This document shows positions 1-64,000 of a DNA stretch of 64,000 nt, piece by piece. Each line of letters begins with the position of its first letter. Positions within the stretch are counted from its first letter, which is position 1. The DNA comes from Escherichia phage vB_EcoP_EcoN5: the sequence record MN715356. One strand, written 5' to 3'. Under the pieces are notes generated by a model that worked only from the letters and a program-made list of their open reading frames with translations, searched no databases and had not been told where the DNA came from. The position numbers were made by a program, and so were the translations under genes.

Positions 1-1625
1 AAATCTTTGTTGATGAACATGCTACCTCTTTTGCAGATGCACAATATTTCTGTCATCGTGTACGTCGCTCTAAAGAAGATCTGGTTGCTATGGGCTTCCC
101 TAAAGATGAGATTGAAGCATTCAACGACTGGACAGACACGATGGACACTACTCAATCTACAGTTGCTTGGTCTCGTACTGACTGGCGTCAGGACATTGAT
201 GCTGACATTGGTACAGATACTGAAGATATCGCTTCTATGGTTTGGGTTTATGAGCACTACATCCGTACAGGTGTTCTAGATAAGAATAAAGAGTCTAAAC
301 TCTATCAGGTTATTCAAGCTGGTGAGCATATCCTTCACACTGAAGAAGTAACTCATATCCCGTTTGTAACCTTCTGTCCGTATCCTATTCCGGGTTCCTT
401 CTATGGTCAATCAGTTTATGACATTACGAAAGATATTCAGGATTTACGTACCGCGTTAGTTCGTGGTTATATTGATAACGTCAACAATGCTAACTATGGT
501 CGATACAAAGCTCTTGTTGGTGCATACGATCGTCGCTCTCTGCTTGATAACCGTCCCGGTGGAGTGGTTGAAATGGAACGTCAGGACGCTATTGACCTGT
601 TCCCATACCATAATCTACCTCAAGGTATTGACGGCCTCCTAGGCATGTCTGAGGAGCTTAAAGAGACGCGTACAGGTGTAACTAAACTTGGCATGGGTAT
701 CAACCCTGATGTGTTTAAGAATGATAACGCTTATGCAACCGTAGGCTTGATGATGAATGCTGCACAGAACCGTCTCCGTATGGTATGTCGTAACATTGCT
801 CACAATGGTATGGTTGAATTGATGCGTGGTATTTACAGTCTTATCAGAGAGAATGGTGAAGTTCCTATTGAGGTACAGACCCCTCGTGGTATGATTCAGG
901 TTAATCCGAAACAATTACCAGCTCGTCATAATCTTCAAGTTGTTGTAGCTATCTCTCCTAATGAGAAAGCAGAACGTGCACAGAAACTGATTAGCTTGAA
1001 ACAGCTGATTGCAGCAGATGCACAGTTAGCACCTCTCTTCGGTTTGGAGCAAGACCGTTACATGACTGCACAGATCTTTGAGTTAATGGGTATTAAGGAC
1101 ACTCATAAATACCTTCTGCCTCTGGAACAGTATCAGCCTCCTGAGCCGTCTCCAATGGAAATCCTCCAGCTTGAGATGACTAAAGCACAGGTTGAGAACG
1201 TACAGGCTTCTTCTCAGAAGATGATTGCTGATGCATTCGACCAACGTGAACGTACTACATTCGAACAGCAGAAAGCTGCGGATGAATTAAGTCTGCGTCA
1301 GGAAGAGTTGCAGTTCAAGCAAGAAAATGCAGCAGATGCTATGACTCTGGAAAACCGTAAAGAGGATAACAATGCTACTCTGGAACAAGCTAAGCACAAG
1401 TTAGCTCTTATGCAACAGCAAGTCCGTCAGTATGAATCTGTACTGAAAGAATTGCAGATGGTTATGGAGCATCAGGTAGACCAAGAGAAGATTGTTCAGC
1501 AATCTCGTGTTCAGGATAAAACTTTGGAACTCCAAAAGAAAGAAGCTAATGTAACTAAGAAAGAGCAACAAGCTTCTCTCAAAGATTCACGGATTCCAGG
1601 CAAACGTCTTGGAAGTAAAAAGTAA
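1..1625 (+). CDS. portal protein (5'-partial; frame open to window start)
   Basis: ORF 90..1625 has no in-frame stop back to base 3, so the gene starts upstream of the window; sits directly upstream of scaffold and major capsid genes; charged coiled-coil C-terminus. Confidence 0.55.
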   Translation, partial: IFVDEHATSFADAQYFCHRVRRSKEDLVAMGFPKDEIEAFNDWTDTMDTTQSTVAWSRTDWRQDIDADIGTDTEDIASMVWVYEHYIRTGVLDKNKESKLYQVIQAGEHILHTEEVTHIPFVTFCPYPIPGSFYGQSVYDITKDIQDLRTALVRGYIDNVNNANYGRYKALVGAYDRRSLLDNRPGGVVEMERQDAIDLFPYHNLPQGIDGLLGMSEELKETRTGVTKLGMGINPDVFKNDNAYATVGLMMNAAQNRLRMVCRNIAHNGMVELMRGIYSLIRENGEVPIEVQTPRGMIQVNPKQLPARHNLQVVVAISPNEKAERAQKLISLKQLIAADAQLAPLFGLEQDRYMTAQIFELMGIKDTHKYLLPLEQYQPPEPSPMEILQLEMTKAQVENVQASSQKMIADAFDQRERTTFEQQKAADELSLRQEELQFKQENAADAMTLENRKEDNNATLEQAKHKLALMQQQVRQYESVLKELQMVMEHQVDQEKIVQQSRVQDKTLELQKKEANVTKKEQQASLKDSRIPGKRLGSKK

Positions 1626-1634
1626 GGACGTCGA

Positions 1635-1871
1635 ATGAACATTAGGCATCAATTCAATAAAGAGCACGCCGCCGCTTTGGCGGCTCTCAATCTTAACGGC
1701 AGTCTTGACGCAGCATTAGAGGCATTGAAAGAAAGACTCATGACAGAGATAGTTCAAACAGAACCTCATGAGAATAAGAAACGCGAAGATTGTTATCAAA
1801 AGTATAAAATGGTGGGTAGCTTAAAAGAGGTCATAAAAGCTGCTATCAATAGTGCAGGAGATGTTTCATAA
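1635..1871 (+). CDS. hypothetical small protein between portal and scaffold
   Basis: 78-aa ORF, co-oriented, stop overlaps next start (TAATG); no recognisable motif. Confidence 0.4.
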   Translation: MNIRHQFNKEHAAALAALNLNGSLDAALEALKERLMTEIVQTEPHENKKREDCYQKYKMVGSLKEVIKAAINSAGDVS

Positions 1872-3421
1872 TGCCACAAGATAATTATATTGACCCGAAC
1901 GATTTTAAATCTTTCCTCCAACTGGATGACCTGAAAGGTTCTTTTAAAGAAGAGCTTGGTCGATTAGAATCTGAACAAGAACCAGAAGTGGACATTGACG
2001 ATGAGTTTCCGGAACAAACCGGTGACGAATTCGACTTTGATACCGACCTTCTCGGTGAAAGCGATGAGCTTAAGTTCGAAGATGAAGATGGTTGGGAAGA
2101 TCGTGATGAGGAAGGCGAAGTCGAAGAAGATGGGGATGACTCTGATGAAGGTGATGAAAACACTGAAGTAGAAGAGGAAGACTCAAGCGATGCAGGATAT
2201 GAAGATGATTCTGCTGACGGTGATGGTGAAGTCTTTGATGTAGACTACGAAACCGTTATCACCCTTCCTGATGGACGTGAGATGACTATTGAAGAACTCT
2301 CCAATGGCTATCTCACTGGCGCTGATATGACAGAACGAGAATCAACTCTTCAGCGTCATATGGAAGCATTTGAGGAACGTGTAGTAGGTTTGAAGGATGT
2401 ATTAGAATTAGCGTCTTTAGAAGCAGACCGAGTAATTGAAGATTACAACGGATTTGATTGGGACAAGCTTGCAGTAGAAGATCCTCAAGCATATGTTGAA
2501 AACAAACGTTTCCTAGAGAAGTACACAGCTCGTCGTAACCAGCTTGAACAGGCTCAGGCCCGTATTAAGCAGGAAGCAGCAGCTAAAGAGCAGGAAGCTT
2601 TCCAAGCCAAGAGCATTGAATGTGTTAATATTCTGAAACGTGAGATTCCAAATTGGGATGAAAACTTATATCAAAACTTAATGCAATACGCAATTGACTT
2701 AGGTGCTACTGAAGAAGAAGTATTGAAGGAAAACCGTCCGTCTATTTTCCTAGCTCTCCACAAAGCATACCAATTTGATAAAGGTAAGCAGCAGGTGATG
2801 GCTAAGATTAAACGTCCCGGTGCTCCACGCAAGGTTGTGAAGTCTGATGCTGCAAAGTCTCGCACTTCCAATAAGCCAGACAACGCTAAGGTTGCCAAGG
2901 CATTCGCAGAGGGTCGCGTTAGTCACGACAAGCTTGCAGTAGAAGATCCTCAAGCATATGTTGAAAACAAACGTTTCCTAGAGAAGTACACAGCTCGTCG
3001 TAACCAGCTTGAACAGGCTCAGGCCCGTATTAAGCAGGAAGCAGCAGCTAAAGAGCAGGAAGCTTTCCAAGCCAAGAGCATTGAATGTGTTAATATTCTG
3101 AAACGTGAGATTCCAAATTGGGATGAAAACTTATATCAAAACTTAATGCAATACGCAATTGACTTAGGTGCTACTGAAGAAGAAGTATTGAAGGAAAACC
3201 GTCCGTCTATTTTCCTAGCTCTCCACAAAGCATACCAATTTGATAAAGGTAAGCAGCAGGTGATGGCTAAGATTAAACGTCCCGGTGCTCCACGCAAGGT
3301 TGTGAAGTCTGATGCTGCAAAGTCTCGCACTTCCAATAAGCCAGACAACGCTAAGGTTGCCAAGGCATTCGCAGAGGGTCGCGTTAGTCACGAAGACGCA
3401 TTCAAATTCCTCGTAGATTAA
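1871..3421 (+). CDS. scaffolding protein (poly-acidic N-terminal tract; carries in-frame 155-aa tandem duplication)
   Basis: Position between portal and major capsid; acidic D/E-rich region; helical charged C-terminal part repeated twice. Confidence 0.5.
   Translation: MPQDNYIDPNDFKSFLQLDDLKGSFKEELGRLESEQEPEVDIDDEFPEQTGDEFDFDTDLLGESDELKFEDEDGWEDRDEEGEVEEDGDDSDEGDENTEVEEEDSSDAGYEDDSADGDGEVFDVDYETVITLPDGREMTIEELSNGYLTGADMTERESTLQRHMEAFEERVVGLKDVLELASLEADRVIEDYNGFDWDKLAVEDPQAYVENKRFLEKYTARRNQLEQAQARIKQEAAAKEQEAFQAKSIECVNILKREIPNWDENLYQNLMQYAIDLGATEEEVLKENRPSIFLALHKAYQFDKGKQQVMAKIKRPGAPRKVVKSDAAKSRTSNKPDNAKVAKAFAEGRVSHDKLAVEDPQAYVENKRFLEKYTARRNQLEQAQARIKQEAAAKEQEAFQAKSIECVNILKREIPNWDENLYQNLMQYAIDLGATEEEVLKENRPSIFLALHKAYQFDKGKQQVMAKIKRPGAPRKVVKSDAAKSRTSNKPDNAKVAKAFAEGRVSHEDAFKFLVD
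2462..3393. repeat. perfect tandem duplication, 2 x 465 bp (copy 1 about 2462..2926, copy 2 about 2927..3391), in frame within scaffold gene
   Basis: Identical antisense ORFs 2671..2898 and 3136..3363 (offset 465); protein segment DKLAVEDPQ...AFAEGRVSH occurs twice; boundaries checked base by base. Confidence 0.9.
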
Positions 3422-3462
3422 TCGACAAATTAATTATTTAATAGTATAGGAGCTAACATAAC

Positions 3463-4521
3463 ATGGCTAATCCAACTTTATTTGTATCGTATGACCAGAA
3501 TGGTAAAAAACTTTCTTTTGCTAACTGGATTTCTGTTCTGTCCCCTCAGGATACCCCGTTCGTATCCATGACCGGTAAAGAGTCTATCAACCAGACTATC
3601 TTTAGCTGGCAGACCGATGCACTGGCAAGCGTTGATGGTAATAACGCACACGTCGAAGGCTCTCGTGCTGAAGACGGCGAAATGAAACCGACTGTTATCA
3701 AGTCTAACGTTACTCAGATTCTGCGTAAGGTTGTTCGTGTTTCTGATACTGCTAACACCACCGCTAACTATGGTCGTGGTCGTGAACTGATGTATCAGCT
3801 GGAGAAGAAAGGTAAAGAGATCAAGCGTGACCTCGAGAAAATCCTTCTATCCGGTCAGGCTCGTACCGACGTTCTGGCTGACCAGTACCTGACTAACTCT
3901 GCAACTGATCCTGCTGTTGTTGGTTTGAATGACACCCATGCAGCTCGTAAGACTGGTGCATTCCAGTTCCTGTGTGCTCACGGTGGTCTGGCTGGTGGTG
4001 TTGTTGACAAAACCAAGAACGGTCCTGCTGACCCGGATACTGGTGCAGTAACTGTTAAAGTTGCACAGAATGCTTCTAACCCGACTACTAACATCGGCTT
4101 TGATGAAGCAGATATCTTTGACATGACTCTGCAACTGTACACCGCTGGTTCTGAAGCAGATATCATCATGATTAACCCGGCTCATGCTAAGATCTTCGCT
4201 GGCCTGCAAGAAAATACTCAGGGTTCACGTAAGCGTATCTTTGAGAACACCAAGCAGTTCATCTATGAAGTTAACAGCATCACTGACCCGCTGGGCCAGA
4301 GCTACAAAATCATCGTTAACCGTTGGATGCCTACCGATGCAGTTTACTTCTTCCGTAGCGCTGACTGGACCCAGATGGTTCTGCGTGCTCCGAAACGTAC
4401 TGAACTGGCGAAAGATGGTTCTTACGAGAAGTGGATGATTGAAATGGAAGTTGGTCTGCGTCACCGCAACCCGTATGCTTCCGGCGTTCTGTTCACTGCT
4501 GCGGGAAAGGTGGCGGCGTAA
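3463..4521 (+). CDS. major capsid protein
   Basis: 352-aa ORF after scaffold gene, strong RBS (AGGAG), followed by hairpin terminator as usual for highly expressed capsid genes. Confidence 0.6.
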   Translation: MANPTLFVSYDQNGKKLSFANWISVLSPQDTPFVSMTGKESINQTIFSWQTDALASVDGNNAHVEGSRAEDGEMKPTVIKSNVTQILRKVVRVSDTANTTANYGRGRELMYQLEKKGKEIKRDLEKILLSGQARTDVLADQYLTNSATDPAVVGLNDTHAARKTGAFQFLCAHGGLAGGVVDKTKNGPADPDTGAVTVKVAQNASNPTTNIGFDEADIFDMTLQLYTAGSEADIIMINPAHAKIFAGLQENTQGSRKRIFENTKQFIYEVNSITDPLGQSYKIIVNRWMPTDAVYFFRSADWTQMVLRAPKRTELAKDGSYEKWMIEMEVGLRHRNPYASGVLFTAAGKVAA

Positions 4522-4532
4522 CAGTAGACAGT

Positions 4533-5045
4533 GTGACTGTTAGCCCTGCGTCTTTAGCAAGCCTAGAGACAGGGGCTACTCGGCAGTTCACTGCAAGCGC
4601 GGAGAAAAGTGATGGTTCTACCGAAACAACTGGCTTTACTTGGTCAGTGACAGGAGGTGGTTCTATCACTCAGTCGGGTTTGTATACTGCTCCGAGTGCG
4701 TCTCAATCCACTGATGTATCCATTACTGCAACTTTAGAGGGTGTTTCTGGTACAGCAACCATTTCTGAAATTGTTGCTCCTGCTCCTACTATTGTAGCTA
4801 AGGGTCCAATTACGGGTAAAACTGGTGGTTCTTCCACTAACTTCACTACCATGTTTACTGTAACTAATTCTGCTGCTGCGGATTACACATTTGTTGTAAC
4901 CCCTACAGAAGCTGGTACAGTAAGCGCCGCTGGTGCGTTAACCTTAGATGCTGCTGCAAGTGGCGAAGTTACTGTTCAAGCAAGTTTGACAGCTGACCCT
5001 TCCATCAATGCAACATGCACTTTTACTGGTGTAACACCTGCTTAA
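4533..5045 (+). CDS. Ig-like (Big_2-type) domain protein, possible capsid decoration or fibre protein; GTG start
   Basis: T/S/G/A-rich beta-strand pattern typical of bacterial Ig-like domains; start codon is GTG; directly downstream of capsid gene. Confidence 0.45.
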   Translation: MTVSPASLASLETGATRQFTASAEKSDGSTETTGFTWSVTGGGSITQSGLYTAPSASQSTDVSITATLEGVSGTATISEIVAPAPTIVAKGPITGKTGGSSTNFTTMFTVTNSAAADYTFVVTPTEAGTVSAAGALTLDAAASGEVTVQASLTADPSINATCTFTGVTPA

Positions 5046-5052
5046 AACTAGA

Positions 5053-5076
5053 CCCTGCCTTCGGGCGGGGTTTTTT
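5053..5076 (+). terminator. rho-independent terminator (CCCTGCC-TTCG-GGCGGGG + T6)
   Basis: GC-rich hairpin with UUCG tetraloop followed by TTTTTT right after the capsid/Ig-like genes. Confidence 0.6.
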
Positions 5077-5146
5077 CGTTTTAAGACCTATACAAGCTAG
5101 TGTGTAATGTATATTCTTTGTCTACATATAACAAGGAGGACAACCT

Positions 5147-5899
5147 ATGGCAATGCCAGATGTTCAATACCCCATCAATACCTATGGGTGGCTAAAGAAG
5201 GCCGTGGCCCTCTGGGCAGATAGGGACGATGACGAATTTGTTAATCAAATTCCAAACTTTATTAACTTTGCAGAGAAAGAGATTTATCGTAACTTACGTA
5301 TTCCTCCTCTGGAAAAAGAAGTGTACTTAGATATTAAAGATGGAGTAGCTTACATTCCTCCTGATTACTTAGAAGCTCAATGGATGATGAGAGCCAAAGA
5401 TGGTACAATCTTCCAAGTAACATCTCCTGAAGAGATTAGCTATCGTAGACAGCATGGAACAATTAACCCATCTCATTGGAATAACCAACCTGTTAACTTT
5501 GCTCGTTTCGGTAGTCGTTTCATTTTCTACCCTAGCATCGAAGCAGATACTCCGTACTATCCTGACGACGGAAGTCCTTTGATTCCAGCAGAAAACTCAG
5601 TAATTCTTAGCTATTATGCAGACCCACCGGAATTCCACGAAGATACAGACACTAGTGCTATTCTTACTATCGCACCAGAACTTCTTCTGTACTTCACACT
5701 ACGTCATGCTTGCTTGTTTGTTCAAGATGACAACGGTGTTCAGAAATGGTCAGCATTAGGAAAAGCTATCCTTGATGAAATGGTAGAACAGAATAAGAAA
5801 CAAGAGTACTCAGGTTCACCTATCGCAATTCCGAATAACATGACTCGACTTCAGAGCAGCTTGCCTGATATTTATGGTATTCGTACCTCTCGTGTATAA
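5147..5899 (+). CDS. hypothetical virion protein (possible head-tail adaptor or tail tubular protein)
   Basis: 250-aa ORF with strong RBS (AAGGAGGA) between capsid and fibre genes; no recognisable motif. Confidence 0.4.
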   Translation: MAMPDVQYPINTYGWLKKAVALWADRDDDEFVNQIPNFINFAEKEIYRNLRIPPLEKEVYLDIKDGVAYIPPDYLEAQWMMRAKDGTIFQVTSPEEISYRRQHGTINPSHWNNQPVNFARFGSRFIFYPSIEADTPYYPDDGSPLIPAENSVILSYYADPPEFHEDTDTSAILTIAPELLLYFTLRHACLFVQDDNGVQKWSALGKAILDEMVEQNKKQEYSGSPIAIPNNMTRLQSSLPDIYGIRTSRV

Positions 5900-5908
5900 G
5901 GAGATAAT

Positions 5909-8689
5909 ATGATCGTTTATAATAACCAAGCACCTGATGCAGTGAATAACGTTGGGCAGTTTGGTGCTACTGAAGGCTCTATTGGAGCTTATAAGCAAGC
6001 AGCAGAATATGCAGCTGACTCCAAATATTGGGCACTGTTGGCGGAGTCTAAGTTTGGTACAATTGATGACTTGATCGCTGAAGTAGAACGTCTGTATCAA
6101 CAAGGTGTTCTGATGAAGCAGGATATTGAAGATCTTAAGCAGGACTTTAAAGATCAAGATGCTCGTTTGATGACTCTGATTGCTCAAACTAACGCAGCAG
6201 TCTCTGACGCTAACAATGCTGTAGCTCTAATTAACCAGAAACTTATTGAAGTCCAGAATCAGCTTGACGTTCTGTTAGGAATGTCCGTTGATGTAACCAC
6301 ACTTCCTCCGGGAACCCCAGCTACTGGCTCTTTTAATCCGAATACTGGTGTAATTTCTTTAGGTATCCCAGAGGGTGATCCCGGAAAGGATGGTTCTGTT
6401 AAGGATTTGGATACAGCACCTACCGGTGTTCCAGAGTTAGGGGACTTAGGTTTCTATGTTGATAAGGACGATAATACCGTTCACAAAACAACTTTAGAGA
6501 ATATCGCTAACCTAATCCCGTCTGTTCGATCTGTATCTGTTAACGGTGGCCCTGCTCTTGATGGAGAAGTCGCCCTAACGATTAACAAGGAGACGGTTGG
6601 TTTAGGGAATGTCATAAACGTTCCTCAGTATAGTCGCCAAGAGATTAATGACAAGTTTGACAAAACTACCAAGACATACCAATCAAAAGCAGAAGCAGAT
6701 GCTGACGCTCAATATCGTCAAGTAGGTGAGAAAGTCTTAGTTTGGGAAGCTACTAAGTATGAATTCTATACTGTTGCTGCTAACAAGACGTTAACTCCTG
6801 TTAAAACTGAAGGTAGAATTCTTACCGTTAACTCTCGTTCTCCAGACTCCAGTGGTAACATTGATATTACAATCCCAACAGGGAACCCCTCTCTGTACCT
6901 TGGTGAAATGGTAATGTTCCCTTATGACCCAGCTAAGAATATTTCATATCCTGGTGTTCTTCCTGCTGATGGTCGTCTGGTATCAAAAGAGTCTGCTATC
7001 GACTTAGGCCCATCTCTTGTCAGTGGACAGCTACCTGTTGTTTCTGAAACAGAGTGGCAGGCCGGTGCTAGACAATACTTCTCTTGGGGTAAATTGGCAG
7101 ATGGGGTTACTGATGCAGATTCTACTAACTTTATAAGTATCCGACTTCCTGACTGGACTGGTGGTGAGGCTATCAGGTCTCCTGATTCAGATAAAGATGC
7201 TAATTACAAAGGTCGTGTTCAATCTCAGATTCCTTACATTGTAACCGTAAACGGAAAAGCTCCTGATGACGCTAATGGTAACGTAGTTCTTACGGCTGCT
7301 AATGTTGGTGCAGCGGCATCTGGGGCAAACTTAGATATCACCTCTCTTAATGGATTAACTACCCCTCTCTCTGTTGCTCAGGGTGGTACGGGTGTCACCG
7401 ATATTGGCTCGCTTCGTAGAGCGGCGTTGGTTCAGGGGGTTCTGTGTAATGATCAGGCTGGCCCTCAATCTTATAACAGTTATAGATCTCCTAACGGGGA
7501 GTATGCTTTCAAAGTGGATAACTCGGGACTTGTTGCTTCTATTAATGCAAGGACGGAAGAAGTTGTACCTTTTGCTATAGAATCAGGTGGTACGGGAGCA
7601 ACCACATTAAACGATGCTCGAATTAGTTTAAATTTGGAGAGATTTTTACAGCCTAGCAATGAAACCATAGTTATGGCTCCTAGTAAATCTTCATATTTAA
7701 CAATTTCAGACACCTCTTGGGGGGCTTATAGTTCTGCTGACTCAGCATGGAGAGCTTTAGGGGTAGGACAAGGTGGTACAGGAGCGACCTCTGAGGCTGC
7801 TGCTCGTGTCAATCTGAAGGTGGATAAGCTTGTTCAAAGTTCAACAGACACAAAACTGCTGGATGGTTCTGGAGAACATACCTTCTTTATTACAGATGCA
7901 GATTGGGGGTATTTCAAGAACTCTGACTCTTCTCGAATAGCTTTGCCAGTTATGAGTGGTGGTACAGGAGGGAAAACTCCAGCAGAAGGCTCTGAGAAGC
8001 TAGGAGCAATGCATTGTCAGTATGGTTCATCAACCTACTATGGTGGTGGGGATTTACCAACTGGTGTTGGGTTCTATAACCAAGACACGTCACCTTTTCC
8101 GGGAGGTAACGGAGCACCTTTCGCTTATGCAGAGATAATGACTGTTGCTGAAGGTGGTCGTGGAGGTAACTGGTCCCAAATAGGGTTCTCTACTATCACA
8201 TATGAAGCCCCTCGCTACAGACAAAGAACTAGTGACCCTTCTTTAATCACAAACTGGCGTGACTTCTTAGTAAGGGATTTGAACACTACCATAGATGTTA
8301 ATGGTTTTGTTAAGATTGCATCGCCTATAGTCAAACTAAAATCTGACGGGTCTTCTGAGGTCAATGACCAAGCCCAAGGAGTAACAACCGAAAGATTAGA
8401 TGTTGGTGTTTATAAGATCTCTGGGGTTCTAGGTTTTAACTCAGACCCCTCTTGGGGAGGTAATAATGGCGGTTTCTCTATTCCTCAAAACTCTAATGGT
8501 TTGCCTTTGTTATGGGTGGATTACGAAGTTGATGAAGAAGGTGATATTACTCTGAAAACTTACCATCGAACTCACGAGGGAGTTCCTTCTTTTGCAAGTA
8601 ATGTAATAGAAGGTGTGGTGGATGGAGAACCTATTGACATTCCAGAAGGACGTTGGGTAGATCTTCGTGTAGAGATGCCAACGGTGTAA
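5909..8689 (+). CDS. tail fibre protein with repeated GGTG(A/V)T fibre motifs
   Basis: 926 aa; recurring motifs AQGGTGVTD, ESGGTGATT, GQGGTGATS, MSGGTGGKT typical of phage tail-fibre repeats. Confidence 0.55.
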   Translation: MIVYNNQAPDAVNNVGQFGATEGSIGAYKQAAEYAADSKYWALLAESKFGTIDDLIAEVERLYQQGVLMKQDIEDLKQDFKDQDARLMTLIAQTNAAVSDANNAVALINQKLIEVQNQLDVLLGMSVDVTTLPPGTPATGSFNPNTGVISLGIPEGDPGKDGSVKDLDTAPTGVPELGDLGFYVDKDDNTVHKTTLENIANLIPSVRSVSVNGGPALDGEVALTINKETVGLGNVINVPQYSRQEINDKFDKTTKTYQSKAEADADAQYRQVGEKVLVWEATKYEFYTVAANKTLTPVKTEGRILTVNSRSPDSSGNIDITIPTGNPSLYLGEMVMFPYDPAKNISYPGVLPADGRLVSKESAIDLGPSLVSGQLPVVSETEWQAGARQYFSWGKLADGVTDADSTNFISIRLPDWTGGEAIRSPDSDKDANYKGRVQSQIPYIVTVNGKAPDDANGNVVLTAANVGAAASGANLDITSLNGLTTPLSVAQGGTGVTDIGSLRRAALVQGVLCNDQAGPQSYNSYRSPNGEYAFKVDNSGLVASINARTEEVVPFAIESGGTGATTLNDARISLNLERFLQPSNETIVMAPSKSSYLTISDTSWGAYSSADSAWRALGVGQGGTGATSEAAARVNLKVDKLVQSSTDTKLLDGSGEHTFFITDADWGYFKNSDSSRIALPVMSGGTGGKTPAEGSEKLGAMHCQYGSSTYYGGGDLPTGVGFYNQDTSPFPGGNGAPFAYAEIMTVAEGGRGGNWSQIGFSTITYEAPRYRQRTSDPSLITNWRDFLVRDLNTTIDVNGFVKIASPIVKLKSDGSSEVNDQAQGVTTERLDVGVYKISGVLGFNSDPSWGGNNGGFSIPQNSNGLPLLWVDYEVDEEGDITLKTYHRTHEGVPSFASNVIEGVVDGEPIDIPEGRWVDLRVEMPTV

Positions 8690-8698
8690 ATAATATAT

Positions 8699-8717
8699 GC
8701 TCCCTTCGGGGAGCTTT
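8699..8717 (+). terminator. intergenic hairpin (GCTCCC-TTCG-GGGAGC), weak terminator or RNA processing site
   Basis: Perfect 6-bp GC stem with UUCG loop between fibre genes; downstream U-tract weak. Confidence 0.35.
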
Positions 8718-8729
8718 AAGGAGATTTTA

Positions 8730-10835
8730 ATGTCTAGAGAATTAATGCCCAAGTCTGGCATAATGATGCCTCATGTAGTTGTAACCAGAGATGCGGCTGT
8801 TGTTGGCGTTTCTACTGTAGATGGACAAGCAGGAGCTATTGACCTTACTGGAAAGTATTTGCAGAAAACCGATGCGGCTGCTACATACCAAACTAAAGCA
8901 GAAGGTGCATCTAAAGACTATGTATTAGATTCAATTCAACCTCTCATGTCTGGTGCTTTATTCAGAGCAGACCCTTGGGTTGTTAATGACACACCTTTCC
9001 GCTCTACTGGAGCTAATGGTGTAGAATCTGTGGATATGATGAAAGTTACCACTGATAACTCAATTAAGATTGGTAGTTATGCTTCCTCAGTTCAAGGTGT
9101 AGAGATTCACTCTGCTGGTCGTCTTCAAGTAGTAGACCAGAATGACTCTGGAGTAGAAACTAAGTATCCAGTTTATTCTAAACGATATCGTCCTGAGATT
9201 GAAGATTTACCTTTTGCGGCAATCGGTTCTTATGTTAAGGATTCTAAAGGTCGTACTATTGGTGTTACTCGTACTGGTATCAACTCTGATATCAAACAGC
9301 TTACTCAGAAAGTAACTTTTACCCAACCTGTTACTGTAGCAGATGCTGTAGGTGATTATGATGCAGTAACACTGAGGCAACTTCGTAACAGTGGTGGCGG
9401 TTCTGGTGGTCCTACCATGAGTGGTATCTCAAACTTTGGTATCGGTGATTTCCATCTTCGTGATAGTCGTGCTTTCATCCCCGCCTTCGAGGTTGTGTCG
9501 GATGGGCAGCTTTTAAATCGTGCTGATTATCCAGACCTGTGGGCTTATGCGCAATTGCTATCCCCAATTGAAGACTCTCTTTGGTTGTCTAATATCTATC
9601 AGAGGGGTAGGTATTCTACCGGAAACGGTACAACAACTTTCCGTGTTCCTGACCGAAATGGCATCCAAGAGGGGTCACTGAGAGCTTTATATGGTCGTGG
9701 TGATGGTGGTAATTCTGCTGCAAATGGTCAAGTGTTTGATTCTGCTGCACCGAATATCACATATTCGTCCCCTCACACAATGGTAACACTAGCCTCCATT
9801 CCGGGGCAGGTGGCGACTAACGGGGCAATTCAATCAATCACCTCTACAGACGATGTGGCTCCAGTGGGGGCTGGAGGTAAATACATATCCACAAACTTTG
9901 ACGCATCGCGTTCCAGTCCTATTTATGGTCGCTCCACTGAGGAGATTCTGACCCGTAACTTTGTTGGTGTTTGGACTATTCGTGCTCATGGTGGATTTAC
10001 TGCTGCTAATACTTCTTGGTCTGTTATTAACAGTGATGCGGTTTTGCCAAATACTGGAACTTCTATTAACGGCGGCTCTATCCTGTCTGAGTACAAAGTG
10101 GGCACAAATGTTGAAGGTTCTGCTTCATTCAAAATGGCAGGTGTGGTTGGGTCTGCCTATTCTGCCCGTATTACAGTTTCCAACAAAACTTCAGGAGATA
10201 GTAAAACTTTTGAGTTTTTAAGCAACGGAGATTTAAGTGTTCCGAGAGGTTTACTCACTTTAGAAGGCAATGTCGAAGCTAAAAGTCAACTGATATCCCG
10301 AGGGGGTCGGATAGTTCTTGTAGGCAATGAAGATCAAAGCCAATCTTTTATTGAATTTAACAGCAACAATGGCTATACTGTGTATGGGAGGCTTTACTCA
10401 GAGCGTGATGGTGACGTCACCCTATCAACATCTACATCCGGAACTAATCAAAAATATTTTCAATTTCTCAAGGACGGAAGTGCTACAAGCTCTGGAGGGT
10501 GGATCAACTCTTCTGATATCAGAATTAAAGAGAATGTTGAACCAATTAAAAACCCACTAGACAAAATGAGGAACATTAAAGGTGTTTCTTGGAAACTTAA
10601 AAACGGAGGGAAGGTAGGTTTTGGTTTTATAGCGCAAGATGTTGAAGTAGATTTCCCTGATGCGATTTCTGTTTCAGGTGATATGGAGATGGAAGACGGG
10701 TCTTTAGTGAAGGATGTGAAGTCTGTTAATACCTATGGTGTTGCAGCGGCTTTACACCACGAAGCTATTCTTGAACTTATGAAACAGATCGAAGAACTTA
10801 AGAAAGAGATAGCAGAACTTAAATCTGGTAAATAA
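8730..10835 (+). CDS. tail fibre/tailspike with C-terminal intramolecular chaperone (peptidase S74-like) domain
   Basis: C-terminal segment SSDIRIKENV...FGFIAQDVE...HHEAILELMKQIEELKKEIAELK resembles auto-cleaving chaperone domains of fibres/endosialidases; start moved to ATG 8730 after RBS GGAG. Confidence 0.5.
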   Translation: MSRELMPKSGIMMPHVVVTRDAAVVGVSTVDGQAGAIDLTGKYLQKTDAAATYQTKAEGASKDYVLDSIQPLMSGALFRADPWVVNDTPFRSTGANGVESVDMMKVTTDNSIKIGSYASSVQGVEIHSAGRLQVVDQNDSGVETKYPVYSKRYRPEIEDLPFAAIGSYVKDSKGRTIGVTRTGINSDIKQLTQKVTFTQPVTVADAVGDYDAVTLRQLRNSGGGSGGPTMSGISNFGIGDFHLRDSRAFIPAFEVVSDGQLLNRADYPDLWAYAQLLSPIEDSLWLSNIYQRGRYSTGNGTTTFRVPDRNGIQEGSLRALYGRGDGGNSAANGQVFDSAAPNITYSSPHTMVTLASIPGQVATNGAIQSITSTDDVAPVGAGGKYISTNFDASRSSPIYGRSTEEILTRNFVGVWTIRAHGGFTAANTSWSVINSDAVLPNTGTSINGGSILSEYKVGTNVEGSASFKMAGVVGSAYSARITVSNKTSGDSKTFEFLSNGDLSVPRGLLTLEGNVEAKSQLISRGGRIVLVGNEDQSQSFIEFNSNNGYTVYGRLYSERDGDVTLSTSTSGTNQKYFQFLKDGSATSSGGWINSSDIRIKENVEPIKNPLDKMRNIKGVSWKLKNGGKVGFGFIAQDVEVDFPDAISVSGDMEMEDGSLVKDVKSVNTYGVAAALHHEAILELMKQIEELKKEIAELKSGK

Positions 10836-10842
10836 TCTATTG

Positions 10843-10859
10843 CCCCTTCGGGGGCTTTA
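10843..10859 (+). terminator. intergenic hairpin (GCCCC-TTCG-GGGGC)
   Basis: GC stem with UUCG tetraloop immediately after fibre gene stop, followed by TTT. Confidence 0.35.
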
Positions 10860-10928
10860 GTAGTAACTGGAGCTAGTAAGTAATGAAACTAATATATCCC
10901 AAGAGGTTAATATATAGGAGACACTCAA

Positions 10929-11147
10929 ATGAAAATGATGAAACAAGCTGCATATGGTTTAATCTGTTTAGGTGCAGGTGTTGTGGTGTCAACCGCAGTT
11001 CCTGTAAGCGCAGTTCATCCATTAGTAACTATCCCTGCTCCGGTAGAGAAGCTTAGTTCTCAATGTAAGCAGCGAACCATTCAAAATAATCTAGTTGTTA
11101 TTTGTCCTGATGCTGAATCTAACGCTCTGAGAAAGATACTACCTTAA
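10929..11147 (+). CDS. small protein with N-terminal signal/transmembrane segment (possible holin or secreted accessory protein)
   Basis: 72 aa; hydrophobic N-terminus AAYGLICLGAGVVVSTAVPVSA; directly upstream of lysozyme gene. Confidence 0.4.
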   Translation: MKMMKQAAYGLICLGAGVVVSTAVPVSAVHPLVTIPAPVEKLSSQCKQRTIQNNLVVICPDAESNALRKILP

Positions 11148-11176
11148 TTTAAAGGGACCACAAAAGGAGGTTAGAA

Positions 11177-11668
11177 ATGGATAACGCCGCATTGCCACCT
11201 GTACAATTAAACTTAAGCCCAGCTGGAATGGAATTCATCATGAAGCATGAGGGTATGAGAACCAAGGCTTATAAAGATTCCGCAGGTATCTGGACTATAT
11301 GTGTAGGGGCTACGCGCGATATGAATGGTTATCCGGTTAGACAAGGATTAACGTATTCTATAGAGGATTGTCTAGCTCTGCTAGATAGAGACACACAAGA
11401 CTCTGTTCGTGCTACTCAGAAGAACATAAAGGTTCCTTTACTAGTTCATGAGTTTGATGCACTCACTTCTTTCAACTTCAATGTTGGCAGTGGAGCTTTG
11501 AGCACATCTAAGTTAAGGAAGGTTATCAATGGAGATGTTAAGGGAGATGTTTATTCCGAATTTCTTCGTTGGGATAAAATAACGGTCAAGGGAGAGAAGC
11601 AGAGAAGTCAGGGTCTTCATAATAGAAGAGTTGCAGAAGCTAATCTTTACACCGAAGGTAAATATTAA
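11177..11668 (+). CDS. lysozyme (T4-lysozyme-like glycoside hydrolase family 24)
   Basis: N-terminal catalytic pattern FIMKHEG...AYKDSAGIWTICVGAT matches the E/D/T triad spacing of GH24 lysozymes. Confidence 0.65.
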   Translation: MDNAALPPVQLNLSPAGMEFIMKHEGMRTKAYKDSAGIWTICVGATRDMNGYPVRQGLTYSIEDCLALLDRDTQDSVRATQKNIKVPLLVHEFDALTSFNFNVGSGALSTSKLRKVINGDVKGDVYSEFLRWDKITVKGEKQRSQGLHNRRVAEANLYTEGKY

Positions 11669-11680
11669 TGGAGGTGCCTT

Positions 11681-12484
11681 TTGGCTATCGAAACTAATGC
11701 GGTAGTTATTACCGATTTAAACCCACTCTATCCTAGAGACAGGGATTACATCTACGAAGGGGCGGCTCAAATCCGCCTCATTAAACAAACGTTACAGAAC
11801 ACATTCCCCAATGTCACAGAGCCAGTTGATATTGATTCTGATACTTTTAAGATTATGTCAGAGAAGCTCAAGTTTACTGGTGATGCAATGGATGTTGGTG
11901 GTCTTATGATCAAGAATGTTACTCCGGGAACTGGTGACAAGGACGTTGTTACTAAAGGTCAGATGGAAGCGTTCATGAAGAACTGGATGGAGAATAAGCT
12001 CTATCGAATTGGCTCTTACTACATCACTGAAGAAGATATTAACCCCGGTGATTCTATCTCCTTAGGGTTTGGCTCTTGGGCTAAAGTGACTGGTGTTATC
12101 ATGGGTACTGGTGTTGTAAACCCTGATGGCTCTGTTCCTAATGCTCAGAGAGTTGAGTTCCAAGCAGGCGGTACAGGTGGTCGTGTCTTCAATACTATTC
12201 GTACAGAGAACGTACCTTTGATGACAGTTAACGGCTCTAGCTTCTCCTTATCAAGCAACACTCATAGTCACAACATGGTATTTGGTCGTGGAGATGCTAG
12301 TGGTCACAACAGCTCACCTAACTGGTATAGCCCGGGTGGTGGTTACAGTCAGAGAACTGAGAATGACACACATACTCATACAATCTCTGGTAGTGTGAGT
12401 CTTGGTCGTGATGATATCTCTCGTCAACCTATTAACACTTTGCCACCATTCAGAGCAGCTCACATTTGGAGACGTATTAGCTAA
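11681..12484 (+). CDS. tail fibre protein with tail-collar-like C-terminal region
   Basis: 267 aa, Gly-rich; C-terminal LPPFRAAHIWRRI resembles phage tail-collar domains. Confidence 0.4.
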   Translation: MAIETNAVVITDLNPLYPRDRDYIYEGAAQIRLIKQTLQNTFPNVTEPVDIDSDTFKIMSEKLKFTGDAMDVGGLMIKNVTPGTGDKDVVTKGQMEAFMKNWMENKLYRIGSYYITEEDINPGDSISLGFGSWAKVTGVIMGTGVVNPDGSVPNAQRVEFQAGGTGGRVFNTIRTENVPLMTVNGSSFSLSSNTHSHNMVFGRGDASGHNSSPNWYSPGGGYSQRTENDTHTHTISGSVSLGRDDISRQPINTLPPFRAAHIWRRIS

Positions 12485-12493
12485 GGAGGAATT

Positions 12494-15400
12494 ATGGCGC
12501 TGTATCCAATAAAGTCGTTAGGTGCTGTAGGCGTTATCGCTGATCAGGCTCCTACAGACTTAGCTCCTAATGCTTTCACTAATGCTATAAATGCTCGATT
12601 TGTTGAGCAGAGAGTATTTAAGACGGGGGGCAATGCCCCTCTTTCTTATGTAGATGAAGATAAGGATTTAACCCCTCTGTCTTTCGTTTCTATGCCTTTC
12701 GATTATTATAGCGCAGGTAATAGCTTTCTTGTTGTAGGTACAGATAAGAAGTTATATAAACTGACAGATGAAAGCTTGACTGATATTAGCCGTAAGGTTG
12801 CTACAGTCACTAAGAAGGCTTCTGCCTCAATTAAGATTTATCCAGTTGTTTCTCAGATTGTTCCTAAAGAATCAACTATCTCAATGAACTTCAATCAGAC
12901 CAAGAATCTAGAGGTTTCTCTTCTCCCTTCTGATGCTAACAATACTGATCTTGTTTGGGAGGTTAGTAACTCATCCTATGGAAGTATTACGGTAGACCCT
13001 AGTGACTCTAAACTTGCTACTCTAACATCTTTTGAGAAAGAGGGTAATCTTGTAGTAACTATCTCTACTGCAAATGAGTCCGTAGTGGCTCAGATTGCTG
13101 TTAATATCATCGATGGTGATTCAGGCATCTTCTTGAGTCAAGATACTGTTACAATTCGTAAAGGAGGGACTACTACTCTCACGGCTGTTACTGGAAAGAC
13201 CCCTGTAACTTGGTCCAGCAATAACGCTTCTATTGTATCTGTAACCCCTAACGCCAATTCTCTAACTGCTGTAATTACAGCGAATGGAGAAGGTAATGTA
13301 ACAATCACTGCTGATAACGGAACTAAGACTGCTTCTTGTGAGATTGTTTCTATCCCTCAGATTGATAGTATCTCTTTAAGCCAGTCAGATGTTACTGTGA
13401 GCAGAGGTTCTCAGTATATCTTAACTGCTACCCTTTCTCCTGCTAACGCTCCTAATCAAAATATTACTTGGACCTCTTCTAATCCAAATATTGCAACAGT
13501 ATCAGGGACTAGCACACAAGGGACAGTAAATGCTTTACTCGCTGGCTTTACTGAGATTACAGCTACCACTGAAGAAGGCAACAGGGTTGCTGTCTGTACT
13601 GTACGGGTAGACTTAGCTGGTAGGACTATGAGAACAAGTGCTATGGCATTTGCTGATCCTGTGTCAGAGCCAGTAGAATCTCAAGAGGAAGAAGTAGTAA
13701 CTCCTTCTGAAAGTGAAGAGACGGTTTATTTTGCTGAGCCTACATCCGGTATCGATACGTCAGGGATGTACGAAGGTAATAACTTCTATGACTACTCTAA
13801 CGTGAATGACATTGAAGGTTTTGCAAGAGCTTCTTTAATGGCAACTCCTTTGTCATCCGTAACCTTAGATGTTGTCAGCGCTTCTCTCGATGTTGGTGAG
13901 GAAATAGTTATTACAGCTACAGCTTCCCCAGAAGGTGATTATTCTTATCAGTGGTCTGTTGATAAGACTGGTTATGTTTCTACAACTTCAGTTACTGGTA
14001 AATCTGTCAAACTGGTTGCTCTTCGTAAAGGAGAGATTAACGTAACATGTACTGTCAGTCAAATGACTCAGAAAGATTATGATGCTTTTGATGACTACCC
14101 TTGGTATCATGCTGTAATTTCTAACTGTGCAGTTGCTACAACCCACTATGAAACTCCTCAGGTAAAAGAATTCGAATCAGAATACTTTGTAGACCTTCCG
14201 GGATGGGGTGAGCAAACAGTTGTTGATAATGACGGAAACCCTTCAGTTAAGAAGTTTAACTGGAAATGTGAGAGAGTGAGATCTTTTAACAACCGTCTTT
14301 TTGCTCTGAATATGAGAGAGGCTAATGCTTCTGGTGTTACCACTAACTACCCGCTTCGTCTTCGTTGGTCTAACTTTGCCAATGAGAATAAGGCTCCTAC
14401 ACTGTGGGATGACTTTGCCTATGATCGAGTTGTGTCTTCGGACTTAGCTTCTAACATCGTAGGGCAGACTCAGGCTCTAGAGAATGGGTATGCTGGTTAC
14501 ATCGACTTAGCAGATTCTAATGGTAGCTTGATTGATATCCTACCTCTTAAAGATTACTTGTTCGTTTATACAGAGTTTGAAACGTATATTGGTTCTCCGA
14601 CTAATAACACATACCAACCCCTGATGTTCAAGAAACTCTTTAACGACTCTGGTATCCTTGCTCCTGAGTGTGTGGTTGAAGTAGAAGGTAGTCACTTCGT
14701 AGTTACTCAGAACGATGTAATCTTACACAACGGTGCAACCAAGAAGTCAATTGCATCTAACCGTGTCAAGAACATGCTGATTAACGAGGTGTGTCTGGTT
14801 AACCCTCTAGCAACTCGAGTTCACTTACATCAGGATAAGAAAGAAGTTTGGGTTCTCTATGTAGGTCCGGGAGAGCCGAAAGAAAGCTTCGCTTGCACTA
14901 AAGCTGCTGTATGGAACTATGAGTTTGATACTTGGTCTTTCCGTACTATCCCTTATGCTCAGTGTATCGGTCTAGTTGATCCTCCTGTTTTAGAGAGAGG
15001 TCCAATCTGGTCTGATTTCCAAGAGATCACTTGGGATGACCCATCTATCAAAGAGCTTGTTTGGAGAAAGGATGCAACAAACTTTAGACAGAGGGTTACG
15101 ATAGTAGGTTCGTTCTTGAGGGGATTCTACCAAGTGGATGTAGGTGCTCTTGATTATTTCTATGATAGGTTAAATGATGTTGTTATAGAGAAGCCTCTGG
15201 AAATGAGGTTGGAGAGAACTGGCATAGATTTTGATAATGTGACGAATGAGTGGAATCAGAAGCATATTAACAGATTCCGTCCTCAGACAACTGGCTCAGG
15301 TACTTATATCTTTGAAGCTGGAGGTAGTCAATTCTCAAATGAATATGGACACCCACACACATCTAAGACTTATACAATTGGTGTTGACAGGCATGTCTCG

Positions 15401-15511
15401 GTGAGACTGAACCATCCATACCTTTTCTATAATGTTATAGATAATGATGTTAACAGTAATGCCGCTATCAATGGTTTAACGATAGAGTTTGCTGTTGGCG
15501 GGCGGAGATAA
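12494..15511 (+). CDS. large tail protein with tandem Big_2-type Ig-like domains (receptor-binding/tailspike candidate)
   Basis: 1005 aa; several about 80-aa segments with Big_2-like pattern (e.g. ITWTSSNPNIATVSGTSTQGTVNALLAGFTEITATTEEGNRVAVCTVRV). Confidence 0.5.
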   Translation: MALYPIKSLGAVGVIADQAPTDLAPNAFTNAINARFVEQRVFKTGGNAPLSYVDEDKDLTPLSFVSMPFDYYSAGNSFLVVGTDKKLYKLTDESLTDISRKVATVTKKASASIKIYPVVSQIVPKESTISMNFNQTKNLEVSLLPSDANNTDLVWEVSNSSYGSITVDPSDSKLATLTSFEKEGNLVVTISTANESVVAQIAVNIIDGDSGIFLSQDTVTIRKGGTTTLTAVTGKTPVTWSSNNASIVSVTPNANSLTAVITANGEGNVTITADNGTKTASCEIVSIPQIDSISLSQSDVTVSRGSQYILTATLSPANAPNQNITWTSSNPNIATVSGTSTQGTVNALLAGFTEITATTEEGNRVAVCTVRVDLAGRTMRTSAMAFADPVSEPVESQEEEVVTPSESEETVYFAEPTSGIDTSGMYEGNNFYDYSNVNDIEGFARASLMATPLSSVTLDVVSASLDVGEEIVITATASPEGDYSYQWSVDKTGYVSTTSVTGKSVKLVALRKGEINVTCTVSQMTQKDYDAFDDYPWYHAVISNCAVATTHYETPQVKEFESEYFVDLPGWGEQTVVDNDGNPSVKKFNWKCERVRSFNNRLFALNMREANASGVTTNYPLRLRWSNFANENKAPTLWDDFAYDRVVSSDLASNIVGQTQALENGYAGYIDLADSNGSLIDILPLKDYLFVYTEFETYIGSPTNNTYQPLMFKKLFNDSGILAPECVVEVEGSHFVVTQNDVILHNGATKKSIASNRVKNMLINEVCLVNPLATRVHLHQDKKEVWVLYVGPGEPKESFACTKAAVWNYEFDTWSFRTIPYAQCIGLVDPPVLERGPIWSDFQEITWDDPSIKELVWRKDATNFRQRVTIVGSFLRGFYQVDVGALDYFYDRLNDVVIEKPLEMRLERTGIDFDNVTNEWNQKHINRFRPQTTGSGTYIFEAGGSQFSNEYGHPHTSKTYTIGVDRHVSVRLNHPYLFYNVIDNDVNSNAAINGLTIEFAVGGRR

Positions 15512-15515
15512 CAAC

Positions 15516-15545
15516 AAGGGGCTTCGTGCCCCTTTTATTGTTTTG
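15516..15545 (+). terminator. rho-independent terminator (AAGGGGC-TTCGT-GCCCCTT + U-rich)
   Basis: Perfect 7-bp stem, UUCG-type loop, followed by TTATTGTTTT; directly after stop of 1005-aa gene. Confidence 0.55.
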
Positions 15546-15554
15546 GAGGAACTT

Positions 15555-16523
15555 ATGGGTGCAGGTGGTTTTCGTAAGAACACTGGTCGCAACAATACCA
15601 CACTCCCGTACAACGTTGGGTTTCTCAATAATGTACAGGACACAGAAACATATAACGTAGCCGTATATGATGAGCTACAAAAAGTCAGTACAGCTACTAA
15701 CCAAATGTTCCAAGCTATTGACGAGATTCACGATGAGATTGATGTTCGTATCAAAGCTCTTCATGCTATGAACCTACAATTCGATGAGCTTGAGAATAGA
15801 ATTACTACAGAGATAGAGACAGCTATTGCCGATATCCAAACACAGATGGGGAACCTCTCCACTGAAGATATTTGGGATAATTCTGTTCAACCTCCTGTAA
15901 AATTAGAAAGCACTGTATCTGGCTTTAAGACGAGTATTGAAGGTAACACAACTAAGATTCAAACGGTAGAAGGTATTGTCAACGACCAAGGTCAAGAGAT
16001 TGCTTTAGTTCAGACAGAGATTCAAAATATTAATGGAAGCCTCTCTCAGTATATGAAACTTTCCGAGTATGAAGCTACGTGGGGTGTTAACTCTACAGTC
16101 AACGGAAGATATGCTGGGGTCAAGTTAACTAACAACGGAACAAACAGCCAATTCCAAGTAACAGCTAACAAATTTATTGTTGGTGATGGCAACTCTGGTA
16201 ACACTCCCTTCGTGTTTGAGGGTGGTAGAGCTAGGATGGAGTTCGCTGACATAAAGAACGTCAACATCACAACAGCTCAGATTGCCAACGCCAGAATCCA
16301 ATGGGCACAGATTGATAACGTATCTATCTCCAATGCTCAGATTCAGAATTTATCAGCGGATAAAATCACTGCTGGTTCTATGTGGGGTTCTAACTGGAGA
16401 CTTACTGTTGGGGGTGACTTTGTTATGGGCGGTACAGGTGGGGCACAATTGTGGATGAATGGTAACAGAATAGATTTCTATGATGGAAGTGGTGCTCTAA
16501 GAATCAGAATAGGGAGTTGGTAA
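15555..16523 (+). CDS. tail fibre-like protein
   Basis: Start moved to ATG 15555 (RBS GGAGGA) because ORF-track start 15489 overlaps the terminator; repeats such as TAQIANARIQWAQIDNVSISNAQIQNLSADKITAG. Confidence 0.45.
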   Translation: MGAGGFRKNTGRNNTTLPYNVGFLNNVQDTETYNVAVYDELQKVSTATNQMFQAIDEIHDEIDVRIKALHAMNLQFDELENRITTEIETAIADIQTQMGNLSTEDIWDNSVQPPVKLESTVSGFKTSIEGNTTKIQTVEGIVNDQGQEIALVQTEIQNINGSLSQYMKLSEYEATWGVNSTVNGRYAGVKLTNNGTNSQFQVTANKFIVGDGNSGNTPFVFEGGRARMEFADIKNVNITTAQIANARIQWAQIDNVSISNAQIQNLSADKITAGSMWGSNWRLTVGGDFVMGGTGGAQLWMNGNRIDFYDGSGALRIRIGSW

Positions 16524-16524
16524 T

Positions 16525-17544
16525 ATGGCATATGGAATATGGTGTCAACCAGTAGGTCCGGGGCCGGCTGCCCCTGCCTCTCTTTTTATAGATAGTAATC
16601 TAACATTTCCACAATACCTAGGGGCATACAGTATATCCCCTTCGTGGAGTGCTAGAAATGCTTCATTTAACGTTGGCTCTTTTGATGGTCAAGGTGAGTT
16701 GTTAATTGTCCCAACCAGTAGACTTATTCAAGATTATTATGTAGGTACAGATTTAATGCCTAGTTTTAGTTATGTAACAGGTATAGGAACTTCTGGACAA
16801 ACAGTAAACATCAATATAGAACCTGCTGGGGCTAGTGGTAATAACAACAGAAATTTCCCAATGTCATTCCAAGCATATAAACTCTGGCCTAGAGGTAATA
16901 GAAGTTATGGAATAACTTTCTCCAATTCAGCGGATTTCTTTTCTATCTCTGATAGTGGGGTTGTTGGTCAGTGTGTTTGGGCGTACAGAGGGGCTGTAGG
17001 GGATGGTTTTACTGTTCCTAATGCTGGGCCTAATGCTCTTGTGTTTGCCAATTGGAATCAGGGTGGGGTGTGTGCTTCTTACAATGCAAGTAATGGTCAA
17101 ATGATTATAACCCACAATAGGTCGAATCAGTCCGGCAGTAACAGAGGTGCAGTAATAAATGATATGAGAATTGCTGTTTTTGCTAGTGGGGTAGGTGTAC
17201 CGGAACATAATGGAGGTTTGAATATTTATTCTCCTGGGACAACCACTTGTGTATTCTCTACTTACAGGACTCCTTTTGCTATCAGTAGGTTCTTCCCGTC
17301 AAGTGGGGGTGGTACAGGTCTAGGTATTCCTATGATGTGTATGAACGTTACCAACGGAGCTATAACAGCGCAAGGTGGTGGGTGGATGTGGGTTCACGAA
17401 AGATCTCATACAATGAGTGGTACATCGGTGGGAACAGGCTTTGGCCCACTCGTGGCTAACTGGACTGACCAATACCCAATCAATGTTAACATAAACCTAG
17501 GATTCAATTACCCAATGTTGGAAGGTTCTTTAATTTATGCATAA
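16525..17544 (+). CDS. hypothetical virion/tail protein
   Basis: 339-aa ORF in structural operon, Gly/Asn-rich beta-type composition. Confidence 0.4.
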   Translation: MAYGIWCQPVGPGPAAPASLFIDSNLTFPQYLGAYSISPSWSARNASFNVGSFDGQGELLIVPTSRLIQDYYVGTDLMPSFSYVTGIGTSGQTVNINIEPAGASGNNNRNFPMSFQAYKLWPRGNRSYGITFSNSADFFSISDSGVVGQCVWAYRGAVGDGFTVPNAGPNALVFANWNQGGVCASYNASNGQMIITHNRSNQSGSNRGAVINDMRIAVFASGVGVPEHNGGLNIYSPGTTTCVFSTYRTPFAISRFFPSSGGGTGLGIPMMCMNVTNGAITAQGGGWMWVHERSHTMSGTSVGTGFGPLVANWTDQYPINVNINLGFNYPMLEGSLIYA

Positions 17545-17553
17545 GGAGATATT

Positions 17554-18336
17554 ATGGCAATTAGAATGGGTATCGAAGAACTAGACCCAATGGTACAGCA
17601 AGCTTCAAAGAAGTATGGTATTCCTGCTGCTTTGATTCATGCTGTAATCCAAAGAGAGTCTAGTGGTCGTCCTACAGTGGCCTCTGGAACTGGTCCTGTA
17701 GGTCTAATGCAGATCAGTAAAGGGTTGGCTAAAGACTATGGATACAAACTAGAAGATAGACTGGACCCAGCAAAGAATATTGACATGGGTGCTCGTTATA
17801 TCAGAGATAACTTAAAAGCTTTTAATGGTGATGTTAAGAAAGCAATGGTTGGTTACTCGGAAGGTATAGGCGGTGCTAAGCAGATGTTCGCTGGTAAAAG
17901 AGGGTTTACCCCTCAAGCCCTTGACTCAATGAATAACAAACACTTTCTCCCTTTCTATGGTGATGCAGCTTCTCAGATTGCTAATCCAATTGGAGCTTTA
18001 CAAGCTGTTCAACCAATAGATCAGTTTAATCCAGAAAACCTAAATAGAGAGAAGGCTGCACAAGCTCCAACTCAGGCAGAGATTGCTGCTTCTAAGACAG
18101 GTGCTTTAGGTGGTAATCCAGTAGAGTTCTACTCTGATGAAGTTCAGGAAGGTGAAGATCAGAAGCCTCAACAGAACTTTGGTAATGCAGTATTAGGAGT
18201 AGCTGCTATGCTTGCTGGTAAACCTCCCACCTCTCAAACAGTTCAGAGGGCAAGTGCACCACATGCAGCAGGTTCTCAGTACAGCCCACAAACACAAGCA
18301 GTGCTCAGACGTTTGGCTAGCATTGGTGTAAAGTAA
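17554..18336 (+). CDS. lytic transglycosylase (SLT domain) virion protein
   Basis: N-terminal motif IQRESSGRP...GLMQISKGLAKDYGY matches the ES...GLMQ...Y active-site signature of SLT-type transglycosylases. Confidence 0.6.
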   Translation: MAIRMGIEELDPMVQQASKKYGIPAALIHAVIQRESSGRPTVASGTGPVGLMQISKGLAKDYGYKLEDRLDPAKNIDMGARYIRDNLKAFNGDVKKAMVGYSEGIGGAKQMFAGKRGFTPQALDSMNNKHFLPFYGDAASQIANPIGALQAVQPIDQFNPENLNREKAAQAPTQAEIAASKTGALGGNPVEFYSDEVQEGEDQKPQQNFGNAVLGVAAMLAGKPPTSQTVQRASAPHAAGSQYSPQTQAVLRRLASIGVK

Positions 18337-18355
18337 TAATCTTTAAGGAGGACTT

Positions 18356-19408
18356 ATGTCTTTATTTGGAAAATCAGCTTCTAGCAAAACCACAGTGGCC
18401 CCTTCCTCTCAGGTTGATGCCCTGCTGAAGCAGATTGTTGCTAATGCTCAGAATATGCAGAACAACGATCCGGGATTCATCTCCCAACAGCTGGCTGGGT
18501 TTAATGGCAATCAACAGGGCGCTCTGAATAACTTAGCAGCTTCTACAACTCAGAAGCAATTAGCTGATATGTACACACCACGTACACAGCAAGGGTTGGA
18601 CCAACTAAACTCTCTTGCCCAGCAGTATCAGAATATTGTCAATGGTGGTGGTCTAACTGCTGATAGTGTTAATAACTTCAGTAAAGGGTTGAATAACTCA
18701 GCTCTTGCTCAGGCTACTAGCAAAGCAGCTTCTAATGTTTCTCTTGGCAATGGCTCTGATTCAGGCTCTCTCCGTAGGGCTGCGGCTCAAGGTGCTGCCC
18801 TGAATGGTGCTAATACAAATCTATCTCGTACCATCAATGGTAAGAACATGGGAATCAGTGCTCTTCAACAAGACCAGAACTTCCAGAGAGGTTTGCTTGG
18901 TGCTCAGTCCGGTTTAGCTGGACAGAATCTCAATCTTGGTGCTCAAGGTGTTCAGGCAACTCAACAAGCTATTCAGAATCAGCTGATGGCTGGTAATCTG
19001 CAACAGCAACAAGCTCAAGCTCAAGCGGATATTAATTGGCAAAATGCTATTGGCTCTCAGCAGTATGGGTGGAATCAGCTTAACAATCAGCTTAATGTAT
19101 TAAACAGTGTAAGCCCAATGGCTGGGTATACGATTAAGAATGCTGCTCCGGGAGTCAATGCTGGACAACAGCTCCTAGGTGCTGGTATCACTGGTTTAGG
19201 TATTGCGGGTCGTATGGGTGCTTTCTCCCCTAACCAACAGACTCAGAATGCTTGGAGTTCTTATAACAACTCAGGTGGGCAATCTGGAATGGCTGGTCCT
19301 ATGATTGGAGGTTCTAATCTTTCTCAACAGAAAGGTCAATCTAACTGGTTATCCACAACGGGTAATAATATCTTAGGCGGAGTCTTAGGGGCATTTGGAG
19401 CAAACTAA
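18356..19408 (+). CDS. Q/N-rich internal virion (ejection-type) protein
   Basis: 350 aa, about 25 percent Gln/Asn, low complexity; tandem paralog of next gene. Confidence 0.45.
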   Translation: MSLFGKSASSKTTVAPSSQVDALLKQIVANAQNMQNNDPGFISQQLAGFNGNQQGALNNLAASTTQKQLADMYTPRTQQGLDQLNSLAQQYQNIVNGGGLTADSVNNFSKGLNNSALAQATSKAASNVSLGNGSDSGSLRRAAAQGAALNGANTNLSRTINGKNMGISALQQDQNFQRGLLGAQSGLAGQNLNLGAQGVQATQQAIQNQLMAGNLQQQQAQAQADINWQNAIGSQQYGWNQLNNQLNVLNSVSPMAGYTIKNAAPGVNAGQQLLGAGITGLGIAGRMGAFSPNQQTQNAWSSYNNSGGQSGMAGPMIGGSNLSQQKGQSNWLSTTGNNILGGVLGAFGAN

Positions 19409-19420
19409 AGGAGATTTAAT

Positions 19421-20389
19421 ATGGCACTTTTCGGAGGCGGGGGTAGTAAAACTACTTCCCAAATGATTCGCCCTGAATATATTCAACAGTATATTGACCA
19501 GCTTAACCAGCAGATTGGTAATACTAGTTCAGGGGATTATGTCTATCGTGACAACGTAGGATTTAATAACAACCAGACAGAAGCTCTTAATAATTTGGCT
19601 CAATCCGGTGCTCTAGGGACTCTCTCACAACAATACATGGATGCAGCAGGTCAGGGATTGGGTTATCTCGATAACGCCTATAAAGGTTATCAGAGCCTCT
19701 CTGGACAAGGCGGGATTACTGGAGAACAGATTGGTGCTCTTGCTGGTCAACTGTATGACGACGATGCTGTTCAGGCAGCTATTACAGCTAATAACGAACA
19801 AGTTCAACAGAACCTAGCACGTAATGCTCTTCCTCAATTGGCTCAACAGTATGCTGGTCAGCAGGGTTCAGGTGCTCGTATGGCTAAATCTTTTGCTCAG
19901 GGTGATGCTCTGAATCAGATGCAAAATCAAGCAACAGATATTACCAATAGTGCTTATAACTCGGCTATCAACCAAGCTGAAAGCATTCTCTCTGGTAATA
20001 GACAGAATCAGGCAGCTGCTCTCTCGGGCCTTTCTACTATTGGTTCTAACCTTTCTAACCTAGGTCAGCAGGGTGCTAATTTGTCTCAACAGCAAATAAT
20101 GAATCAGTGGAATGCAGGGTTGCAGCAACAACAGCAACAACAGAATGAATATGATAATGCCTACCAGAATGCTCAGAACGCAGCTAATTGGGGATGGCAA
20201 GATATCAATAACCAACTCGGTGCAGCAGGTGTACTTAACGGTGCTCTCGGACAAACTACAACTACTAAAACATCTGGTGGCAAAGGTGGTTTCCTTGGTG
20301 GAGCTATGAGTGGTGCAGCAGCAGGTTCTTCCTTTGGGCCTTGGGGTGCATTAGCTGGGGGTGTAATCGGTGGGTTGGCTAGTACTTAA
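19421..20389 (+). CDS. Q/N-rich internal virion protein, paralog of 18356..19408, Gly-rich hydrophobic C-terminus
   Basis: Shared motifs with upstream gene (M-x-LFG..SKTT, ALNNLA, QQQQ...NW(Q/G)W); C-terminal GGFLGGAMSGAAAGSSFGPWGALAGGVIGGLAST. Confidence 0.45.
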   Translation: MALFGGGGSKTTSQMIRPEYIQQYIDQLNQQIGNTSSGDYVYRDNVGFNNNQTEALNNLAQSGALGTLSQQYMDAAGQGLGYLDNAYKGYQSLSGQGGITGEQIGALAGQLYDDDAVQAAITANNEQVQQNLARNALPQLAQQYAGQQGSGARMAKSFAQGDALNQMQNQATDITNSAYNSAINQAESILSGNRQNQAAALSGLSTIGSNLSNLGQQGANLSQQQIMNQWNAGLQQQQQQQNEYDNAYQNAQNAANWGWQDINNQLGAAGVLNGALGQTTTTKTSGGKGGFLGGAMSGAAAGSSFGPWGALAGGVIGGLAST

Positions 20390-20402
20390 TTAGGAGACAA
20401 AT

Positions 20403-22058
20403 ATGCAACAGACAACTTACGCTCAGGTCAGAAGTCGTGACCCGAGAAATACTTTCTATGGTGTTAATCCGGGAGCGGCTTCGGCCTCTCCTTATATGGC
20501 TAGACCTACTCAGACAGCAGATATTTCTATGTATCAACGTCCTTCTGTACCTTCATCTCTTGCGGGTCTTGTCTCTCAGGCAGAAGAAGATCAGAATGCT
20601 ATGGTTAATCCGGGATTCCAGCAACGTCTTATGGAACAGCAGAATCAAGGAACTCCTACCAGCCTTCAGGGTATTGATATTGGAGCACCAGCCCCTGTAT
20701 CAGCTAATCCTAACCTATCCACTGATCAAGGTTTACAGGATGCTGGGCTTATACCTAGTGACCCTCTTCCGGTAACACCTCCTTCTAAACCACTAGAAGC
20801 TGGTCCTATGGAGTTTACTCCTTCTCAGGTGGAACAGGCACAAGGTGTGATTAACACTCTTGCTCAAGGACAAGACACTGGTGATGGAATGGCTGCTGCT
20901 ACTCGTGCTAAAGATCAAGAACGTGTTAACAATGATATTTTGCAAGTTGCGAAAGCTAAAGACCCTTCAGAAGCTTGGAATAAATTACAGAAAGAACCAT
21001 TCTATCAGAACTCTAGTTTCTACACAGGTTTGATGGGTGTAGGTCTTTCAATTATGTCAGGTAAGTCTCCTATCGAAGCTTTCCAGATTGGTCAGGGAAT
21101 GGCTAATCAAGATGAGACTAAGAAGCAACTAGAAGCTAACCGTGATGCCCTGATTGAACAAGGTTTCTCTCAAGACTCAATCGCAGCTGCTATTGCTAAC
21201 GGAGACCCATCCCTGCTGAAGATGAAAGCTGTAGACCCTGCTCAGAAAGAAGCTCTGTATGCTGCTCGTGAAGAACGACAAAATGCTGAATGGGATAGAC
21301 GTCAACAGATTCAAGAGCAGGCTATGCGTGAACGTGCCGAGGAAACACGTCGTGCTGCTGAAAAGAGAACTAATATGAACTTTGAACGTCAGAAAGAGTT
21401 GATTGGCTATCGTGATAAAGTTAAGGCTGAACGTGCTGAACAAGTTGCTCAAAGTTTCAACTTCCCCACAAAAGAAATCCGTAACGCTCAGAATACAGCT
21501 GAAGGTACTATCGCTAAGCAGTGGGCAGAGAAAGGTGGCTTGTTTAACCAGTCTAATAAAGACTTGGACTTGGCTGATAAAGCTGTTAAGGACAAAGACT
21601 ATCAGACGGCCCGTTCTGCTTACATGCAGGCTATCATGAACTCCGCAAGAGCTGAAATTGGTTCTACTCGTTCTCTCACTGAAGAAGATTTGGGGCATTT
21701 TGCAGAAGACCCATCAATCTTTATCCGTGTAGGTAACAAGTTTGCTCTGAAGTCTGGGTGGCGTCCTACTGATTCTGCTCTTGCTTATGCTCGTAAACAG
21801 GCTAATGTCGGTCACACCTCTGCTATGAAAGGTGTTGCTGATGCTAAGAGAGATACTATCAACGCTTATGTTGGTTCTGGTATGGATAAGAAGAGAGCTA
21901 CTGCATTGGTTAACCGTGCAATTCCTTCTGGTGGTTTCTATGACCCTCTCGGTGTTTTCTCTGATGAAGCAGAAGATTATGTTGGTGGTGCAGCAACCAA
22001 TCCTAAACTGAACGGTGCTTTATCAGCTGTCGAAGACACTAGCTGGTTCACGCAATAA
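20403..22058 (+). CDS. internal virion protein (hypothetical)
   Basis: 551-aa ORF in structural operon, coiled-coil/charged C-terminal half. Confidence 0.4.
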   Translation: MQQTTYAQVRSRDPRNTFYGVNPGAASASPYMARPTQTADISMYQRPSVPSSLAGLVSQAEEDQNAMVNPGFQQRLMEQQNQGTPTSLQGIDIGAPAPVSANPNLSTDQGLQDAGLIPSDPLPVTPPSKPLEAGPMEFTPSQVEQAQGVINTLAQGQDTGDGMAAATRAKDQERVNNDILQVAKAKDPSEAWNKLQKEPFYQNSSFYTGLMGVGLSIMSGKSPIEAFQIGQGMANQDETKKQLEANRDALIEQGFSQDSIAAAIANGDPSLLKMKAVDPAQKEALYAAREERQNAEWDRRQQIQEQAMRERAEETRRAAEKRTNMNFERQKELIGYRDKVKAERAEQVAQSFNFPTKEIRNAQNTAEGTIAKQWAEKGGLFNQSNKDLDLADKAVKDKDYQTARSAYMQAIMNSARAEIGSTRSLTEEDLGHFAEDPSIFIRVGNKFALKSGWRPTDSALAYARKQANVGHTSAMKGVADAKRDTINAYVGSGMDKKRATALVNRAIPSGGFYDPLGVFSDEAEDYVGGAATNPKLNGALSAVEDTSWFTQ

Positions 22059-22125
22059 GACCTAAGTCCTGCCTTCTATAATGTATATAGGGGGTAGGAC
22101 ATTTTTATTTATAAAAGGAGACGTT

Positions 22126-25100
22126 ATGGCTAACATTAAACCGTGGGAAGAAGCTTCCAAAGCTCCTGCGTATCTGAATGCCTCTCCGGAGCAGCAAGCT
22201 CAAATGAGAGAACAATATAAGGCAGCAGGTGGCTCTATTCCTGAGGAACAGCCAGTAGCACAACCACAACAAGAAGAACGTGGTGTTATAGGTGAGTTTG
22301 CTCAAGGTGTGTCAAATGCTCTTCAATCTGGTGGTGCAAATATTGCAGCTAGTGCTGCTAAAGGTATTGGTGGTTTAGTTGAGATTGGTGAGAATCTAGC
22401 TGGAGCACAAACTAGTTATGGTAAGCGTATCCAAGAGAACTCTCAGAACCTTCTGAAAGAACGTATGGATAAGATTGAGGATGGGATTGGTAAAACTGCT
22501 GGGCAATATGCTGGTGTTGTTGGTGATATTGGTTTGACTGTTGCTAACCCGTTAGCTGCTGCTGCTATCATCGCAGGTCGTGAGACAGGTCGTGCATATG
22601 CAGACCAAACTCCTGAAGAGGGAGAAGATAAGTCTATTCTAGATGCAGCCTTAGTTGGTGGTGCTAACTATGCGGCTCAGAGAATCCTTCCAGGTGCTGT
22701 CGGTACAGCTGAGTCCACACTTGGACGTATTGGTCAGAACGTTGCTAGTAACGCAGTGGCTGGTGCTAAAGGTGGTGCTCTTGTAGGTGCTGCTGAAGCT
22801 CAGAACAAGCATGGAGATGATACAACCTTTGCTAATGTGTTAGAGGGTGCTATCGAAGAAGGTGCTATGGGTGCTGCATTTGGGGGTGCAGTTGGTGGGG
22901 TTCATGGTTTGATTAGCCGTCCGGATTCTGCTGTCTTCAAGAACACTCCAGAGTATGCGAAGACTGATATTGCTGCTGATGATGAACTGATTCGTAGTGC
23001 TAAGAACGTTGATGAACTGAAAGAAGCCTACTCTAAAGCTGATACTGCTAACGCTGCTTCTGCTCTTAATCTTCTGGATGAGAATGGATTCCGTATCACA
23101 GATGCTGTTGCTGTAGATTCTCCTGCTGCCCAGCGTATTCTTAATACAGACCAAGCTCGTGCTGAGAAAGCTGCTTCTGCTCAGAAAGATCACTCTAACA
23201 TTCCGGGCCTCAATCCTTTAGCTGCTCCTTCTAAGACTCGTGGTAAAGCATTCGCTGATAATGAGCACAACCAGAAACAGGCTGTTGCTATGAAGGATGC
23301 GATGGCTGACTACACCAAGGATAACACGAAAGCTCTTACAGATGTTCTAGACAACCTAGATCGTGAATTAACTTCTCTTAGAGCATCTGGGCACTTCACC
23401 GGTAGTCCACTTGACGTTAAGAATCGCACACAAGCTGACCGTGATTTCATTGATGCTTACAAGACTTTCTACAACGAGGCAAATCGATTCAAAGCTCGTG
23501 ATGGTGAAGACTTTAACAACTTTGTAGAGAAAGCTGCTGAGCTACAGAAGATGGCTGATAATGTTTCTCCAGAGATGAAGAAAGCTATTGGTGGGCTGAA
23601 GAAACTGAAAGGTATGCCTGAAGGTTTTAATCCTATTCAAGATGCTTACACTCTGAACAATACAGCTAAGTTCATGAGCAACCAAGATCGTGGTTGGACT
23701 TCCCTGACTGATGATGGATTCCGTGAGGCTTCTTCTCCTAGTCTGGTTATGAACACACTCGGTGCTGCTAAGTATGCTCTGAATCGCTTCTCTTCTCAGC
23801 GTGCTCGCTCTCAACGTGTTAAGCAACAAGAATCTAACAGTGAAGCTATCCGCTCTCTGGCTCGTGGTGATTTGGAAGTTGCTCGTGCTAAGTCCACTGC
23901 TGATGAAGCTCGTGCTAAAATGGAAGAAGAACCAGTTGTTGATGACATTAAATTTAAGACGCAAAATGACGTGGAAACCGAACCGGTTCGGGAGCCTTCT
24001 TCTAGTACTGTGACGGAAGAAAATCTTCCTTCTTCTAATCCTCAAGAAACTCCTCTTACGGCCCGTGATTTGGTTGCGCAAAGACGTGCTATCCGTCAGG
24101 CTGAACAGCGTCGCGCTGAAGAAGAGGCAGCGGCTGCTCAAGAAACTCCGGTTGAACAGGCTCCACAGGCTGAACCCCTCCCTGCTCGTAATCCTTTAGA
24201 GGAACGTCGTGCAATGGAACAGCAACGTGCTCAAGAAGAGACCGCACAGGCTCCAGAACCAGCTGTAGAGGAACCAACAGTCAAAGCTGAGCCATTACCT
24301 GCCCGTGCTCCTAAAGCTCCTCAGGAAGCTGTACAGGATGTTAAACCGGAAAGTGGTGTAGAATTCCTAGCTGCTATGTCAAGCACTGCTCGTCAAGTTG
24401 CTAAAGATCGTGCAACACGTTTTGCTAAATCTTTATACTCTAAGGCTGCTAAAGCTAAAGCTACTGCTGAAAACTTCTTGGCTTACAAGGGAGACCCTTT
24501 GGAGTTGATGCGGCGTATTCGTCGGGAAGATAATGCTATCAACACTGAACGTCATGAAGAAATGGCTCGTAACCAGCTGGCTTCTCAGCAAGGTATTGCT
24601 ACTGCTAAGAACAACACTGTACGAACTAATTTTGCTGAATGGGTTAAAGAACGCGGTCTACCAGAAGACATTGCTACTAAGGCATTACGTGCTGAAGAGA
24701 AAGGCTTAGGTGGGAACGTAACTAACTTAGATAGTCTGAAACGTCGTGCTGAAAGGTTGTATCAGAAGCAGCGTGAGGATGAGTTTGACAGGTTATATAA
24801 AGAGGCTCTGGAAGAGAATAAAGCTTTCGATAAGAGAGATGCTCCTAAACTGGTTGACCAGAAGAAAGAGCTTCAGTCTGAGATTGACACTTTAATTGAT
24901 TCAGAACCTTTACGTCCTGCCCAGAAAGATGCTATGCGTAGACTGATGAATGATTATGTAGATGGGAAGTTTAAATCTTCAGAGAAGGCTGGTAGGGAAG
25001 AGGCTTTGGAAGTTGGTCAGATGAAGGATATTTGGGATGGGTTTATTAACACCTATAACAGAGAAGTGAATGCCTTCAACAAAGCTAACAAGAACTCTCA

Positions 25101-26547
25101 ATACGAAGCTGCTGCTAAGCATTTACAGGCTCGTGAAGAACGTCTTGCTACTCTGAGAAACAAAGCTCAGGCTCGTTCAGATGCTAAGGCTGCTGTTGAG
25201 AATGAACGTAAAACTCTAGAGGCTATTGCAGCTCAGAAGAGTGAGATTGAGAAGATGATGGAAGGTTTACCTAAACCTGTTCGTGAGGCTCAGGAATCTC
25301 GTACATTGAAACAGTTGGCTGCTCACCATGATAAGAACTCTCCAGTTCCTCCAGAGAAGTTCCGTAGTTACATTGAACGTATCCATAACGCCGAGTCAGA
25401 TTACCTTGATCGTCAGCGTCGTTTAACTGATGCAGAGGAGGATGCTCGTCAGGCTAAGTGGAACAAGATGTATGATCAAGCGGAAGAGATGGACCGTAAG
25501 TTTGATATAGACAAAAGAGTTAAGCGCAGTGAAGAGCTTAAAGCGGCTCAGAAGCGTGAGAATGACCTTATGGCAGTACAACGTCAACGTGACGACATTC
25601 ATCGTCGCCTGATGCATACTATGGAAGATAAAGGCATATCTAAAGAGGATGCTGAAGCATTTGCTGGTTCCTACATGGATAACCGTTATGCACTTCTTGA
25701 TAAGCCTATGACTCCTACTGAACACCAGAATGCTCGTTCTCGTATCGAGGCTGATGTTGAGAAGTTCGCTAAGAAGTATGAATCAATGACTCCTATCGAG
25801 AAAGAGATTGTTAAGGTTACTGGAGATACTGAAGGTAAGCTTGATAACTTGGATGCGGATACTAGGAAGGCTGTTGAGGAGGCTCAGAAGGTTGACTCTG
25901 ATATTAAGAAACTGCAAGAGGAAGAGTTGGAGATGGAGAAGATTCGTTCTGCTCTGCCTGACGATGAAAAATCTCAAGCAAATTCTGATATCTTGGAAAG
26001 TATCAAACAACAGGAAGAAGTCTTTGCTGATAAAGTAGAGAAAGCTTTCTTGAGTGGGAAGAGCTTGGATGAGTTAGCTAGCGTGGCTGAAGTTTTAGAC
26101 AGGGTTCATGGTTCAGATAAAGCTGGTAACAACCGTCGCTTTGTACGTGCATTGCAAACTGCTGCTGAAAACAAGAAGAAGTATGGTGATAATCCGGTAG
26201 CTTGGTTTAGTGCTGATGATTACTCTGCCATTGCTAAACTTGGTGCTTCTTCCGCAGGTGGTAACAAATCTAGAGCACTGGAGAAAATCTTTGGTTCTAC
26301 AGCTGAACAGGCTAAGAGTAAGTTGCTTGGTAGGGATGATGTAGCGAAGATGAGACGTGTGATCGAAGAGAACCCTGATATCAAGATTCCTTCTTACAAG
26401 ACAACGAATCGTACTGAGTACTTGCAGTTCTTGGAGAAGTTTAATGACGAAGGGAAGCCGAAGATTAAACGTGGCTCATTGTCAGAGAAGCTTGAACGCA
26501 GTAAGCGTCAATCGAGACTCCGTGTAAGAGTTCGACCTAAGGAGTGA
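22126..26547 (+). CDS. large internal virion / DNA-ejection protein (coiled-coil rich)
   Basis: 1474 aa from ATG 22126 (RBS AAAGGAG); extensive charged helical regions; last gene of structural arm before bidirectional terminator. Confidence 0.5.
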   Translation: MANIKPWEEASKAPAYLNASPEQQAQMREQYKAAGGSIPEEQPVAQPQQEERGVIGEFAQGVSNALQSGGANIAASAAKGIGGLVEIGENLAGAQTSYGKRIQENSQNLLKERMDKIEDGIGKTAGQYAGVVGDIGLTVANPLAAAAIIAGRETGRAYADQTPEEGEDKSILDAALVGGANYAAQRILPGAVGTAESTLGRIGQNVASNAVAGAKGGALVGAAEAQNKHGDDTTFANVLEGAIEEGAMGAAFGGAVGGVHGLISRPDSAVFKNTPEYAKTDIAADDELIRSAKNVDELKEAYSKADTANAASALNLLDENGFRITDAVAVDSPAAQRILNTDQARAEKAASAQKDHSNIPGLNPLAAPSKTRGKAFADNEHNQKQAVAMKDAMADYTKDNTKALTDVLDNLDRELTSLRASGHFTGSPLDVKNRTQADRDFIDAYKTFYNEANRFKARDGEDFNNFVEKAAELQKMADNVSPEMKKAIGGLKKLKGMPEGFNPIQDAYTLNNTAKFMSNQDRGWTSLTDDGFREASSPSLVMNTLGAAKYALNRFSSQRARSQRVKQQESNSEAIRSLARGDLEVARAKSTADEARAKMEEEPVVDDIKFKTQNDVETEPVREPSSSTVTEENLPSSNPQETPLTARDLVAQRRAIRQAEQRRAEEEAAAAQETPVEQAPQAEPLPARNPLEERRAMEQQRAQEETAQAPEPAVEEPTVKAEPLPARAPKAPQEAVQDVKPESGVEFLAAMSSTARQVAKDRATRFAKSLYSKAAKAKATAENFLAYKGDPLELMRRIRREDNAINTERHEEMARNQLASQQGIATAKNNTVRTNFAEWVKERGLPEDIATKALRAEEKGLGGNVTNLDSLKRRAERLYQKQREDEFDRLYKEALEENKAFDKRDAPKLVDQKKELQSEIDTLIDSEPLRPAQKDAMRRLMNDYVDGKFKSSEKAGREEALEVGQMKDIWDGFINTYNREVNAFNKANKNSQYEAAAKHLQAREERLATLRNKAQARSDAKAAVENERKTLEAIAAQKSEIEKMMEGLPKPVREAQESRTLKQLAAHHDKNSPVPPEKFRSYIERIHNAESDYLDRQRRLTDAEEDARQAKWNKMYDQAEEMDRKFDIDKRVKRSEELKAAQKRENDLMAVQRQRDDIHRRLMHTMEDKGISKEDAEAFAGSYMDNRYALLDKPMTPTEHQNARSRIEADVEKFAKKYESMTPIEKEIVKVTGDTEGKLDNLDADTRKAVEEAQKVDSDIKKLQEEELEMEKIRSALPDDEKSQANSDILESIKQQEEVFADKVEKAFLSGKSLDELASVAEVLDRVHGSDKAGNNRRFVRALQTAAENKKKYGDNPVAWFSADDYSAIAKLGASSAGGNKSRALEKIFGSTAEQAKSKLLGRDDVAKMRRVIEENPDIKIPSYKTTNRTEYLQFLEKFNDEGKPKIKRGSLSEKLERSKRQSRLRVRVRPKE

Positions 26548-26549
26548 TA

Positions 26550-26592
26550 AAAGAAAAGCCCCCAACCGAAAGGAAGGGGGCTTTATTTGTTT
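26550..26592. terminator. bidirectional rho-independent terminator at convergence of the two arms
   Basis: AGCCCCC-(12-nt loop)-GGGGGCT hairpin flanked by A-run upstream and T-run downstream. Confidence 0.55.
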
Positions 26593-26908
26593 CTAAGTTT
26601 TAAAAACCATCAAATTCGTCATACATCCCAATTCTCTTCAGAAATCTGGATGTTCATCTTCAAAGCATCCTGAGATGCCTCCATAGAACCAGTCTGATTT
26701 ACTTCCAAGGATAACAACTTCTTCATTCATATACCCTCCTAGATTGTGTTTATAAAATTAGTAAGTTTCTCTTCACTTTCATCAAAAGCTTTTCCAGCTG
26801 CTTCCATCTCCCAAGTATTGGCATTGTCAATAAAGCTCTGAGCTTCTAACAGGTCGTGGATTAAGTCGAAGAGTTTATTTTTATCTGCTTGTGTGATCAT
26901 GTTAGTTC

Positions 26909-27136
26909 CTAGATTAAATCGTAATACTGAATAATGTCAGAGAGTTTGAACTCTCGAATCTCATCTTTCTCTATATCTATCGCTGTCATAATCCAACAAG
27001 GTTTGCCACCGTTATGAAAACGGGAGCTAGCAACGGAGGTTCGGAGTGGAATAACGGACCGGTCAGCAACCTCGCCTCTCCAATTGCGATAGCGAAAGCG
27101 AAGCACTTGTTGCGTAGATTTTTGATCATCACTCAT
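26909..27136 (-). CDS. hypothetical protein
   Basis: ORF 26909..27277 trimmed to internal ATG (MSDDQK) because 5' part overlaps HNH gene in another frame. Confidence 0.3.
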   Translation of the reverse strand: MSDDQKSTQQVLRFRYRNWRGEVADRSVIPLRTSVASSRFHNGGKPCWIMTAIDIEKDEIREFKLSDIIQYYDLI

Positions 27137-27530
27137 TTCCTTTCTTGAATTGTTTTCTTGCATCATTCTCTTCTTTTGTTTTAATCTTATGACAAGGGTC
27201 TTTACATAGAACCTGAAAACCTTCTTTCTCACACAGAGCACGAGAGATGATTTCATCCCAAGTTGCTTCATGGTCAAGAGGAACTATAGGCTCTATGTGG
27301 TCAATAGCCATATCCTTTACAGGGTGGTCAGAACCACACATGGCACACTTAAAGTGCATTGCCAGTCTGCCTGTCTTTGGATTAATCTTCTGCTCTGTCT
27401 TGGCGTCTGCTAGTGCATCGAACATGGGCTTCCACTTTCTAGTCAGAGAACGAATCCCTGACTTGATGAAAGAGTTGTAACGAGCTTCAGTCCACATTCC
27501 ACTACAGCGAGTCTTCTCAGACTTCGCCAT
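27129..27530 (-). CDS. HNH endonuclease
   Basis: Motif CAMCGSDHPVKDMAIDHIEPI...CxxCH with Cys/His spacing of HNH nucleases. Confidence 0.5.
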   Translation of the reverse strand: MAKSEKTRCSGMWTEARYNSFIKSGIRSLTRKWKPMFDALADAKTEQKINPKTGRLAMHFKCAMCGSDHPVKDMAIDHIEPIVPLDHEATWDEIISRALCEKEGFQVLCKDPCHKIKTKEENDARKQFKKGNE

Positions 27531-27696
27531 AATCAGCTTCTTCCCAAACTCGTTTGTTTACACGATGACTCACTTTACCCTCACGAGGAATACGACCAGT
27601 TCGCTGATCAAACAGTTGATGTTTAATCTTTTGGTCTTTACGAGATTCACGATTGGAGGAGTTTTCATCATATGAACGATAATCAAATTTACCCAT
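27517..27696 (-). CDS. small basic hypothetical protein (59 aa)
   Basis: Unlisted short ORF filling the gap between exonuclease and HNH genes; stop overlaps HNH start. Confidence 0.25.
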   Translation of the reverse strand: MGKFDYRSYDENSSNRESRKDQKIKHQLFDQRTGRIPREGKVSHRVNKRVWEEADYGEV

Positions 27697-27709
27697 TATA
27701 ATATCCTTA

Positions 27710-28528
27710 TTACCAAGATTTATCTAACCATGTCCAGTCGAACAGGTCTTCCGGAGTCTGACCAACAAAGAGAAGCCGAGCATTCTCAAGCATCTTCTCT
27801 TCATCTTCAGTATCGAACTTCTTATAATATTCCATTCGTACTATATGATACATGGTCCACTTGTCTGTAACACCAGCCAACAACTTAGCTGCTGCTTTCT
27901 TCCCTATTCCTTGACGTCGAAGCTGAAGCTTACCGCCCCACATAACTTCTTTACGTTCTCCACATCCGGGGATATTATCTGTACCGTCTCCAACCAACAT
28001 CTGATAGAAGAAGTTTTGCCATGAAACTAAATCAGATACATAGTGAGGAGGAACTTCTTTCTGTCTTTCTCCACAAGCCCAACGGTAGTGCCATCCGGGA
28101 GTTATCAACAAATCCTTGTCTCTAGTACAGATGATAGTGTTCTTATCCCTACGTTGCCTTTCAGCTAGTGCATCATCAGCCTCTCTCCCAAATACATCTA
28201 TGTATTCATATTTACCTTTAATGTAATCACCAACATTTTGCCAGTGAAAAGGTCTTTCTCCGGGAGGTCTATTTGCTTTGTAGTCTTGCTGCTTAGCAAC
28301 ATCAAAACGGAAGTTACCACCTTCGCTGAAGTAGAACACAACCTTACTGCAACCTGATCGAGCTATGATTGTATCAATCTTATATTGAAGTCGTTCAATC
28401 ATGAAATTGTAATCAACTGGAACACGTCCTGTGTCAAGAAAGGGATGCTCCTGAGTAAGAGCACCCACTTCATATCGAAGAACGTCAGCATCCACTATAG
28501 CTACTTCAGGGAGCTTAACGTCTTCCAT
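27710..28528 (-). CDS. 5'-3' exonuclease / flap endonuclease (PIN-like 5'-nuclease)
   Basis: Acidic active-site clusters VAIVDADVLRYE, GREADD, TRDKDLL, GDGTDNIPG typical of FEN-type nucleases. Confidence 0.6.
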   Translation of the reverse strand: MEDVKLPEVAIVDADVLRYEVGALTQEHPFLDTGRVPVDYNFMIERLQYKIDTIIARSGCSKVVFYFSEGGNFRFDVAKQQDYKANRPPGERPFHWQNVGDYIKGKYEYIDVFGREADDALAERQRRDKNTIICTRDKDLLITPGWHYRWACGERQKEVPPHYVSDLVSWQNFFYQMLVGDGTDNIPGCGERKEVMWGGKLQLRRQGIGKKAAAKLLAGVTDKWTMYHIVRMEYYKKFDTEDEEKMLENARLLFVGQTPEDLFDWTWLDKSW

Positions 28529-28529
28529 A

Positions 28530-29056
28530 TTATTCTCCTAACAGCTTACGAATTTCACTACGGAAGTTATCGTACTCTTCAGGGTATTCAAACCCACACT
28601 CTAACATTGCATAGTGAACAACCTTAAGCAAGTCTTGAACCTTGTTCTTATCTTTGTGTCGATAAGCATATTTGATCATGTTACATTGCTGGAAATTAAG
28701 CTGAGGGTTAGCTGCATAGAACTCAATAGGTTGAATCTTCTTGGAGTCAGGGTCATAATGAGCACCGCCAATCATTACATCTAGTGCTGGACTTCTTTGG
28801 CTAGTCTGCTCAGTTATGCTCTTGAAGCTTACCACAGGAACAGAAGAGTAAATTGGATACTCTTCACCTACTAGCGGTTTTACTGTCAGCCTTTTCACTG
28901 CATACCGAATCTCTGTATCAGCAGAGCCTGAAGAGATCTCTTCAATAGATTTACGATATCTATCAATAACCGTACTTAACATAGAAACTGCCCTAGTCTT
29001 CTCTTTTAGTTTCTCTGTTAGTACAATAACTTCTGCTCTTTTGGATTCAAGTTCAG

Positions 29057-29066
<10 letters not shown>
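28530..29066 (-). CDS. hypothetical protein
   Basis: 178-aa co-oriented ORF with tight spacing. Confidence 0.4.
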
Positions 29067-30552
<1,486 letters not shown>

Positions 30553-30553
<1 letters not shown>

Positions 30554-30813
30554 CACTCTATTCCACGCTCTTTCAGAGCTTCTAACAATCCATTGTGATT
30601 GGCAGCACATTCTGTGTACTGGTCCTGATACCATTCCAACGTAGTGGCTAGTGCTTTTCCTTGAGCACTCTCTAAAAAAGGTAAGTCAACCCTGCATTCA
30701 GCTTTTAGGTTTGTTGGTAAGGGCATTGATTGCCTGCTGCTGTCGATCATTGAACATGCGGATGTACTCATCACTAGCGCAGACATTATAAAAAACTGGT
30801 TTAGTTTTCTCAT
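30553..30813 (-). CDS. small lipoprotein (outer-membrane spanin-like)
   Basis: From internal ATG: signal peptide MRKLNQFFIMSALVMSTSAC with lipobox-like Cys; overlaps end of upstream TM/coiled-coil gene in another frame. Confidence 0.4.
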
Positions 30814-31048
30814 AATGCATCTCTTTATAAACGGTTTCCGTGTTCTTCTTCCAGTTAGATAAACCGGTAAGAACTCTCTGAGCAACCTCATCAGCTGCCT
30901 TGCTTCTTTCAATCTCTAACTCTTGCTGGTGCTTCTCTTTGTCCAGATTACTACTGTCTGTTTGATATTCGTTAAACTTCATACCACCAAAGAATACAAG
31001 AGCTGAGAAAATGATAAACCCTAAGTTATCACTTAACGTGTTTTGCAT
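30698..31048 (-). CDS. type-II membrane coiled-coil protein (inner-membrane spanin-like)
   Basis: From ATG 31048: N-terminal TM segment LGFIIFSALVFFGG then charged helical region; overlapped by lipoprotein gene. Confidence 0.4.
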   Translation of the reverse strand: MQNTLSDNLGFIIFSALVFFGGMKFNEYQTDSSNLDKEKHQQELEIERSKAADEVAQRVLTGLSNWKKNTETVYKEMHYEKTKPVFYNVCASDEYIRMFNDRQQQAINALTNKPKS

Positions 31049-31060
31049 GCTGTCTCCAAC

Positions 31061-31084
31061 GAAAAAAGCCACCCGGAGGTGGCT
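31061..31084 (-). terminator. rho-independent terminator (minus strand) downstream of SSB gene
   Basis: Minus strand reads AGCCACC-TCCG-GGTGGCT followed by TTTTTT. Confidence 0.55.
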
Positions 31085-31105
31085 AAGCTATAACAAGGAG
31101 AGTTA

Positions 31106-31852
31106 TTAGAATGGGCTATCGTTGTCGTCTTCGTAAGTAGAAGCAGGCTCTTTATCAATCGTAGGGATTGAAGGAGTAGCTTCTTTCTGCTCTGTTTCAG
31201 AAGCACGAGTAATTTCACGACCAGCCAGAGGCATGTTCTTAGCGTCATTAGCTTGAGTAAGCAGGTTGCGCTGGAACGGGAACATCAGTTGATAGGATGC
31301 TACGTTCTCATCGGTTTCAGCATACGGTTCGAAGAATACCAGAGGGCTGCGAGCTTCACCAACTGCTGCACGATATTTGGTTGGGATTGGAGAAATGGTT
31401 TTGATGGAGTTTTTAACTTCACCAGCTTTGTTAGTATAAGAGTTAACCAGAATGTTAACAGGCTGACCTAACAGAACATCCTTGAACCAAGACAGATCAC
31501 CTTTCAGTGCTTGAATGCTTGGGTCAATCATCTTGCAGAGATCAAGAATACCAGAGTTCTTAGCTCGTGGGTTTACATCATAGCTCTTGAACTGGCAAGC
31601 CGGACGTGGTTCTAATGCCTTACCATCGGAATCTTTACCAGTAGCATCAACACCAATCAGCTCGAAAGCCAAATCCATACGGAAAGCCGGGTTCTTAGGA
31701 GTTACTGCTTTGGTCTTCGGGTCAATCCAAGGGTCACGATTGTGAACACCCAAACCTACTACACGAACGATACGTGCTTCGTACTCACCATCAGGGATTA
31801 CATCGTAGTTGGATTTACGGGAAGCAGTTGCGATAGTTGGAATCATAGACAT
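31106..31852 (-). CDS. single-stranded DNA-binding protein (T7 gp2.5-like)
   Basis: 248 aa with acidic C-terminal tail ending YEDDNDSPF; preceded by long promoter-like region, followed by terminator. Confidence 0.5.
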   Translation of the reverse strand: MSMIPTIATASRKSNYDVIPDGEYEARIVRVVGLGVHNRDPWIDPKTKAVTPKNPAFRMDLAFELIGVDATGKDSDGKALEPRPACQFKSYDVNPRAKNSGILDLCKMIDPSIQALKGDLSWFKDVLLGQPVNILVNSYTNKAGEVKNSIKTISPIPTKYRAAVGEARSPLVFFEPYAETDENVASYQLMFPFQRNLLTQANDAKNMPLAGREITRASETEQKEATPSIPTIDKEPASTYEDDNDSPF

Positions 31853-32246
31853 ATTTTAATTTCCTTATTTAATTTGAAAGATTGTTGCTCTCTTTGAGCG
31901 GTTATGTATAGTATACATTACGCTTATACCGATAAGAGTACTATATAATATAAGTATCTTTGGTAGTAGATATAACACACTAGTAATGTATATATTGTAT
32001 AGCTGATAAAGTTATTGCAGGCTTGTATATTGGGCAATTCACAGAATCCCTTGCAAGTACCGAAGGGCAGGAGCCACCTGCGAGATAAAAATAGAGAATT
32101 AAGGAATCCTTGATTTAGGTTGTAGGGACTCCTAGGGACTTTGATTCTCTATTTAAAAGAATATTAATTACTTACTTAAAACCAATTCAAAAAGAGAATA
32201 GCTAAAAGAACTATTCCTAAGAAAGCTAAGAAGTAAATGATATAAG
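31853..32246. promoter_or_regulatory. 394-bp AT-rich non-coding region upstream of SSB gene (likely promoters/regulatory sites)
   Basis: Largest ORF-free stretch in the window; TATAAT-like boxes (e.g. tatataatataag) and short repeats (tagggact x2). Confidence 0.35.
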
Positions 32247-32411
32247 TTACCATTCAAGTAAACCTTTAAAGTTAGTTTGTTCTACTATCCTCTGATAACG
32301 AAGATTAGAATCAGATTGTTTCTTTAACATCTCATTATATTTATCTCTGATAGAGTCTTTATAAACTACAGGTTCTTTAAATAATGAGATCTTGTTCTTT
32401 CCTTCTTTCAT
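32247..32411 (-). CDS. hypothetical small protein
   Basis: ORF 32247..32495 trimmed to internal ATG; still overlaps 3' end of phosphoesterase gene. Confidence 0.3.
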   Translation of the reverse strand: MKEGKNKISLFKEPVVYKDSIRDKYNEMLKKQSDSNLRYQRIVEQTNFKGLLEW

Positions 32412-32880
32412 CGAAAACCTTCCTAATCTCTTGCAGAGAAACAGCTTTATAGTTAATTTGCTCCATTGATGTACAGAAATATCTCCAATCATCAATTACA
32501 TGGTTATGTGTATGAGCATAAATATTAAACTTCCCTCTCATTTCATCAGTGTGAATAGGAATGTGAGTTACCCAAAACTCTTTATATTTAAAATCACCAG
32601 AGAGTCTACGAAAGACTTTCATCATATCAGGGAGAAGTTCTAACCTATCATGATTCCCTAAGACCAGATGCTTCTCTCCTTTTACTTCAGCGATAATATC
32701 AAGGGCATACTTTTCAAATACCCAATCACCAGTAAAGAAGATTTTATCACGTTTGGTTACATGGTCAAAAGCAGCTAGAATTGCTTTGTCATGTTCTTCG
32801 ATGTTTTTAAATTGCTTACGAAAACTACAGATGTTTCGATGACCTAAATGACCGTCTCCTGCAAAATAAACTTCAGCCAT
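32377..32880 (-). CDS. calcineurin-like metallophosphoesterase (Ser/Thr phosphatase family)
   Basis: Motifs FAGDGHLGH, FFTGDWV, LGNHD match GDxHG / GDxxDRG / GNHE metallophosphatase signatures. Confidence 0.6.
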   Translation of the reverse strand: MAEVYFAGDGHLGHRNICSFRKQFKNIEEHDKAILAAFDHVTKRDKIFFTGDWVFEKYALDIIAEVKGEKHLVLGNHDRLELLPDMMKVFRRLSGDFKYKEFWVTHIPIHTDEMRGKFNIYAHTHNHVIDDWRYFCTSMEQINYKAVSLQEIRKVFDERRKEQDLII

Positions 32881-32889
32881 AAAGACCTC

Positions 32890-33105
32890 TTAAATTGTAC
32901 ACCCATCACAGGTTAAGTCGCCTAACAGGGACAGGGAAAGTAGTCTGGATTGCTCATCACTATATAGTTGATCAATCTCTTCTTTAAGTTTTGCCAACTC
33001 TATGAAATTGATAAGTTGACCATGTTCAAGACAGTCTGTTTTTAGTATAAACAAAACTTCAGCGTCCGTTGAATCTTCACTTGAATATTTATCAATGTAT
33101 TCCAT
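32890..33105 (-). CDS. hypothetical small protein
   Basis: 71-aa co-oriented ORF. Confidence 0.35.
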   Translation of the reverse strand: MEYIDKYSSEDSTDAEVLFILKTDCLEHGQLINFIELAKLKEEIDQLYSDEQSRLLSLSLLGDLTCDGCTI

Positions 33106-33107
33106 TT

Positions 33108-33329
33108 TTATGCCACATCTCCTTGTTTGTTGTTAATAACATCCAGTGCTGTATACGCTTTACCTGTTCCTAAGTATTCTAGAACTGGAGGACTCTTCTT
33201 TTCTTCAGCGACTACATAAGGTGTGATCTTCCCTTTCAGTACAGCCTGAGATGCTTTAGCGCTGGCTTCAGATGTGTGAACAGTAGTAAGCCCTTTATTT
33301 CCAATTCTATAAGTATGAACCCAAATCAT
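33108..33329 (-). CDS. hypothetical small protein
   Basis: 73-aa co-oriented ORF. Confidence 0.35.
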   Translation of the reverse strand: MIWVHTYRIGNKGLTTVHTSEASAKASQAVLKGKITPYVVAEEKKSPPVLEYLGTGKAYTALDVINNKQGDVA

Positions 33330-33532
33330 TTAACTTCCTCAATATCAACTAATTCAAAACTTCCTATTTCTTCAAGTTTGATAATCTCTTTAACCTTCTC
33401 AACAGCTTTAATAGGGTTTTCTTCTTCTACAACTTTACACCCTGACACTTCAAGACTACCTGTTCCACGAAGGTATAAATTTAACTTATAAACTACTTTG
33501 TAGTATTTCATCGTGCTCCCAATTTCTTTCAT
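33326..33532 (-). CDS. hypothetical small protein
   Basis: 68-aa co-oriented ORF; overlaps neighbour by 4 nt. Confidence 0.35.
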   Translation of the reverse strand: MKEIGSTMKYYKVVYKLNLYLRGTGSLEVSGCKVVEEENPIKAVEKVKEIIKLEEIGSFELVDIEEVK

Positions 33533-33665
33533 AATATCCAGAGTTGTAGTTTAGGGCGCATTTCTCGGCCTCTTCTATGTCGTCTGTGTTTAGGATATTT
33601 ACCCATCCTCCAACTTCATCAAAACCTTCTTCTACTTCGTTAAACCATACACTATACTTTTTCAT
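33486..33665 (-). CDS. hypothetical small protein
   Basis: ORF 33486..33698 trimmed to ATG (MKKYSVW) that overlaps upstream stop. Confidence 0.3.
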   Translation of the reverse strand: MKKYSVWFNEVEEGFDEVGGWVNILNTDDIEEAEKCALNYNSGYYERNWEHDEILQSSL

Positions 33666-33838
33666 CGAGAAGTTCTTCCCCAATCTTTTACATAGCATCG
33701 ACCGTTAATCCACTTTGTCTCTGACTTAAACTCTTGAGACAATCTCACTTCACAGTCTTCTCTACTGGCATCCCCTCCGATATCGATAAGATACAGGAAT
33801 AGAGCTACACCTAAAGCCCAAAGAATTATCTTCTTCAT
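33662..33838 (-). CDS. small membrane/secreted protein (58 aa)
   Basis: Unlisted ORF MKKIILWALGVALFLYLIDIGG... with hydrophobic N-terminus; ATGA overlap at both ends. Confidence 0.35.
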   Translation of the reverse strand: MKKIILWALGVALFLYLIDIGGDASREDCEVRLSQEFKSETKWINGRCYVKDWGRTSR

Positions 33839-34245
33839 CGAATCACCAAAGGCTCTTCAGAGTACACAGGAGCGGCTATTTCTACAGGAGGTGCTGCCCT
33901 AAGGTCATTAAGTCTTACGCCCTTCAGCATACCGTCTAGGTGGTCCTTTTTGGGAATTCCAACAGGGAAGTCATCAATCCAGATATCTACAAAGAAACCT
34001 AACTGTCGACACACCTCATCCTTCTGCACACCATTACAAAAGATGACAGGGATTTGCAGGGTCTCTGCATCATGGAGGATATCCACGTTATCATAACCAT
34101 TAGGCTCTGAGAAACGGAAAGTCACGAATCTTACATCATGTCCATGCCCTTTCATCAAGCCTATCACATCTCTCCACAGTCGTCTGTCTGCTGTGTAAGT
34201 GTCATCATAATCTAAACCAATATTCATGTCAAATCCTTTAGACAA
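33835..34245 (-). CDS. HAD-superfamily phosphatase (5'-deoxyribonucleotidase-like)
   Basis: Motif I NIGLDYDDTY (DxDxT) and VDIWIDD. Confidence 0.4.
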   Translation of the reverse strand: MSKGFDMNIGLDYDDTYTADRRLWRDVIGLMKGHGHDVRFVTFRFSEPNGYDNVDILHDAETLQIPVIFCNGVQKDEVCRQLGFFVDIWIDDFPVGIPKKDHLDGMLKGVRLNDLRAAPPVEIAAPVYSEEPLVIR

Positions 34246-34270
34246 GAAAAGCCGCCCGAAGGCAGCTTCT
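34241..34270 (-). terminator. rho-independent terminator (minus strand)
   Basis: Minus strand: AAGCTGCC-TTCG-GGCGGCTT (one G.U pair) followed by TTTTCTTGTC. Confidence 0.4.
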
Positions 34271-34459
34271 TATTTAACTGTTCACTTTAGCTTCAAGTGT
34301 TTCGTTTTCAATACTCAAGTCAATCACTACACCAGTAAGCTCAACAACTGCTTGGCGAAGGGCATCTTTACCCATAGAATGTACTTGAGATAAGAAGAAA
34401 GCTTTACCTTCTTCAGTGGATAGAGTTTCTTTTAATTCAGAAGCAGTCATTGATATTCC

Positions 34460-34654
34460 TTATGTTATGTTATAAATTCGCATGATTGTACCGCCATTGG
34501 CTTCAATAGCAGCAACCATTTGGTTTCGTTCTTCATCCGTGTAAACTAACACACTTCTAAATTCACCTGTTGCGTCAGTATAAAGGATGTTATACTTCGG
34601 AGGTGGCTTACGGTAGATACCTTCCATCACTCTTTCTCCTCTCGTTCTTTCCAC
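34460..34654 (-). CDS. hypothetical small protein
   Basis: 64-aa co-oriented ORF. Confidence 0.35.
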   Translation of the reverse strand: MERTRGERVMEGIYRKPPPKYNILYTDATGEFRSVLVYTDEERNQMVAAIEANGGTIMRIYNIT

Positions 34655-34810
34655 AGTTCAGCAAGTTCTAAATAAAACTCAGCTTCATCAGGACGTCCTT
34701 GTTCATTACAGATGGCGCTCTGACGATAACACCAATCCGATGGCATCTCTTCCACTTCAATCTCCTTGTTACGAACTAATCAATAAGAATAGTTCATTCG
34801 TCTTATTTAT

Positions 34811-35005
34811 TCACTCTGCCAAAGCAGGTACTTCTATCCTTTTGACTGTGAATGTCTTGTTTGGAAACTTTCGAACTAACTCTGCTGCTTTGGTTATTGC
34901 TAAGTTCTCTGTCTCAAAGATACATAGTTGACCGTTTAATGCTATAAGAGTGGAGCCACCACTGAAGATGGCCCAAGATTCATAATAACCCTTAATACTC
35001 ATCAC
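34811..35005 (-). CDS. hypothetical small protein
   Basis: 64-aa co-oriented ORF, 4-nt overlap with neighbour. Confidence 0.35.
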   Translation of the reverse strand: MMSIKGYYESWAIFSGGSTLIALNGQLCIFETENLAITKAAELVRKFPNKTFTVKRIEVPALAE

Positions 35006-35370
35006 TCAACCTCAATACTATATAGAGTTTTCAGTGTATTTTTAATCCAAGCCCGTCGTTTTGGATTCTTATGATGTGCCCCGTTGTCTCTATCTCTAAA
35101 ATATTGATCACATCCGAAGGGATATGTTGGGTCAAAGAACTCTTCTTGATTAAACATATTCTTCATGTCGTCAATATCTAAATGCTTTGTGAAATAATGA
35201 TATCTCTTATAACAGCGGAAGTTGAAGCATAATCCTTGATCTTCACTAAACCATTTTGGATAAATTCCAGTCTTAGCTATTTCATAATATTGGAGGAGGA
35301 AATCCTCCATCCCCCTCTCTTTAGCTAAACATCTCAATGTTCTGTAGATGATATTGGTTTCTTTCATCAC
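35002..35370 (-). CDS. hypothetical protein
   Basis: 122-aa co-oriented ORF downstream of polymerase gene. Confidence 0.4.
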   Translation of the reverse strand: MMKETNIIYRTLRCLAKERGMEDFLLQYYEIAKTGIYPKWFSEDQGLCFNFRCYKRYHYFTKHLDIDDMKNMFNQEEFFDPTYPFGCDQYFRDRDNGAHHKNPKRRAWIKNTLKTLYSIEVE

Positions 35371-35376
35371 TCACCT

Positions 35377-37221
35377 TTAGTGTGTATGCATCCAGTTAAG
35401 TCCAATCTGACAATCAGATGCCAGAGGACATTCCATGTTCAAATACTCACCAGCCTTCTTAACACAAAGCTCGGTGTGTTCTTTGAGTTTCTGTACATCA
35501 TTACGGTTCACTGAGAACTGGCCCTCATCGTGCATATCAATTACTTTAGCACAACGAACTCCATCTTTCTCAATCCACTTGTTAAGGAACATCATAGCGT
35601 ATTTCATAACAACAGCACCAGCGCATTGCAGGAGTGTGTTAAGGGCTTTATGAACCATAACCTTACCAGTGGCATCTCGTCTCATTGTAATCTTACGACC
35701 ATCAACACCAATCAAGTATCCTTGAGCAGCTTTCTCTGTCATACGATCAATGAGGATTGCAATACATGGGTTCTCTGCCAAGAATCGTGCTCGCATCACT
35801 GAACCTTCGTCAGCCCCACCACCTACAATCGAACCAAGCTTAGCATCACCAGCACCATAGTTGAATGCGTAGATAAACGTCTTAGCATTGTCACGAGTAG
35901 GAAGACCAGCAAGTTTCTGGTTGTGGGAGTGGATATCACCTTCAAGGAGAATATCACGATACATAATAGCAGAAGCTAAACCACGTTCTGCCAGAGCTTT
36001 CTTAGCTGGATTATTCTCTTCTATTGCTTCAGCAAGCATGTCCCTACACTCTTTAATGAGGTAGTGTGCAAGCATACGCAACTCTAACCCAGAACCATCA
36101 TACCCCAAGAATACTTCTTTACCAGCGGGTATGTAATATTTGTAAGCACCTACAGGTTTGTCTTTCTTCCCCGGCTTACCTTTTTCATAAATTACGTTAG
36201 TACCTTTTCGTATATAACAACCATCAGGAACAACGTTAGTAATAACGAAAGGACGAGAGTGATCATCATCTGAGTTATAGTCAGATTCAAACAAACTGCG
36301 ACACTCATGACCAAACAAACCACGGGAGGGAATATTAACCACGATACGATGTTTGAATCGAAAAGTCGGCGTAGCGCAGCTGTTAGCTTCTGCCGAAAGT
36401 TTACCATCTTCGCGCTCCTTTGCTATAAGTCCACTAATAAGACCTAGCCTGTGAGCCGCTACAACGCGTCTCTTAAGCAAACTTCCGACACTCCCTAGCT
36501 CACCCCCTAACCCTTCTTCAAGAGTCTCCTCGAGGTTTGTAGGAGCTGTAGGCCACTTGTTTGATGTAGCTAGTGCTATCTTAATCTCATCAAAAGTGAT
36601 AGGTCTACGTCGGTTAGGGTTTAAACCTAAACCAAATACATAAGCCTTCATGTAGTTCTTAGTTTTAAACCTAAAATGCTTCTCTAAGAACTTCCTAATA
36701 TCAGCGTCAACCATCTCGGCTGTCTGCTTCTGTTTAGCATTACCTCGCATCCAAGCTGAATACCATGCTTGGTATGTTCCATACTTTCGCATATCTTTCT
36801 TGATTTCAAAAGTATTCCAAGGTTTCTTTGATACATTAAACTCTGGAGGAAGAAAGCCCTCATCCATAAGGGCTTCTTTAACTCGTGCATCTTTCGATGG
36901 GTCAAAGTCTACGTATTCAACACAGGTGAATGCTCCACCAATATCTTCCCTCTTAAGGCCAACTCTATCGCAATAGGCTTGAGGCCACTTCTGTAAAGCT
37001 CCAGACTTCTTAAATGGCTTCATATAAGTAGAGCCATCTAATCTCATCTTAGGTAAGAGAGGAATCAGTTCTTTGTCAATATTAACAATAATCTCTTTAA
37101 GGAGGTGAACATACCACCGAGCATTTCTTCGGTTGAAACTCACTCCGTGCTTCGCTTGCTTAGAGATTATATCAGCGACAGTCATCTCTGTCAAAAATGG
37201 GAGAGCGTCCGGGTTGCTCAC
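35377..37221 (-). CDS. DNA polymerase, family A polymerase domain only (T7 gp5-like, no exonuclease domain)
   Basis: Motif A YDGSGLELRMLAHY, motif B RDNAKTFIYAFNYGAG, motif C VIDMHDEGQF; 614 aa, too short to include a proofreading domain. Confidence 0.7.
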   Translation of the reverse strand: MSNPDALPFLTEMTVADIISKQAKHGVSFNRRNARWYVHLLKEIIVNIDKELIPLLPKMRLDGSTYMKPFKKSGALQKWPQAYCDRVGLKREDIGGAFTCVEYVDFDPSKDARVKEALMDEGFLPPEFNVSKKPWNTFEIKKDMRKYGTYQAWYSAWMRGNAKQKQTAEMVDADIRKFLEKHFRFKTKNYMKAYVFGLGLNPNRRRPITFDEIKIALATSNKWPTAPTNLEETLEEGLGGELGSVGSLLKRRVVAAHRLGLISGLIAKEREDGKLSAEANSCATPTFRFKHRIVVNIPSRGLFGHECRSLFESDYNSDDDHSRPFVITNVVPDGCYIRKGTNVIYEKGKPGKKDKPVGAYKYYIPAGKEVFLGYDGSGLELRMLAHYLIKECRDMLAEAIEENNPAKKALAERGLASAIMYRDILLEGDIHSHNQKLAGLPTRDNAKTFIYAFNYGAGDAKLGSIVGGGADEGSVMRARFLAENPCIAILIDRMTEKAAQGYLIGVDGRKITMRRDATGKVMVHKALNTLLQCAGAVVMKYAMMFLNKWIEKDGVRCAKVIDMHDEGQFSVNRNDVQKLKEHTELCVKKAGEYLNMECPLASDCQIGLNWMHTH

Positions 37222-37237
37222 TTTATACTCCTTTAAA

Positions 37238-37651
37238 TTATTGGTAAATCAAATCCGTAAATGCTTGATTGTCTTCTATCACATCTAAGGATGTAGAATC
37301 AACAGCGTATGTTCTCATTGCTGCATTTGTTTGTGCCCAAGTAGGTGGGGAGTAAGAAGACCTAACCTCACGAGGTTGCTCTCGTACTAGATGAGCCACA
37401 ACTCTTTGGTTAGCGACCTCTTCTCTTTCTCGGATAGCTCTCTGGATGTAAGCCAACTTCATACCCCAAGCTTCTTCAAACTCTTGAGGGTGCTTATCAC
37501 TGATAACTACATACTGACGTTCAGGGATACCAGATCGAATTTCTGATAAAAGTTCATGGAACAAGTCCAGTTCATGTTCAGTGAGATTCATTTCAATATC
37601 ATCCCACTTGAGAACTAAGAAACGGTTTTGGTGTCTAGCTGGTAATGGCAT
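37238..37651 (-). CDS. hypothetical protein
   Basis: 137-aa co-oriented ORF. Confidence 0.4.
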   Translation of the reverse strand: MPLPARHQNRFLVLKWDDIEMNLTEHELDLFHELLSEIRSGIPERQYVVISDKHPQEFEEAWGMKLAYIQRAIREREEVANQRVVAHLVREQPREVRSSYSPPTWAQTNAAMRTYAVDSTSLDVIEDNQAFTDLIYQ

Positions 37652-37652
37652 T

Positions 37653-37811
37653 CTACTCCACCTCTACTCTAACGTAAGTTCTCTCGCCAACATCATCTTT
37701 CCAGACCCATGACTTGGCATCTTCTTCAGACTTAAAAGCTTTCACAACGCTGTATCCACCTTCCCATTCATCACCAAACCAGCGCTGTCCTACGTAAACA
37801 TATTCTTTCAT
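37653..37811 (-). CDS. small hypothetical protein (52 aa)
   Basis: Unlisted short ORF MKEYVYVGQRWFGDEW... filling the gap between neighbouring genes. Confidence 0.25.
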   Translation of the reverse strand: MKEYVYVGQRWFGDEWEGGYSVVKAFKSEEDAKSWVWKDDVGERTYVRVEVE

Positions 37812-37814
37812 TAT

Positions 37815-38090
37815 TTAACCTTTTGGGAATGGCATTAAAAATTCCATAGCAGATTTAATTTCATTATTGATTCGTGCATCTCGATAAGAGATAAACTTAC
37901 CTTTGCTATCACGTAACATTACATGAGTTCTAGCTGTTACGTGGGGAAGTAATGTAATACTAGTTGGGATTCTATCAATCCCTACAGAACATCTGTCAAT
38001 AGTTTTGCTTTCAGTTAACAAATAAGACCAAGTCTGCTCTGGATGGTTAGGGTATGTGTCTCGAATCTGAACCATAGCTAACTTATTCAT
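37815..38090 (-). CDS. hypothetical small protein, tandem paralog A
   Basis: Shares ...TART.V.LR...GKFISY...PFPKG with adjacent gene. Confidence 0.4.
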   Translation of the reverse strand: MNKLAMVQIRDTYPNHPEQTWSYLLTESKTIDRCSVGIDRIPTSITLLPHVTARTHVMLRDSKGKFISYRDARINNEIKSAMEFLMPFPKG

Positions 38091-38091
38091 A

Positions 38092-38349
38092 TTAAACTCC
38101 TTTAGGGAATGGGATGAGGTTTTCTACTGCAACACGGTACTCTTTCTCTACATCTTTATTCTTGTAGGAAATGAATTTACCATCAGCACCACGGAGGATT
38201 ACATTAGTACGAGCTGTTTTTGGGTTATGACCAATCTGGTTTGCAATGAGACTGACGTTGTGTTTAGTATTATGATTATTGGTGAATTTCCACTTAGCCA
38301 GACGGTTAGTCATTACATCAATGATAGTTACGGTTTTTACAATAGACAT
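38092..38349 (-). CDS. hypothetical small protein, tandem paralog B
   Basis: Shares ...TARTNVILRGADGKFISY...LIPFPKG with adjacent gene. Confidence 0.4.
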   Translation of the reverse strand: MSIVKTVTIIDVMTNRLAKWKFTNNHNTKHNVSLIANQIGHNPKTARTNVILRGADGKFISYKNKDVEKEYRVAVENLIPFPKGV

Positions 38350-38428
38350 ATTTGTTACCTAAGAAGTTTAGTTTGGTTTATATAAAAGAAAAGGCCACCC
38401 ATTTGGGTAGCCTCGTATTACGATGAGC

Positions 38429-38923
38429 TTAAAGCTCCTTTAAAGCATGGAGTATTGCTGTATGGCTCACGCCAAATAACTTACCGAGACCTCTAGAGCC
38501 ATAATCTCTAGAACCTTTTACATACATTTGTTTGATCTTTACAACATCTACAGATGATAGTTTGGTAGCTGCATTATGATCACGAGATTTTCCAACATTC
38601 AAGCCCGTGTCGAATGCATGTCTCATGTTTTCAGAAGGAGTCACCCATTCAAGATTCTCTACCCTGTTATCAGATTTAATTCCATTTATATGGTTTATCT
38701 CTGGATAGTTGTTAGGGTTTGGTATCAAATGTGTTGCTATAAGTCTGTGAGCCTTCCAATGCCTACCCTCGAAAAAGATGCCTATATAACCTTTTCGGTT
38801 TATATGACCAGCCTCTTTGACGGGATGACTCTTGTTCCACTTACGACCTTTTTCTGTAGATGAAGTAAAGAAGAGCTTTCCAGATTTTTCATCATAAGAA
38901 AGCCAACTTCTAATAGGAATCAC
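38429..38923 (-). CDS. HNH homing endonuclease
   Basis: Motif EINHINGIKSDNRVENLEWVTPSENMRH. Confidence 0.6.
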   Translation of the reverse strand: MIPIRSWLSYDEKSGKLFFTSSTEKGRKWNKSHPVKEAGHINRKGYIGIFFEGRHWKAHRLIATHLIPNPNNYPEINHINGIKSDNRVENLEWVTPSENMRHAFDTGLNVGKSRDHNAATKLSSVDVVKIKQMYVKGSRDYGSRGLGKLFGVSHTAILHALKEL

Positions 38924-39240
38924 TGACTCAGTGCCCCTTTTCGCTTAGCTGCTCCAGCCGCTTTTCCAGCTCGATCACCACTTTTGCCGCCGTTTGAACG
39001 GTTTGAGCTGACTGATTCAACACGTAAGTTGCTTGACGCATTAGAGCCTCCAGACTTGACAGCTCGTTTGTGTCCAACATCTTTACCTCTGACAGCAGCT
39101 TTTCCATCGCGCTTTTCAACGATGCGACGTGCACGGTGGCGCTGAGCATCTCCGCTCTTGCTCCCAACGCCTGTCTCACCACGGGCAATTGCGGTACGTC
39201 TTTCTTGTGCATAATCTCTCTTTCCTACATGGTCTGCCAT
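38920..39240 (-). CDS. hypothetical basic low-complexity protein (frame uncertain; alternative ORF 38928..39212)
   Basis: Two long minus-strand ORFs in different frames cover the same DNA; this one abuts the HNH start. Confidence 0.3.
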   Translation of the reverse strand: MADHVGKRDYAQERRTAIARGETGVGSKSGDAQRHRARRIVEKRDGKAAVRGKDVGHKRAVKSGGSNASSNLRVESVSSNRSNGGKSGDRAGKAAGAAKRKGALSQ

Positions 39241-39294
39241 TTAGAACTCCTTAATATATCAGTGTACACTAAGGAGTATACATTATGGATGCTA

Positions 39295-39482
39295 TTAAAA
39301 CTCTGCTAAGTATTTAATATCAGAGGCATATACCTCATCAAAGGAGATAACTTCCCCGTTGTAAAGAAGTTCTATCTTCAATATACCAGAGCATTTGGTG
39401 TCTTTAGAATCAACCCTGATAGAGAGTTTATCAACTATCTGAGCTTTAATCTCTTCTATTACTGACTCTTGAGTATTACTCA
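39295..39482 (-). CDS. hypothetical small protein
   Basis: ORF 39295..39543 trimmed to GTG start after upstream stop. Confidence 0.3.
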
Positions 39483-39661
39483 CTCCACCCTCCCGGTGGA
39501 ACAAAATCATCAGGAACGTCAATGATAGTAGGTTCTCCATCATTCATGCAGGTGTCTTCATTGAACTCTTCACACTCAAAACATGCTCGTTCGATATTTT
39601 TGTAGAAGTCGATGGTTGCTGAACCATCACCACAATCTCGGATAACTAAAGCGACTTTCAT
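39476..39661 (-). CDS. hypothetical small Cys-containing protein
   Basis: 61-aa ORF, 4-nt overlap with PhoH gene. Confidence 0.35.
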   Translation of the reverse strand: MKVALVIRDCGDGSATIDFYKNIERACFECEEFNEDTCMNDGEPTIIDVPDDFVPPGGWSE

Positions 39662-40401
39662 TTATCTTGTCCTTTTTCCATTGCTTTAACAATCGCCTTA
39701 CAGAAACCAGAACGAACAATGTCATCTGATTCACCATCTACAATCTCAGCGAACTCATACAGATCATGTTCATCAATAAAGTTAGTAGCCCAAGTAAGAC
39801 CACTCTCACGACCACGCATATCATGCTGGTTTGTATCACCCATACAGAACAATTGAGAGGTTTCTCCCAATCGAGTCATGATGGAGAAGGCTTCATCTTT
39901 AGTGGTGTTCTGGAACTCATCAACGATAACGATAGCATCATTGAAAGAACGACCACGGAGATATTCCAGAGGTACAAATTCAATATTACTGTTACCAAGC
40001 TGGCATTCATAGAACCCCTTACCATATCGCTGAGTAATAACATCAATGATAGGCATCAGGTACGGTTCAAACTTCTCACGCATTCCTCCCGGAAGTAACC
40101 CAAGAGAGTTGCCCATTCCGACCGAAGGTCGACTCAGGATGATCTTCTGAATCTTACCACTCTTCAGTGCATCAATAACCGTGGAAGTGATTACAAAGGT
40201 CTTACCACAGCCCGCAGGAGCGTCTGTGAACACAACTTGTTTAGTCTTGATAGCATTTAGTAGTTCAGACTGAAACTGGTTCTGAGGTACTACAGGCTTC
40301 GCTAAAACCACCTCTTCAAACTCTCGCTTACCTTTACGAGTGACAAGTGCTTCCCGACGAAGGTCTTTCCGTGATTCTTTCCGTGATTGACGACGACTCA
40401 T
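39658..40401 (-). CDS. phoH: PhoH-like ATPase
   Basis: Walker A DAPAGCGKT and PhoH-type core (IILSRP, IVIVDEFQN). Confidence 0.65.
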   Translation of the reverse strand: MSRRQSRKESRKDLRREALVTRKGKREFEEVVLAKPVVPQNQFQSELLNAIKTKQVVFTDAPAGCGKTFVITSTVIDALKSGKIQKIILSRPSVGMGNSLGLLPGGMREKFEPYLMPIIDVITQRYGKGFYECQLGNSNIEFVPLEYLRGRSFNDAIVIVDEFQNTTKDEAFSIMTRLGETSQLFCMGDTNQHDMRGRESGLTWATNFIDEHDLYEFAEIVDGESDDIVRSGFCKAIVKAMEKGQDK

Positions 40402-40595
40402 TTACGCTCTCCAATTTCTTCGTAATGACATTCAGTAGTTAAACAATCTTTACAGATTGCTGTATAAACCCTGACGTTAGTAAATCGTTTGTTCTTCCCT
40501 TTGGTTGGAGAGCCTTTGGCAAGCTCTCTGATAACCTTGTTACTTAAATGAAGGTTTGTCCCTTCACATTTAGAGCACTTCACCACAATGTCCAT
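40398..40595 (-). CDS. small zinc-ribbon-like protein
   Basis: 65 aa with CSKCEG...CKDC pairs. Confidence 0.35.
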   Translation of the reverse strand: MDIVVKCSKCEGTNLHLSNKVIRELAKGSPTKGKNKRFTNVRVYTAICKDCLTTECHYEEIGERK

Positions 40596-40780
40596 TCAGT
40601 AAGAGACCACAGAGAGTCACCTATGTTGGCATTGTCATTCCTGATGAGGTCTTTGATTTTATCAACATCAGTCAAGTGAGTCACATTCAAAACATCCTCA
40701 ACATCCGGGGCATATTTAAATATGGCAACAATACTGTTGAGATCTTCAGCATATCTTTCTAGAACATAAACTGAACTCAT
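40580..40780 (-). CDS. hypothetical small protein
   Basis: 66-aa co-oriented ORF. Confidence 0.35.
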   Translation of the reverse strand: MSSVYVLERYAEDLNSIVAIFKYAPDVEDVLNVTHLTDVDKIKDLIRNDNANIGDSLWSLTEWTLW

Positions 40781-40983
40781 AAAGCATTAACCTCTCTAAG
40801 ATACCACCACTCATCCTCAACACCTTTACGACCTCCGCCATTCATAACCCAACGCATCATGTCATCAGATATTCCAAAAGGTTTAAGTTTTGCATAGTTA
40901 GGCTTTTCTAAGAACACAGCTTCAAAATACTCACCATCTTGATCATACTGGTTGATTTCTCTTGTTAGTACCCATACTTTCAT
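40777..40983 (-). CDS. hypothetical small protein
   Basis: 68-aa co-oriented ORF. Confidence 0.35.
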   Translation of the reverse strand: MKVWVLTREINQYDQDGEYFEAVFLEKPNYAKLKPFGISDDMMRWVMNGGGRKGVEDEWWYLREVNAL

Positions 40984-41299
40984 GACTCTTCTCTTTATGA
41001 AGTCTATAAACAGCTGTCGCTATACAAGCAACAGCTTCATTATGCGGGAGATGCATACCTGTAGAACCATCCCAATCTTTGAACTCGTTGTCAAAAACTC
41101 CGGTAGGTTCTGGATAGAGGGCTTGCAACTCAACCAAATCGTTAGCAACTTGTTGCCATTTATCATCAGACCAGATAGGGTCATCCAACCAGTAATACAA
41201 ATAGGAATGGATGATCAATTGCCTTCTATGCCGATTGATTACTTCAGCGGGACTTATCTCATTTCCATTTGAAGTCCTAAATGTATTACTGTCAATCAT
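40943..41299 (-). CDS. hypothetical protein
   Basis: 118-aa co-oriented ORF. Confidence 0.35.
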   Translation of the reverse strand: MIDSNTFRTSNGNEISPAEVINRHRRQLIIHSYLYYWLDDPIWSDDKWQQVANDLVELQALYPEPTGVFDNEFKDWDGSTGMHLPHNEAVACIATAVYRLHKEKSHESMGTNKRNQPV

Positions 41300-41550
41300 T
41301 TAACAACCTTAAATTTGAATGTTGTTGGGTGATAATAATGCAACCTGTTAATGGTGTGCTTTGTTTCAAGGTATATCCTGCAAGAGTGACACATGACATG
41401 AGTCAGACCAGTTACAGGATTAGGTTTAAAGTTAGCGACAGGTTTCTCTTTCTTACAGAAGCTACATACTTTCTTTTCCATCTTTTCTCCAGTGGTCAAC
41501 GAATTGCTGAAACACTCTATGGTCGAATGTGAAACTTCGAGCAATCCCAC
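41296..41550 (-). CDS. small zinc-finger-like protein
   Basis: 84 aa with CSFCKK...CHSC pairs. Confidence 0.35.
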   Translation of the reverse strand: MGLLEVSHSTIECFSNSLTTGEKMEKKVCSFCKKEKPVANFKPNPVTGLTHVMCHSCRIYLETKHTINRLHYYHPTTFKFKVVK

Positions 41551-41695
41551 ACTCCACGAAAGTAGAAGGCATATAGTCTACATCATCTTTAGATGTATGA
41601 CCATAAACTTGAATAAGCTTTTTAATCTTATCCTTCTCTCTTCGAGGAAGCATCCTAAATGCCTCCTGAATATCTGTAATGTGTTTGATTTTCAT
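41462..41695 (-). CDS. hypothetical small protein
   Basis: 77-aa ORF; 5' overlap with neighbour makes start uncertain. Confidence 0.3.
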   Translation of the reverse strand: MKIKHITDIQEAFRMLPRREKDKIKKLIQVYGHTSKDDVDYMPSTFVECGIARSFTFDHRVFQQFVDHWRKDGKESM

Positions 41696-41707
41696 CAGAA
41701 ATTCCTG

Positions 41708-41878
41708 CTAATCCTCTGAGTTGTGGGAACAGCAATATTCACATACTCCACAACAAGGGCAAATTTCTACACTTGGGTCGTATGCATCATCAACTGTCAT
41801 CCCACACTTAGTGCAGAACACATCATCATCATCTTCTTCCAATATTAACTCTCCAAAGTTTTCTTCAGGGCTGCCCAT
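41708..41878 (-). CDS. small Cys-rich protein (56 aa)
   Basis: Unlisted ORF with CTKCG...CPCCGVCEYCC; overlaps 3' end of ThyX-like gene; no strong RBS. Confidence 0.2.
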   Translation of the reverse strand: MGSPEENFGELILEEDDDDVFCTKCGMTVDDAYDPSVEICPCCGVCEYCCSHNSED

Positions 41879-42501
41879 GAGATTGGGTAGATCTTAGCCA
41901 TCTCTTCATCCAGAGATTGGGCAAATACTCGAACTTCATATTGAGCATGAGAGGAGAGTCGCTGACGACACAACTCAAACCAGCCATATAAAGAACCAGT
42001 CCACACCCACTCAGTGATCATTCCCTGAGGAAGAACAAATCGGGCTTGCTCTGGTGCAACGAATTCGATCAACTTGTCATATGCTGCTAGAGAAGCTTCA
42101 TATGCATCATTAATCAACATTAATGCTTCAGCTCGCTCTCCATCGATGAGTTGAACCCCTGAACCTGCATGGAGGTCCGAAGGTCTCGCAAAAATCTCTT
42201 TAGGGATGAAGACTTCAACTGCTCCATCTTTATACCGCCGGGACATTTCGTTCCACGAGAATCCAACCTGATGCTTGCCCAACTGTCTCGCAATTGCGAT
42301 AGGTGCTTTGCATCGGAAACTGACTTGCGGGTGTCGGAATGGGGTAACATGCTTCTCTCTTGCGAGGAAGTTGATGAGACGTTCATCACGTTCATTTAAA
42401 TCACCTTCACGGGTTACGCCAAAGGAAACTCGAGCTGCGTTTACTACGCTACGATCACTTCCCATAGCTTCGATTAATGTTGCTTGTAATTGTTCATTCA
42501 T
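41845..42501 (-). CDS. thyX: flavin-dependent thymidylate synthase-like protein (ThyX family, divergent signature)
   Basis: AARVSF, TPFRHP, KAPIAIARQ, NEMSRRY resemble ThyX blocks, but the expected RHR-x7-S motif reads KHQ-x8-S. Confidence 0.5.
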   Translation of the reverse strand: MNEQLQATLIEAMGSDRSVVNAARVSFGVTREGDLNERDERLINFLAREKHVTPFRHPQVSFRCKAPIAIARQLGKHQVGFSWNEMSRRYKDGAVEVFIPKEIFARPSDLHAGSGVQLIDGERAEALMLINDAYEASLAAYDKLIEFVAPEQARFVLPQGMITEWVWTGSLYGWFELCRQRLSSHAQYEVRVFAQSLDEEMAKIYPISWAALKKTLES

Positions 42502-42516
42502 CCGTGAATTTCCTTA

Positions 42517-42726
42517 TTAATATTCTTTTACATAATAAACCACTAAGGTTCCCTTCTCTGACAATGTTGATTTATGTAAGCTTACTTTACTATAAATCTT
42601 TGGAGCCATCTTAAGAGCCTTCTTAAAACGGCGAGCATCTTTACGAGTAGCAAAGTGCTCTGTAACAGGTATAGCCGGGTCTTGGTAGAGGTAATATACC
42701 ACCGTCCAATATTTTTTCATAATCAA
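42517..42726 (-). CDS. hypothetical small protein (member of 3-copy family)
   Basis: 69 aa; shares W...TRK(D/E)AR.(F/A)KK...(V/I)S(L/I)H...G..Y pattern with 44373..44582 and 44582..44791. Confidence 0.4.
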   Translation of the reverse strand: MIMKKYWTVVYYLYQDPAIPVTEHFATRKDARRFKKALKMAPKIYSKVSLHKSTLSEKGTLVVYYVKEY

Positions 42727-42995
42727 ACACCTAGGGCAGTAGTTAAGAATGCTTTCAGGTTTGCTTCAGTCTGCATACCAGAGAGGCTATAGTGTGCACC
42801 ACTATTACGGTCAGGTACAACGAAAGCAGGAATGCTTCGTACACCATACTTAATAGCTTGCTCACGACCATCGCCTTCAAGAATATTGATCTCTTCCACT
42901 TCTACATCAAACTCCTTAACAACCTTCTCAAAGGTAGGAGCCATTGCTTTACATGGAGCACACTGATTACTATAAAACTTAATTACTTTAGACAT
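42723..42995 (-). CDS. thioredoxin/glutaredoxin-like protein
   Basis: Active-site CAPC in N-terminal beta-alpha unit (KFYSNQCAPCK). Confidence 0.55.
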   Translation of the reverse strand: MSKVIKFYSNQCAPCKAMAPTFEKVVKEFDVEVEEINILEGDGREQAIKYGVRSIPAFVVPDRNSGAHYSLSGMQTEANLKAFLTTALGV

Positions 42996-43165
42996 TAATA
43001 ACCCTCGTTAACAAATTCTTTAAGGTGTCGTTCTGTGGTAGGGATTACAATGTAATCTTTGTACCCTTGAGCTTTGGCTAAATCCTCAGCTATCTTTTTA
43101 GTAGCACCCAATGCCATCACACACTGACAAACAATCACCGTGTGGGCTTTATATTCGTCCTTCAT
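42995..43165 (-). CDS. small hypothetical protein (56 aa, CQC motif)
   Basis: Unlisted short ORF; stop overlaps thioredoxin start. Confidence 0.25.
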   Translation of the reverse strand: MKDEYKAHTVIVCQCVMALGATKKIAEDLAKAQGYKDYIVIPTTERHLKEFVNEGY

Positions 43166-43174
43166 TTAAGAACC

Positions 43175-43354
43175 TTATGCAGTCAGGAGGTGAAGCAGGA
43201 ATGGGATAACAACAGCTACGATAACCATGATAGTTGATGCTGTTTGAATCTCACCTTTCTTGTCAGGGGTTTCTTCAATAAGCTTACCAGAAGCCCAATA
43301 AATACCACCACCAATAAAGATAGCCCAAATACCCCATACGATTGCTGATAACAT
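43175..43354 (-). CDS. small two-TM membrane protein (59 aa)
   Basis: Unlisted ORF MLSAIVWGIWAIFIGGGIYWA...ASTIMVIVAVVIPFLLHLL with two hydrophobic segments. Confidence 0.3.
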   Translation of the reverse strand: MLSAIVWGIWAIFIGGGIYWASGKLIEETPDKKGEIQTASTIMVIVAVVIPFLLHLLTA

Positions 43355-43414
43355 ATATCTATATCCTTATAAACAAGTTCGCCCCACCTCGGGTTAGGAG
43401 ACAGGGCGTAGGTT

Positions 43415-44026
43415 TTAGTAAGACACATCACCACTTGAGTGGGACATGTTGCTCTTGACAAAGTAGCAATACTTACCAAGGCCTTCATTAATTTCTTGAA
43501 GCATACTCTGATCAACTGGATAAGTGGCTAAATCACCATCAAACTCATCCATCTTCTCAATAATACACATCAAGGTCATGCACATATCAGAGAGCATACC
43601 GTCCATGTCTAGGTCAGCATTACCCTCTGAGAACCAAGCATGGGAGAGATAGTTGGCTGCTGTAGCATCAACTTTAACACAGTGGTATCGCATACGTTCA
43701 GCAATACGATCTCCTACTTGTCGTGCGTAATCTTCCAGCTCGTCAAACATACCATGAACACCCTGGAATCCTGCACCAGAGACGTTCCAGTGGTAGTTTT
43801 TAGCTTTGATGTGCAAGAGTTCCATGTTAGCTTGTAAGCAGCTCAGGATGTGTTCTAGGCTGTTTCCACTAATCATGCCTTGCATTGTTTCAAGGCGAGA
43901 GATTGAAAGCTCAGACCGGTCTAACATATTATAGTCGGAACGACCAATCTCAGGTAAATCAAAGACATTCTTATGCATTTGGGTTTTCTCCATCAAGTTC
44001 AACTGAGTTAGCAACGTTACGTGCAA
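43415..44026 (-). CDS. Dps/ferritin-like protein
   Basis: Motif HWNVSGAGFQGVHGMFDELEDYARQVGDRIAERM resembles the Dps ferroxidase-centre helix pair. Confidence 0.5.
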   Translation of the reverse strand: MHVTLLTQLNLMEKTQMHKNVFDLPEIGRSDYNMLDRSELSISRLETMQGMISGNSLEHILSCLQANMELLHIKAKNYHWNVSGAGFQGVHGMFDELEDYARQVGDRIAERMRYHCVKVDATAANYLSHAWFSEGNADLDMDGMLSDMCMTLMCIIEKMDEFDGDLATYPVDQSMLQEINEGLGKYCYFVKSNMSHSSGDVSY

Positions 44027-44300
44027 TATTATCCATTACCTGCTGGGTAATTACGATGCAGTTCTGTGGGTCTACTGACTTAGAACGCCCCATTTCAGGG
44101 TCATACACCTTAACTCGCTTAGCAGTTGAACCTGTAACCTGAAGAACCTTCAACAGATATCCCTGATTACCAATAGACCAAGCAACAACATCACGATTCT
44201 TGATAAAGCGACCAAGCATATCACGATGATAAAACTGTTGCATCACCTTGGATTTTGTAATCTCTTCAGTGGGCGGGGCCACTTTACTCAAATCTAACAT
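43971..44300 (-). CDS. hypothetical protein
   Basis: 109-aa co-oriented ORF. Confidence 0.35.
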   Translation of the reverse strand: MLDLSKVAPPTEEITKSKVMQQFYHRDMLGRFIKNRDVVAWSIGNQGYLLKVLQVTGSTAKRVKVYDPEMGRSKSVDPQNCIVITQQVMDNIARNVANSVELDGENPNA

Positions 44301-44372
44301 AACTCTCTCCTGTAAAATACAAATTCTTATTGTACTCTATATACATTTGAGAGTTACCATATCTACTACCAA

Positions 44373-44582
44373 TCAGTAGTAAACATTCCGAGATAGCATA
44401 CAAGTACCTTCTGAGAATTCAACCCAACGATGTATGCTAACATGTTCAACTATACCGACCAGAGCTTTCATATTCTTTTTAGCAATACGAGCCTCTTTGC
44501 GAGTATTAAACAGTTTGATATTATCTTTACCTATGTGTTGTTCATGATTCCAGACAACACGAATAGCCCACATCTTTTTCAT
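44373..44582 (-). CDS. hypothetical small protein (member of 3-copy family)
   Basis: 69 aa, paralog of 42517..42726 and 44582..44791. Confidence 0.4.
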   Translation of the reverse strand: MKKMWAIRVVWNHEQHIGKDNIKLFNTRKEARIAKKNMKALVGIVEHVSIHRWVEFSEGTCMLSRNVYY

Positions 44583-44791
44583 TAGTAGTGTACCTTTCCA
44601 CCGATATAAACACGACCAGAGGAATACTCTCTGGCCTTATGAATGCTGATGTTCTTGATCATGTCCATGTTAAACATAGACTTTTTAAAATCTCGAGCTT
44701 GTTGGCGAGTAGGCAGTGCAGTCATAGTCATACCACCTGATGCCCACTTAATCTTTGCTAACCAAAACTGTCTCATAGTGATTGGTCTCAT
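44582..44791 (-). CDS. hypothetical small protein (member of 3-copy family)
   Basis: 69 aa, tandem paralog of 44373..44582. Confidence 0.4.
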   Translation of the reverse strand: MRPITMRQFWLAKIKWASGGMTMTALPTRQQARDFKKSMFNMDMIKNISIHKAREYSSGRVYIGGKVHY

Positions 44792-44832
44792 TTTATTAAA
44801 CTCTTTAAATATTATTGCTATGGATTATAACA

Positions 44833-45054
44833 TTAGGTCTCGATAAGTCGACTGATATCATAACTAACATACGGAGATATTAGGTTATTTTCAGGAGCAA
44901 TCCCTCGACAAGCAATAACAATATCATATTTCCCAGAGCCGTGAACTTCGTGGAAGATTTCAACTGCCTTATCTTTTTCAGTGGAGAATTGTATCGGATA
45001 CACTTCACCTCTTTTGTAGGGGACTATAACATACAGATCTACTGTTTTATGCAT
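44833..45054 (-). CDS. hypothetical small protein
   Basis: 73-aa co-oriented ORF. Confidence 0.35.
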   Translation of the reverse strand: MHKTVDLYVIVPYKRGEVYPIQFSTEKDKAVEIFHEVHGSGKYDIVIACRGIAPENNLISPYVSYDISRLIET

Positions 45055-45057
45055 ACC

Positions 45058-45258
45058 TCACTGCTCCATTTCACTATCGTTTGACCAAGCTAGGCTGTGA
45101 TGTTTGAATTCACCTTTCAGCTCCTTAGTATGATTATTGTCAAGTTGGGTTTGTTTAACAATTAACCCCACATCAAATTCTGATACAGGCTTCTCTCCTT
45201 CTTCTAAGTTGTTGTTATAAACACTCCACAGAAGCTCGGTCATTTTTTCATTAGTCAT
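45058..45258 (-). CDS. hypothetical small protein
   Basis: 66-aa co-oriented ORF. Confidence 0.35.
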   Translation of the reverse strand: MTNEKMTELLWSVYNNNLEEGEKPVSEFDVGLIVKQTQLDNNHTKELKGEFKHHSLAWSNDSEMEQ

Positions 45259-45783
45259 CTATCTTTCATCCACATTAAAGGAGAGATGAAGTCTACTCCT
45301 CATAGACTTAGCCAAAAGCTTTGCCTCTTCAAGAGTTTTCACTCCATATACAGACTCACGTTTACCATCTTTTTGGACAGATACACAGAACGTTCCACCT
45401 TTCTCTTGGTAGACATTCTTGATTCCTAGTTTGTTATCAACCCTTGTCTTAGCATTCTGACTGTTCTCAGAGTGAGAGCACTTTCTCAGGTTAGTTTCTT
45501 CTAGATTTTCTCTATTACCGTCAGCATGATCTATTTGATATTCATCCGATAAATCCTCACCAGTATAAAGAACAAAAAGAATCCTATGATTATGGACATG
45601 AACTCCTCCTAATGGAATTTGATAATATCCATCTTTTGTGAGCTTACCAGCAGGTTTACCTACTATATCATTAGCAAACTTACTAGGCTTCCTTTTCCAA
45701 GAAAGCCCTGAAGGTGATGACATGTCTATATTAAAGAGATCAACTACCTCATCATAGCATATCAGCATGGTTTGTTCCACCAA
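45259..45783 (-). CDS. HNH homing endonuclease with AP2-like DNA-binding domain
   Basis: Motif YQIDHADGNRENLEETNLRKCSHSEN plus C-terminal YGVKTLEEAKLLAKSMR. Confidence 0.55.
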   Translation of the reverse strand: MVEQTMLICYDEVVDLFNIDMSSPSGLSWKRKPSKFANDIVGKPAGKLTKDGYYQIPLGGVHVHNHRILFVLYTGEDLSDEYQIDHADGNRENLEETNLRKCSHSENSQNAKTRVDNKLGIKNVYQEKGGTFCVSVQKDGKRESVYGVKTLEEAKLLAKSMRSRLHLSFNVDER

Positions 45784-46306
45784 AAGCTTTTGTTGGCCCT
45801 TGTTGGTTATTATATGAACCTTTCGTTGCGTAGCTGTCCTCTTCAGATGAGGAATGCTTAAAGAACTCCATTTGACCTATACGCATCCCCGGTTTAATTA
45901 GCAGAGAGTGATGTTGTAGGACATTCTTGAATTCCATAGTTAACTGACTGCCATGCCAACCGCCATCAGCATGACCAGCGTGCATGTGCTCTAAGAAGCA
46001 ACGACCGACAGTAGATCGTAGCATGAAGTCACAGCTAATGTTATCTGGAAGATTGAATGTCTCCACTGTATGAGCTAAGAAGCATTCACCCGGTTTGATC
46101 ACCAACCCTTCCTCTGGAATCATAACCTCATTGAAGTTAGGGGATTCTTTAGCAGAGATATCAACAACCCCATTAGCTGCACCTTCCATCAGAACACGAT
46201 CTCCAATACGAACGTCAATGCTGGAGGAATTAACAGCTGAGTGTGGTGCATCAATAACACCATCATCAATTAATTTATGTAACTCTGGGCTTCCTAGTAA
46301 ACTCAT
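45752..46306 (-). CDS. dcd: dCTP deaminase (Dcd/dUTPase-fold)
   Basis: Motif HAGHADGGWHGSQLTMEFKN resembles the Dcd active-site block. Confidence 0.55.
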   Translation of the reverse strand: MSLLGSPELHKLIDDGVIDAPHSAVNSSSIDVRIGDRVLMEGAANGVVDISAKESPNFNEVMIPEEGLVIKPGECFLAHTVETFNLPDNISCDFMLRSTVGRCFLEHMHAGHADGGWHGSQLTMEFKNVLQHHSLLIKPGMRIGQMEFFKHSSSEEDSYATKGSYNNQQGPTKAFGGTNHADML

Positions 46307-46315
46307 TCTTATTCC

Positions 46316-47677
46316 TTAGTTATTTGTTTCCATGTCAAAAGAGATTCCACGACCCGCTTCATCGGCAAACCGAACTGTACGGGTTTGAGGTTCTAATACT
46401 TCAGGGTTGTTAGCAACAAAGCGATCAGCGAGACTGCGACTGACGGTCTCAGCAAGTTCCTCATGAGAAGGAATATCAAGACTGCCTACCACATCTTGGG
46501 TCACGCCTTCATCAGTCCACACAGCTCTAACAGGTGCGTTGATATCACCAGCAGCAAAACCCTGACCAGAGAACTGGTGACGGCTAACAGTCAAACCATT
46601 TGGTCGACCATTAGAACGTCTAGACAACCACTGCTCAAACGAATCGCTTGTGATACCAAGGGCTTCTTCAAAAGATGTTCTACGAGTAGGGCTTACTCTT
46701 CGTAACTCTTGTGCTCGACGCATTGCAGGGGCTACAAACACCCCTTCAATTGCATTGTGCCGATTAGGTTCATCTTCTCGACCAAGCAGATCACCGCCTG
46801 TGTTAGTCGTTAAATTTGTTAACCCTTCAGACCAATACGCATAAATTTGACCAGACCCGTGAACGCTTGACATTAACAGAATCTCTTCATAAGGGATTCC
46901 AAAGAATAGACTCATGTCTCGGTTAACACAATATTGAGCACTTGTCGTATCCTCAATAAGAGCAACCTGACCTCGTTCGTTGACCAGTTGGCTAACTGGT
47001 TGAGGTGTGGGAAGATATCGAGTTTGGGCCATGTATTGATGTGCAGCTGCTGGAGAGGAAAATCTCAACACTTGCGAGTTAGGCCACTTCTTGTGAACAT
47101 ATCTGATTTCACGACTAGAAACAACCACTGGACAAGGGGCGGTCATAGCCAAGTATCCGTGAGAAGTCATGAATAAGTTGTCAAGAGTCATCGCACCACG
47201 GCACATCATAGGAAAATTATCCAATACCTCTTCAATAGAAGTAGGATAATTAAACATGAATTGGATACGAACCCCATTCCACTGAAACTCAATAATATCA
47301 GTGAACGTTAATTGAGAACTCCCAGCATAGGATTCGTTTGTAGCTTCAGCAAGAAGGGATGCATATTCAATATCTTGTGACTCTAGCCATTCCTTCACAT
47401 TACTTTCAATCTCTCTTCCAAGAGCTTGCCAACGATCAGTTGGGACGAAAGTATTTTGAGTTCTTGGTGTTTGTCCTCTGACAATAAAGATATCAATGTC
47501 ATGTGGAGCCATGTTATTAAGTACAGCATCTCGAACAGCCCCACCAGTAATGATGGGACAGATACCGTCTGGAACCAAGTTGTTATTAATCAACTGTTCA
47601 ATGAAGTTACGACCAACAGTGATATCAGGTTGTTGAGCAACCTTATCTTCAATTTGGTTAATCGGGATAACAATCAT
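46316..47677 (-). CDS. nucleotidyltransferase, tRNA CCA-adding/poly(A) polymerase head-domain family
   Basis: Motif ITGGAVRDAVL...HDIDIFIV equals the GGxVRD...DxD signature; start set to second ATG to avoid overlap (longer form to 47734 possible). Confidence 0.5.
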   Translation of the reverse strand: MIVIPINQIEDKVAQQPDITVGRNFIEQLINNNLVPDGICPIITGGAVRDAVLNNMAPHDIDIFIVRGQTPRTQNTFVPTDRWQALGREIESNVKEWLESQDIEYASLLAEATNESYAGSSQLTFTDIIEFQWNGVRIQFMFNYPTSIEEVLDNFPMMCRGAMTLDNLFMTSHGYLAMTAPCPVVVSSREIRYVHKKWPNSQVLRFSSPAAAHQYMAQTRYLPTPQPVSQLVNERGQVALIEDTTSAQYCVNRDMSLFFGIPYEEILLMSSVHGSGQIYAYWSEGLTNLTTNTGGDLLGREDEPNRHNAIEGVFVAPAMRRAQELRRVSPTRRTSFEEALGITSDSFEQWLSRRSNGRPNGLTVSRHQFSGQGFAAGDINAPVRAVWTDEGVTQDVVGSLDIPSHEELAETVSRSLADRFVANNPEVLEPQTRTVRFADEAGRGISFDMETNN

Positions 47678-47678
47678 T

Positions 47679-48233
47679 TTACATTTTCCAATATAATGAA
47701 GGTGGGTCGTAAGGGTCGAATCCTGTGAGTTCACACAAGAAAAGATAAACCTTAACGGTTAAGTTAACGTCCTGTTCACAATAAGTAAACATATCTTCAG
47801 TGAAAGCATCCCATGCTTCCTCTTGCTCACCGTAATCTCCTTTAAGTTCCTCTAAGAACTCACCCCATTGCTTCAAACCATGACCTCTTGGGCCATGTCT
47901 AGGGTCGCCTTTCGGATACTCAGGACTGTCACCAATACGGTCAGGTTTAAGATATCGACTAAGACATAAAGTGTCAAAGACATTAAAATGATATTTAATC
48001 AAAGAAGGATACATCTTCTTCAGAGCAGGCAAGTCGAAGTCAATAATATTATGACCCACTAGTACATCTGCTTCTGTAAGTTTACGAATCCCGTCTTCAA
48101 TTTGGTGAGGCCGATAGCCCCACCTTTCACCAGTTTCAACATCGAAGATGTAAATACACCACACTTTAGTTATGTCATCGTACAGTGCATTACTTTCGAT
48201 ATCAAATGCAAACACTTTCTTTTTCTTTACCAC
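47679..48233 (-). CDS. 3'-5' proofreading exonuclease (DnaQ-like, T7 DNA polymerase N-terminal-domain-like), separate gene
   Basis: Exo [10 protein letters not shown], Exo [14 protein letters not shown], Exo III YCEQDV; 184-aa stand-alone ORF. Confidence 0.6.
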
Positions 48234-57969: not shown

Positions 57970-58933
57970 TGTAATACTCCACTAGTTCAGAAAAGAGAGA
58001 TGAGATTGTGTTACCAACTTCTTCAGTAGTAAGACCAGAGTTTGGTCCAGTACGTTGAATCAGTCGGGCTGTAAAGTTTTGGACTGTAATGTTTTCCAAC
58101 TTATTGTCTATTGCTTCACGTTTGTGACCATGACAGTTGGACCAGAGTCTTAACCACTCTGACATTGTTTCATACTCGTCCGGGTCTTGATCTTTAGCAC
58201 GAGCAAATCTTCGTAAGGCATCTTGGTTATGGTTGCGAACATAACCGTCCTTGTTGTCACCAACACCGAAGGGGTTTTGAACCCATACCTGCTTCGTGTA
58301 TTCATCAGAGTCTACAACCAAAGGAAGGAATGCTGCTGCTGACATATTGTTATTAACAACAATAGAGGTGCTCTCGCTACTCCCATTGACTCTTCCTCGT
58401 TGAGACCATCCACCGAAGAAGTCACGACCCAACCCAGCTAACACTAGAGCGATGCCGATGCGTTTACGCTTCAGCCACTCTTCCCTGTCTTCAATTCCTT
58501 CTGCTAGGAAATCCATTCCACGATACTGCCCTTCCAGGATGCTACGGAAGAGCATAAGTCCTGTGAAGATTTGATCTGCTGGATGCTCACGGAGGTTGAC
58601 AGCTACACTATTCGCTGAAGTGATTGTAAATACATCACGATAGCAAGACATAGAGTTCATAATATCTGCTGTTTCAACCAAGTTCTTTTCAATTTCAGAT
58701 GCAACATGACCATGAAAAGAGTGAGTCCAGTAATTCAACATCTCCAATTGCAAGTTGATATCACGGTTGAAGCGTCTATAACGCCCATCTTCAGTGATAA
58801 CTTCGCCATCAATATCATTTACGCATTGGCCTTGCATGTAGTTGTGAATACCGAAGCACCCACGACCTAAGAACTTCTGTTCCCCTAAATCCTGTTGAAG
58901 ATTCAGAGGTACGATCGTTGTGGAGATTGACAT
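57962..58933 (-). CDS. hypothetical protein
   Basis: 323-aa co-oriented ORF. Confidence 0.4.
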   Translation of the reverse strand: MSISTTIVPLNLQQDLGEQKFLGRGCFGIHNYMQGQCVNDIDGEVITEDGRYRRFNRDINLQLEMLNYWTHSFHGHVASEIEKNLVETADIMNSMSCYRDVFTITSANSVAVNLREHPADQIFTGLMLFRSILEGQYRGMDFLAEGIEDREEWLKRKRIGIALVLAGLGRDFFGGWSQRGRVNGSSESTSIVVNNNMSAAAFLPLVVDSDEYTKQVWVQNPFGVGDNKDGYVRNHNQDALRRFARAKDQDPDEYETMSEWLRLWSNCHGHKREAIDNKLENITVQNFTARLIQRTGPNSGLTTEEVGNTISSLFSELVEYYND

Positions 58934-58943
58934 AACTAACCTT

Positions 58944-60140
58944 TTATTTTCCTAAAAATAATCCGCTCATGACACCATCCCACTCAGAGGAAGGAATCAC
59001 TGAATACTCCGAACTTTGGTCCAGAGTCCCACTACTAAATCGCTGAACAATGTTGTAGATGTTGAACAGGTCTTTAGTCTCGGCACGAATGCCGTAGATT
59101 AGCCTGTTAGCTGTTTTCTCATTTTTAGACACGCGACGGGTAAAGTTAACCAAAAGATTATCACCTTTAAGTATCTCTGACCCATCTTTTACTAGATCGG
59201 GGTGCATCACTGGCAAGAACATTGAGTTGTTAACTCGTAATTCTGCTGTTTCATCATTCTCATAATGAATCCACTTAAAGTCTTCATCACGGAAATGACC
59301 ACACCCATCTCTGTATGACTGTTGACGCCAAGGAACTTGAAATGCTTCAGAGTGTTTATCAGCCATGCCGACTGTAAACAGCGACGCTGGGAAGATACAA
59401 GCATCCCAATCATTACCAACCAGAGTTGCTTTCGTTTCCCCTAAGAGGTTAGTGTAAGTGCTAACCATTCGTGAGTAAACGTAAGCCTGAAGAATTGTCC
59501 AGCCTTCAACCAACCATTTATGAAGGAAGGTTTCAACTTGACTCTCTTCATCTTCGCAATAGAAGGTTCTATCTAACATTAAATAGAACAGACAACGATC
59601 AGCAGGAACATTCTCAGTTGCTACCCCCATAAAGCCTTTCTCGTGCCAGCGTAAACAGGAGGGACGATCTTTGTCCACAAATGCTTCCATAGCTTCCAGT
59701 ACAGCACGAGGTGTGGTTCGATATTCAGGGTTTTTGTCGTTCCAACGATCAATGTTATTCTTAGGAGGTGTGTCTTCATCTTCATACGAACACCAACTTA
59801 AAGCTTCAGCTACGTGCTTTTCATCACGCCAGCGTCTAAAACCTAACATCTTCATGTGAGTTCCGGAGTTCCAGATATGCTTGATTTTACACATATCCAT
59901 CTCTCGGCTTAACAGGAATTCTTCCCCATCAGCACTACGAACGTTAGCCTCTTCATGCCACACTCGAACGTGCATATTCCACCCATGAGTTGCCTCATAC
60001 ATGTTAGGGTCGAAGTATTCATCTTCGTCATCATCTTCATCAACGCCACCGTTATAGTTGCGAAGCTGAAGGAACCCATAACAAGGAGGGTTGACCGTTA
60101 AAACATTACCTTCAGTATCTTCTAATGTTACTGGAAACAT
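58944..60140 (-). CDS. hypothetical protein (5' 162 nt lie inside the 1518-bp repeat)
   Basis: 398-aa co-oriented ORF; acidic N-terminal stretch DEDDDEDEY. Confidence 0.4.
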   Translation of the reverse strand: MFPVTLEDTEGNVLTVNPPCYGFLQLRNYNGGVDEDDDEDEYFDPNMYEATHGWNMHVRVWHEEANVRSADGEEFLLSREMDMCKIKHIWNSGTHMKMLGFRRWRDEKHVAEALSWCSYEDEDTPPKNNIDRWNDKNPEYRTTPRAVLEAMEAFVDKDRPSCLRWHEKGFMGVATENVPADRCLFYLMLDRTFYCEDEESQVETFLHKWLVEGWTILQAYVYSRMVSTYTNLLGETKATLVGNDWDACIFPASLFTVGMADKHSEAFQVPWRQQSYRDGCGHFRDEDFKWIHYENDETAELRVNNSMFLPVMHPDLVKDGSEILKGDNLLVNFTRRVSKNEKTANRLIYGIRAETKDLFNIYNIVQRFSSGTLDQSSEYSVIPSSEWDGVMSGLFLGK

Positions 60141-60151
60141 TATACCAACCT

Positions 60152-60514
60152 CTATTGGTTTTTAATCAACTCAATCGACTTACGGATATAAAGAATATCT
60201 CGGAAGTTTCGATAGTTGTTCATAAATTGGTGCTTCTGGAAAGTAGCTTCTTCCAGAGCTTTCTTTGCTTCTGCGTAATTTTTACGGGCAAGATGTACAA
60301 CCCGCTCTGGTAACACATTTGCACGACGGATGATATACTTGTGAGCTTTCATGTTGCTTTGCTCACGAGCAATCTTACATTTAGCAACTTTGATACCATT
60401 TGCAATCCAAGCAAGTTCTTGCTCAAGCTCATCGTTGGACATTCCACCGAGATTTGATGCAACCTTGTTCAGAGTTTCAATATTAACGTTGCCCTTAATG
60501 GGACGTGTATTCAT
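60152..60514 (-). CDS. hypothetical protein (within repeat copy 1)
   Basis: 120-aa ORF, basic helical. Confidence 0.4.
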   Translation of the reverse strand: MNTRPIKGNVNIETLNKVASNLGGMSNDELEQELAWIANGIKVAKCKIAREQSNMKAHKYIIRRANVLPERVVHLARKNYAEAKKALEEATFQKHQFMNNYRNFRDILYIRKSIELIKNQ

Positions 60515-60516
60515 AC

Positions 60517-60669
60517 TTACTCCTGTTGTTTACACTCGTCAATAACCCACTGATAAGTGGATTGCCCAGAAAAGAAACACTGAATAAATCCAGATGTTCT
60601 CTGCGTTACCAGTGCTAGTGCACAAATCACTACCGCTGCTGCTAGCAGTTTTAAATCTAATTTAGACAT
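60517..60669 (-). CDS. small hydrophobic protein (50 aa, within repeat copy 1)
   Basis: Unlisted ORF MSKLDLKLLAAAVVICALALV...; stop sits 2 nt before next start. Confidence 0.3.
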   Translation of the reverse strand: MSKLDLKLLAAAVVICALALVTQRTSGFIQCFFSGQSTYQWVIDECKQQE

Positions 60670-60906
60670 ATTTCCTCTCATTGAATTTAAAAAAGGACTC
60701 TCCGAAAAGAGCCAAGCTTTAAATCCAAAAAAAGATATTACCCAATATCTGTGGATAACCTGCTCTTAAAATATCTATCCGACGGATGTTTGAGGAACAC
60801 TCCTCTCCCTAGCATCGGCCCCATACGGGAAATATATTAAGATTAGGTTAGTTGAGTCAGAATAACTCACATAGCCCTCCGAGGAAGGCTATAGGTGTTA
60901 CTACAA

Positions 60907-61122
60907 CTAAAAATCACCTGATTTTACAAAATCATCACTAAGAATTTCGTCAATCTCTTTGCTAGTCAAATCTTTCCTGAACCAGCAACAAGGTACATCC
61001 ACCCATTGACCAGAGTTGTTTTCTACAGAGCATCTATTGCCTGTCTTACTCTTGCACTTATAGGTTTTACCTTTGTCTAGACGGTAGTGTATTCTGTAAA
61101 CGATCGACACAAGTGTTATCAT
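60907..61122 (-). CDS. hypothetical small Cys-containing protein (within repeat copy 1)
   Basis: 71-aa ORF with CKSKTGNRC...CC. Confidence 0.35.
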   Translation of the reverse strand: MITLVSIVYRIHYRLDKGKTYKCKSKTGNRCSVENNSGQWVDVPCCWFRKDLTSKEIDEILSDDFVKSGDF

Positions 61123-61355
61123 TACTCGCCTTTCTTAGCACGATCTTTGGCAGTTTTGCCAGTGCGGATGCGATGGGAAACGTTAACCAGAGTGCCACCA
61201 TCAACTACGGTAACGCTCTTGTTTTTAGCCAGATCGAACACAGTTTTCTCCGTGCCACCCAAGCGAATTTGCTTAGGCTCACTGAAGGTTTGGGTTGATT
61301 TAGATTGGAACTGAAACGGTTGACGGATTGCATCAATTGCACTTACTTTAGACAT
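61122..61355 (-). CDS. hypothetical small protein (within repeat copy 1)
   Basis: 77-aa ORF, 1-nt overlap with downstream gene. Confidence 0.4.
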   Translation of the reverse strand: MSKVSAIDAIRQPFQFQSKSTQTFSEPKQIRLGGTEKTVFDLAKNKSVTVVDGGTLVNVSHRIRTGKTAKDRAKKGE

Positions 61356-61490
61356 AGTGGAAATTCCTTAAAAAGTTATGGCTGCGTAGAGGGAATTCCC
61401 TACGCAAATTGGGCCGCCTAAAAAGAGGCGTCATAGTACTAAAAGGAGGAGAGAAGAGGGCTTATTTAGCTACCTTTTTCTGTCCGTTTA

Positions 61491-61658
61491 CAAACCCCAC
61501 CCATGAGTTGCCTCATACATGTTAGGGTCGAAGTATTCATCTTCGTCATCATCTTCATCAACGCCACCGTTATAGTTGCGAAGCTGAAGGAACCCATAAC
61601 AAGGAGGGTTGACCGTTAAAACATTACCTTCAGTATCTTCTAATGTTACTGGAAACAT
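61491..61658 (-). pseudogene. truncated duplicate of the 5' end of gene 58944..60140, created at the repeat junction
   Basis: First 54 codons identical to the 398-aa gene, then the frame runs into copy-1 tail and stops after 2 codons. Confidence 0.6.
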
Positions 61659-61669
61659 TATACCAACCT

Positions 61670-62032
61670 CTATTGGTTTTTAATCAACTCAATCGACTTA
61701 CGGATATAAAGAATATCTCGGAAGTTTCGATAGTTGTTCATAAATTGGTGCTTCTGGAAAGTAGCTTCTTCCAGAGCTTTCTTTGCTTCTGCGTAATTTT
61801 TACGGGCAAGATGTACAACCCGCTCTGGTAACACATTTGCACGACGGATGATATACTTGTGAGCTTTCATGTTGCTTTGCTCACGAGCAATCTTACATTT
61901 AGCAACTTTGATACCATTTGCAATCCAAGCAAGTTCTTGCTCAAGCTCATCGTTGGACATTCCACCGAGATTTGATGCAACCTTGTTCAGAGTTTCAATA
62001 TTAACGTTGCCCTTAATGGGACGTGTATTCAT
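61670..62032 (-). CDS. hypothetical protein (repeat copy 2 duplicate of 60152..60514)
   Basis: Identical 120-aa translation. Confidence 0.4.
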   Translation of the reverse strand: MNTRPIKGNVNIETLNKVASNLGGMSNDELEQELAWIANGIKVAKCKIAREQSNMKAHKYIIRRANVLPERVVHLARKNYAEAKKALEEATFQKHQFMNNYRNFRDILYIRKSIELIKNQ

Positions 62033-62034
62033 AC

Positions 62035-62187
62035 TTACTCCTGTTGTTTACACTCGTCAATAACCCACTGATAAGTGGATTGCCCAGAAAAGAAACACTG
62101 AATAAATCCAGATGTTCTCTGCGTTACCAGTGCTAGTGCACAAATCACTACCGCTGCTGCTAGCAGTTTTAAATCTAATTTAGACAT
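62035..62187 (-). CDS. small hydrophobic protein (repeat copy 2 duplicate)
   Basis: Identical to 60517..60669 at offset 1518. Confidence 0.3.
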   Translation of the reverse strand: MSKLDLKLLAAAVVICALALVTQRTSGFIQCFFSGQSTYQWVIDECKQQE

Positions 62188-62424
62188 ATTTCCTCTCATT
62201 GAATTTAAAAAAGGACTCTCCGAAAAGAGCCAAGCTTTAAATCCAAAAAAAGATATTACCCAATATCTGTGGATAACCTGCTCTTAAAATATCTATCCGA
62301 CGGATGTTTGAGGAACACTCCTCTCCCTAGCATCGGCCCCATACGGGAAATATATTAAGATTAGGTTAGTTGAGTCAGAATAACTCACATAGCCCTCCGA
62401 GGAAGGCTATAGGTGTTACTACAA

Positions 62425-62640
62425 CTAAAAATCACCTGATTTTACAAAATCATCACTAAGAATTTCGTCAATCTCTTTGCTAGTCAAATCTTTCCTGAAC
62501 CAGCAACAAGGTACATCCACCCATTGACCAGAGTTGTTTTCTACAGAGCATCTATTGCCTGTCTTACTCTTGCACTTATAGGTTTTACCTTTGTCTAGAC
62601 GGTAGTGTATTCTGTAAACGATCGACACAAGTGTTATCAT
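62425..62640 (-). CDS. hypothetical small protein (repeat copy 2 duplicate)
   Basis: Identical 71-aa translation. Confidence 0.35.
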   Translation of the reverse strand: MITLVSIVYRIHYRLDKGKTYKCKSKTGNRCSVENNSGQWVDVPCCWFRKDLTSKEIDEILSDDFVKSGDF

Positions 62641-62873
62641 TACTCGCCTTTCTTAGCACGATCTTTGGCAGTTTTGCCAGTGCGGATGCGATGGGAAACG
62701 TTAACCAGAGTGCCACCATCAACTACGGTAACGCTCTTGTTTTTAGCCAGATCGAACACAGTTTTCTCCGTGCCACCCAAGCGAATTTGCTTAGGCTCAC
62801 TGAAGGTTTGGGTTGATTTAGATTGGAACTGAAACGGTTGACGGATTGCATCAATTGCACTTACTTTAGACAT
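62640..62873 (-). CDS. hypothetical small protein (repeat copy 2 duplicate)
   Basis: Identical 77-aa translation. Confidence 0.4.
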   Translation of the reverse strand: MSKVSAIDAIRQPFQFQSKSTQTFSEPKQIRLGGTEKTVFDLAKNKSVTVVDGGTLVNVSHRIRTGKTAKDRAKKGE

Positions 62874-62979
62874 AGTGGAAATTCCTTAAAAAGTTATGGC
62901 TGCGTAGAGGGAATTCCCTACGCAAATTGGGCCGCCTAAAAAGAGGCGTCATAGTACTAAAAGGAGGAGAGAAGAGGGC

Positions 62980-63096
62980 TTATTTAGCTACCTTTTTCTG
63001 TCCGTTTACAAACCAGATAATCGAACCGTCAGGCTGTCGTTGACCGAAGCCTTTTTGGTTAATCATATCGTCATAAGAATATGCTTTACGTCTCAT
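62980..63096 (-). CDS. small hypothetical protein (38 aa) spanning the outer repeat boundary
   Basis: Unlisted ORF MRRKAYSYDDMINQKGFGQRQPDGSIIWFVNGQKKVAK; 5' part in unique DNA, 3' part inside repeat. Confidence 0.3.
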   Translation of the reverse strand: MRRKAYSYDDMINQKGFGQRQPDGSIIWFVNGQKKVAK

Positions 63097-63104
63097 TTGT
63101 TTTC

Positions 63105-63353
63105 CTACGAAGTTAGGATGATTTCAGCCTTAATAAACTTCTCACCAACAACCATGTCACCAGACACAGGACGAACCTCTCCAGTGCCTAGGTTAACAGC
63201 TCCAGCAGGTTGACAACCCATGCTCTTAGTTGTCAGCATGTAAATCTTTTGAAGATGGCACTCTTGGAGAGTGAACACATCTGACATATTTAGATCTTTA
63301 ACACGGAGGACTGTTTCCTCTTTGCTCTTAACTTTAATATGAATAGTGCTCAT
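63105..63353 (-). CDS. hypothetical small protein
   Basis: 82-aa co-oriented ORF. Confidence 0.35.
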   Translation of the reverse strand: MSTIHIKVKSKEETVLRVKDLNMSDVFTLQECHLQKIYMLTTKSMGCQPAGAVNLGTGEVRPVSGDMVVGEKFIKAEIILTS

Positions 63354-63355
63354 GA

Positions 63356-63601
63356 TTACTCCTGAACCACTGACATACGAATCATTTCCACCGGAGTGTC
63401 ACCTTTCATAACACCCAGCACACCAGTCAGAAGATTGACTGTAGTAATCCAACCCTCTTCTACAGAGATCTTGTTGGACACGTTATTAACACGCATGTAA
63501 TACTGAGGTGATGCTGTACCTCGCTGAACTACGAAAGGGTTTCCGGGGATGATAGTATCCAGCGGATGTGTGGTATCTTTAACCTTGGGGATAATTTTCA
63601 T
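63356..63601 (-). CDS. hypothetical small protein
   Basis: ORF 63356..63643 trimmed to ATG (MKIIPK) that overlaps upstream stop. Confidence 0.35.
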   Translation of the reverse strand: MKIIPKVKDTTHPLDTIIPGNPFVVQRGTASPQYYMRVNNVSNKISVEEGWITTVNLLTGVLGVMKGDTPVEMIRMSVVQE

Positions 63602-63602
63602 A

Positions 63603-63833
63603 TTATTTACCCTGAATAATAAGTTTGGATTCGAACAGCTCAACAGTATTGGTCAGAGGAACTGGAAAGAAAATATCTTTAGAGTTCCGAACACCCATTG
63701 CAGAGTGATCCCCTGTTTTTATCCAAAATTTAGCGATTACGTCGTTACCAGTAAAACGGAAAACATCTCCATTCTCTAAGTCAGAGAAAGTCTTGGAGGG
63801 TGCTTTGCTTTTTGGTACTAGCTCAAAGTTCAT
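63603..63833 (-). CDS. hypothetical small protein
   Basis: 76-aa co-oriented ORF. Confidence 0.35.
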   Translation of the reverse strand: MNFELVPKSKAPSKTFSDLENGDVFRFTGNDVIAKFWIKTGDHSAMGVRNSKDIFFPVPLTNTVELFESKLIIQGK

Positions 63834-63841
63834 CTTGATTC

Positions 63842-64000
63842 CTATTTAAGTTTGAGGCTAATGTTAAGGTGCATACATGCCCTGTTCTGTACAGCAGCAT
63901 AACTCCTACCGAGCATGTCAGCCATTTTCTGAATAGACATGAACCCAGCATTACGGATAAGGAACTGGTCTTCTTCTTTAGACCACTTGACTCGGATTGA
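63842..64000 (-). CDS. hypothetical protein, 3' end only (gene starts beyond window end); HTH-like
   Basis: Open frame from window end to TAG at 63842; C-terminal WSKEEDQFL...IQKMADMLGRSYAAVQNRA resembles Myb/SANT-type helix-turn-helix. Confidence 0.35.
   Translation of the reverse strand, partial: SIRVKWSKEEDQFLIRNAGFMSIQKMADMLGRSYAAVQNRACMHLNISLKLK

Follow-up and report, generated by a model that had tools for sequence, protein, structure and literature searches.

Does the open reading frame (ORF) at 43415-44026 of Escherichia phage vB_EcoP_EcoN5 (MN715356) encode a Dps-like mini-ferritin and, if so, what would such a protein do in the replication module of a lytic phage? An earlier note, made from the sequence alone, had recognized in this ORF a resemblance to the ferroxidase helices of Dps proteins and proposed iron sequestration, oxidative protection of replicating DNA or DNA compaction as possible functions. 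Hereafter, the window refers to the whole stretch of DNA that was analysed (64,000 nt). The ORF is real: it lies on the minus strand and amounts to 203 aa when counted from a TTG codon, and the block that had drawn attention to it, HWNVSGAGFQGVHGMFDELEDYARQVGDRIAERM, corresponds to residues 79-112 of this maximal translation. Its start coordinate, initially placed at 44026, needs correction, the ATG at 43978, which opens a 187-aa product (MHKNV...), being better supported and the most likely start codon. This ATG is favoured because of a Shine-Dalgarno-like GGAG, read off the sequence 9 nt upstream; because of the overlap ATGCATAA, which it shares with the stop codon of the upstream gene (gp68); because Dps homologues from related phages share the N-terminus MH(K/N)N, with one exception carrying a 5-residue extension; and because the reference annotation of phiEco32 gp67 has the equivalent start. 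Longer versions of the ORF, beginning at TTG 44026 or ATG 43993, were dropped in favour of ATG 43978, and the segment upstream of it is probably not translated as a part of Dps. The mass reported for CDS67 of phage SU10, 21.2 kDa, is the same as that of the 187-aa product (PMC4281155).

43415..43978, minus strand: coding sequence of the Dps-family mini-ferritin (187 aa, 21.2 kDa, pI 4.7), orthologue of phiEco32 gp67 and SU10 CDS67
43979..44026, minus strand: 5' extension of the maximal ORF (TTG 44026, alternative ATG 43993), within the 3' end of the gp68 gene
43988..43991, minus strand: Shine-Dalgarno-like GGAG, 9 nt 5' of ATG 43978

The window represents the genome of a Kuravirus (Gordonclarkvirinae, phiEco32-like), because the 8 kb around the Dps gene display 92-94% DNA identity to Escherichia phages ES17, SR02, 172-1 and NJ01, and the Dps protein is 97-99.5% identical in phiEco32, SU10, SGF2 and some 65 more records. 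The assignment to Dps is correct but already known, the gene belonging to the usual core gene set of these phages. The phiEco32 gp67, annotated since 2008, is described in its GenBank entry as "DNA-binding protein; member of the Dps family", and Dps is discussed as a core gene of podophages with the C3 (prolate) morphotype in the papers on SU10 (2014; PMC4281155) and, likewise, Privateer (2021; PMC7881722). The initial impression that Dps is uncommon in phage replication modules holds for phages at large, with a Dps match in 166 of 50,697 phage records (0.33%), but not for the lineage to which this phage belongs, where the gene is near-universal: Kuravirus-like genomes contain 96 full-length copies, compared to 97 records matching the surrounding 8 kb. 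Other prolate podophages carrying Dps include members of the Grimontviridae (Privateer and SE131), Cronobacter phage A24 and the Aeromonas Lahexavirus LAh_9, and Dps genes are also found in unrelated Streptomyces, Lactobacillus and gut phages (gut 'Gratiaviridae').

The gene encodes a genuine Dps-family mini-ferritin, as is evident from the family matches, the fold and the set of metal ligands. The protein matches the Pfam Ferritin family (PF00210) with 30.9 bits, compared to a gathering cut-off of 24.5, and is matched end to end by PHROG 3636 (E = 3e-55), the description of which reads 'DNA binding protein'. A phmmer search against the PDB yields about 45 Dps chains at E<=0.1, with M. smegmatis Dps2 (MsDps2) being the best match (E = 2.9e-9) and Bacillus Dps-like proteins also among the leaders; nearly all matches in this search are Dps chains. 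A chain deposited as a 'putative bacterioferritin' (3kwo) appears among the same matches at E = 9e-4. With a profile constructed from 15 phage-clade homologues, 6,131 PF00210 proteins are recovered at E<=1e-5, many of which are named Dps in their source. Judged by Pfam, PHROG, phmmer and the profile, the resemblance to Dps pointed out in the earlier note is well above chance.

The AlphaFold2 (AF2) model, built on an alignment of phage homologues, has a mean pLDDT of 80, with values of 85-97 in the core, and consists of helices A (residues 41-65), B (71-98), C (125-150) and D (154-176) and a short BC helix (107-112), whereas a fifth, C-terminal E helix is absent from the model. Foldseek ranks only Dps proteins among its 50 best PDB matches, the target TM-scores reaching 0.92 and the rmsd being 1.1-1.6 A across ~140 residues. 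Structure prediction, the check suggested at the outset, thus yields the ferritin-like four-helix bundle. A classical 24-meric ferritin or bacterioferritin was considered and rejected, given that none is present among the top 50 fold matches, that the model has no fifth helix and that the ligands are of the Dps intersubunit type.

The ligands of the ferroxidase centre reside in the following block.

43691..43792, minus strand: ferroxidase-centre block HWNVSGAGFQGVHGMFDELEDYARQVGDRIAERM, residues 63-96 of 187 aa, containing H63, W64, H75, D79, D90 and E94

These six residues align with H51, W52, H63, D67, D78 and E82 of E. coli Dps, in which the spacing (0/+1/+12/+16/+27/+31) is the same, and with H31, W32, H43, D47, D58 and E62 of L. 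innocua Dps. The residue numbers of the E. coli and L. innocua sequences match those published for the ligands. The alignment with MsDps2 produced by phmmer independently gives the same ligand correspondence. The five ligands and W64 are all present in the phage protein and invariant throughout the phage clade (49 of 49 sequences), so that the second check suggested at the outset, alignment of the ferroxidase-site residues, also leaves the Dps assignment standing. In 71 cellular Dps, the columns of the two His, the Trp, D90 and E94 are likewise invariant (71/71), and the column of D79 is occupied by Glu in 58 sequences, Asp in 8, Gly in 3 and Gln in 2. With both halves of the intersubunit site being kept, conservation of the two-fold dimer is implied.

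Within the Dps family, the sequence places the protein in a divergent phage subclade. The score against the NCBIfam equivalog for Dps (NF006975) is 34 bits, far under the cut-off of 114, and in an exhaustive search of representatives of 50%-identity clusters, only 13 reach E<=1e-10. The profile of the phage clade separates phage relatives, which score at least 125 bits, from cellular Dps, which score at most 82. Recent capture of the host dps gene was also considered and rejected, because E. coli Dps is a marginal match (phmmer E about 0.1-0.2) and the nearest relatives of the protein are other phage proteins. Divergence extends to the three-fold pore. Acidic residues at this pore, which are typical of the Dps family but not strictly defining, are missing from the canonical positions: the places of D121, D126 and D130 of L. 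innocua Dps are taken by A151, P154 and S158, although the alignment of the C-D loop is uncertain and several acidic residues (D144, E145, D147, D149, D156 and E162) cluster nearby. The column occupied by Asp in 70 of the 71 cellular Dps corresponds to Y153 in the phage protein and varies between Tyr, Cys, Asp and Asn across the phage clade. These substitutions suggest that the route of iron entry may be altered or remodelled.

The termini of the protein bear on its possible interaction with DNA.

43841..43978, minus strand: N-terminal extension of ~46 residues, found in Kuravirus-like phages only (K+R 4, D+E 7)

The extension is modelled with low confidence by AF2, with one predicted helix (residues 22-37), and is lacking in the relatives from Salmonella, Proteus and Cronobacter phages (144-156 aa). 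The DNA-binding activity of E. coli Dps is mediated by a flexible Lys-rich tail at the N-terminus, and that of M. smegmatis Dps1 by such a tail at the C-terminus; Dps without such tails, for instance that of L. innocua, generally do not bind DNA. Binding of phage or host DNA, whether for compaction or shielding, for example, by blocking restriction nucleases or condensing the host nucleoid, would fit the label 'DNA-binding protein', which the gene carries in phiEco32, SU10, SGF2 and many other phages, as does PHROG 3636, and also the short, mildly basic N-terminus of the short relatives from Salmonella, Proteus and Cronobacter phages (e.g. MLTARPKRNV). However, the label has been transferred from the name of the family, and no tail of the E. 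coli type, rich in Lys and Arg, is found in the phage protein. With a pI of 4.72, the protein is acidic as a whole; its first 46 residues are net acidic, and its last 10 include no Lys or Arg at all. Given this acidity and the lack of a Lys/Arg-rich terminus, the name 'DNA-binding protein' appears poorly supported. DNA binding is probably not the main activity of the phage Dps, and we regard a role in binding, compacting or shielding DNA as quite unlikely. In many deposited genomes, the gene is called either "integrase" or just "DNA-binding protein", and the sequence supports neither name.

The gene is expressed and is under strong constraint. The dN/dS ratio is 0.055 in the comparison with phiEco32 (dS 0.25) and ~0.05 in that with the orthologue from the Suseptimavirus SU7, where dS is saturated; in the same saturated comparison, the ratio is 0.025 for the four-helix core and 0.135 for the N-terminal 45 codons. 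The possibility that the gene is a degenerate, non-functional ferritin relic was rejected, all ligands being kept and dN/dS being ~0.05. As for expression, peptides covering 35.8% of SU10 CDS67 were detected by mass spectrometry in a phage preparation (PMC4281155), and the Dps homologue of Privateer was among ten proteins detected by mass spectrometry in virions that had been purified through a CsCl step and equilibrium gradients (PMC7881722). Such detection could signify that Dps is a virion-associated component, located inside the head and packaged or ejected alongside the genome, and the presence in the BFVD database of large viral fusions with the Dps fold that are named 'Prohead protease' (names only) might be read in the same way. 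Yet, the same SU10 preparation also yielded peptides of DNA polymerase and thioredoxin, showing carry-over of non-structural proteins (PMC4281155), and a dodecamer of ~250 kDa, possibly iron-loaded and dense, could conceivably co-purify with virions through PEG and CsCl. In the cryo-EM study of SU10, which tabulates late gene products and major gel bands only, the head-internal ejection proteins are gp20-24 and Dps is unmentioned (PMC9509320). Furthermore, Dps is a middle gene of the replication module rather than a late gene. The putative fusions with prohead protease were dropped as support for packaging, given that the five long Dps-containing proteins recovered in the search of representatives (276-777 aa) contain PF00210 only and no protease domain. 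Overall, we consider a virion-associated role highly unlikely.

Dps is located between the gene for dCTP deaminase and those for thioredoxin and ThyX, in the part of the middle region devoted to nucleotide metabolism.

45752-46306: dCTP deaminase
45259-45783: HNH endonuclease ORF, absent from phiEco32
43971..44300, minus strand: gp68 homologue (109 aa, phrog_10984), forming a conserved gene pair with Dps
42723-42995: thioredoxin
41845-42501: ThyX

Several small ORFs are found between the HNH endonuclease ORF and gp68, and the region between Dps and thioredoxin encodes a hydrophobic, probably membrane, protein of 59 aa and a 56-aa ORF. Translation of gp68 is probably coupled to that of Dps. The AF2 model of gp68 (pLDDT 75) shows a small SH3-like beta-barrel with flanking helices, but its neighbours in fold space are limited to non-significant SH3-, KOW- and Tudor-like matches (best E = 0.017), and no Pfam family and no recognizable metal or nucleotide motif was found in the protein. 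We therefore refrained from assigning a function to gp68 from its fold, the structural matches being non-significant. Involvement of this locus in defence or anti-defence was also considered and rejected, as Dps, gp68 and gp66 produced zero PADLOC matches.

The gp68-Dps unit is flanked by putative transcription signals.

44338..44383, minus strand: promoter region of the gp68-Dps unit, with a sigma70-like pair and a phage-sigma (gp36-type) motif
43380..43408, minus strand: candidate terminator or RNA-stabilizing hairpin (11 bp), beginning 7 nt past the Dps stop codon

Upstream of gp68, a sigma70-like pair, TTTACT (44383-44378) and TATGGT (44361-44356), is followed by the phage-sigma (gp36-type) motif AAATGTATATA at 44348-44338. 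phiEco32 and SU7 have an almost identical intergenic region 5' of gp68, with a promoter being annotated in SU7, and in SU10, a sigma70 promoter and the motif tAATGTATAtA precede CDS68, the first middle gene (PMC4281155). Promoter function of this region is predicted from these motifs. Downstream of Dps, the stem of the hairpin is identical in phiEco32 and SU7, with the loop being different in SU7; the calculated energy of -15 kcal/mol is unexceptional compared to shuffled sequence (z = -1.3), so that we only tentatively propose that the hairpin is a terminator. Taken together, gp68 and Dps look like the first two cistrons of the middle unit, perhaps delimited by an attenuating hairpin.

The association between the two genes extends beyond the Kuraviruses. 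Homologues of gp68 (phmmer E from 1e-15 to 4e-17) directly precede Dps in Privateer and LAh_9 and are found 1.3 kb ahead of it in SE131, and the pairing is kept although the identity between the Dps proteins drops to 31-45%. In all prolate podophages examined, Dps is housed in the dNTP-synthesis module, albeit in different contexts: the gene order in Privateer is dCTP deaminase, thioredoxin, the gp68 homologue and then Dps; in SE131, Dps directly follows ThyX; and in LAh_9, it comes after NrdD and NrdG, at a distance of 0.5 kb from nrdG. The next gene past Dps in each of these three phages encodes a small ATP-cone protein, the ATP-cone being an allosteric domain of ribonucleotide reductase (RNR). 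This recurrent neighbourhood, along with the persistence of the gp68-Dps pair, would be compatible with Dps acting as an iron buffer or donor for dNTP synthesis rather than as a protectant, by feeding RNR, namely, the host di-iron NrdB during Kuravirus infections or the [4Fe-4S] activase NrdG encoded by the relatives, and gp68 or the ATP-cone protein might then be its partners. However, gene neighbourhood is all that such a reading draws upon, and in compact phage replication modules, adjacency is weak evidence. Moreover, no RNR or ATP-cone gene is annotated in phiEco32 or other Kuraviruses, whose own enzymes include none that is obviously iron-dependent, and, as described above, gp68 offers neither a motif nor a significant fold match that would link it to metals or nucleotides. 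No Dps is known to supply iron to RNR. Accordingly, we find the donor role distinctly unlikely.

In our assessment, the phage Dps is, with a probability of about 0.62, a mini-ferritin produced together with gp68 from the first middle promoter and serving to detoxify Fe(II) and peroxide during replication. The analysis shows the family, the fold, the set of ligands, purifying selection and a conserved genomic context, and we infer the oligomeric state, enzymatic activity and role in vivo from the analogy with cellular Dps. By this analogy, the protein would assemble via two-fold dimers into a hollow dodecamer, with two ferroxidase centres at each dimer interface, to each of which one subunit would contribute H63, H75 and D79 and its partner D90 and E94, and with W64 standing beside each centre. 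Fe(II) bound at the centres would be oxidized, with H2O2 as the preferred oxidant, and the resulting Fe(III) would be stored within the shell. The resulting decrease in free Fe(II) and peroxide in the infected cell would suppress Fenton chemistry and thereby shield the replicating phage DNA, the dNTP pool and the neighbouring redox-sensitive enzymes of nucleotide metabolism, that is, ThyX, thioredoxin and dCTP deaminase in this phage and the anaerobic ribonucleotide reductase NrdD/NrdG in its relatives. Of the functions proposed in the earlier note, the sequence agrees with iron sequestration and oxidative protection, whereas compaction of DNA fits poorly with an acidic protein lacking a Lys-rich tail. 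The same role in oxidative stress has been hypothesized for the Dps of gut phages (PMC8008677), and no experimental study, biochemical or genetic, of any phage-encoded Dps was found in the searchable literature.

It is unlikely, in our view, that the protein instead performs a role partnered by gp68 and different from that of a simple protectant, be it as a particle attached to virions or packaged in them, as the mass spectrometry of CsCl-purified Privateer suggests, or as a module dedicated to handling iron for nucleotide synthesis. If this were the case, a changed function would be reflected in the acidic, lineage-specific N-terminal extension and in the remodelling of the three-fold pore. 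Under the preferred reading, that of a mini-ferritin detoxifying Fe(II) and peroxide, the conserved gp68-Dps pair and the repeated detection of Dps by mass spectrometry in purified phage preparations are loose ends. The question is relevant for understanding whether lytic phages manage the oxidative stress of the host while replicating, and also because Kuraviruses, which are in use as therapeutic phages, carry in this gene a conserved and strongly constrained putative detoxifier of iron and peroxide.

The closest known relatives of the protein are phiEco32 gp67 (ABY52868 / YP_001671812) and SU10 CDS67, which are 97.5-98% identical to the phage protein across the 203-aa ORF and 97.9-98.4% across 187 aa, are equal to it in length and occupy the same place in the middle-gene module, with gp68 on one side and gp66 on the other; the few substitutions are mostly confined to the N-terminal extension. 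The Dps of other phages (Grimontviridae, Lahexavirus, Streptomyces, Lactobacillus and gut 'Gratiaviridae') share the ferritin-like Dps domain and, as here, are encoded in lytic genomes, but display 27-45% identity, are mostly 140-160 aa long and lack the Kuravirus N-terminal extension; several of the corresponding genes adjoin genes for ATP-cone proteins or NrdD/NrdG, which the Kuraviruses do not carry. Among solved structures, the best matches in both sequence and fold are MsDps2 (2Z90, 4M35), Dlp-1 and Dlp-2 of B. anthracis (1JI5/1JIG) and MrgA of B. subtilis (2CHP), with E from 3e-9 to 1e-8, target TM-scores of 0.80-0.92 and rmsd down to 1.1 A. This group has the same set of ferroxidase ligands and the same BC helix as the phage protein, but is only 22-27% identical to it and has no counterpart of the ~46-residue N-terminal region; furthermore, unlike in this group, helix C of the phage protein is rich in Met and Cys (GMLSDMCMTLMC) and the canonical pore positions are non-acidic. 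Finally, E. coli Dps (1DPS) has the same fold and ligand positions as the phage protein, but the two differ in the N-terminus, the pI of which is ~10 in E. coli Dps, with its Lys-rich tail, compared to ~5 in the phage protein.

In many deposited Kuravirus genomes, GenBank matches show the gene for the Dps-family mini-ferritin labelled as ‘integrase’, for instance in ES17 (MN508615.2), IME267 (NC_070983.1), CHD5UKE1 (NC_070989.1) and YW01 (PV018828.1), and a few records name it ‘ferric iron binding protein’. Because the only domain in the sequence labelled ‘integrase’ is ferritin-like, this label is, judging from the sequence, a propagated misannotation.

The Dps start codon in the window is overlapped by the upstream gene, which encodes gp68 (phiEco32 nomenclature), a 109-aa protein that belongs to phrog_10984 and has no Pfam family. 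The gene and its homologues lie as follows (coordinates of the other phages are local to each Dps locus):

43971-44300, minus strand: gp68 in the window
4639-4923: homologue in Privateer
4609-4962: homologue in LAh_9
3385-3651: homologue in SE131

The homologue adjoins Dps in the distantly related prolate podophages Privateer and LAh_9, and lies 1.3 kb from Dps in SE131. The AlphaFold2 (AF2) model of gp68 is a predicted SH3-like β-barrel with flanking helices, and its structural matches are all non-significant. Upstream of gp68, a sigma70-like promoter is overlapped across its −35 element and spacer by an inverted repeat:

44363-44381, minus strand: TACTAC-TGATTGG-TAGTAG

The repeat is conserved in phiEco32, and two of its loop positions are changed in the Suseptimavirus SU7. 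It may act as an operator, or it may terminate the unit before it.

Directly 3′ of Dps, the three other phages encode mutually homologous proteins, 90-99 aa long, whose annotation reads ATP-cone or ‘ribonucleotide reductase’:

5398-5694: Privateer
5411-5710: SE131
5429-5701: LAh_9

LAh_9 also carries nrdD and nrdG, at most 4.5 kb upstream. By contrast, the window has a 59-aa hydrophobic protein in place of the ATP-cone-annotated gene.

The window also contains several other open reading frames (ORFs):

45259-45783, minus strand: HNH endonuclease, 174 aa (phrog_99, E 7e-41)
44373-44582, 44582-44791 and 42517-42726, all minus strand: three paralogous 69-aa ORFs
46316-47734, minus strand: 472-aa counterpart of phiEco32 gp73 ‘nucleotidyltransferase’

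The HNH endonuclease ORF directly follows the dCTP deaminase gene, overlapping its 3′ end, and is probably a mobile homing-endonuclease insertion, given that phiEco32 has no gene at this position. The three 69-aa paralogues are scattered around Dps. Two of them have matches to phrog_4939; the remaining one shares 36% identity with the first (blastp E 9e-8). The 472-aa ORF shows a weak, below-cut-off match to the poly(A) polymerase/CCA-adding head domain (PF01743, E 9e-4).

A Dps-like fold also occurs in some longer proteins (333-763 aa) of uncultured phages matched in BFVD (A0A6J7XDU5, A0A6J7WPK9 and A0A6J7WIS1), identified as ‘Prohead protease’ from their names alone. If these names hold, they would suggest that in other phages Dps domains are joined to capsid-maturation proteins; in a separate search, a protease domain was absent from all five long Dps-containing proteins (276-777 aa).

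The window Dps contains 15 Met and 5 Cys in total and carries a Met/Cys-rich motif in helix C:

43561-43603, minus strand: GMLSDMCMTLMC, residues 126-139 of 187

Within the phage clade, M128 and L136 of this helix are invariant and M132 nearly so. The Met/Cys richness may simply reflect core packing rather than a soft-metal site. Cys133, Met134 and Cys138 are typical of Kuravirus-like members, whereas cellular Dps proteins have Leu, Ala, Asn or Thr at these positions.

Follow-up and report, generated by a model that had tools for sequence, protein, structure and literature searches.

A nucleotidyltransferase in Kuravirus replication modules: probably not a CCA-adding enzyme, possibly a counter-defence relative of Gad2

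The analysed stretch of DNA from Escherichia phage vB_EcoP_EcoN5 (64,000 nucleotides, sequence record MN715356; hereafter the window) encodes a nucleotidyltransferase (NTase) that is best explained, with a probability of about 0.42, as a lineage-specific member of the small phage NTase superfamily (phrog_1614, PF26128), tentatively a template-independent NMP transferase with a role in counter-defence. By descent the catalytic head of the members of this superfamily belongs to the Pol-beta class II fold, shared with CCA-adding enzymes and poly(A) polymerase I (PAP I). Judged by its sequence, however, the window NTase is not a CCA-adding enzyme, and its nearest functionally characterised relative is Gad2 and not a tRNA repair enzyme.

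The source phage is a Kuravirus (Gordonclarkvirinae) coliphage, in which the gene is arranged with its neighbours as follows:

45752..46306, minus strand: dCTP deaminase, downstream neighbour, its start 9 nt past the NTase stop
46316..47677, minus strand: NTase open reading frame, 453 amino acids plus stop, with ATG at 47677 and stop at 46316-46318 (list of open reading frames, junction sequences)
47679..48233, minus strand: Pol A 3'-5' exonuclease subunit, upstream neighbour (annotation in phiEco32 and Bas91)
48227..50017, minus strand: T7-gp4-type primase/helicase, two genes upstream, product ending ...GASPW

The NTase is the orthologue of phiEco32 gp73, SU10 CDS74 and Bas91_0067 (annotated regions), has 82-93% amino-acid identity to its Kuravirus orthologues, and belongs to a family already labelled "nucleotidyltransferase" in GenBank and PHROGs. 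An alternative GTG start at 47734 would lengthen the product and overlap the upstream gene, and it is not used in the annotated homologues. The reading frame is a genuine gene and not a chance one, because it matches phrog_12715 over its full length (E 3e-258), has homologues in 96 deposited phage genomes and is under purifying selection (dN/dS 0.18 overall and 0.10 in the N-domain), and because one peptide of the SU10 orthologue was detected by mass spectrometry (PMC4281155). The phrog_12715-type family is small, with about 28 clusters at E < 1e-26 when 1.84 billion representatives were searched exhaustively with the profile; the motif counts given below refer to 29 representatives with 21-35% identity to the window protein. 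The clusters of remote homologues consist of metagenomic proteins only.

The protein combines a predicted catalytic head with a family-specific helical part and a long tail, and the following parts were delimited:

47063..47677, minus strand: Pol-beta-type (class II-like) nucleotidyltransferase head, N-terminal, residues 1-205
47480..47551, minus strand: motif A, residues 43-66, IITGGAVRDAVLNNMAPHDIDIFIV; D60 and D62 are its two metal-binding aspartates (29/29 invariance)
47195..47272, minus strand: residues 136-161, strand VRIQFMF and LDNFPMMCRG (HMM alignments, 29-sequence conservation)
47081..47119, minus strand: residues 187-199, SREIRYVHKKWP, family motif [RT]-[DE]-x-x-Y-x-x-[KR]-K, helix 188-197 (helix from the model)
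46823..47062, minus strand: helical subdomain, residues 206-285, packing against the head
46319..46822, minus strand: predicted disordered tail, residues 286-453, rich in Arg, Ser, Thr, Gly and Asn (pLDDT)
46319..46477, minus strand: C-terminal tip, residues 401-453, ...RFVANNPEVLEPQTRTVRFADEAGRGISFDMETNN (alignments, C-terminal sequences)

Structural similarity to solved NTases places the head in the Pol-beta superfamily, whose alpha-beta sandwich fold carries G[GS] and DxD on neighbouring elements. The GGAVRD...DIDIF signature reported by the first-pass annotation is present at its place, where motif A reads G45-G46-A-V-R49-D50 and then D60-I-D62-I-F64, and its key residues G45, G46, R49, D50, D60, D62 and F64 are invariant (29/29). 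The same annotation was borne out on the replication-module setting, with primase/helicase, Pol A exonuclease subunit, NTase and dCTP deaminase standing in a row, while its description of the C-terminal two-thirds as featureless applies only to residues 286-453, which have no predicted structure (pLDDT < 50 for residues 285-417 and 431-453); residues 1-285 are folded, forming in the predicted model one confident unit (pLDDT 90.3, pTM 0.87). Residues 206-285 of this unit are specific to the family, as no sequence match to them was detected outside it. The tail varies in length among relatives, carries indels between Kuraviruses and has nothing alignable in other genera, and it is still coding (dN/dS 0.32-0.38). 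Its tip is the most conserved tail portion within Kuravirus, and many distant homologues end on an aromatic residue (...ISF, ...VSF, ...RWQW, ...GGWTF, ...RFNF, ...EVW).

Residues 136-161 correspond in HMM alignments to the "Q.I ... FDxxIC" motif of both the small phage NTases and Gad2, and within the family Q139 and P156 are invariant and M141 is kept in 28 of 29 sequences. By manual comparison with E. coli Cca, this segment probably occupies the place of the class II RRDFTINA sequence (motif B), with RRD missing. In the family motif of residues 187-199, position 190 is D or E, and Y193 and K197 are retained, each in 29/29; this motif may possibly be equivalent to motif D (EDxxRxxR). Both correspondences were drawn by manual comparison because hhalign of the family against the single E. 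coli Cca sequence aligned motif A alone. Position 99 is likewise E or D in all 29 sequences, and for a third catalytic carboxylate no residue is a confident candidate, E130 not being conserved in the 29-sequence set.

Beyond the family clusters and after a score gap, the search of 1.84 billion representatives reached small proteins of mostly 180-290 amino acids, and among 41 weaker matches scanned phrog_1614 was found in 40 and the PolyA_pol head in 26. The phrog_1614 profile itself matches the window NTase (E 7e-8, residues 34-155). An HMM of 30 small NTases scored 80 bits against the window NTase (residues 24-182), a value that is partly circular since the 30 proteins had been gathered by the NTase family profile, and 68 bits against the validated B. 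laterosporus Gad2 (residues 23-177). The superfamily includes phiKMV/LKD16 ORF16, the gh-1 NTase, Pectobacterium PP2 gp18 and Emajogi gp22, proteins of 170-250 amino acids that consist of the head alone, with fold and motifs like those of the window NTase (BFVD Foldseek probability 1.0, besides the 80-bit HMM score). These small NTases also lie inside T7-like replication or DNA-metabolism modules. The window NTase differs from them by an inserted long helix (residues 80-100), loops, the helical subdomain and a 170-aa tail, and by its second motif, which has FP where they have FD, the FD aspartate being replaced in the window family by an invariant proline. Emajogi gp22, encoded just before the primase/helicase gp23, is toxic on overexpression, with some homologues of it carrying a Gad2-family annotation.

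Among the precomputed Pfam assignments PF26128 appears on 27 of 44 Kuravirus orthologues; in two that were looked up it is marked "(weak)" and identified as Gad2, and all listed Gad2 homologues are assigned to it, while the local Pfam copy did not report PF26128 for the window NTase or its orthologues. Alignment of the NTase family with Gad2 by hhalign gave E 1.5e-4 with a probability of only 52%, across 92 columns that begin at motif A and end at the FP/FD motif, and a narrow profile of Firmicutes Gad2 only did not match the window NTase beyond motif A (residues 42-65). The link to Gad2 holds at superfamily level only and runs through intermediate sequences, the Pfam hits being weak.

[quoted passage not shown] It shares with the window NTase the head motif order (A/G)GG...D-x-D, Q-x-[IM] strand and F-[DP]-x-x-x-C, but has AGGTITS at the place of GGAVRD. 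Its conserved folded C-terminal domain (about residues 180-394, KFYKFV...KYFSFYD) is missing in the window NTase by the Gad2 profile; past residue 205 the latter is predicted to have another structure, a different helical subdomain plus the disordered tail. The loci differ as well, that of Gad2 being an anti-defence locus of temperate Bacillus phages and that of the window NTase a replication operon. Knockout of Gad2 sensitises SPbetaL7 to Gabija and a homologue restores resistance; an NTase domain is predicted in the protein, which is toxic on expression (10.1101/2023.05.01.538930). Since the mechanism of Gad2 is still unknown (PMC12904381), to work like Gad2 specifies no chemistry yet. The literature searched contained no experiment on Kuravirus NTases together with Gabija, nor a test of Gabija against these phages. 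As a separate candidate, a CD-NTase or defence NTase was rejected, no PADLOC model matching the family.

In the preferred counter-defence reading the NTase would be active as a template-independent NMP transferase, co-produced with the replication proteins, and would serve counter-defence or host interference in the way of Gad2 and not translation. Its preferred mechanism would be nucleotidylation of a nucleic-acid 3'-OH, for instance at the end of phage DNA or in a replication intermediate, or else of a host defence factor. In T7, gp2.5 and gp4 dock on the polymerase by their C-terminal tails, and the disordered tail with its aromatic tip may similarly recruit the NTase to a partner, for example the phage polymerase. 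The counter-defence part of this reading is consistent with the reported unusual resistance of Gordonclarkvirinae to tested defence systems (PMC11990801) and with the evolutionary rate of the gene. Compared with KBNP1711, identity is 95% for the primase/helicase and 87% for the exonuclease, and 40% for the NTase head; among Kuraviruses the NTase has a dN/dS of 0.18, against 0.09 for the exonuclease, 0.03 for Pol A and 0.007 for the primase/helicase, and the dN of the NTase is 3 to 60 times that of the true replisome genes. This fast divergence was counted as an arms-race signature in support of counter-defence. In Fri1-like phages a tRNA nucleotidyltransferase gene in a similar module was likewise reported to belong to the most variable regions (PMC5537680).

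The strict linkage to replication genes fits a replication role equally well. In every locus examined, including homologues at 29-36% identity, the gene stands between the exonuclease subunit and the dCTP deaminase, and the TAA stop of the exonuclease subunit is placed one base ahead of the NTase ATG, a junction that suggests translational coupling. The enzyme could thus be a replisome accessory that tails, or trims and refills, the 3' ends of primers, Okazaki fragments or direct terminal repeats, with the tail tethering it to the split Pol A and with no part in immunity. This is supported by the invariant synteny, by the 1-nt gap after the exonuclease subunit in every locus, and by the small NTases, which adjoin helicase, ligase or DNA polymerase genes in three Autographiviridae subfamilies (helicase-NTase-ligase in LKD16, NTase-HNH-primase/helicase in gh-1, ligase-NTase-DNA polymerase in PP2). 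The succession of folded domain, disordered linker and aromatic tip also recalls T7 gp2.5 and gp4, and the primase/helicase of the window itself ends ...SPW. However, a dN 3 to 60 times that of replisome genes and an intergenus identity of 40% against 87-95% are unusual for a core replication factor, the NTase tail varies in length and sequence, and T7, to our knowledge, replicates without such an NTase; a purely replicative role is considered unlikely.

A bolder and rather improbable extension joins the replication and defence sides: NTases of the whole small-NTase class, tethered to the replisome, might tail 3' ends and so remodel the ends of the linear, terminally repeated genome or of its replication intermediates, blocking end-sensing immune nucleases such as Gabija, for which a target in the exposed ends of injected DNA is now proposed (PMC12407980).

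Also improbable is the suggestion of the BASEL authors that the NTase and the dCTP deaminase together make or install a non-canonical base against restriction. These authors point to the dCTP deaminase-NTase pair, since Gordonclarkvirinae resist the tested restriction-modification systems with no known modification or inhibitor (PMC11990801). Restriction sites occur in the window near the expected frequency (EcoRI 18, EcoRV 37, EcoKI 12, EcoP1 102), therefore site avoidance does not explain the resistance, which favours such a modification. On the other hand, dCTP deaminase and ThyX form an ordinary dTTP-supply route, and the ThyX encoded near the locus (annotation of phiEco32 and Bas91) argues, together with the deaminase, against dU-DNA. 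The related NTases of Autographiviridae are not found beside a dCTP deaminase, a hydroxymethylase or base-transfer enzyme is not among the locus annotations, and we know of no DNA hypermodification pathway with a class II-type NTase.

The first-pass annotation had put the protein with nucleotidyltransferases of the CCA-adding type and had suggested that it could repair tRNA 3' ends cut by host nucleases or add nucleotides to another RNA. A tRNA nucleotidyltransferase restoring 3' CCA, or otherwise repairing nuclease-cut tRNA, is now regarded as very improbable, despite the motif A (GGxVRD...DxD) that the window NTase has in common with class II CCA enzymes and bacterial PAP I (PF01743) and that aligns with solved CCA enzymes, and despite the jumbo-phage CCA enzymes that were proposed to repair tRNA (PMC7824862). 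The only Pfam match of the window NTase is the PolyA_pol head PF01743 at 20.1 bits (E 8.7e-4, residues 43-127), below the gathering threshold of 23 bits, as are the 20.1-21.9 bits of its orthologues. The remaining hallmarks of class II CCA enzymes and PAP I are missing: the RRD of motif B, which serves ribose recognition, occurs in the first 230 residues of 0/29 family representatives, and the segment at this place, LDNFPMMC, is variable at the RRD position; motif D ([ED]DxxRxxR), the amino-acid template by which CTP and ATP are selected, is likewise found in 0/29, with EDxxR present a single time, in one sequence, where the position is not homologous; and no neck, body or tail domain, of the kind that grips the acceptor and T-arm of tRNA, including the RNA-binding one (PolyA_pol_RNAbd, tRNA_NucTran2, tRNA_NucTran2_2), was detected by Pfam. 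The NCBIfam CCA and PcnB models did not match the window NTase, and the CCA/PcnB assignment was rejected after Pfam, NCBIfam and PDB sequences had given only the sub-threshold head match and motif-A-only alignments.

Profile similarity to solved CCA enzymes spans motif A only (E about 0.08) and speaks against the assignment, while in structure the nearest solved proteins are indeed CCA-adding enzymes and PAP I, but only about 145-165 residues superpose, that is about half of the folded part of the window NTase. A bacterial, stand-alone and tail-less protein of 191 aa, the Streptococcus pneumoniae "CCA-adding enzyme head domain" (2la3, NMR), matches less closely than do the full-length CCA and PAP enzymes, and we know of no reported function for it. 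The genetic context also disagrees with tRNA repair: the annotation of Bas91, a closely related genome, includes no RNA ligase, polynucleotide kinase or phosphatase partner, and the only tRNA gene of the phage (tRNA-Arg) already encodes CCA. The proposed counter-defence role may still hold by a route other than tRNA repair, the nearest characterised relative being the anti-Gabija Gad2. That the catalytic domain is too acidic to bind nucleic acids was considered and dropped, the pI being about 4.8 for the N-domain and a similar 5.1 for the E. coli Cca head.

That the protein is a catalytically dead scaffold or regulator keeping the NTase fold is hardly credible, as the unassignable third carboxylate and the change of the small-NTase FD aspartate to proline are outweighed by the invariance of G45, G46, R49, D50, D60 and D62 despite less than 30% identity, by E/D99, D/E190, Y193 and K197 kept in 29/29, and by the N-domain dN/dS of 0.10.

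In summary, database labels of the "CCA-adding enzyme" kind are no evidence of tRNA repair. In the superfamily of Gad2 and the small NTases one member is proven to be anti-defence, and the substrate of the window NTase could solve the Gad2 mechanism and could also explain the presence of such enzymes in many T7-like replication modules. The 3'-end tailing reading, if true, would explain how Gad2-type enzymes work and might add to the resistance of Gordonclarkvirinae. These are common coliphages of broad host range and of therapy interest, against which most tested defences fail, and the conserved yet fast-evolving NTase is one of the few candidate explanations for this resistance.

By megablast and tblastn the window was assigned to Kuravirus (phiEco32-like podoviruses, Gordonclarkvirinae), and its nucleotidyltransferase (NTase) is 82–93% identical to the orthologues of 68 deposited Escherichia/Shigella phage genomes. 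Orthologues from two sister genera, Nieuwekanaalvirus and Suseptimavirus, share 32–40% identity, confined to NTase residues 1–260. The gene's orthologue is listed as a "hypothetical protein" in phiEco32 (gp73) and as a "nucleotidyltransferase" in Bas91 (Bas91_0067); the gene is already known, being annotated and commented on in the literature, and the first-pass annotation repeated an existing description. The reading frame and the GGAVRD...DIDIF motif reported there were both recovered in place, and the relevant genes are as follows:

46316–47677, minus strand: NTase gene (ATG at 47677, 453 codons, stop at 46316–46318)
47679–48233, minus strand: 184-aa 3'-5' exonuclease subunit of a split family A DNA polymerase (Pol A)
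35377–37221, minus strand: 614-aa polymerase subunit of the same enzyme

An alternative in-frame GTG start at 47734 would lengthen the protein by 19 residues and run into the preceding gene; annotated orthologues begin at the ATG. The upstream gene's TAA stands one base before the NTase ATG and the downstream gene starts 9 nt past the NTase stop; the three genes are therefore packed closely into a single transcription unit. The gene order is primase/helicase, Pol A exonuclease subunit, NTase, an HNH homing endonuclease in some genomes, and dCTP deaminase, followed by several small ORFs, a Dps-like protein, thioredoxin and ThyX, and it is identical in all loci examined, including metagenomic relatives with 29–36% NTase identity. 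In that order the Pol A polymerase subunit follows about 9 kb further along; the two subunit genes lie about 10 kb apart with about 25 genes, the NTase among them, in between.

Several other features of the region were recorded. The window dCTP deaminase shares only about 58% identity with the phiEco32, Bas91 and NJ01 versions and 100% with the allele of L011, a related IMG/VR contig; the HNH gene (45259–45783, minus strand), also present in L011, lies immediately downstream and overlaps the end of the deaminase gene, while the flanking genes are 97–100% identical across all five. On sequence comparison this looks like an allele swap travelling with the homing endonuclease. In the L011 primase/helicase gene some 600 nt of inserted sequence, from an intein or a different homing element, break the tblastn match; the window lacks the insertion. 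Two adjoining 69-aa ORFs at 44373–44791 (minus strand) align along their whole length at 28% identity (pairwise BLASTP E 1e-8) and are paralogues, the products of a tandem duplication. Upstream of the replication genes, at about 50600–60100 (minus strand), a cluster of glutamine amidotransferase, ATP-grasp ligase, amidoligase/COOH-NH2 ligase and gamma-glutamyl cyclotransferase genes corresponds to phiEco32 genes 77–86 and is kept even in distant metagenomic relatives. In the window CCWGG (Dcm/EcoRII) is strongly depleted (7 observed, 74 expected), GATC occurs at about half of expectation (131 against 238–295), and thirteen 6-bp palindromes, including GGATCC, CTGCAG and GGTACC, are missing.

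The NTase is very probably not a CCA-adding enzyme. The first-pass reading of a CCA-adding-enzyme type holds for the fold; for CCA or tRNA function it is very probably wrong, since motifs B and D and the tRNA-holding domains are absent. In the Pfam scan the PolyA_pol head scored 20.1 bits, under the 23-bit threshold, with no other match, and no NCBIfam model matched. In the HMM comparison proposed at first pass, the family profile aligned to solved CCA enzymes over motif A only (E ~0.08), and none of 29 representatives of the family has motif B (RRD) or motif D (EDxxRxxR).

AlphaFold2 with the family alignment gave a confident model of residues 1–290 (mean pLDDT 90.3, pTM 0.87), while in the full-length model pLDDT is below 50 for residues 285–417 and 431–453; thus three parts are predicted: a head (1–205), a helical subdomain (206–285) and a disordered tail of about 170 residues. 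In place of the tRNA-holding body and tail of CCA-adding enzymes the protein has an unrelated subdomain and this disordered tail. Against solved structures, of which CCA-adding enzymes and PAP I are nearest, only 143–167 of 290 residues align, and a Foldseek search of the PDB left the ranking unchanged. The best non-orthologous matches among predicted viral structures are head-only proteins of about 170–250 aa; encoded by Autographiviridae and by other phages, they carry the annotation "nucleotidyltransferase" or "Poly A polymerase head domain". Tail length differs inside Kuravirus (orthologues of 392–456 aa), and the tail is not alignable across genera; nevertheless it is under purifying selection (dN/dS 0.32–0.38, against 0.10 for the head). 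In many distant members the last residue is aromatic and follows a polar, Arg/Ser-rich stretch.

An exhaustive search of 1.84 billion representative proteins, using a profile built on the first 212 residues, returned about 28 clusters at E below 1e-26, mostly of 270–480 aa with a few short fragments, in all of which the NTase domain begins at residue 1; among deposited phage genomes, members occur in Escherichia/Shigella Gordonclarkvirinae only. After a wide gap, weak matches followed (E 1e-8 to 1e-3), mostly small proteins of about 180–290 aa; of 41 scanned, 40 matched phrog_1614 ("nucleotidyltransferase") and 26 the PolyA_pol head. An HMM built from 30 of these small stand-alone NTases scored 80 bits on the window protein (residues 24–182), the span taking in the strand with invariant Q139 and an F-P-x-x-C segment, whose counterpart in the small NTases is F-D-x-x-I-C.

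The same HMM scored 68 bits (residues 23–177) on a validated homologue of Gad2, the second Gabija anti-defence protein described by Yirmiya et al., a phage protein of 400 aa predicted to contain a nucleotidyltransferase domain. In that work SPbetaL7 without Gad2 became Gabija-sensitive and the validated homologue, from Brevibacillus and with the sequence in Supplementary Table 10, restored resistance (10.1101/2023.05.01.538930). Pfam PF26128 ("Gad2") is found on all listed homologues of the validated protein and, as a precomputed match, on many Kuravirus orthologues, weakly in the two looked up. A narrow Firmicutes Gad2 profile gave 30–68 bits on several small phage NTases and did not match the window protein past motif A; profile–profile comparison of the Kuravirus family with Gad2 gave E 1.5e-4 (probability 52%, 92 columns). 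These shared matches point to the Kuravirus enzyme and Gad2 as two divergent branches of one phage NTase superfamily, not one family; the window protein lacks the C-terminal domain of Gad2. The mechanism of Gad2 was still listed as unknown in a February 2026 review (PMC12904381).

The NTase gene evolves much faster than its neighbours. Relative to KBNP1711, identity is 95% in the primase/helicase, 87% in the exonuclease and 40% in the NTase head; for metagenomic relatives the values are 78–83%, 58–70% and 29–36%. Inside Kuravirus the NTase has a dN of 0.064, against 0.001 (primase/helicase), 0.006 (Pol A) and 0.021 (exonuclease). In Fri1-like Acinetobacter podophages a tRNA nucleotidyltransferase gene in a similar module is likewise reported to be among the most variable regions (PMC5537680). 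The superfamily's small NTases recur within T7-like replication modules, as helicase-NTase-ligase in LKD16, NTase-HNH-primase/helicase in gh-1 and ligase-NTase-DNA polymerase in PP2. In phage Emajogi the NTase gene gp22 precedes primase/helicase gene gp23; gp22 is toxic when strongly overexpressed, and some of its homologues carry a Gad2-family annotation. A purely replicative role, with which this recurrent placement is consistent, is unlikely for a gene diverging so rapidly.

DNA modification, the idea of the BASEL authors (PMC11990801), is improbable. EcoRI, EcoRV, EcoKI and EcoP1 sites occur in the window at about expected numbers, so site avoidance does not explain the restriction–modification resistance reported for these phages, which is in its favour; however, dCTP deaminase and ThyX make up an ordinary dTTP pathway, and related NTases of other phages lack linkage to a deaminase. 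Repair of tRNA, to which the shared fold type might point, is very improbable. The sole tRNA of these phages, tRNA-Arg(TCT), at 8151–8226 in Bas91 and overlapping the 3' end of a homing endonuclease gene, has a genome-encoded CCA, and in Bas91, a close and well-annotated relative, no gene for RNA repair is annotated, RNA ligase and polynucleotide kinase included; an ARAGORN scan of the 64-kb window was empty because the tRNA gene sits just past its 3' end. A catalytically dead scaffold is hardly credible given the active site: motif A reads G45-G46-A-V-R49-D50 and D60-I-D62-I-F64, the 29 representatives share G45, G46, R49, D50, D60, D62, F64, Y117, I128, Q139, P156, Y193 and K197, and positions 99 (E/D) and 190 (D/E) are always acidic.

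In summary, the new elements are the explicit negative outcome of the tests for membership among CCA-adding enzymes, the three-part architecture ending in a disordered tail, the rate contrast with adjoining genes, and the probable superfamily link that joins the protein to Gad2 and to the small NTases found in T7-like replication modules. The invariant active site, fixed operon position, rapid divergence and Gad2 kinship are best fitted by an active nucleotidyltransferase that is produced alongside the replication proteins and serves in host conflict. The favoured acceptor would be either the 3' end of a nucleic acid or a host factor. The disordered tail may serve for recruitment, as the C-terminal tails of T7 gp2.5 and gp4 do; an aromatic residue also closes the primase/helicase of the window. 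Since Gabija is proposed to act on exposed injected DNA ends (PMC12407980), an NTase that would modify DNA ends is an attractive candidate model.

Follow-up and report, generated by a model that had tools for sequence, protein, structure and literature searches.

Two perfect tandem duplicates in the genome record of a phiEco32-like coliphage probably originate from unmerged assembly overlaps

The window, that is the whole stretch of 64,000 nucleotides analyzed here, comes from the record of Escherichia phage vB_EcoP_EcoN5 (MN715356) and represents a Kuravirus (phiEco32-like coliphage) that is collinear with positions 4462-64350 of phiEco32 and about 93-98% identical to the closest phage records. 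Within a leftward-transcribed cluster of small genes it contains two adjacent copies of a 1518-bp unit, copy 1 at 59979..61496 and copy 2 at 61497..63014 (both unstranded features). Direct comparison of the copies revealed 0 mismatches over 1518 bp, bearing out the first-pass annotation made from the letters alone, and matching stops exactly at both borders, with 0 extra bases on either side. Each copy carries four open reading frames (ORFs) on the minus strand, coding for 120, 54, 71, and 77 amino acids (aa), a non-coding stretch, and the initial 162 nt (54 codons) belonging to a 398-aa gene; this is the content that had been described before, except that the non-coding stretch measures 225 bp and not about 240 bp.

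The 398-aa gene, a homologue of phi32_88 belonging to PHROG 13063 (function unknown), is intact at 58944..60140 on the minus strand and has its first 54 codons within copy 1. It is followed, on the same strand, by the homologues of phi32_89 (120 aa, PHROG 11370; 60152..60514, and 61670-62032 in copy 2), phi32_90 (54 aa, PHROG 13048; 60517..60681 and 62035-62199), phi32_91 (71 aa, PHROG 33631; 60907..61122 and 62425-62640), and phi32_93 (77 aa, PHROG 6662; 61122..61355 and 62640-62873). For all four cargo genes, PHROGs returned only families of unknown function and Pfam returned nothing above its curated cut-offs. The exact 77-aa protein occurs in many Kuravirus contigs, always one per locus. 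On the right, the 38-aa homologue of phi32_94 (PHROG 14557) is intact at 62980..63096 on the minus strand and has its last 35 nt within copy 2.

The 225-nt non-coding stretch (60682..60906 and 62200-62424, minus strand) is conserved and structured, showing 95-98.6% identity across 11 relatives and an RNA fold z of -4.17. A pair of terminator-like hairpins was detected in each copy, along with a single weak sigma-70-like match, a kind of match that is no more frequent in the stretch than in shuffles. A search for an RNA gene in this stretch gave no Rfam match at E <= 1, and the phiEco32 gp36 promoter core AATGTATA is absent from the 1518-bp unit.

According to the ORF list, the left border of the unit lies inside the 398-aa gene and the right border inside the 38-aa gene. 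The novel head-to-tail junction 61496|61497 (61477..61516, unstranded) reads ...GTTTACAAACC|CCACCCATGAG... and displays 0 bp of microhomology. It is spanned by a 56-aa ORF (61488..61658, minus strand) composed of the 54 opening codons of the 398-aa gene as found in copy 2, followed by Gly-Leu-stop from the end of copy 1, and an exact-protein look-up found no record of this protein. A k-mer spacing analysis of the 64-kb window detected only two long exact repeats, the second being a perfect tandem duplicate of a 465-bp unit at 2462..3391 (2462-2926 and 2927-3391, plus strand) with 0 mismatches and a microhomology of 2 bp (GA). This duplicate, the cut in the 38-aa gene and the junction ORF had been absent from the first-pass annotation. 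A HindIII site (AAGCTT) is found at the 465-bp junction and none comparable at the 1518-bp junction, an observation from which no inference is drawn.

The 465-bp duplicate lies in frame within the head scaffolding gene (1871-3421) and lengthens its product to 516 aa, compared with 361 aa. Only one copy of the 465-bp unit is present in phiEco32 (6923-7389), as in all of the relatives listed. All 60 clusters of scaffolding homologues, down to about 36-40% identity, range from 317 to 398 aa, the closest one, at 361 aa, representing 219 sequences, and no record of the exact 516-aa protein was found by exact-protein look-up, nor were there any for the 398-aa and 120-aa proteins and a portal fragment. 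That an essential scaffolding protein of such conserved length would carry a 155-aa insert as a fit wild type is unlikely.

In the relatives, the 1518-bp unit is an ordinary part of the small-gene cluster. Copy 1 maps once to phiEco32, to 61146-62295 plus 62750-63128, and among the matches listed the unit occurs once in each of 60 phage records (97 places across 96 matching records). Ten further contigs from metagenome, Logan, and NCBI collections also contain it once, with both normal flanks contiguous. A 500-nt query over the 61496/61497 junction was covered to at least 80% in none of 80 phage records and was split in all 10 extra contigs. The 45-mer of this junction was absent from IMG/VR and JGI metagenomes, and no match was obtained there for the patterns of both novel junctions (45-mer, 35-mer), while a 35-mer of a normal boundary, employed as positive control, matched in 3 IMG/VR contigs. 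The region is otherwise variable: the homologue of phi32_92 is missing from the window, and genes for 71, 85, 93, and 154 aa alternate there among relatives.

A tandem arrangement with zero divergence is the outcome of writing a terminally redundant genome end to end, and phage records are known to contain terminal repeats misplaced to internal positions (PMC8785237). The first-pass annotation had placed the physical genome ends at 61496/61497, which would mean that the virion DNA has the structure R-U-R, with R being the 1518-bp unit, and that the record was circularized or rotated. Single-copy relatives alone are insufficient to argue against such a terminal repeat, since collapsed assemblies also show one copy. 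However, the ends of Kuravirus genomes are of another kind. The phiEco32 record begins and ends with an exact 193-bp repeat. Repeats of 192-193 bp in this same position were established by restriction analysis and primer walking for phiEco32 and by full-length nanopore reads for YF01, and were predicted by PhageTerm from read starts for Paul; similarity has located the ends in 30 phages of the phiEco32-like group (PMC9965538; PMC6787329). These ends are located upstream of the terminase module and outside the window, which begins inside the portal gene. In records anchored at these ends the counterpart of the 1518-bp unit sits 13-17 kb inside the genome (phiEco32 61146-63128 of 77554; Paul 63560-65075 of 79429; YF01 63333-65315 of 78626). 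When the 193-bp repeat of phiEco32 was compared with the window by BLAST, only chance matches of 11-15 nt were obtained.

The unit shares with the Kuravirus terminal repeats, which serve a T7-like concatemer packaging, the property of being an exact direct repeat in this group. It differs in being eight times as long (1518 versus 193 bp) and in lying 13-17 kb away from the right end as mapped and not at an end beside the terminase module. It lacks both the length of 192-193 bp and any similarity to the conserved repeat, whose core spans positions about 130-170. It holds four genes and cuts two more, one at each border, and its copies lie side by side and not one at either terminus. Nor could the second perfect duplicate, at 2462-3391, mark a genome end as well. 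On sequence comparison, the terminal-repeat assignment is already contradicted by homology, and we regard ends at 61496/61497 as highly improbable. The two fallback options that had been listed beside it, a genuine recent duplication and an assembly artefact, are the two left standing.

Identical head-to-tail copies have the look of a fresh duplication. Both duplicates might be genuine and very recent, having arisen by illegitimate recombination or template switching during phage replication and being at consensus in the sequenced stock, a possibility that we consider rather unlikely. The 1518-bp four-gene cassette with its conserved regulatory spacer would then form a two-copy 'gene accordion' by which one or more host-takeover or anti-defence genes are doubled in dosage, and a separate event would account for the 155 scaffolding codons. 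Consistent with this, all genes survive, including an intact copy of both the 398-aa and the 38-aa gene, the scaffolding duplicate is in frame, and the unit lies within a variable leftward cluster of small genes whose cassettes are gained and lost from one relative to the next. Anti-defence loci are documented to undergo segmental amplification in T4 and T6 (PMC9391042; PMC13096335), and the unit resembles the T-even accordions (dmd-tifA in T4, PMC9391042; SegB-driven in T6, PMC13096335) in being an identical head-to-tail small-gene cassette of kilobase scale. Unlike those, it is present in only two copies, and the microhomology at the two junctions amounts to 0 bp and 2 bp as opposed to the 6-10 bp on which T4 amplifications typically sit (PMC9391042). 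No homing-endonuclease ORF was noticed within about 3 kb on reading the ORF list, and no compensating deletion is seen in the window. Nor is any compensating need for DNA visible: relative to the collinear phiEco32 span the window has an excess of 4111 bp, of which about 2.1 kb is left without the duplicates.

Further points weigh against genuine duplications. Two unrelated events of zero divergence would need joint fixation, neither junction was encountered in about 100 related genomes or in metagenome collections, the length of the scaffold, about 360 aa, is tightly conserved, and all four cargo genes are of unknown function by PHROGs and Pfam. It seems unlikely, in our estimate, that a new Kuravirus, from a wild or a laboratory stock, bears two genuine and recent duplications, combining a cassette selected for dosage (for example against host defence) with an in-frame extension of the scaffold by 155 residues in a phage whose head is prolate (C3). 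Two other origins were considered and rejected. Copying by a mobile element or homing endonuclease does not agree with adjacent copies that lack terminal inverted or direct repeats and have no endonuclease ORF noticed nearby, and a chimera of two strains does not agree with overlapping parts that are identical. A chance repeat as origin of the 1518-bp pair is impossible at such a length.

The best fit is provided by unmerged overlaps, because there are two duplicates of zero divergence with random-looking breakpoints, and we consider it probable (about 0.65) that the 1518-bp duplicate consists of overlapping assembly pieces that were joined without trimming. The tandem arrangement would then have arisen during sequence building and would be no feature of the virion DNA itself. 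If pieces with overlapping ends were placed end to end and the overlap left unmerged, ...X + X... would write X twice, and such a joining step, which we infer, would yield perfect copies with breakpoints wherever the pieces chanced to end. A terminally redundant contig re-opened elsewhere would lead to the same result. The 465-bp scaffolding duplicate would be a second joint of this type, two pieces that close a circular map creating exactly two joints; piece one might then correspond to 2927-61496 (58.6 kb) and the other to the remaining genome including the true 193-bp terminal repeat.

Several observations argue for this origin. There are 0 mismatches in 1518 bp as well as in 465 bp, and two independent perfect duplicates occur within one 64-kb window that has no further long repeat. 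The breakpoints look random, the microhomologies of 0 bp and 2 bp being at chance level and the borders of the 1518-bp unit lying inside ORFs. Also, a perfect direct repeat of 1.5 kb is quickly lost via homologous recombination unless it is selected. Guidelines for phage annotation count contigs that were extended too far, regions that were duplicated, and redundancies that were misplaced among the recurrent errors of phage records (PMC8785237). The locus resembles this error class in its exact identity, in arbitrary, gene-blind breakpoints without microhomology, in junctions unseen in relatives that possess a contiguous single-copy locus, and in the occurrence of more than one instance. It differs in that the redundancy described in the Phage Annotation Guide is found at contig ends or as misplaced terminal repeats (PMC8785237), whereas both duplicates are internal here and neither is the family repeat, so that an extra joining or rotation step must be assumed.

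Other observations speak against an artefact. The 465-bp duplicate is in frame, as is needed for a viable real duplication in an essential gene, whereas an artefact has a chance of 1 in 3 of being so. Since every gene is intact in at least one copy, the phage would tolerate a real duplication. Elsewhere the window looks well polished, with ORF lengths that agree with those of phiEco32, and the assembly is thus not generally sloppy. De Bruijn assemblers usually collapse exact tandem repeats and do not create them, and an artefact therefore requires manual, scaffolding or overlap-layout joining.

The main value of the duplicates is that of a quality flag on the record. If they are artefacts, the genome is overstated by 1983 bp and the record contains four phantom genes, the 56-aa ORF being a chimera and the 516-aa scaffolding protein false. 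Genome ends inferred from the 1518-bp repeat would be about 15 kb off the actual DNA cut site of this phage group. If the duplicates are real, they would point to a dosage-selected cassette of small genes together with a viable lengthened scaffold, which would be modestly interesting, and a real scaffold extension would constitute a natural experiment on scaffold length versus head length.

Direct comparison of 59979–61496 with 61497–63014 showed that the perfect tandem repeat described in the first-pass annotation is really present in the sequence, all 1518 bases being alike, but it is most probably not of biological origin. Identity with a period of 1518 begins and ends precisely at 59979 and 63014, and therefore there is zero microhomology at the novel junction 61496|61497 (...GTTTACAAACC|CCACCCATGAG...). 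Across the entire window, k-mer spacing revealed just one other long exact repeat, with a unit of 465 bp. The gene content annotated for the 1518-bp copies was also confirmed, every gene lying on the minus strand. Each copy contains small ORFs of 120, 54, 71, and 77 aa, a non-coding stretch of 225 nt between the 71-aa and 54-aa genes (60682–60906 and 62200–62424), and the first 54 codons of a gene for a 398-aa protein (full gene 58944–60140). The right end of the unit cuts a 38-aa gene (62980–63096), whose last 35 nt are inside the unit, and an orphan 5' fragment of the 398-aa gene makes up a 56-aa ORF at the junction (61488–61658). The four small proteins and the 398-aa and 38-aa proteins all belong to Kuravirus-specific PHROGs of unknown function, and no Pfam match at cut-off was obtained for any of them. 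A 53-nt direct repeat pair (38604–38656 and 50836–50888), 12.2 kb apart, 74% identical and with the common ending ...GTCACCCATTCAAGATT, may have arisen by chance or represent a common gene-end motif.

The window belongs to a phiEco32-like E. coli podovirus (genus Kuravirus, Gordonclarkvirinae), and about 96 phage records match it with roughly 93–98% identity, all of them from other genomes. With the complete phiEco32 sequence as reference, it is collinear with positions 4462–64350, starting inside the portal gene and continuing through structural, replication, and small-gene clusters. Ordinary cassette indels are numerous and double mapping is limited to the two duplicated units. The 1518-bp unit corresponds to phiEco32 61146–62295 plus 62750–63128, comprising phi32_88 (5' end), phi32_89, phi32_90, phi32_91, phi32_93, and phi32_94 (3' end); phi32_92 is missing from the window and likewise from several relatives. 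The 71-aa and 77-aa genes are separated at position 61122 by a variable cassette slot, empty in the window and occupied in phiEco32 by the 154-aa membrane protein phi32_92, while other relatives have an 85-aa gene, a 93-aa gene, or none; in relatives L004–L013 the slot lies at about 10234–10950. The window exceeds the collinear phiEco32 span by 4111 bp, of which the two duplicates make up 1983 bp; genome length provides no stuffer motive for them.

When the 1518-bp unit was used as query, 96 records matched, with exactly one place in each of the 60 listed. A 500-nt query over 61496|61497 found a single place covering at least 80% of it in 0 of 80 records, its halves matching two separate places. 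An identical 77-aa protein is encoded by ten additional contigs (ENA, Logan, and NCBI), and each of these carried the locus once, in the order 38 aa, 77 aa, variable cassette, 120 aa, 398 aa. In every one of them the two normal boundaries aligned without a break, the novel junction was split, and no tandem k-mers occurred. Both novel junctions, of the 1518-bp and 465-bp units, were absent from IMG/VR and JGI metagenomes, and three IMG/VR contigs contained a 35-mer from the normal scaffold boundary that served as control.

The single-copy state of relatives is not in itself enough to dismiss a direct terminal repeat, since a collapsed assembly would likewise contain just one copy; such a repeat had been proposed, with genome ends at 61496/61497. 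The phiEco32 record has an exact 193-bp repeat at its start and its end, established through restriction profiling, primer walking, and subcloning; the same 193-bp repeats were found on full-length nanopore reads of YF01, 193 bp were predicted by PhageTerm for phage Paul, whose record is opened at the left repeat, and repeats of 192–193 bp can be made out in 30 phiEco32-like phages (PMC9965538; PMC6787329). In these end-anchored records the 1518-bp unit is internal (phiEco32 61146–63128 of 77554, Paul 63560–65075 of 79429, YF01 63333–65315 of 78626), 13–17 kb from the right genome end, and no homologue of the phiEco32 193-bp repeat was detected anywhere in the window. Given that Kuravirus ends map elsewhere, that 1518 bp is eight times their repeat length, that the breakpoints fall inside two genes, and that the second perfect duplicate cannot be a genome end too, it is very unlikely that 61496/61497 is a genome-end junction.

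This second duplicate, 2462–2926 and 2927–3391 on the plus strand, lies inside the head scaffolding gene (1871–3421), is exact, and has a junction microhomology of 2 bp (GA). It is in frame and repeats residues 198–352, giving a scaffolding protein of 516 aa compared with 361 aa for phiEco32 gp10. Every listed relative has this unit only once. In a large protein collection, 60 clusters of scaffold homologues, down to about 36–40% identity, were all 317–398 aa long (closest cluster: 219 sequences, 361 aa), so that family length is evidently conserved and the window alone has the 516-aa form. The HindIII site AAGCTT occurs at 2464–2469 and 2929–2934, directly at the unit start and hence at the junction; no comparable restriction site is found at the 1518-bp junction. 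The length of phi32_92 (465 nt) equals that of this duplicate, which is regarded as coincidence, and no sequence relation between the two was found. In PP350014.1 (phage PH444) the Kuravirus scaffold and capsid region is 98.5–99% identical; at 114,913 bp, about 1.5 times the normal 75–81-kb genome, this Kuravirus-group record is possibly over-extended or chimeric in its assembly.

Both duplicates are probably artefacts of sequence construction (probability about 0.65). One genome contains two unrelated tandem duplicates with zero divergence, their breakpoints pay no heed to gene boundaries, both junctions are missing from every relative examined, and the scaffolding protein is abnormally long. 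Recombination makes perfect direct repeats of 1.5 kb unstable. Junction microhomologies of 0 and 2 bp are not above chance, while real segmental amplifications in T4 were mapped onto microhomologies of 6–10 bp (PMC9391042). Duplication errors of this type are documented in phage records (PMC8785237). They would arise here if two pieces with overlapping ends, one of them 2927–61496, closed a circular map and were concatenated without trimming, a model that would account for exactly two joints. That real, recent duplication events occurred instead is less likely, with the points in its favour being that the scaffolding duplicate stays in frame, that one intact copy of every gene is left, that the rest of the window is cleanly assembled, that graph assemblers tend to collapse such repeats rather than make them, and that the 1518-bp unit sits in a variable cluster of small leftward-transcribed genes.

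The 225-nt spacer is 95–98.6% identical across 11 relatives and folds as RNA with much greater stability than shuffled sequences (z = -4.17). It contains two terminator-like hairpins, one directly after the 71-aa gene and a second (GGCTCTTTTCGGAGAGTC followed by a T-run) just ahead of the next ribosome-binding site; neither an Rfam match nor a gp36-type promoter core was found in it. A role of the spacer as a regulatory or termination module is possible, as is a small RNA. If the 1518-bp duplication were real, one complete small transcription unit would be doubled and, if the 465-bp duplicate were true, a prolate-headed phage would have a lengthened scaffold.
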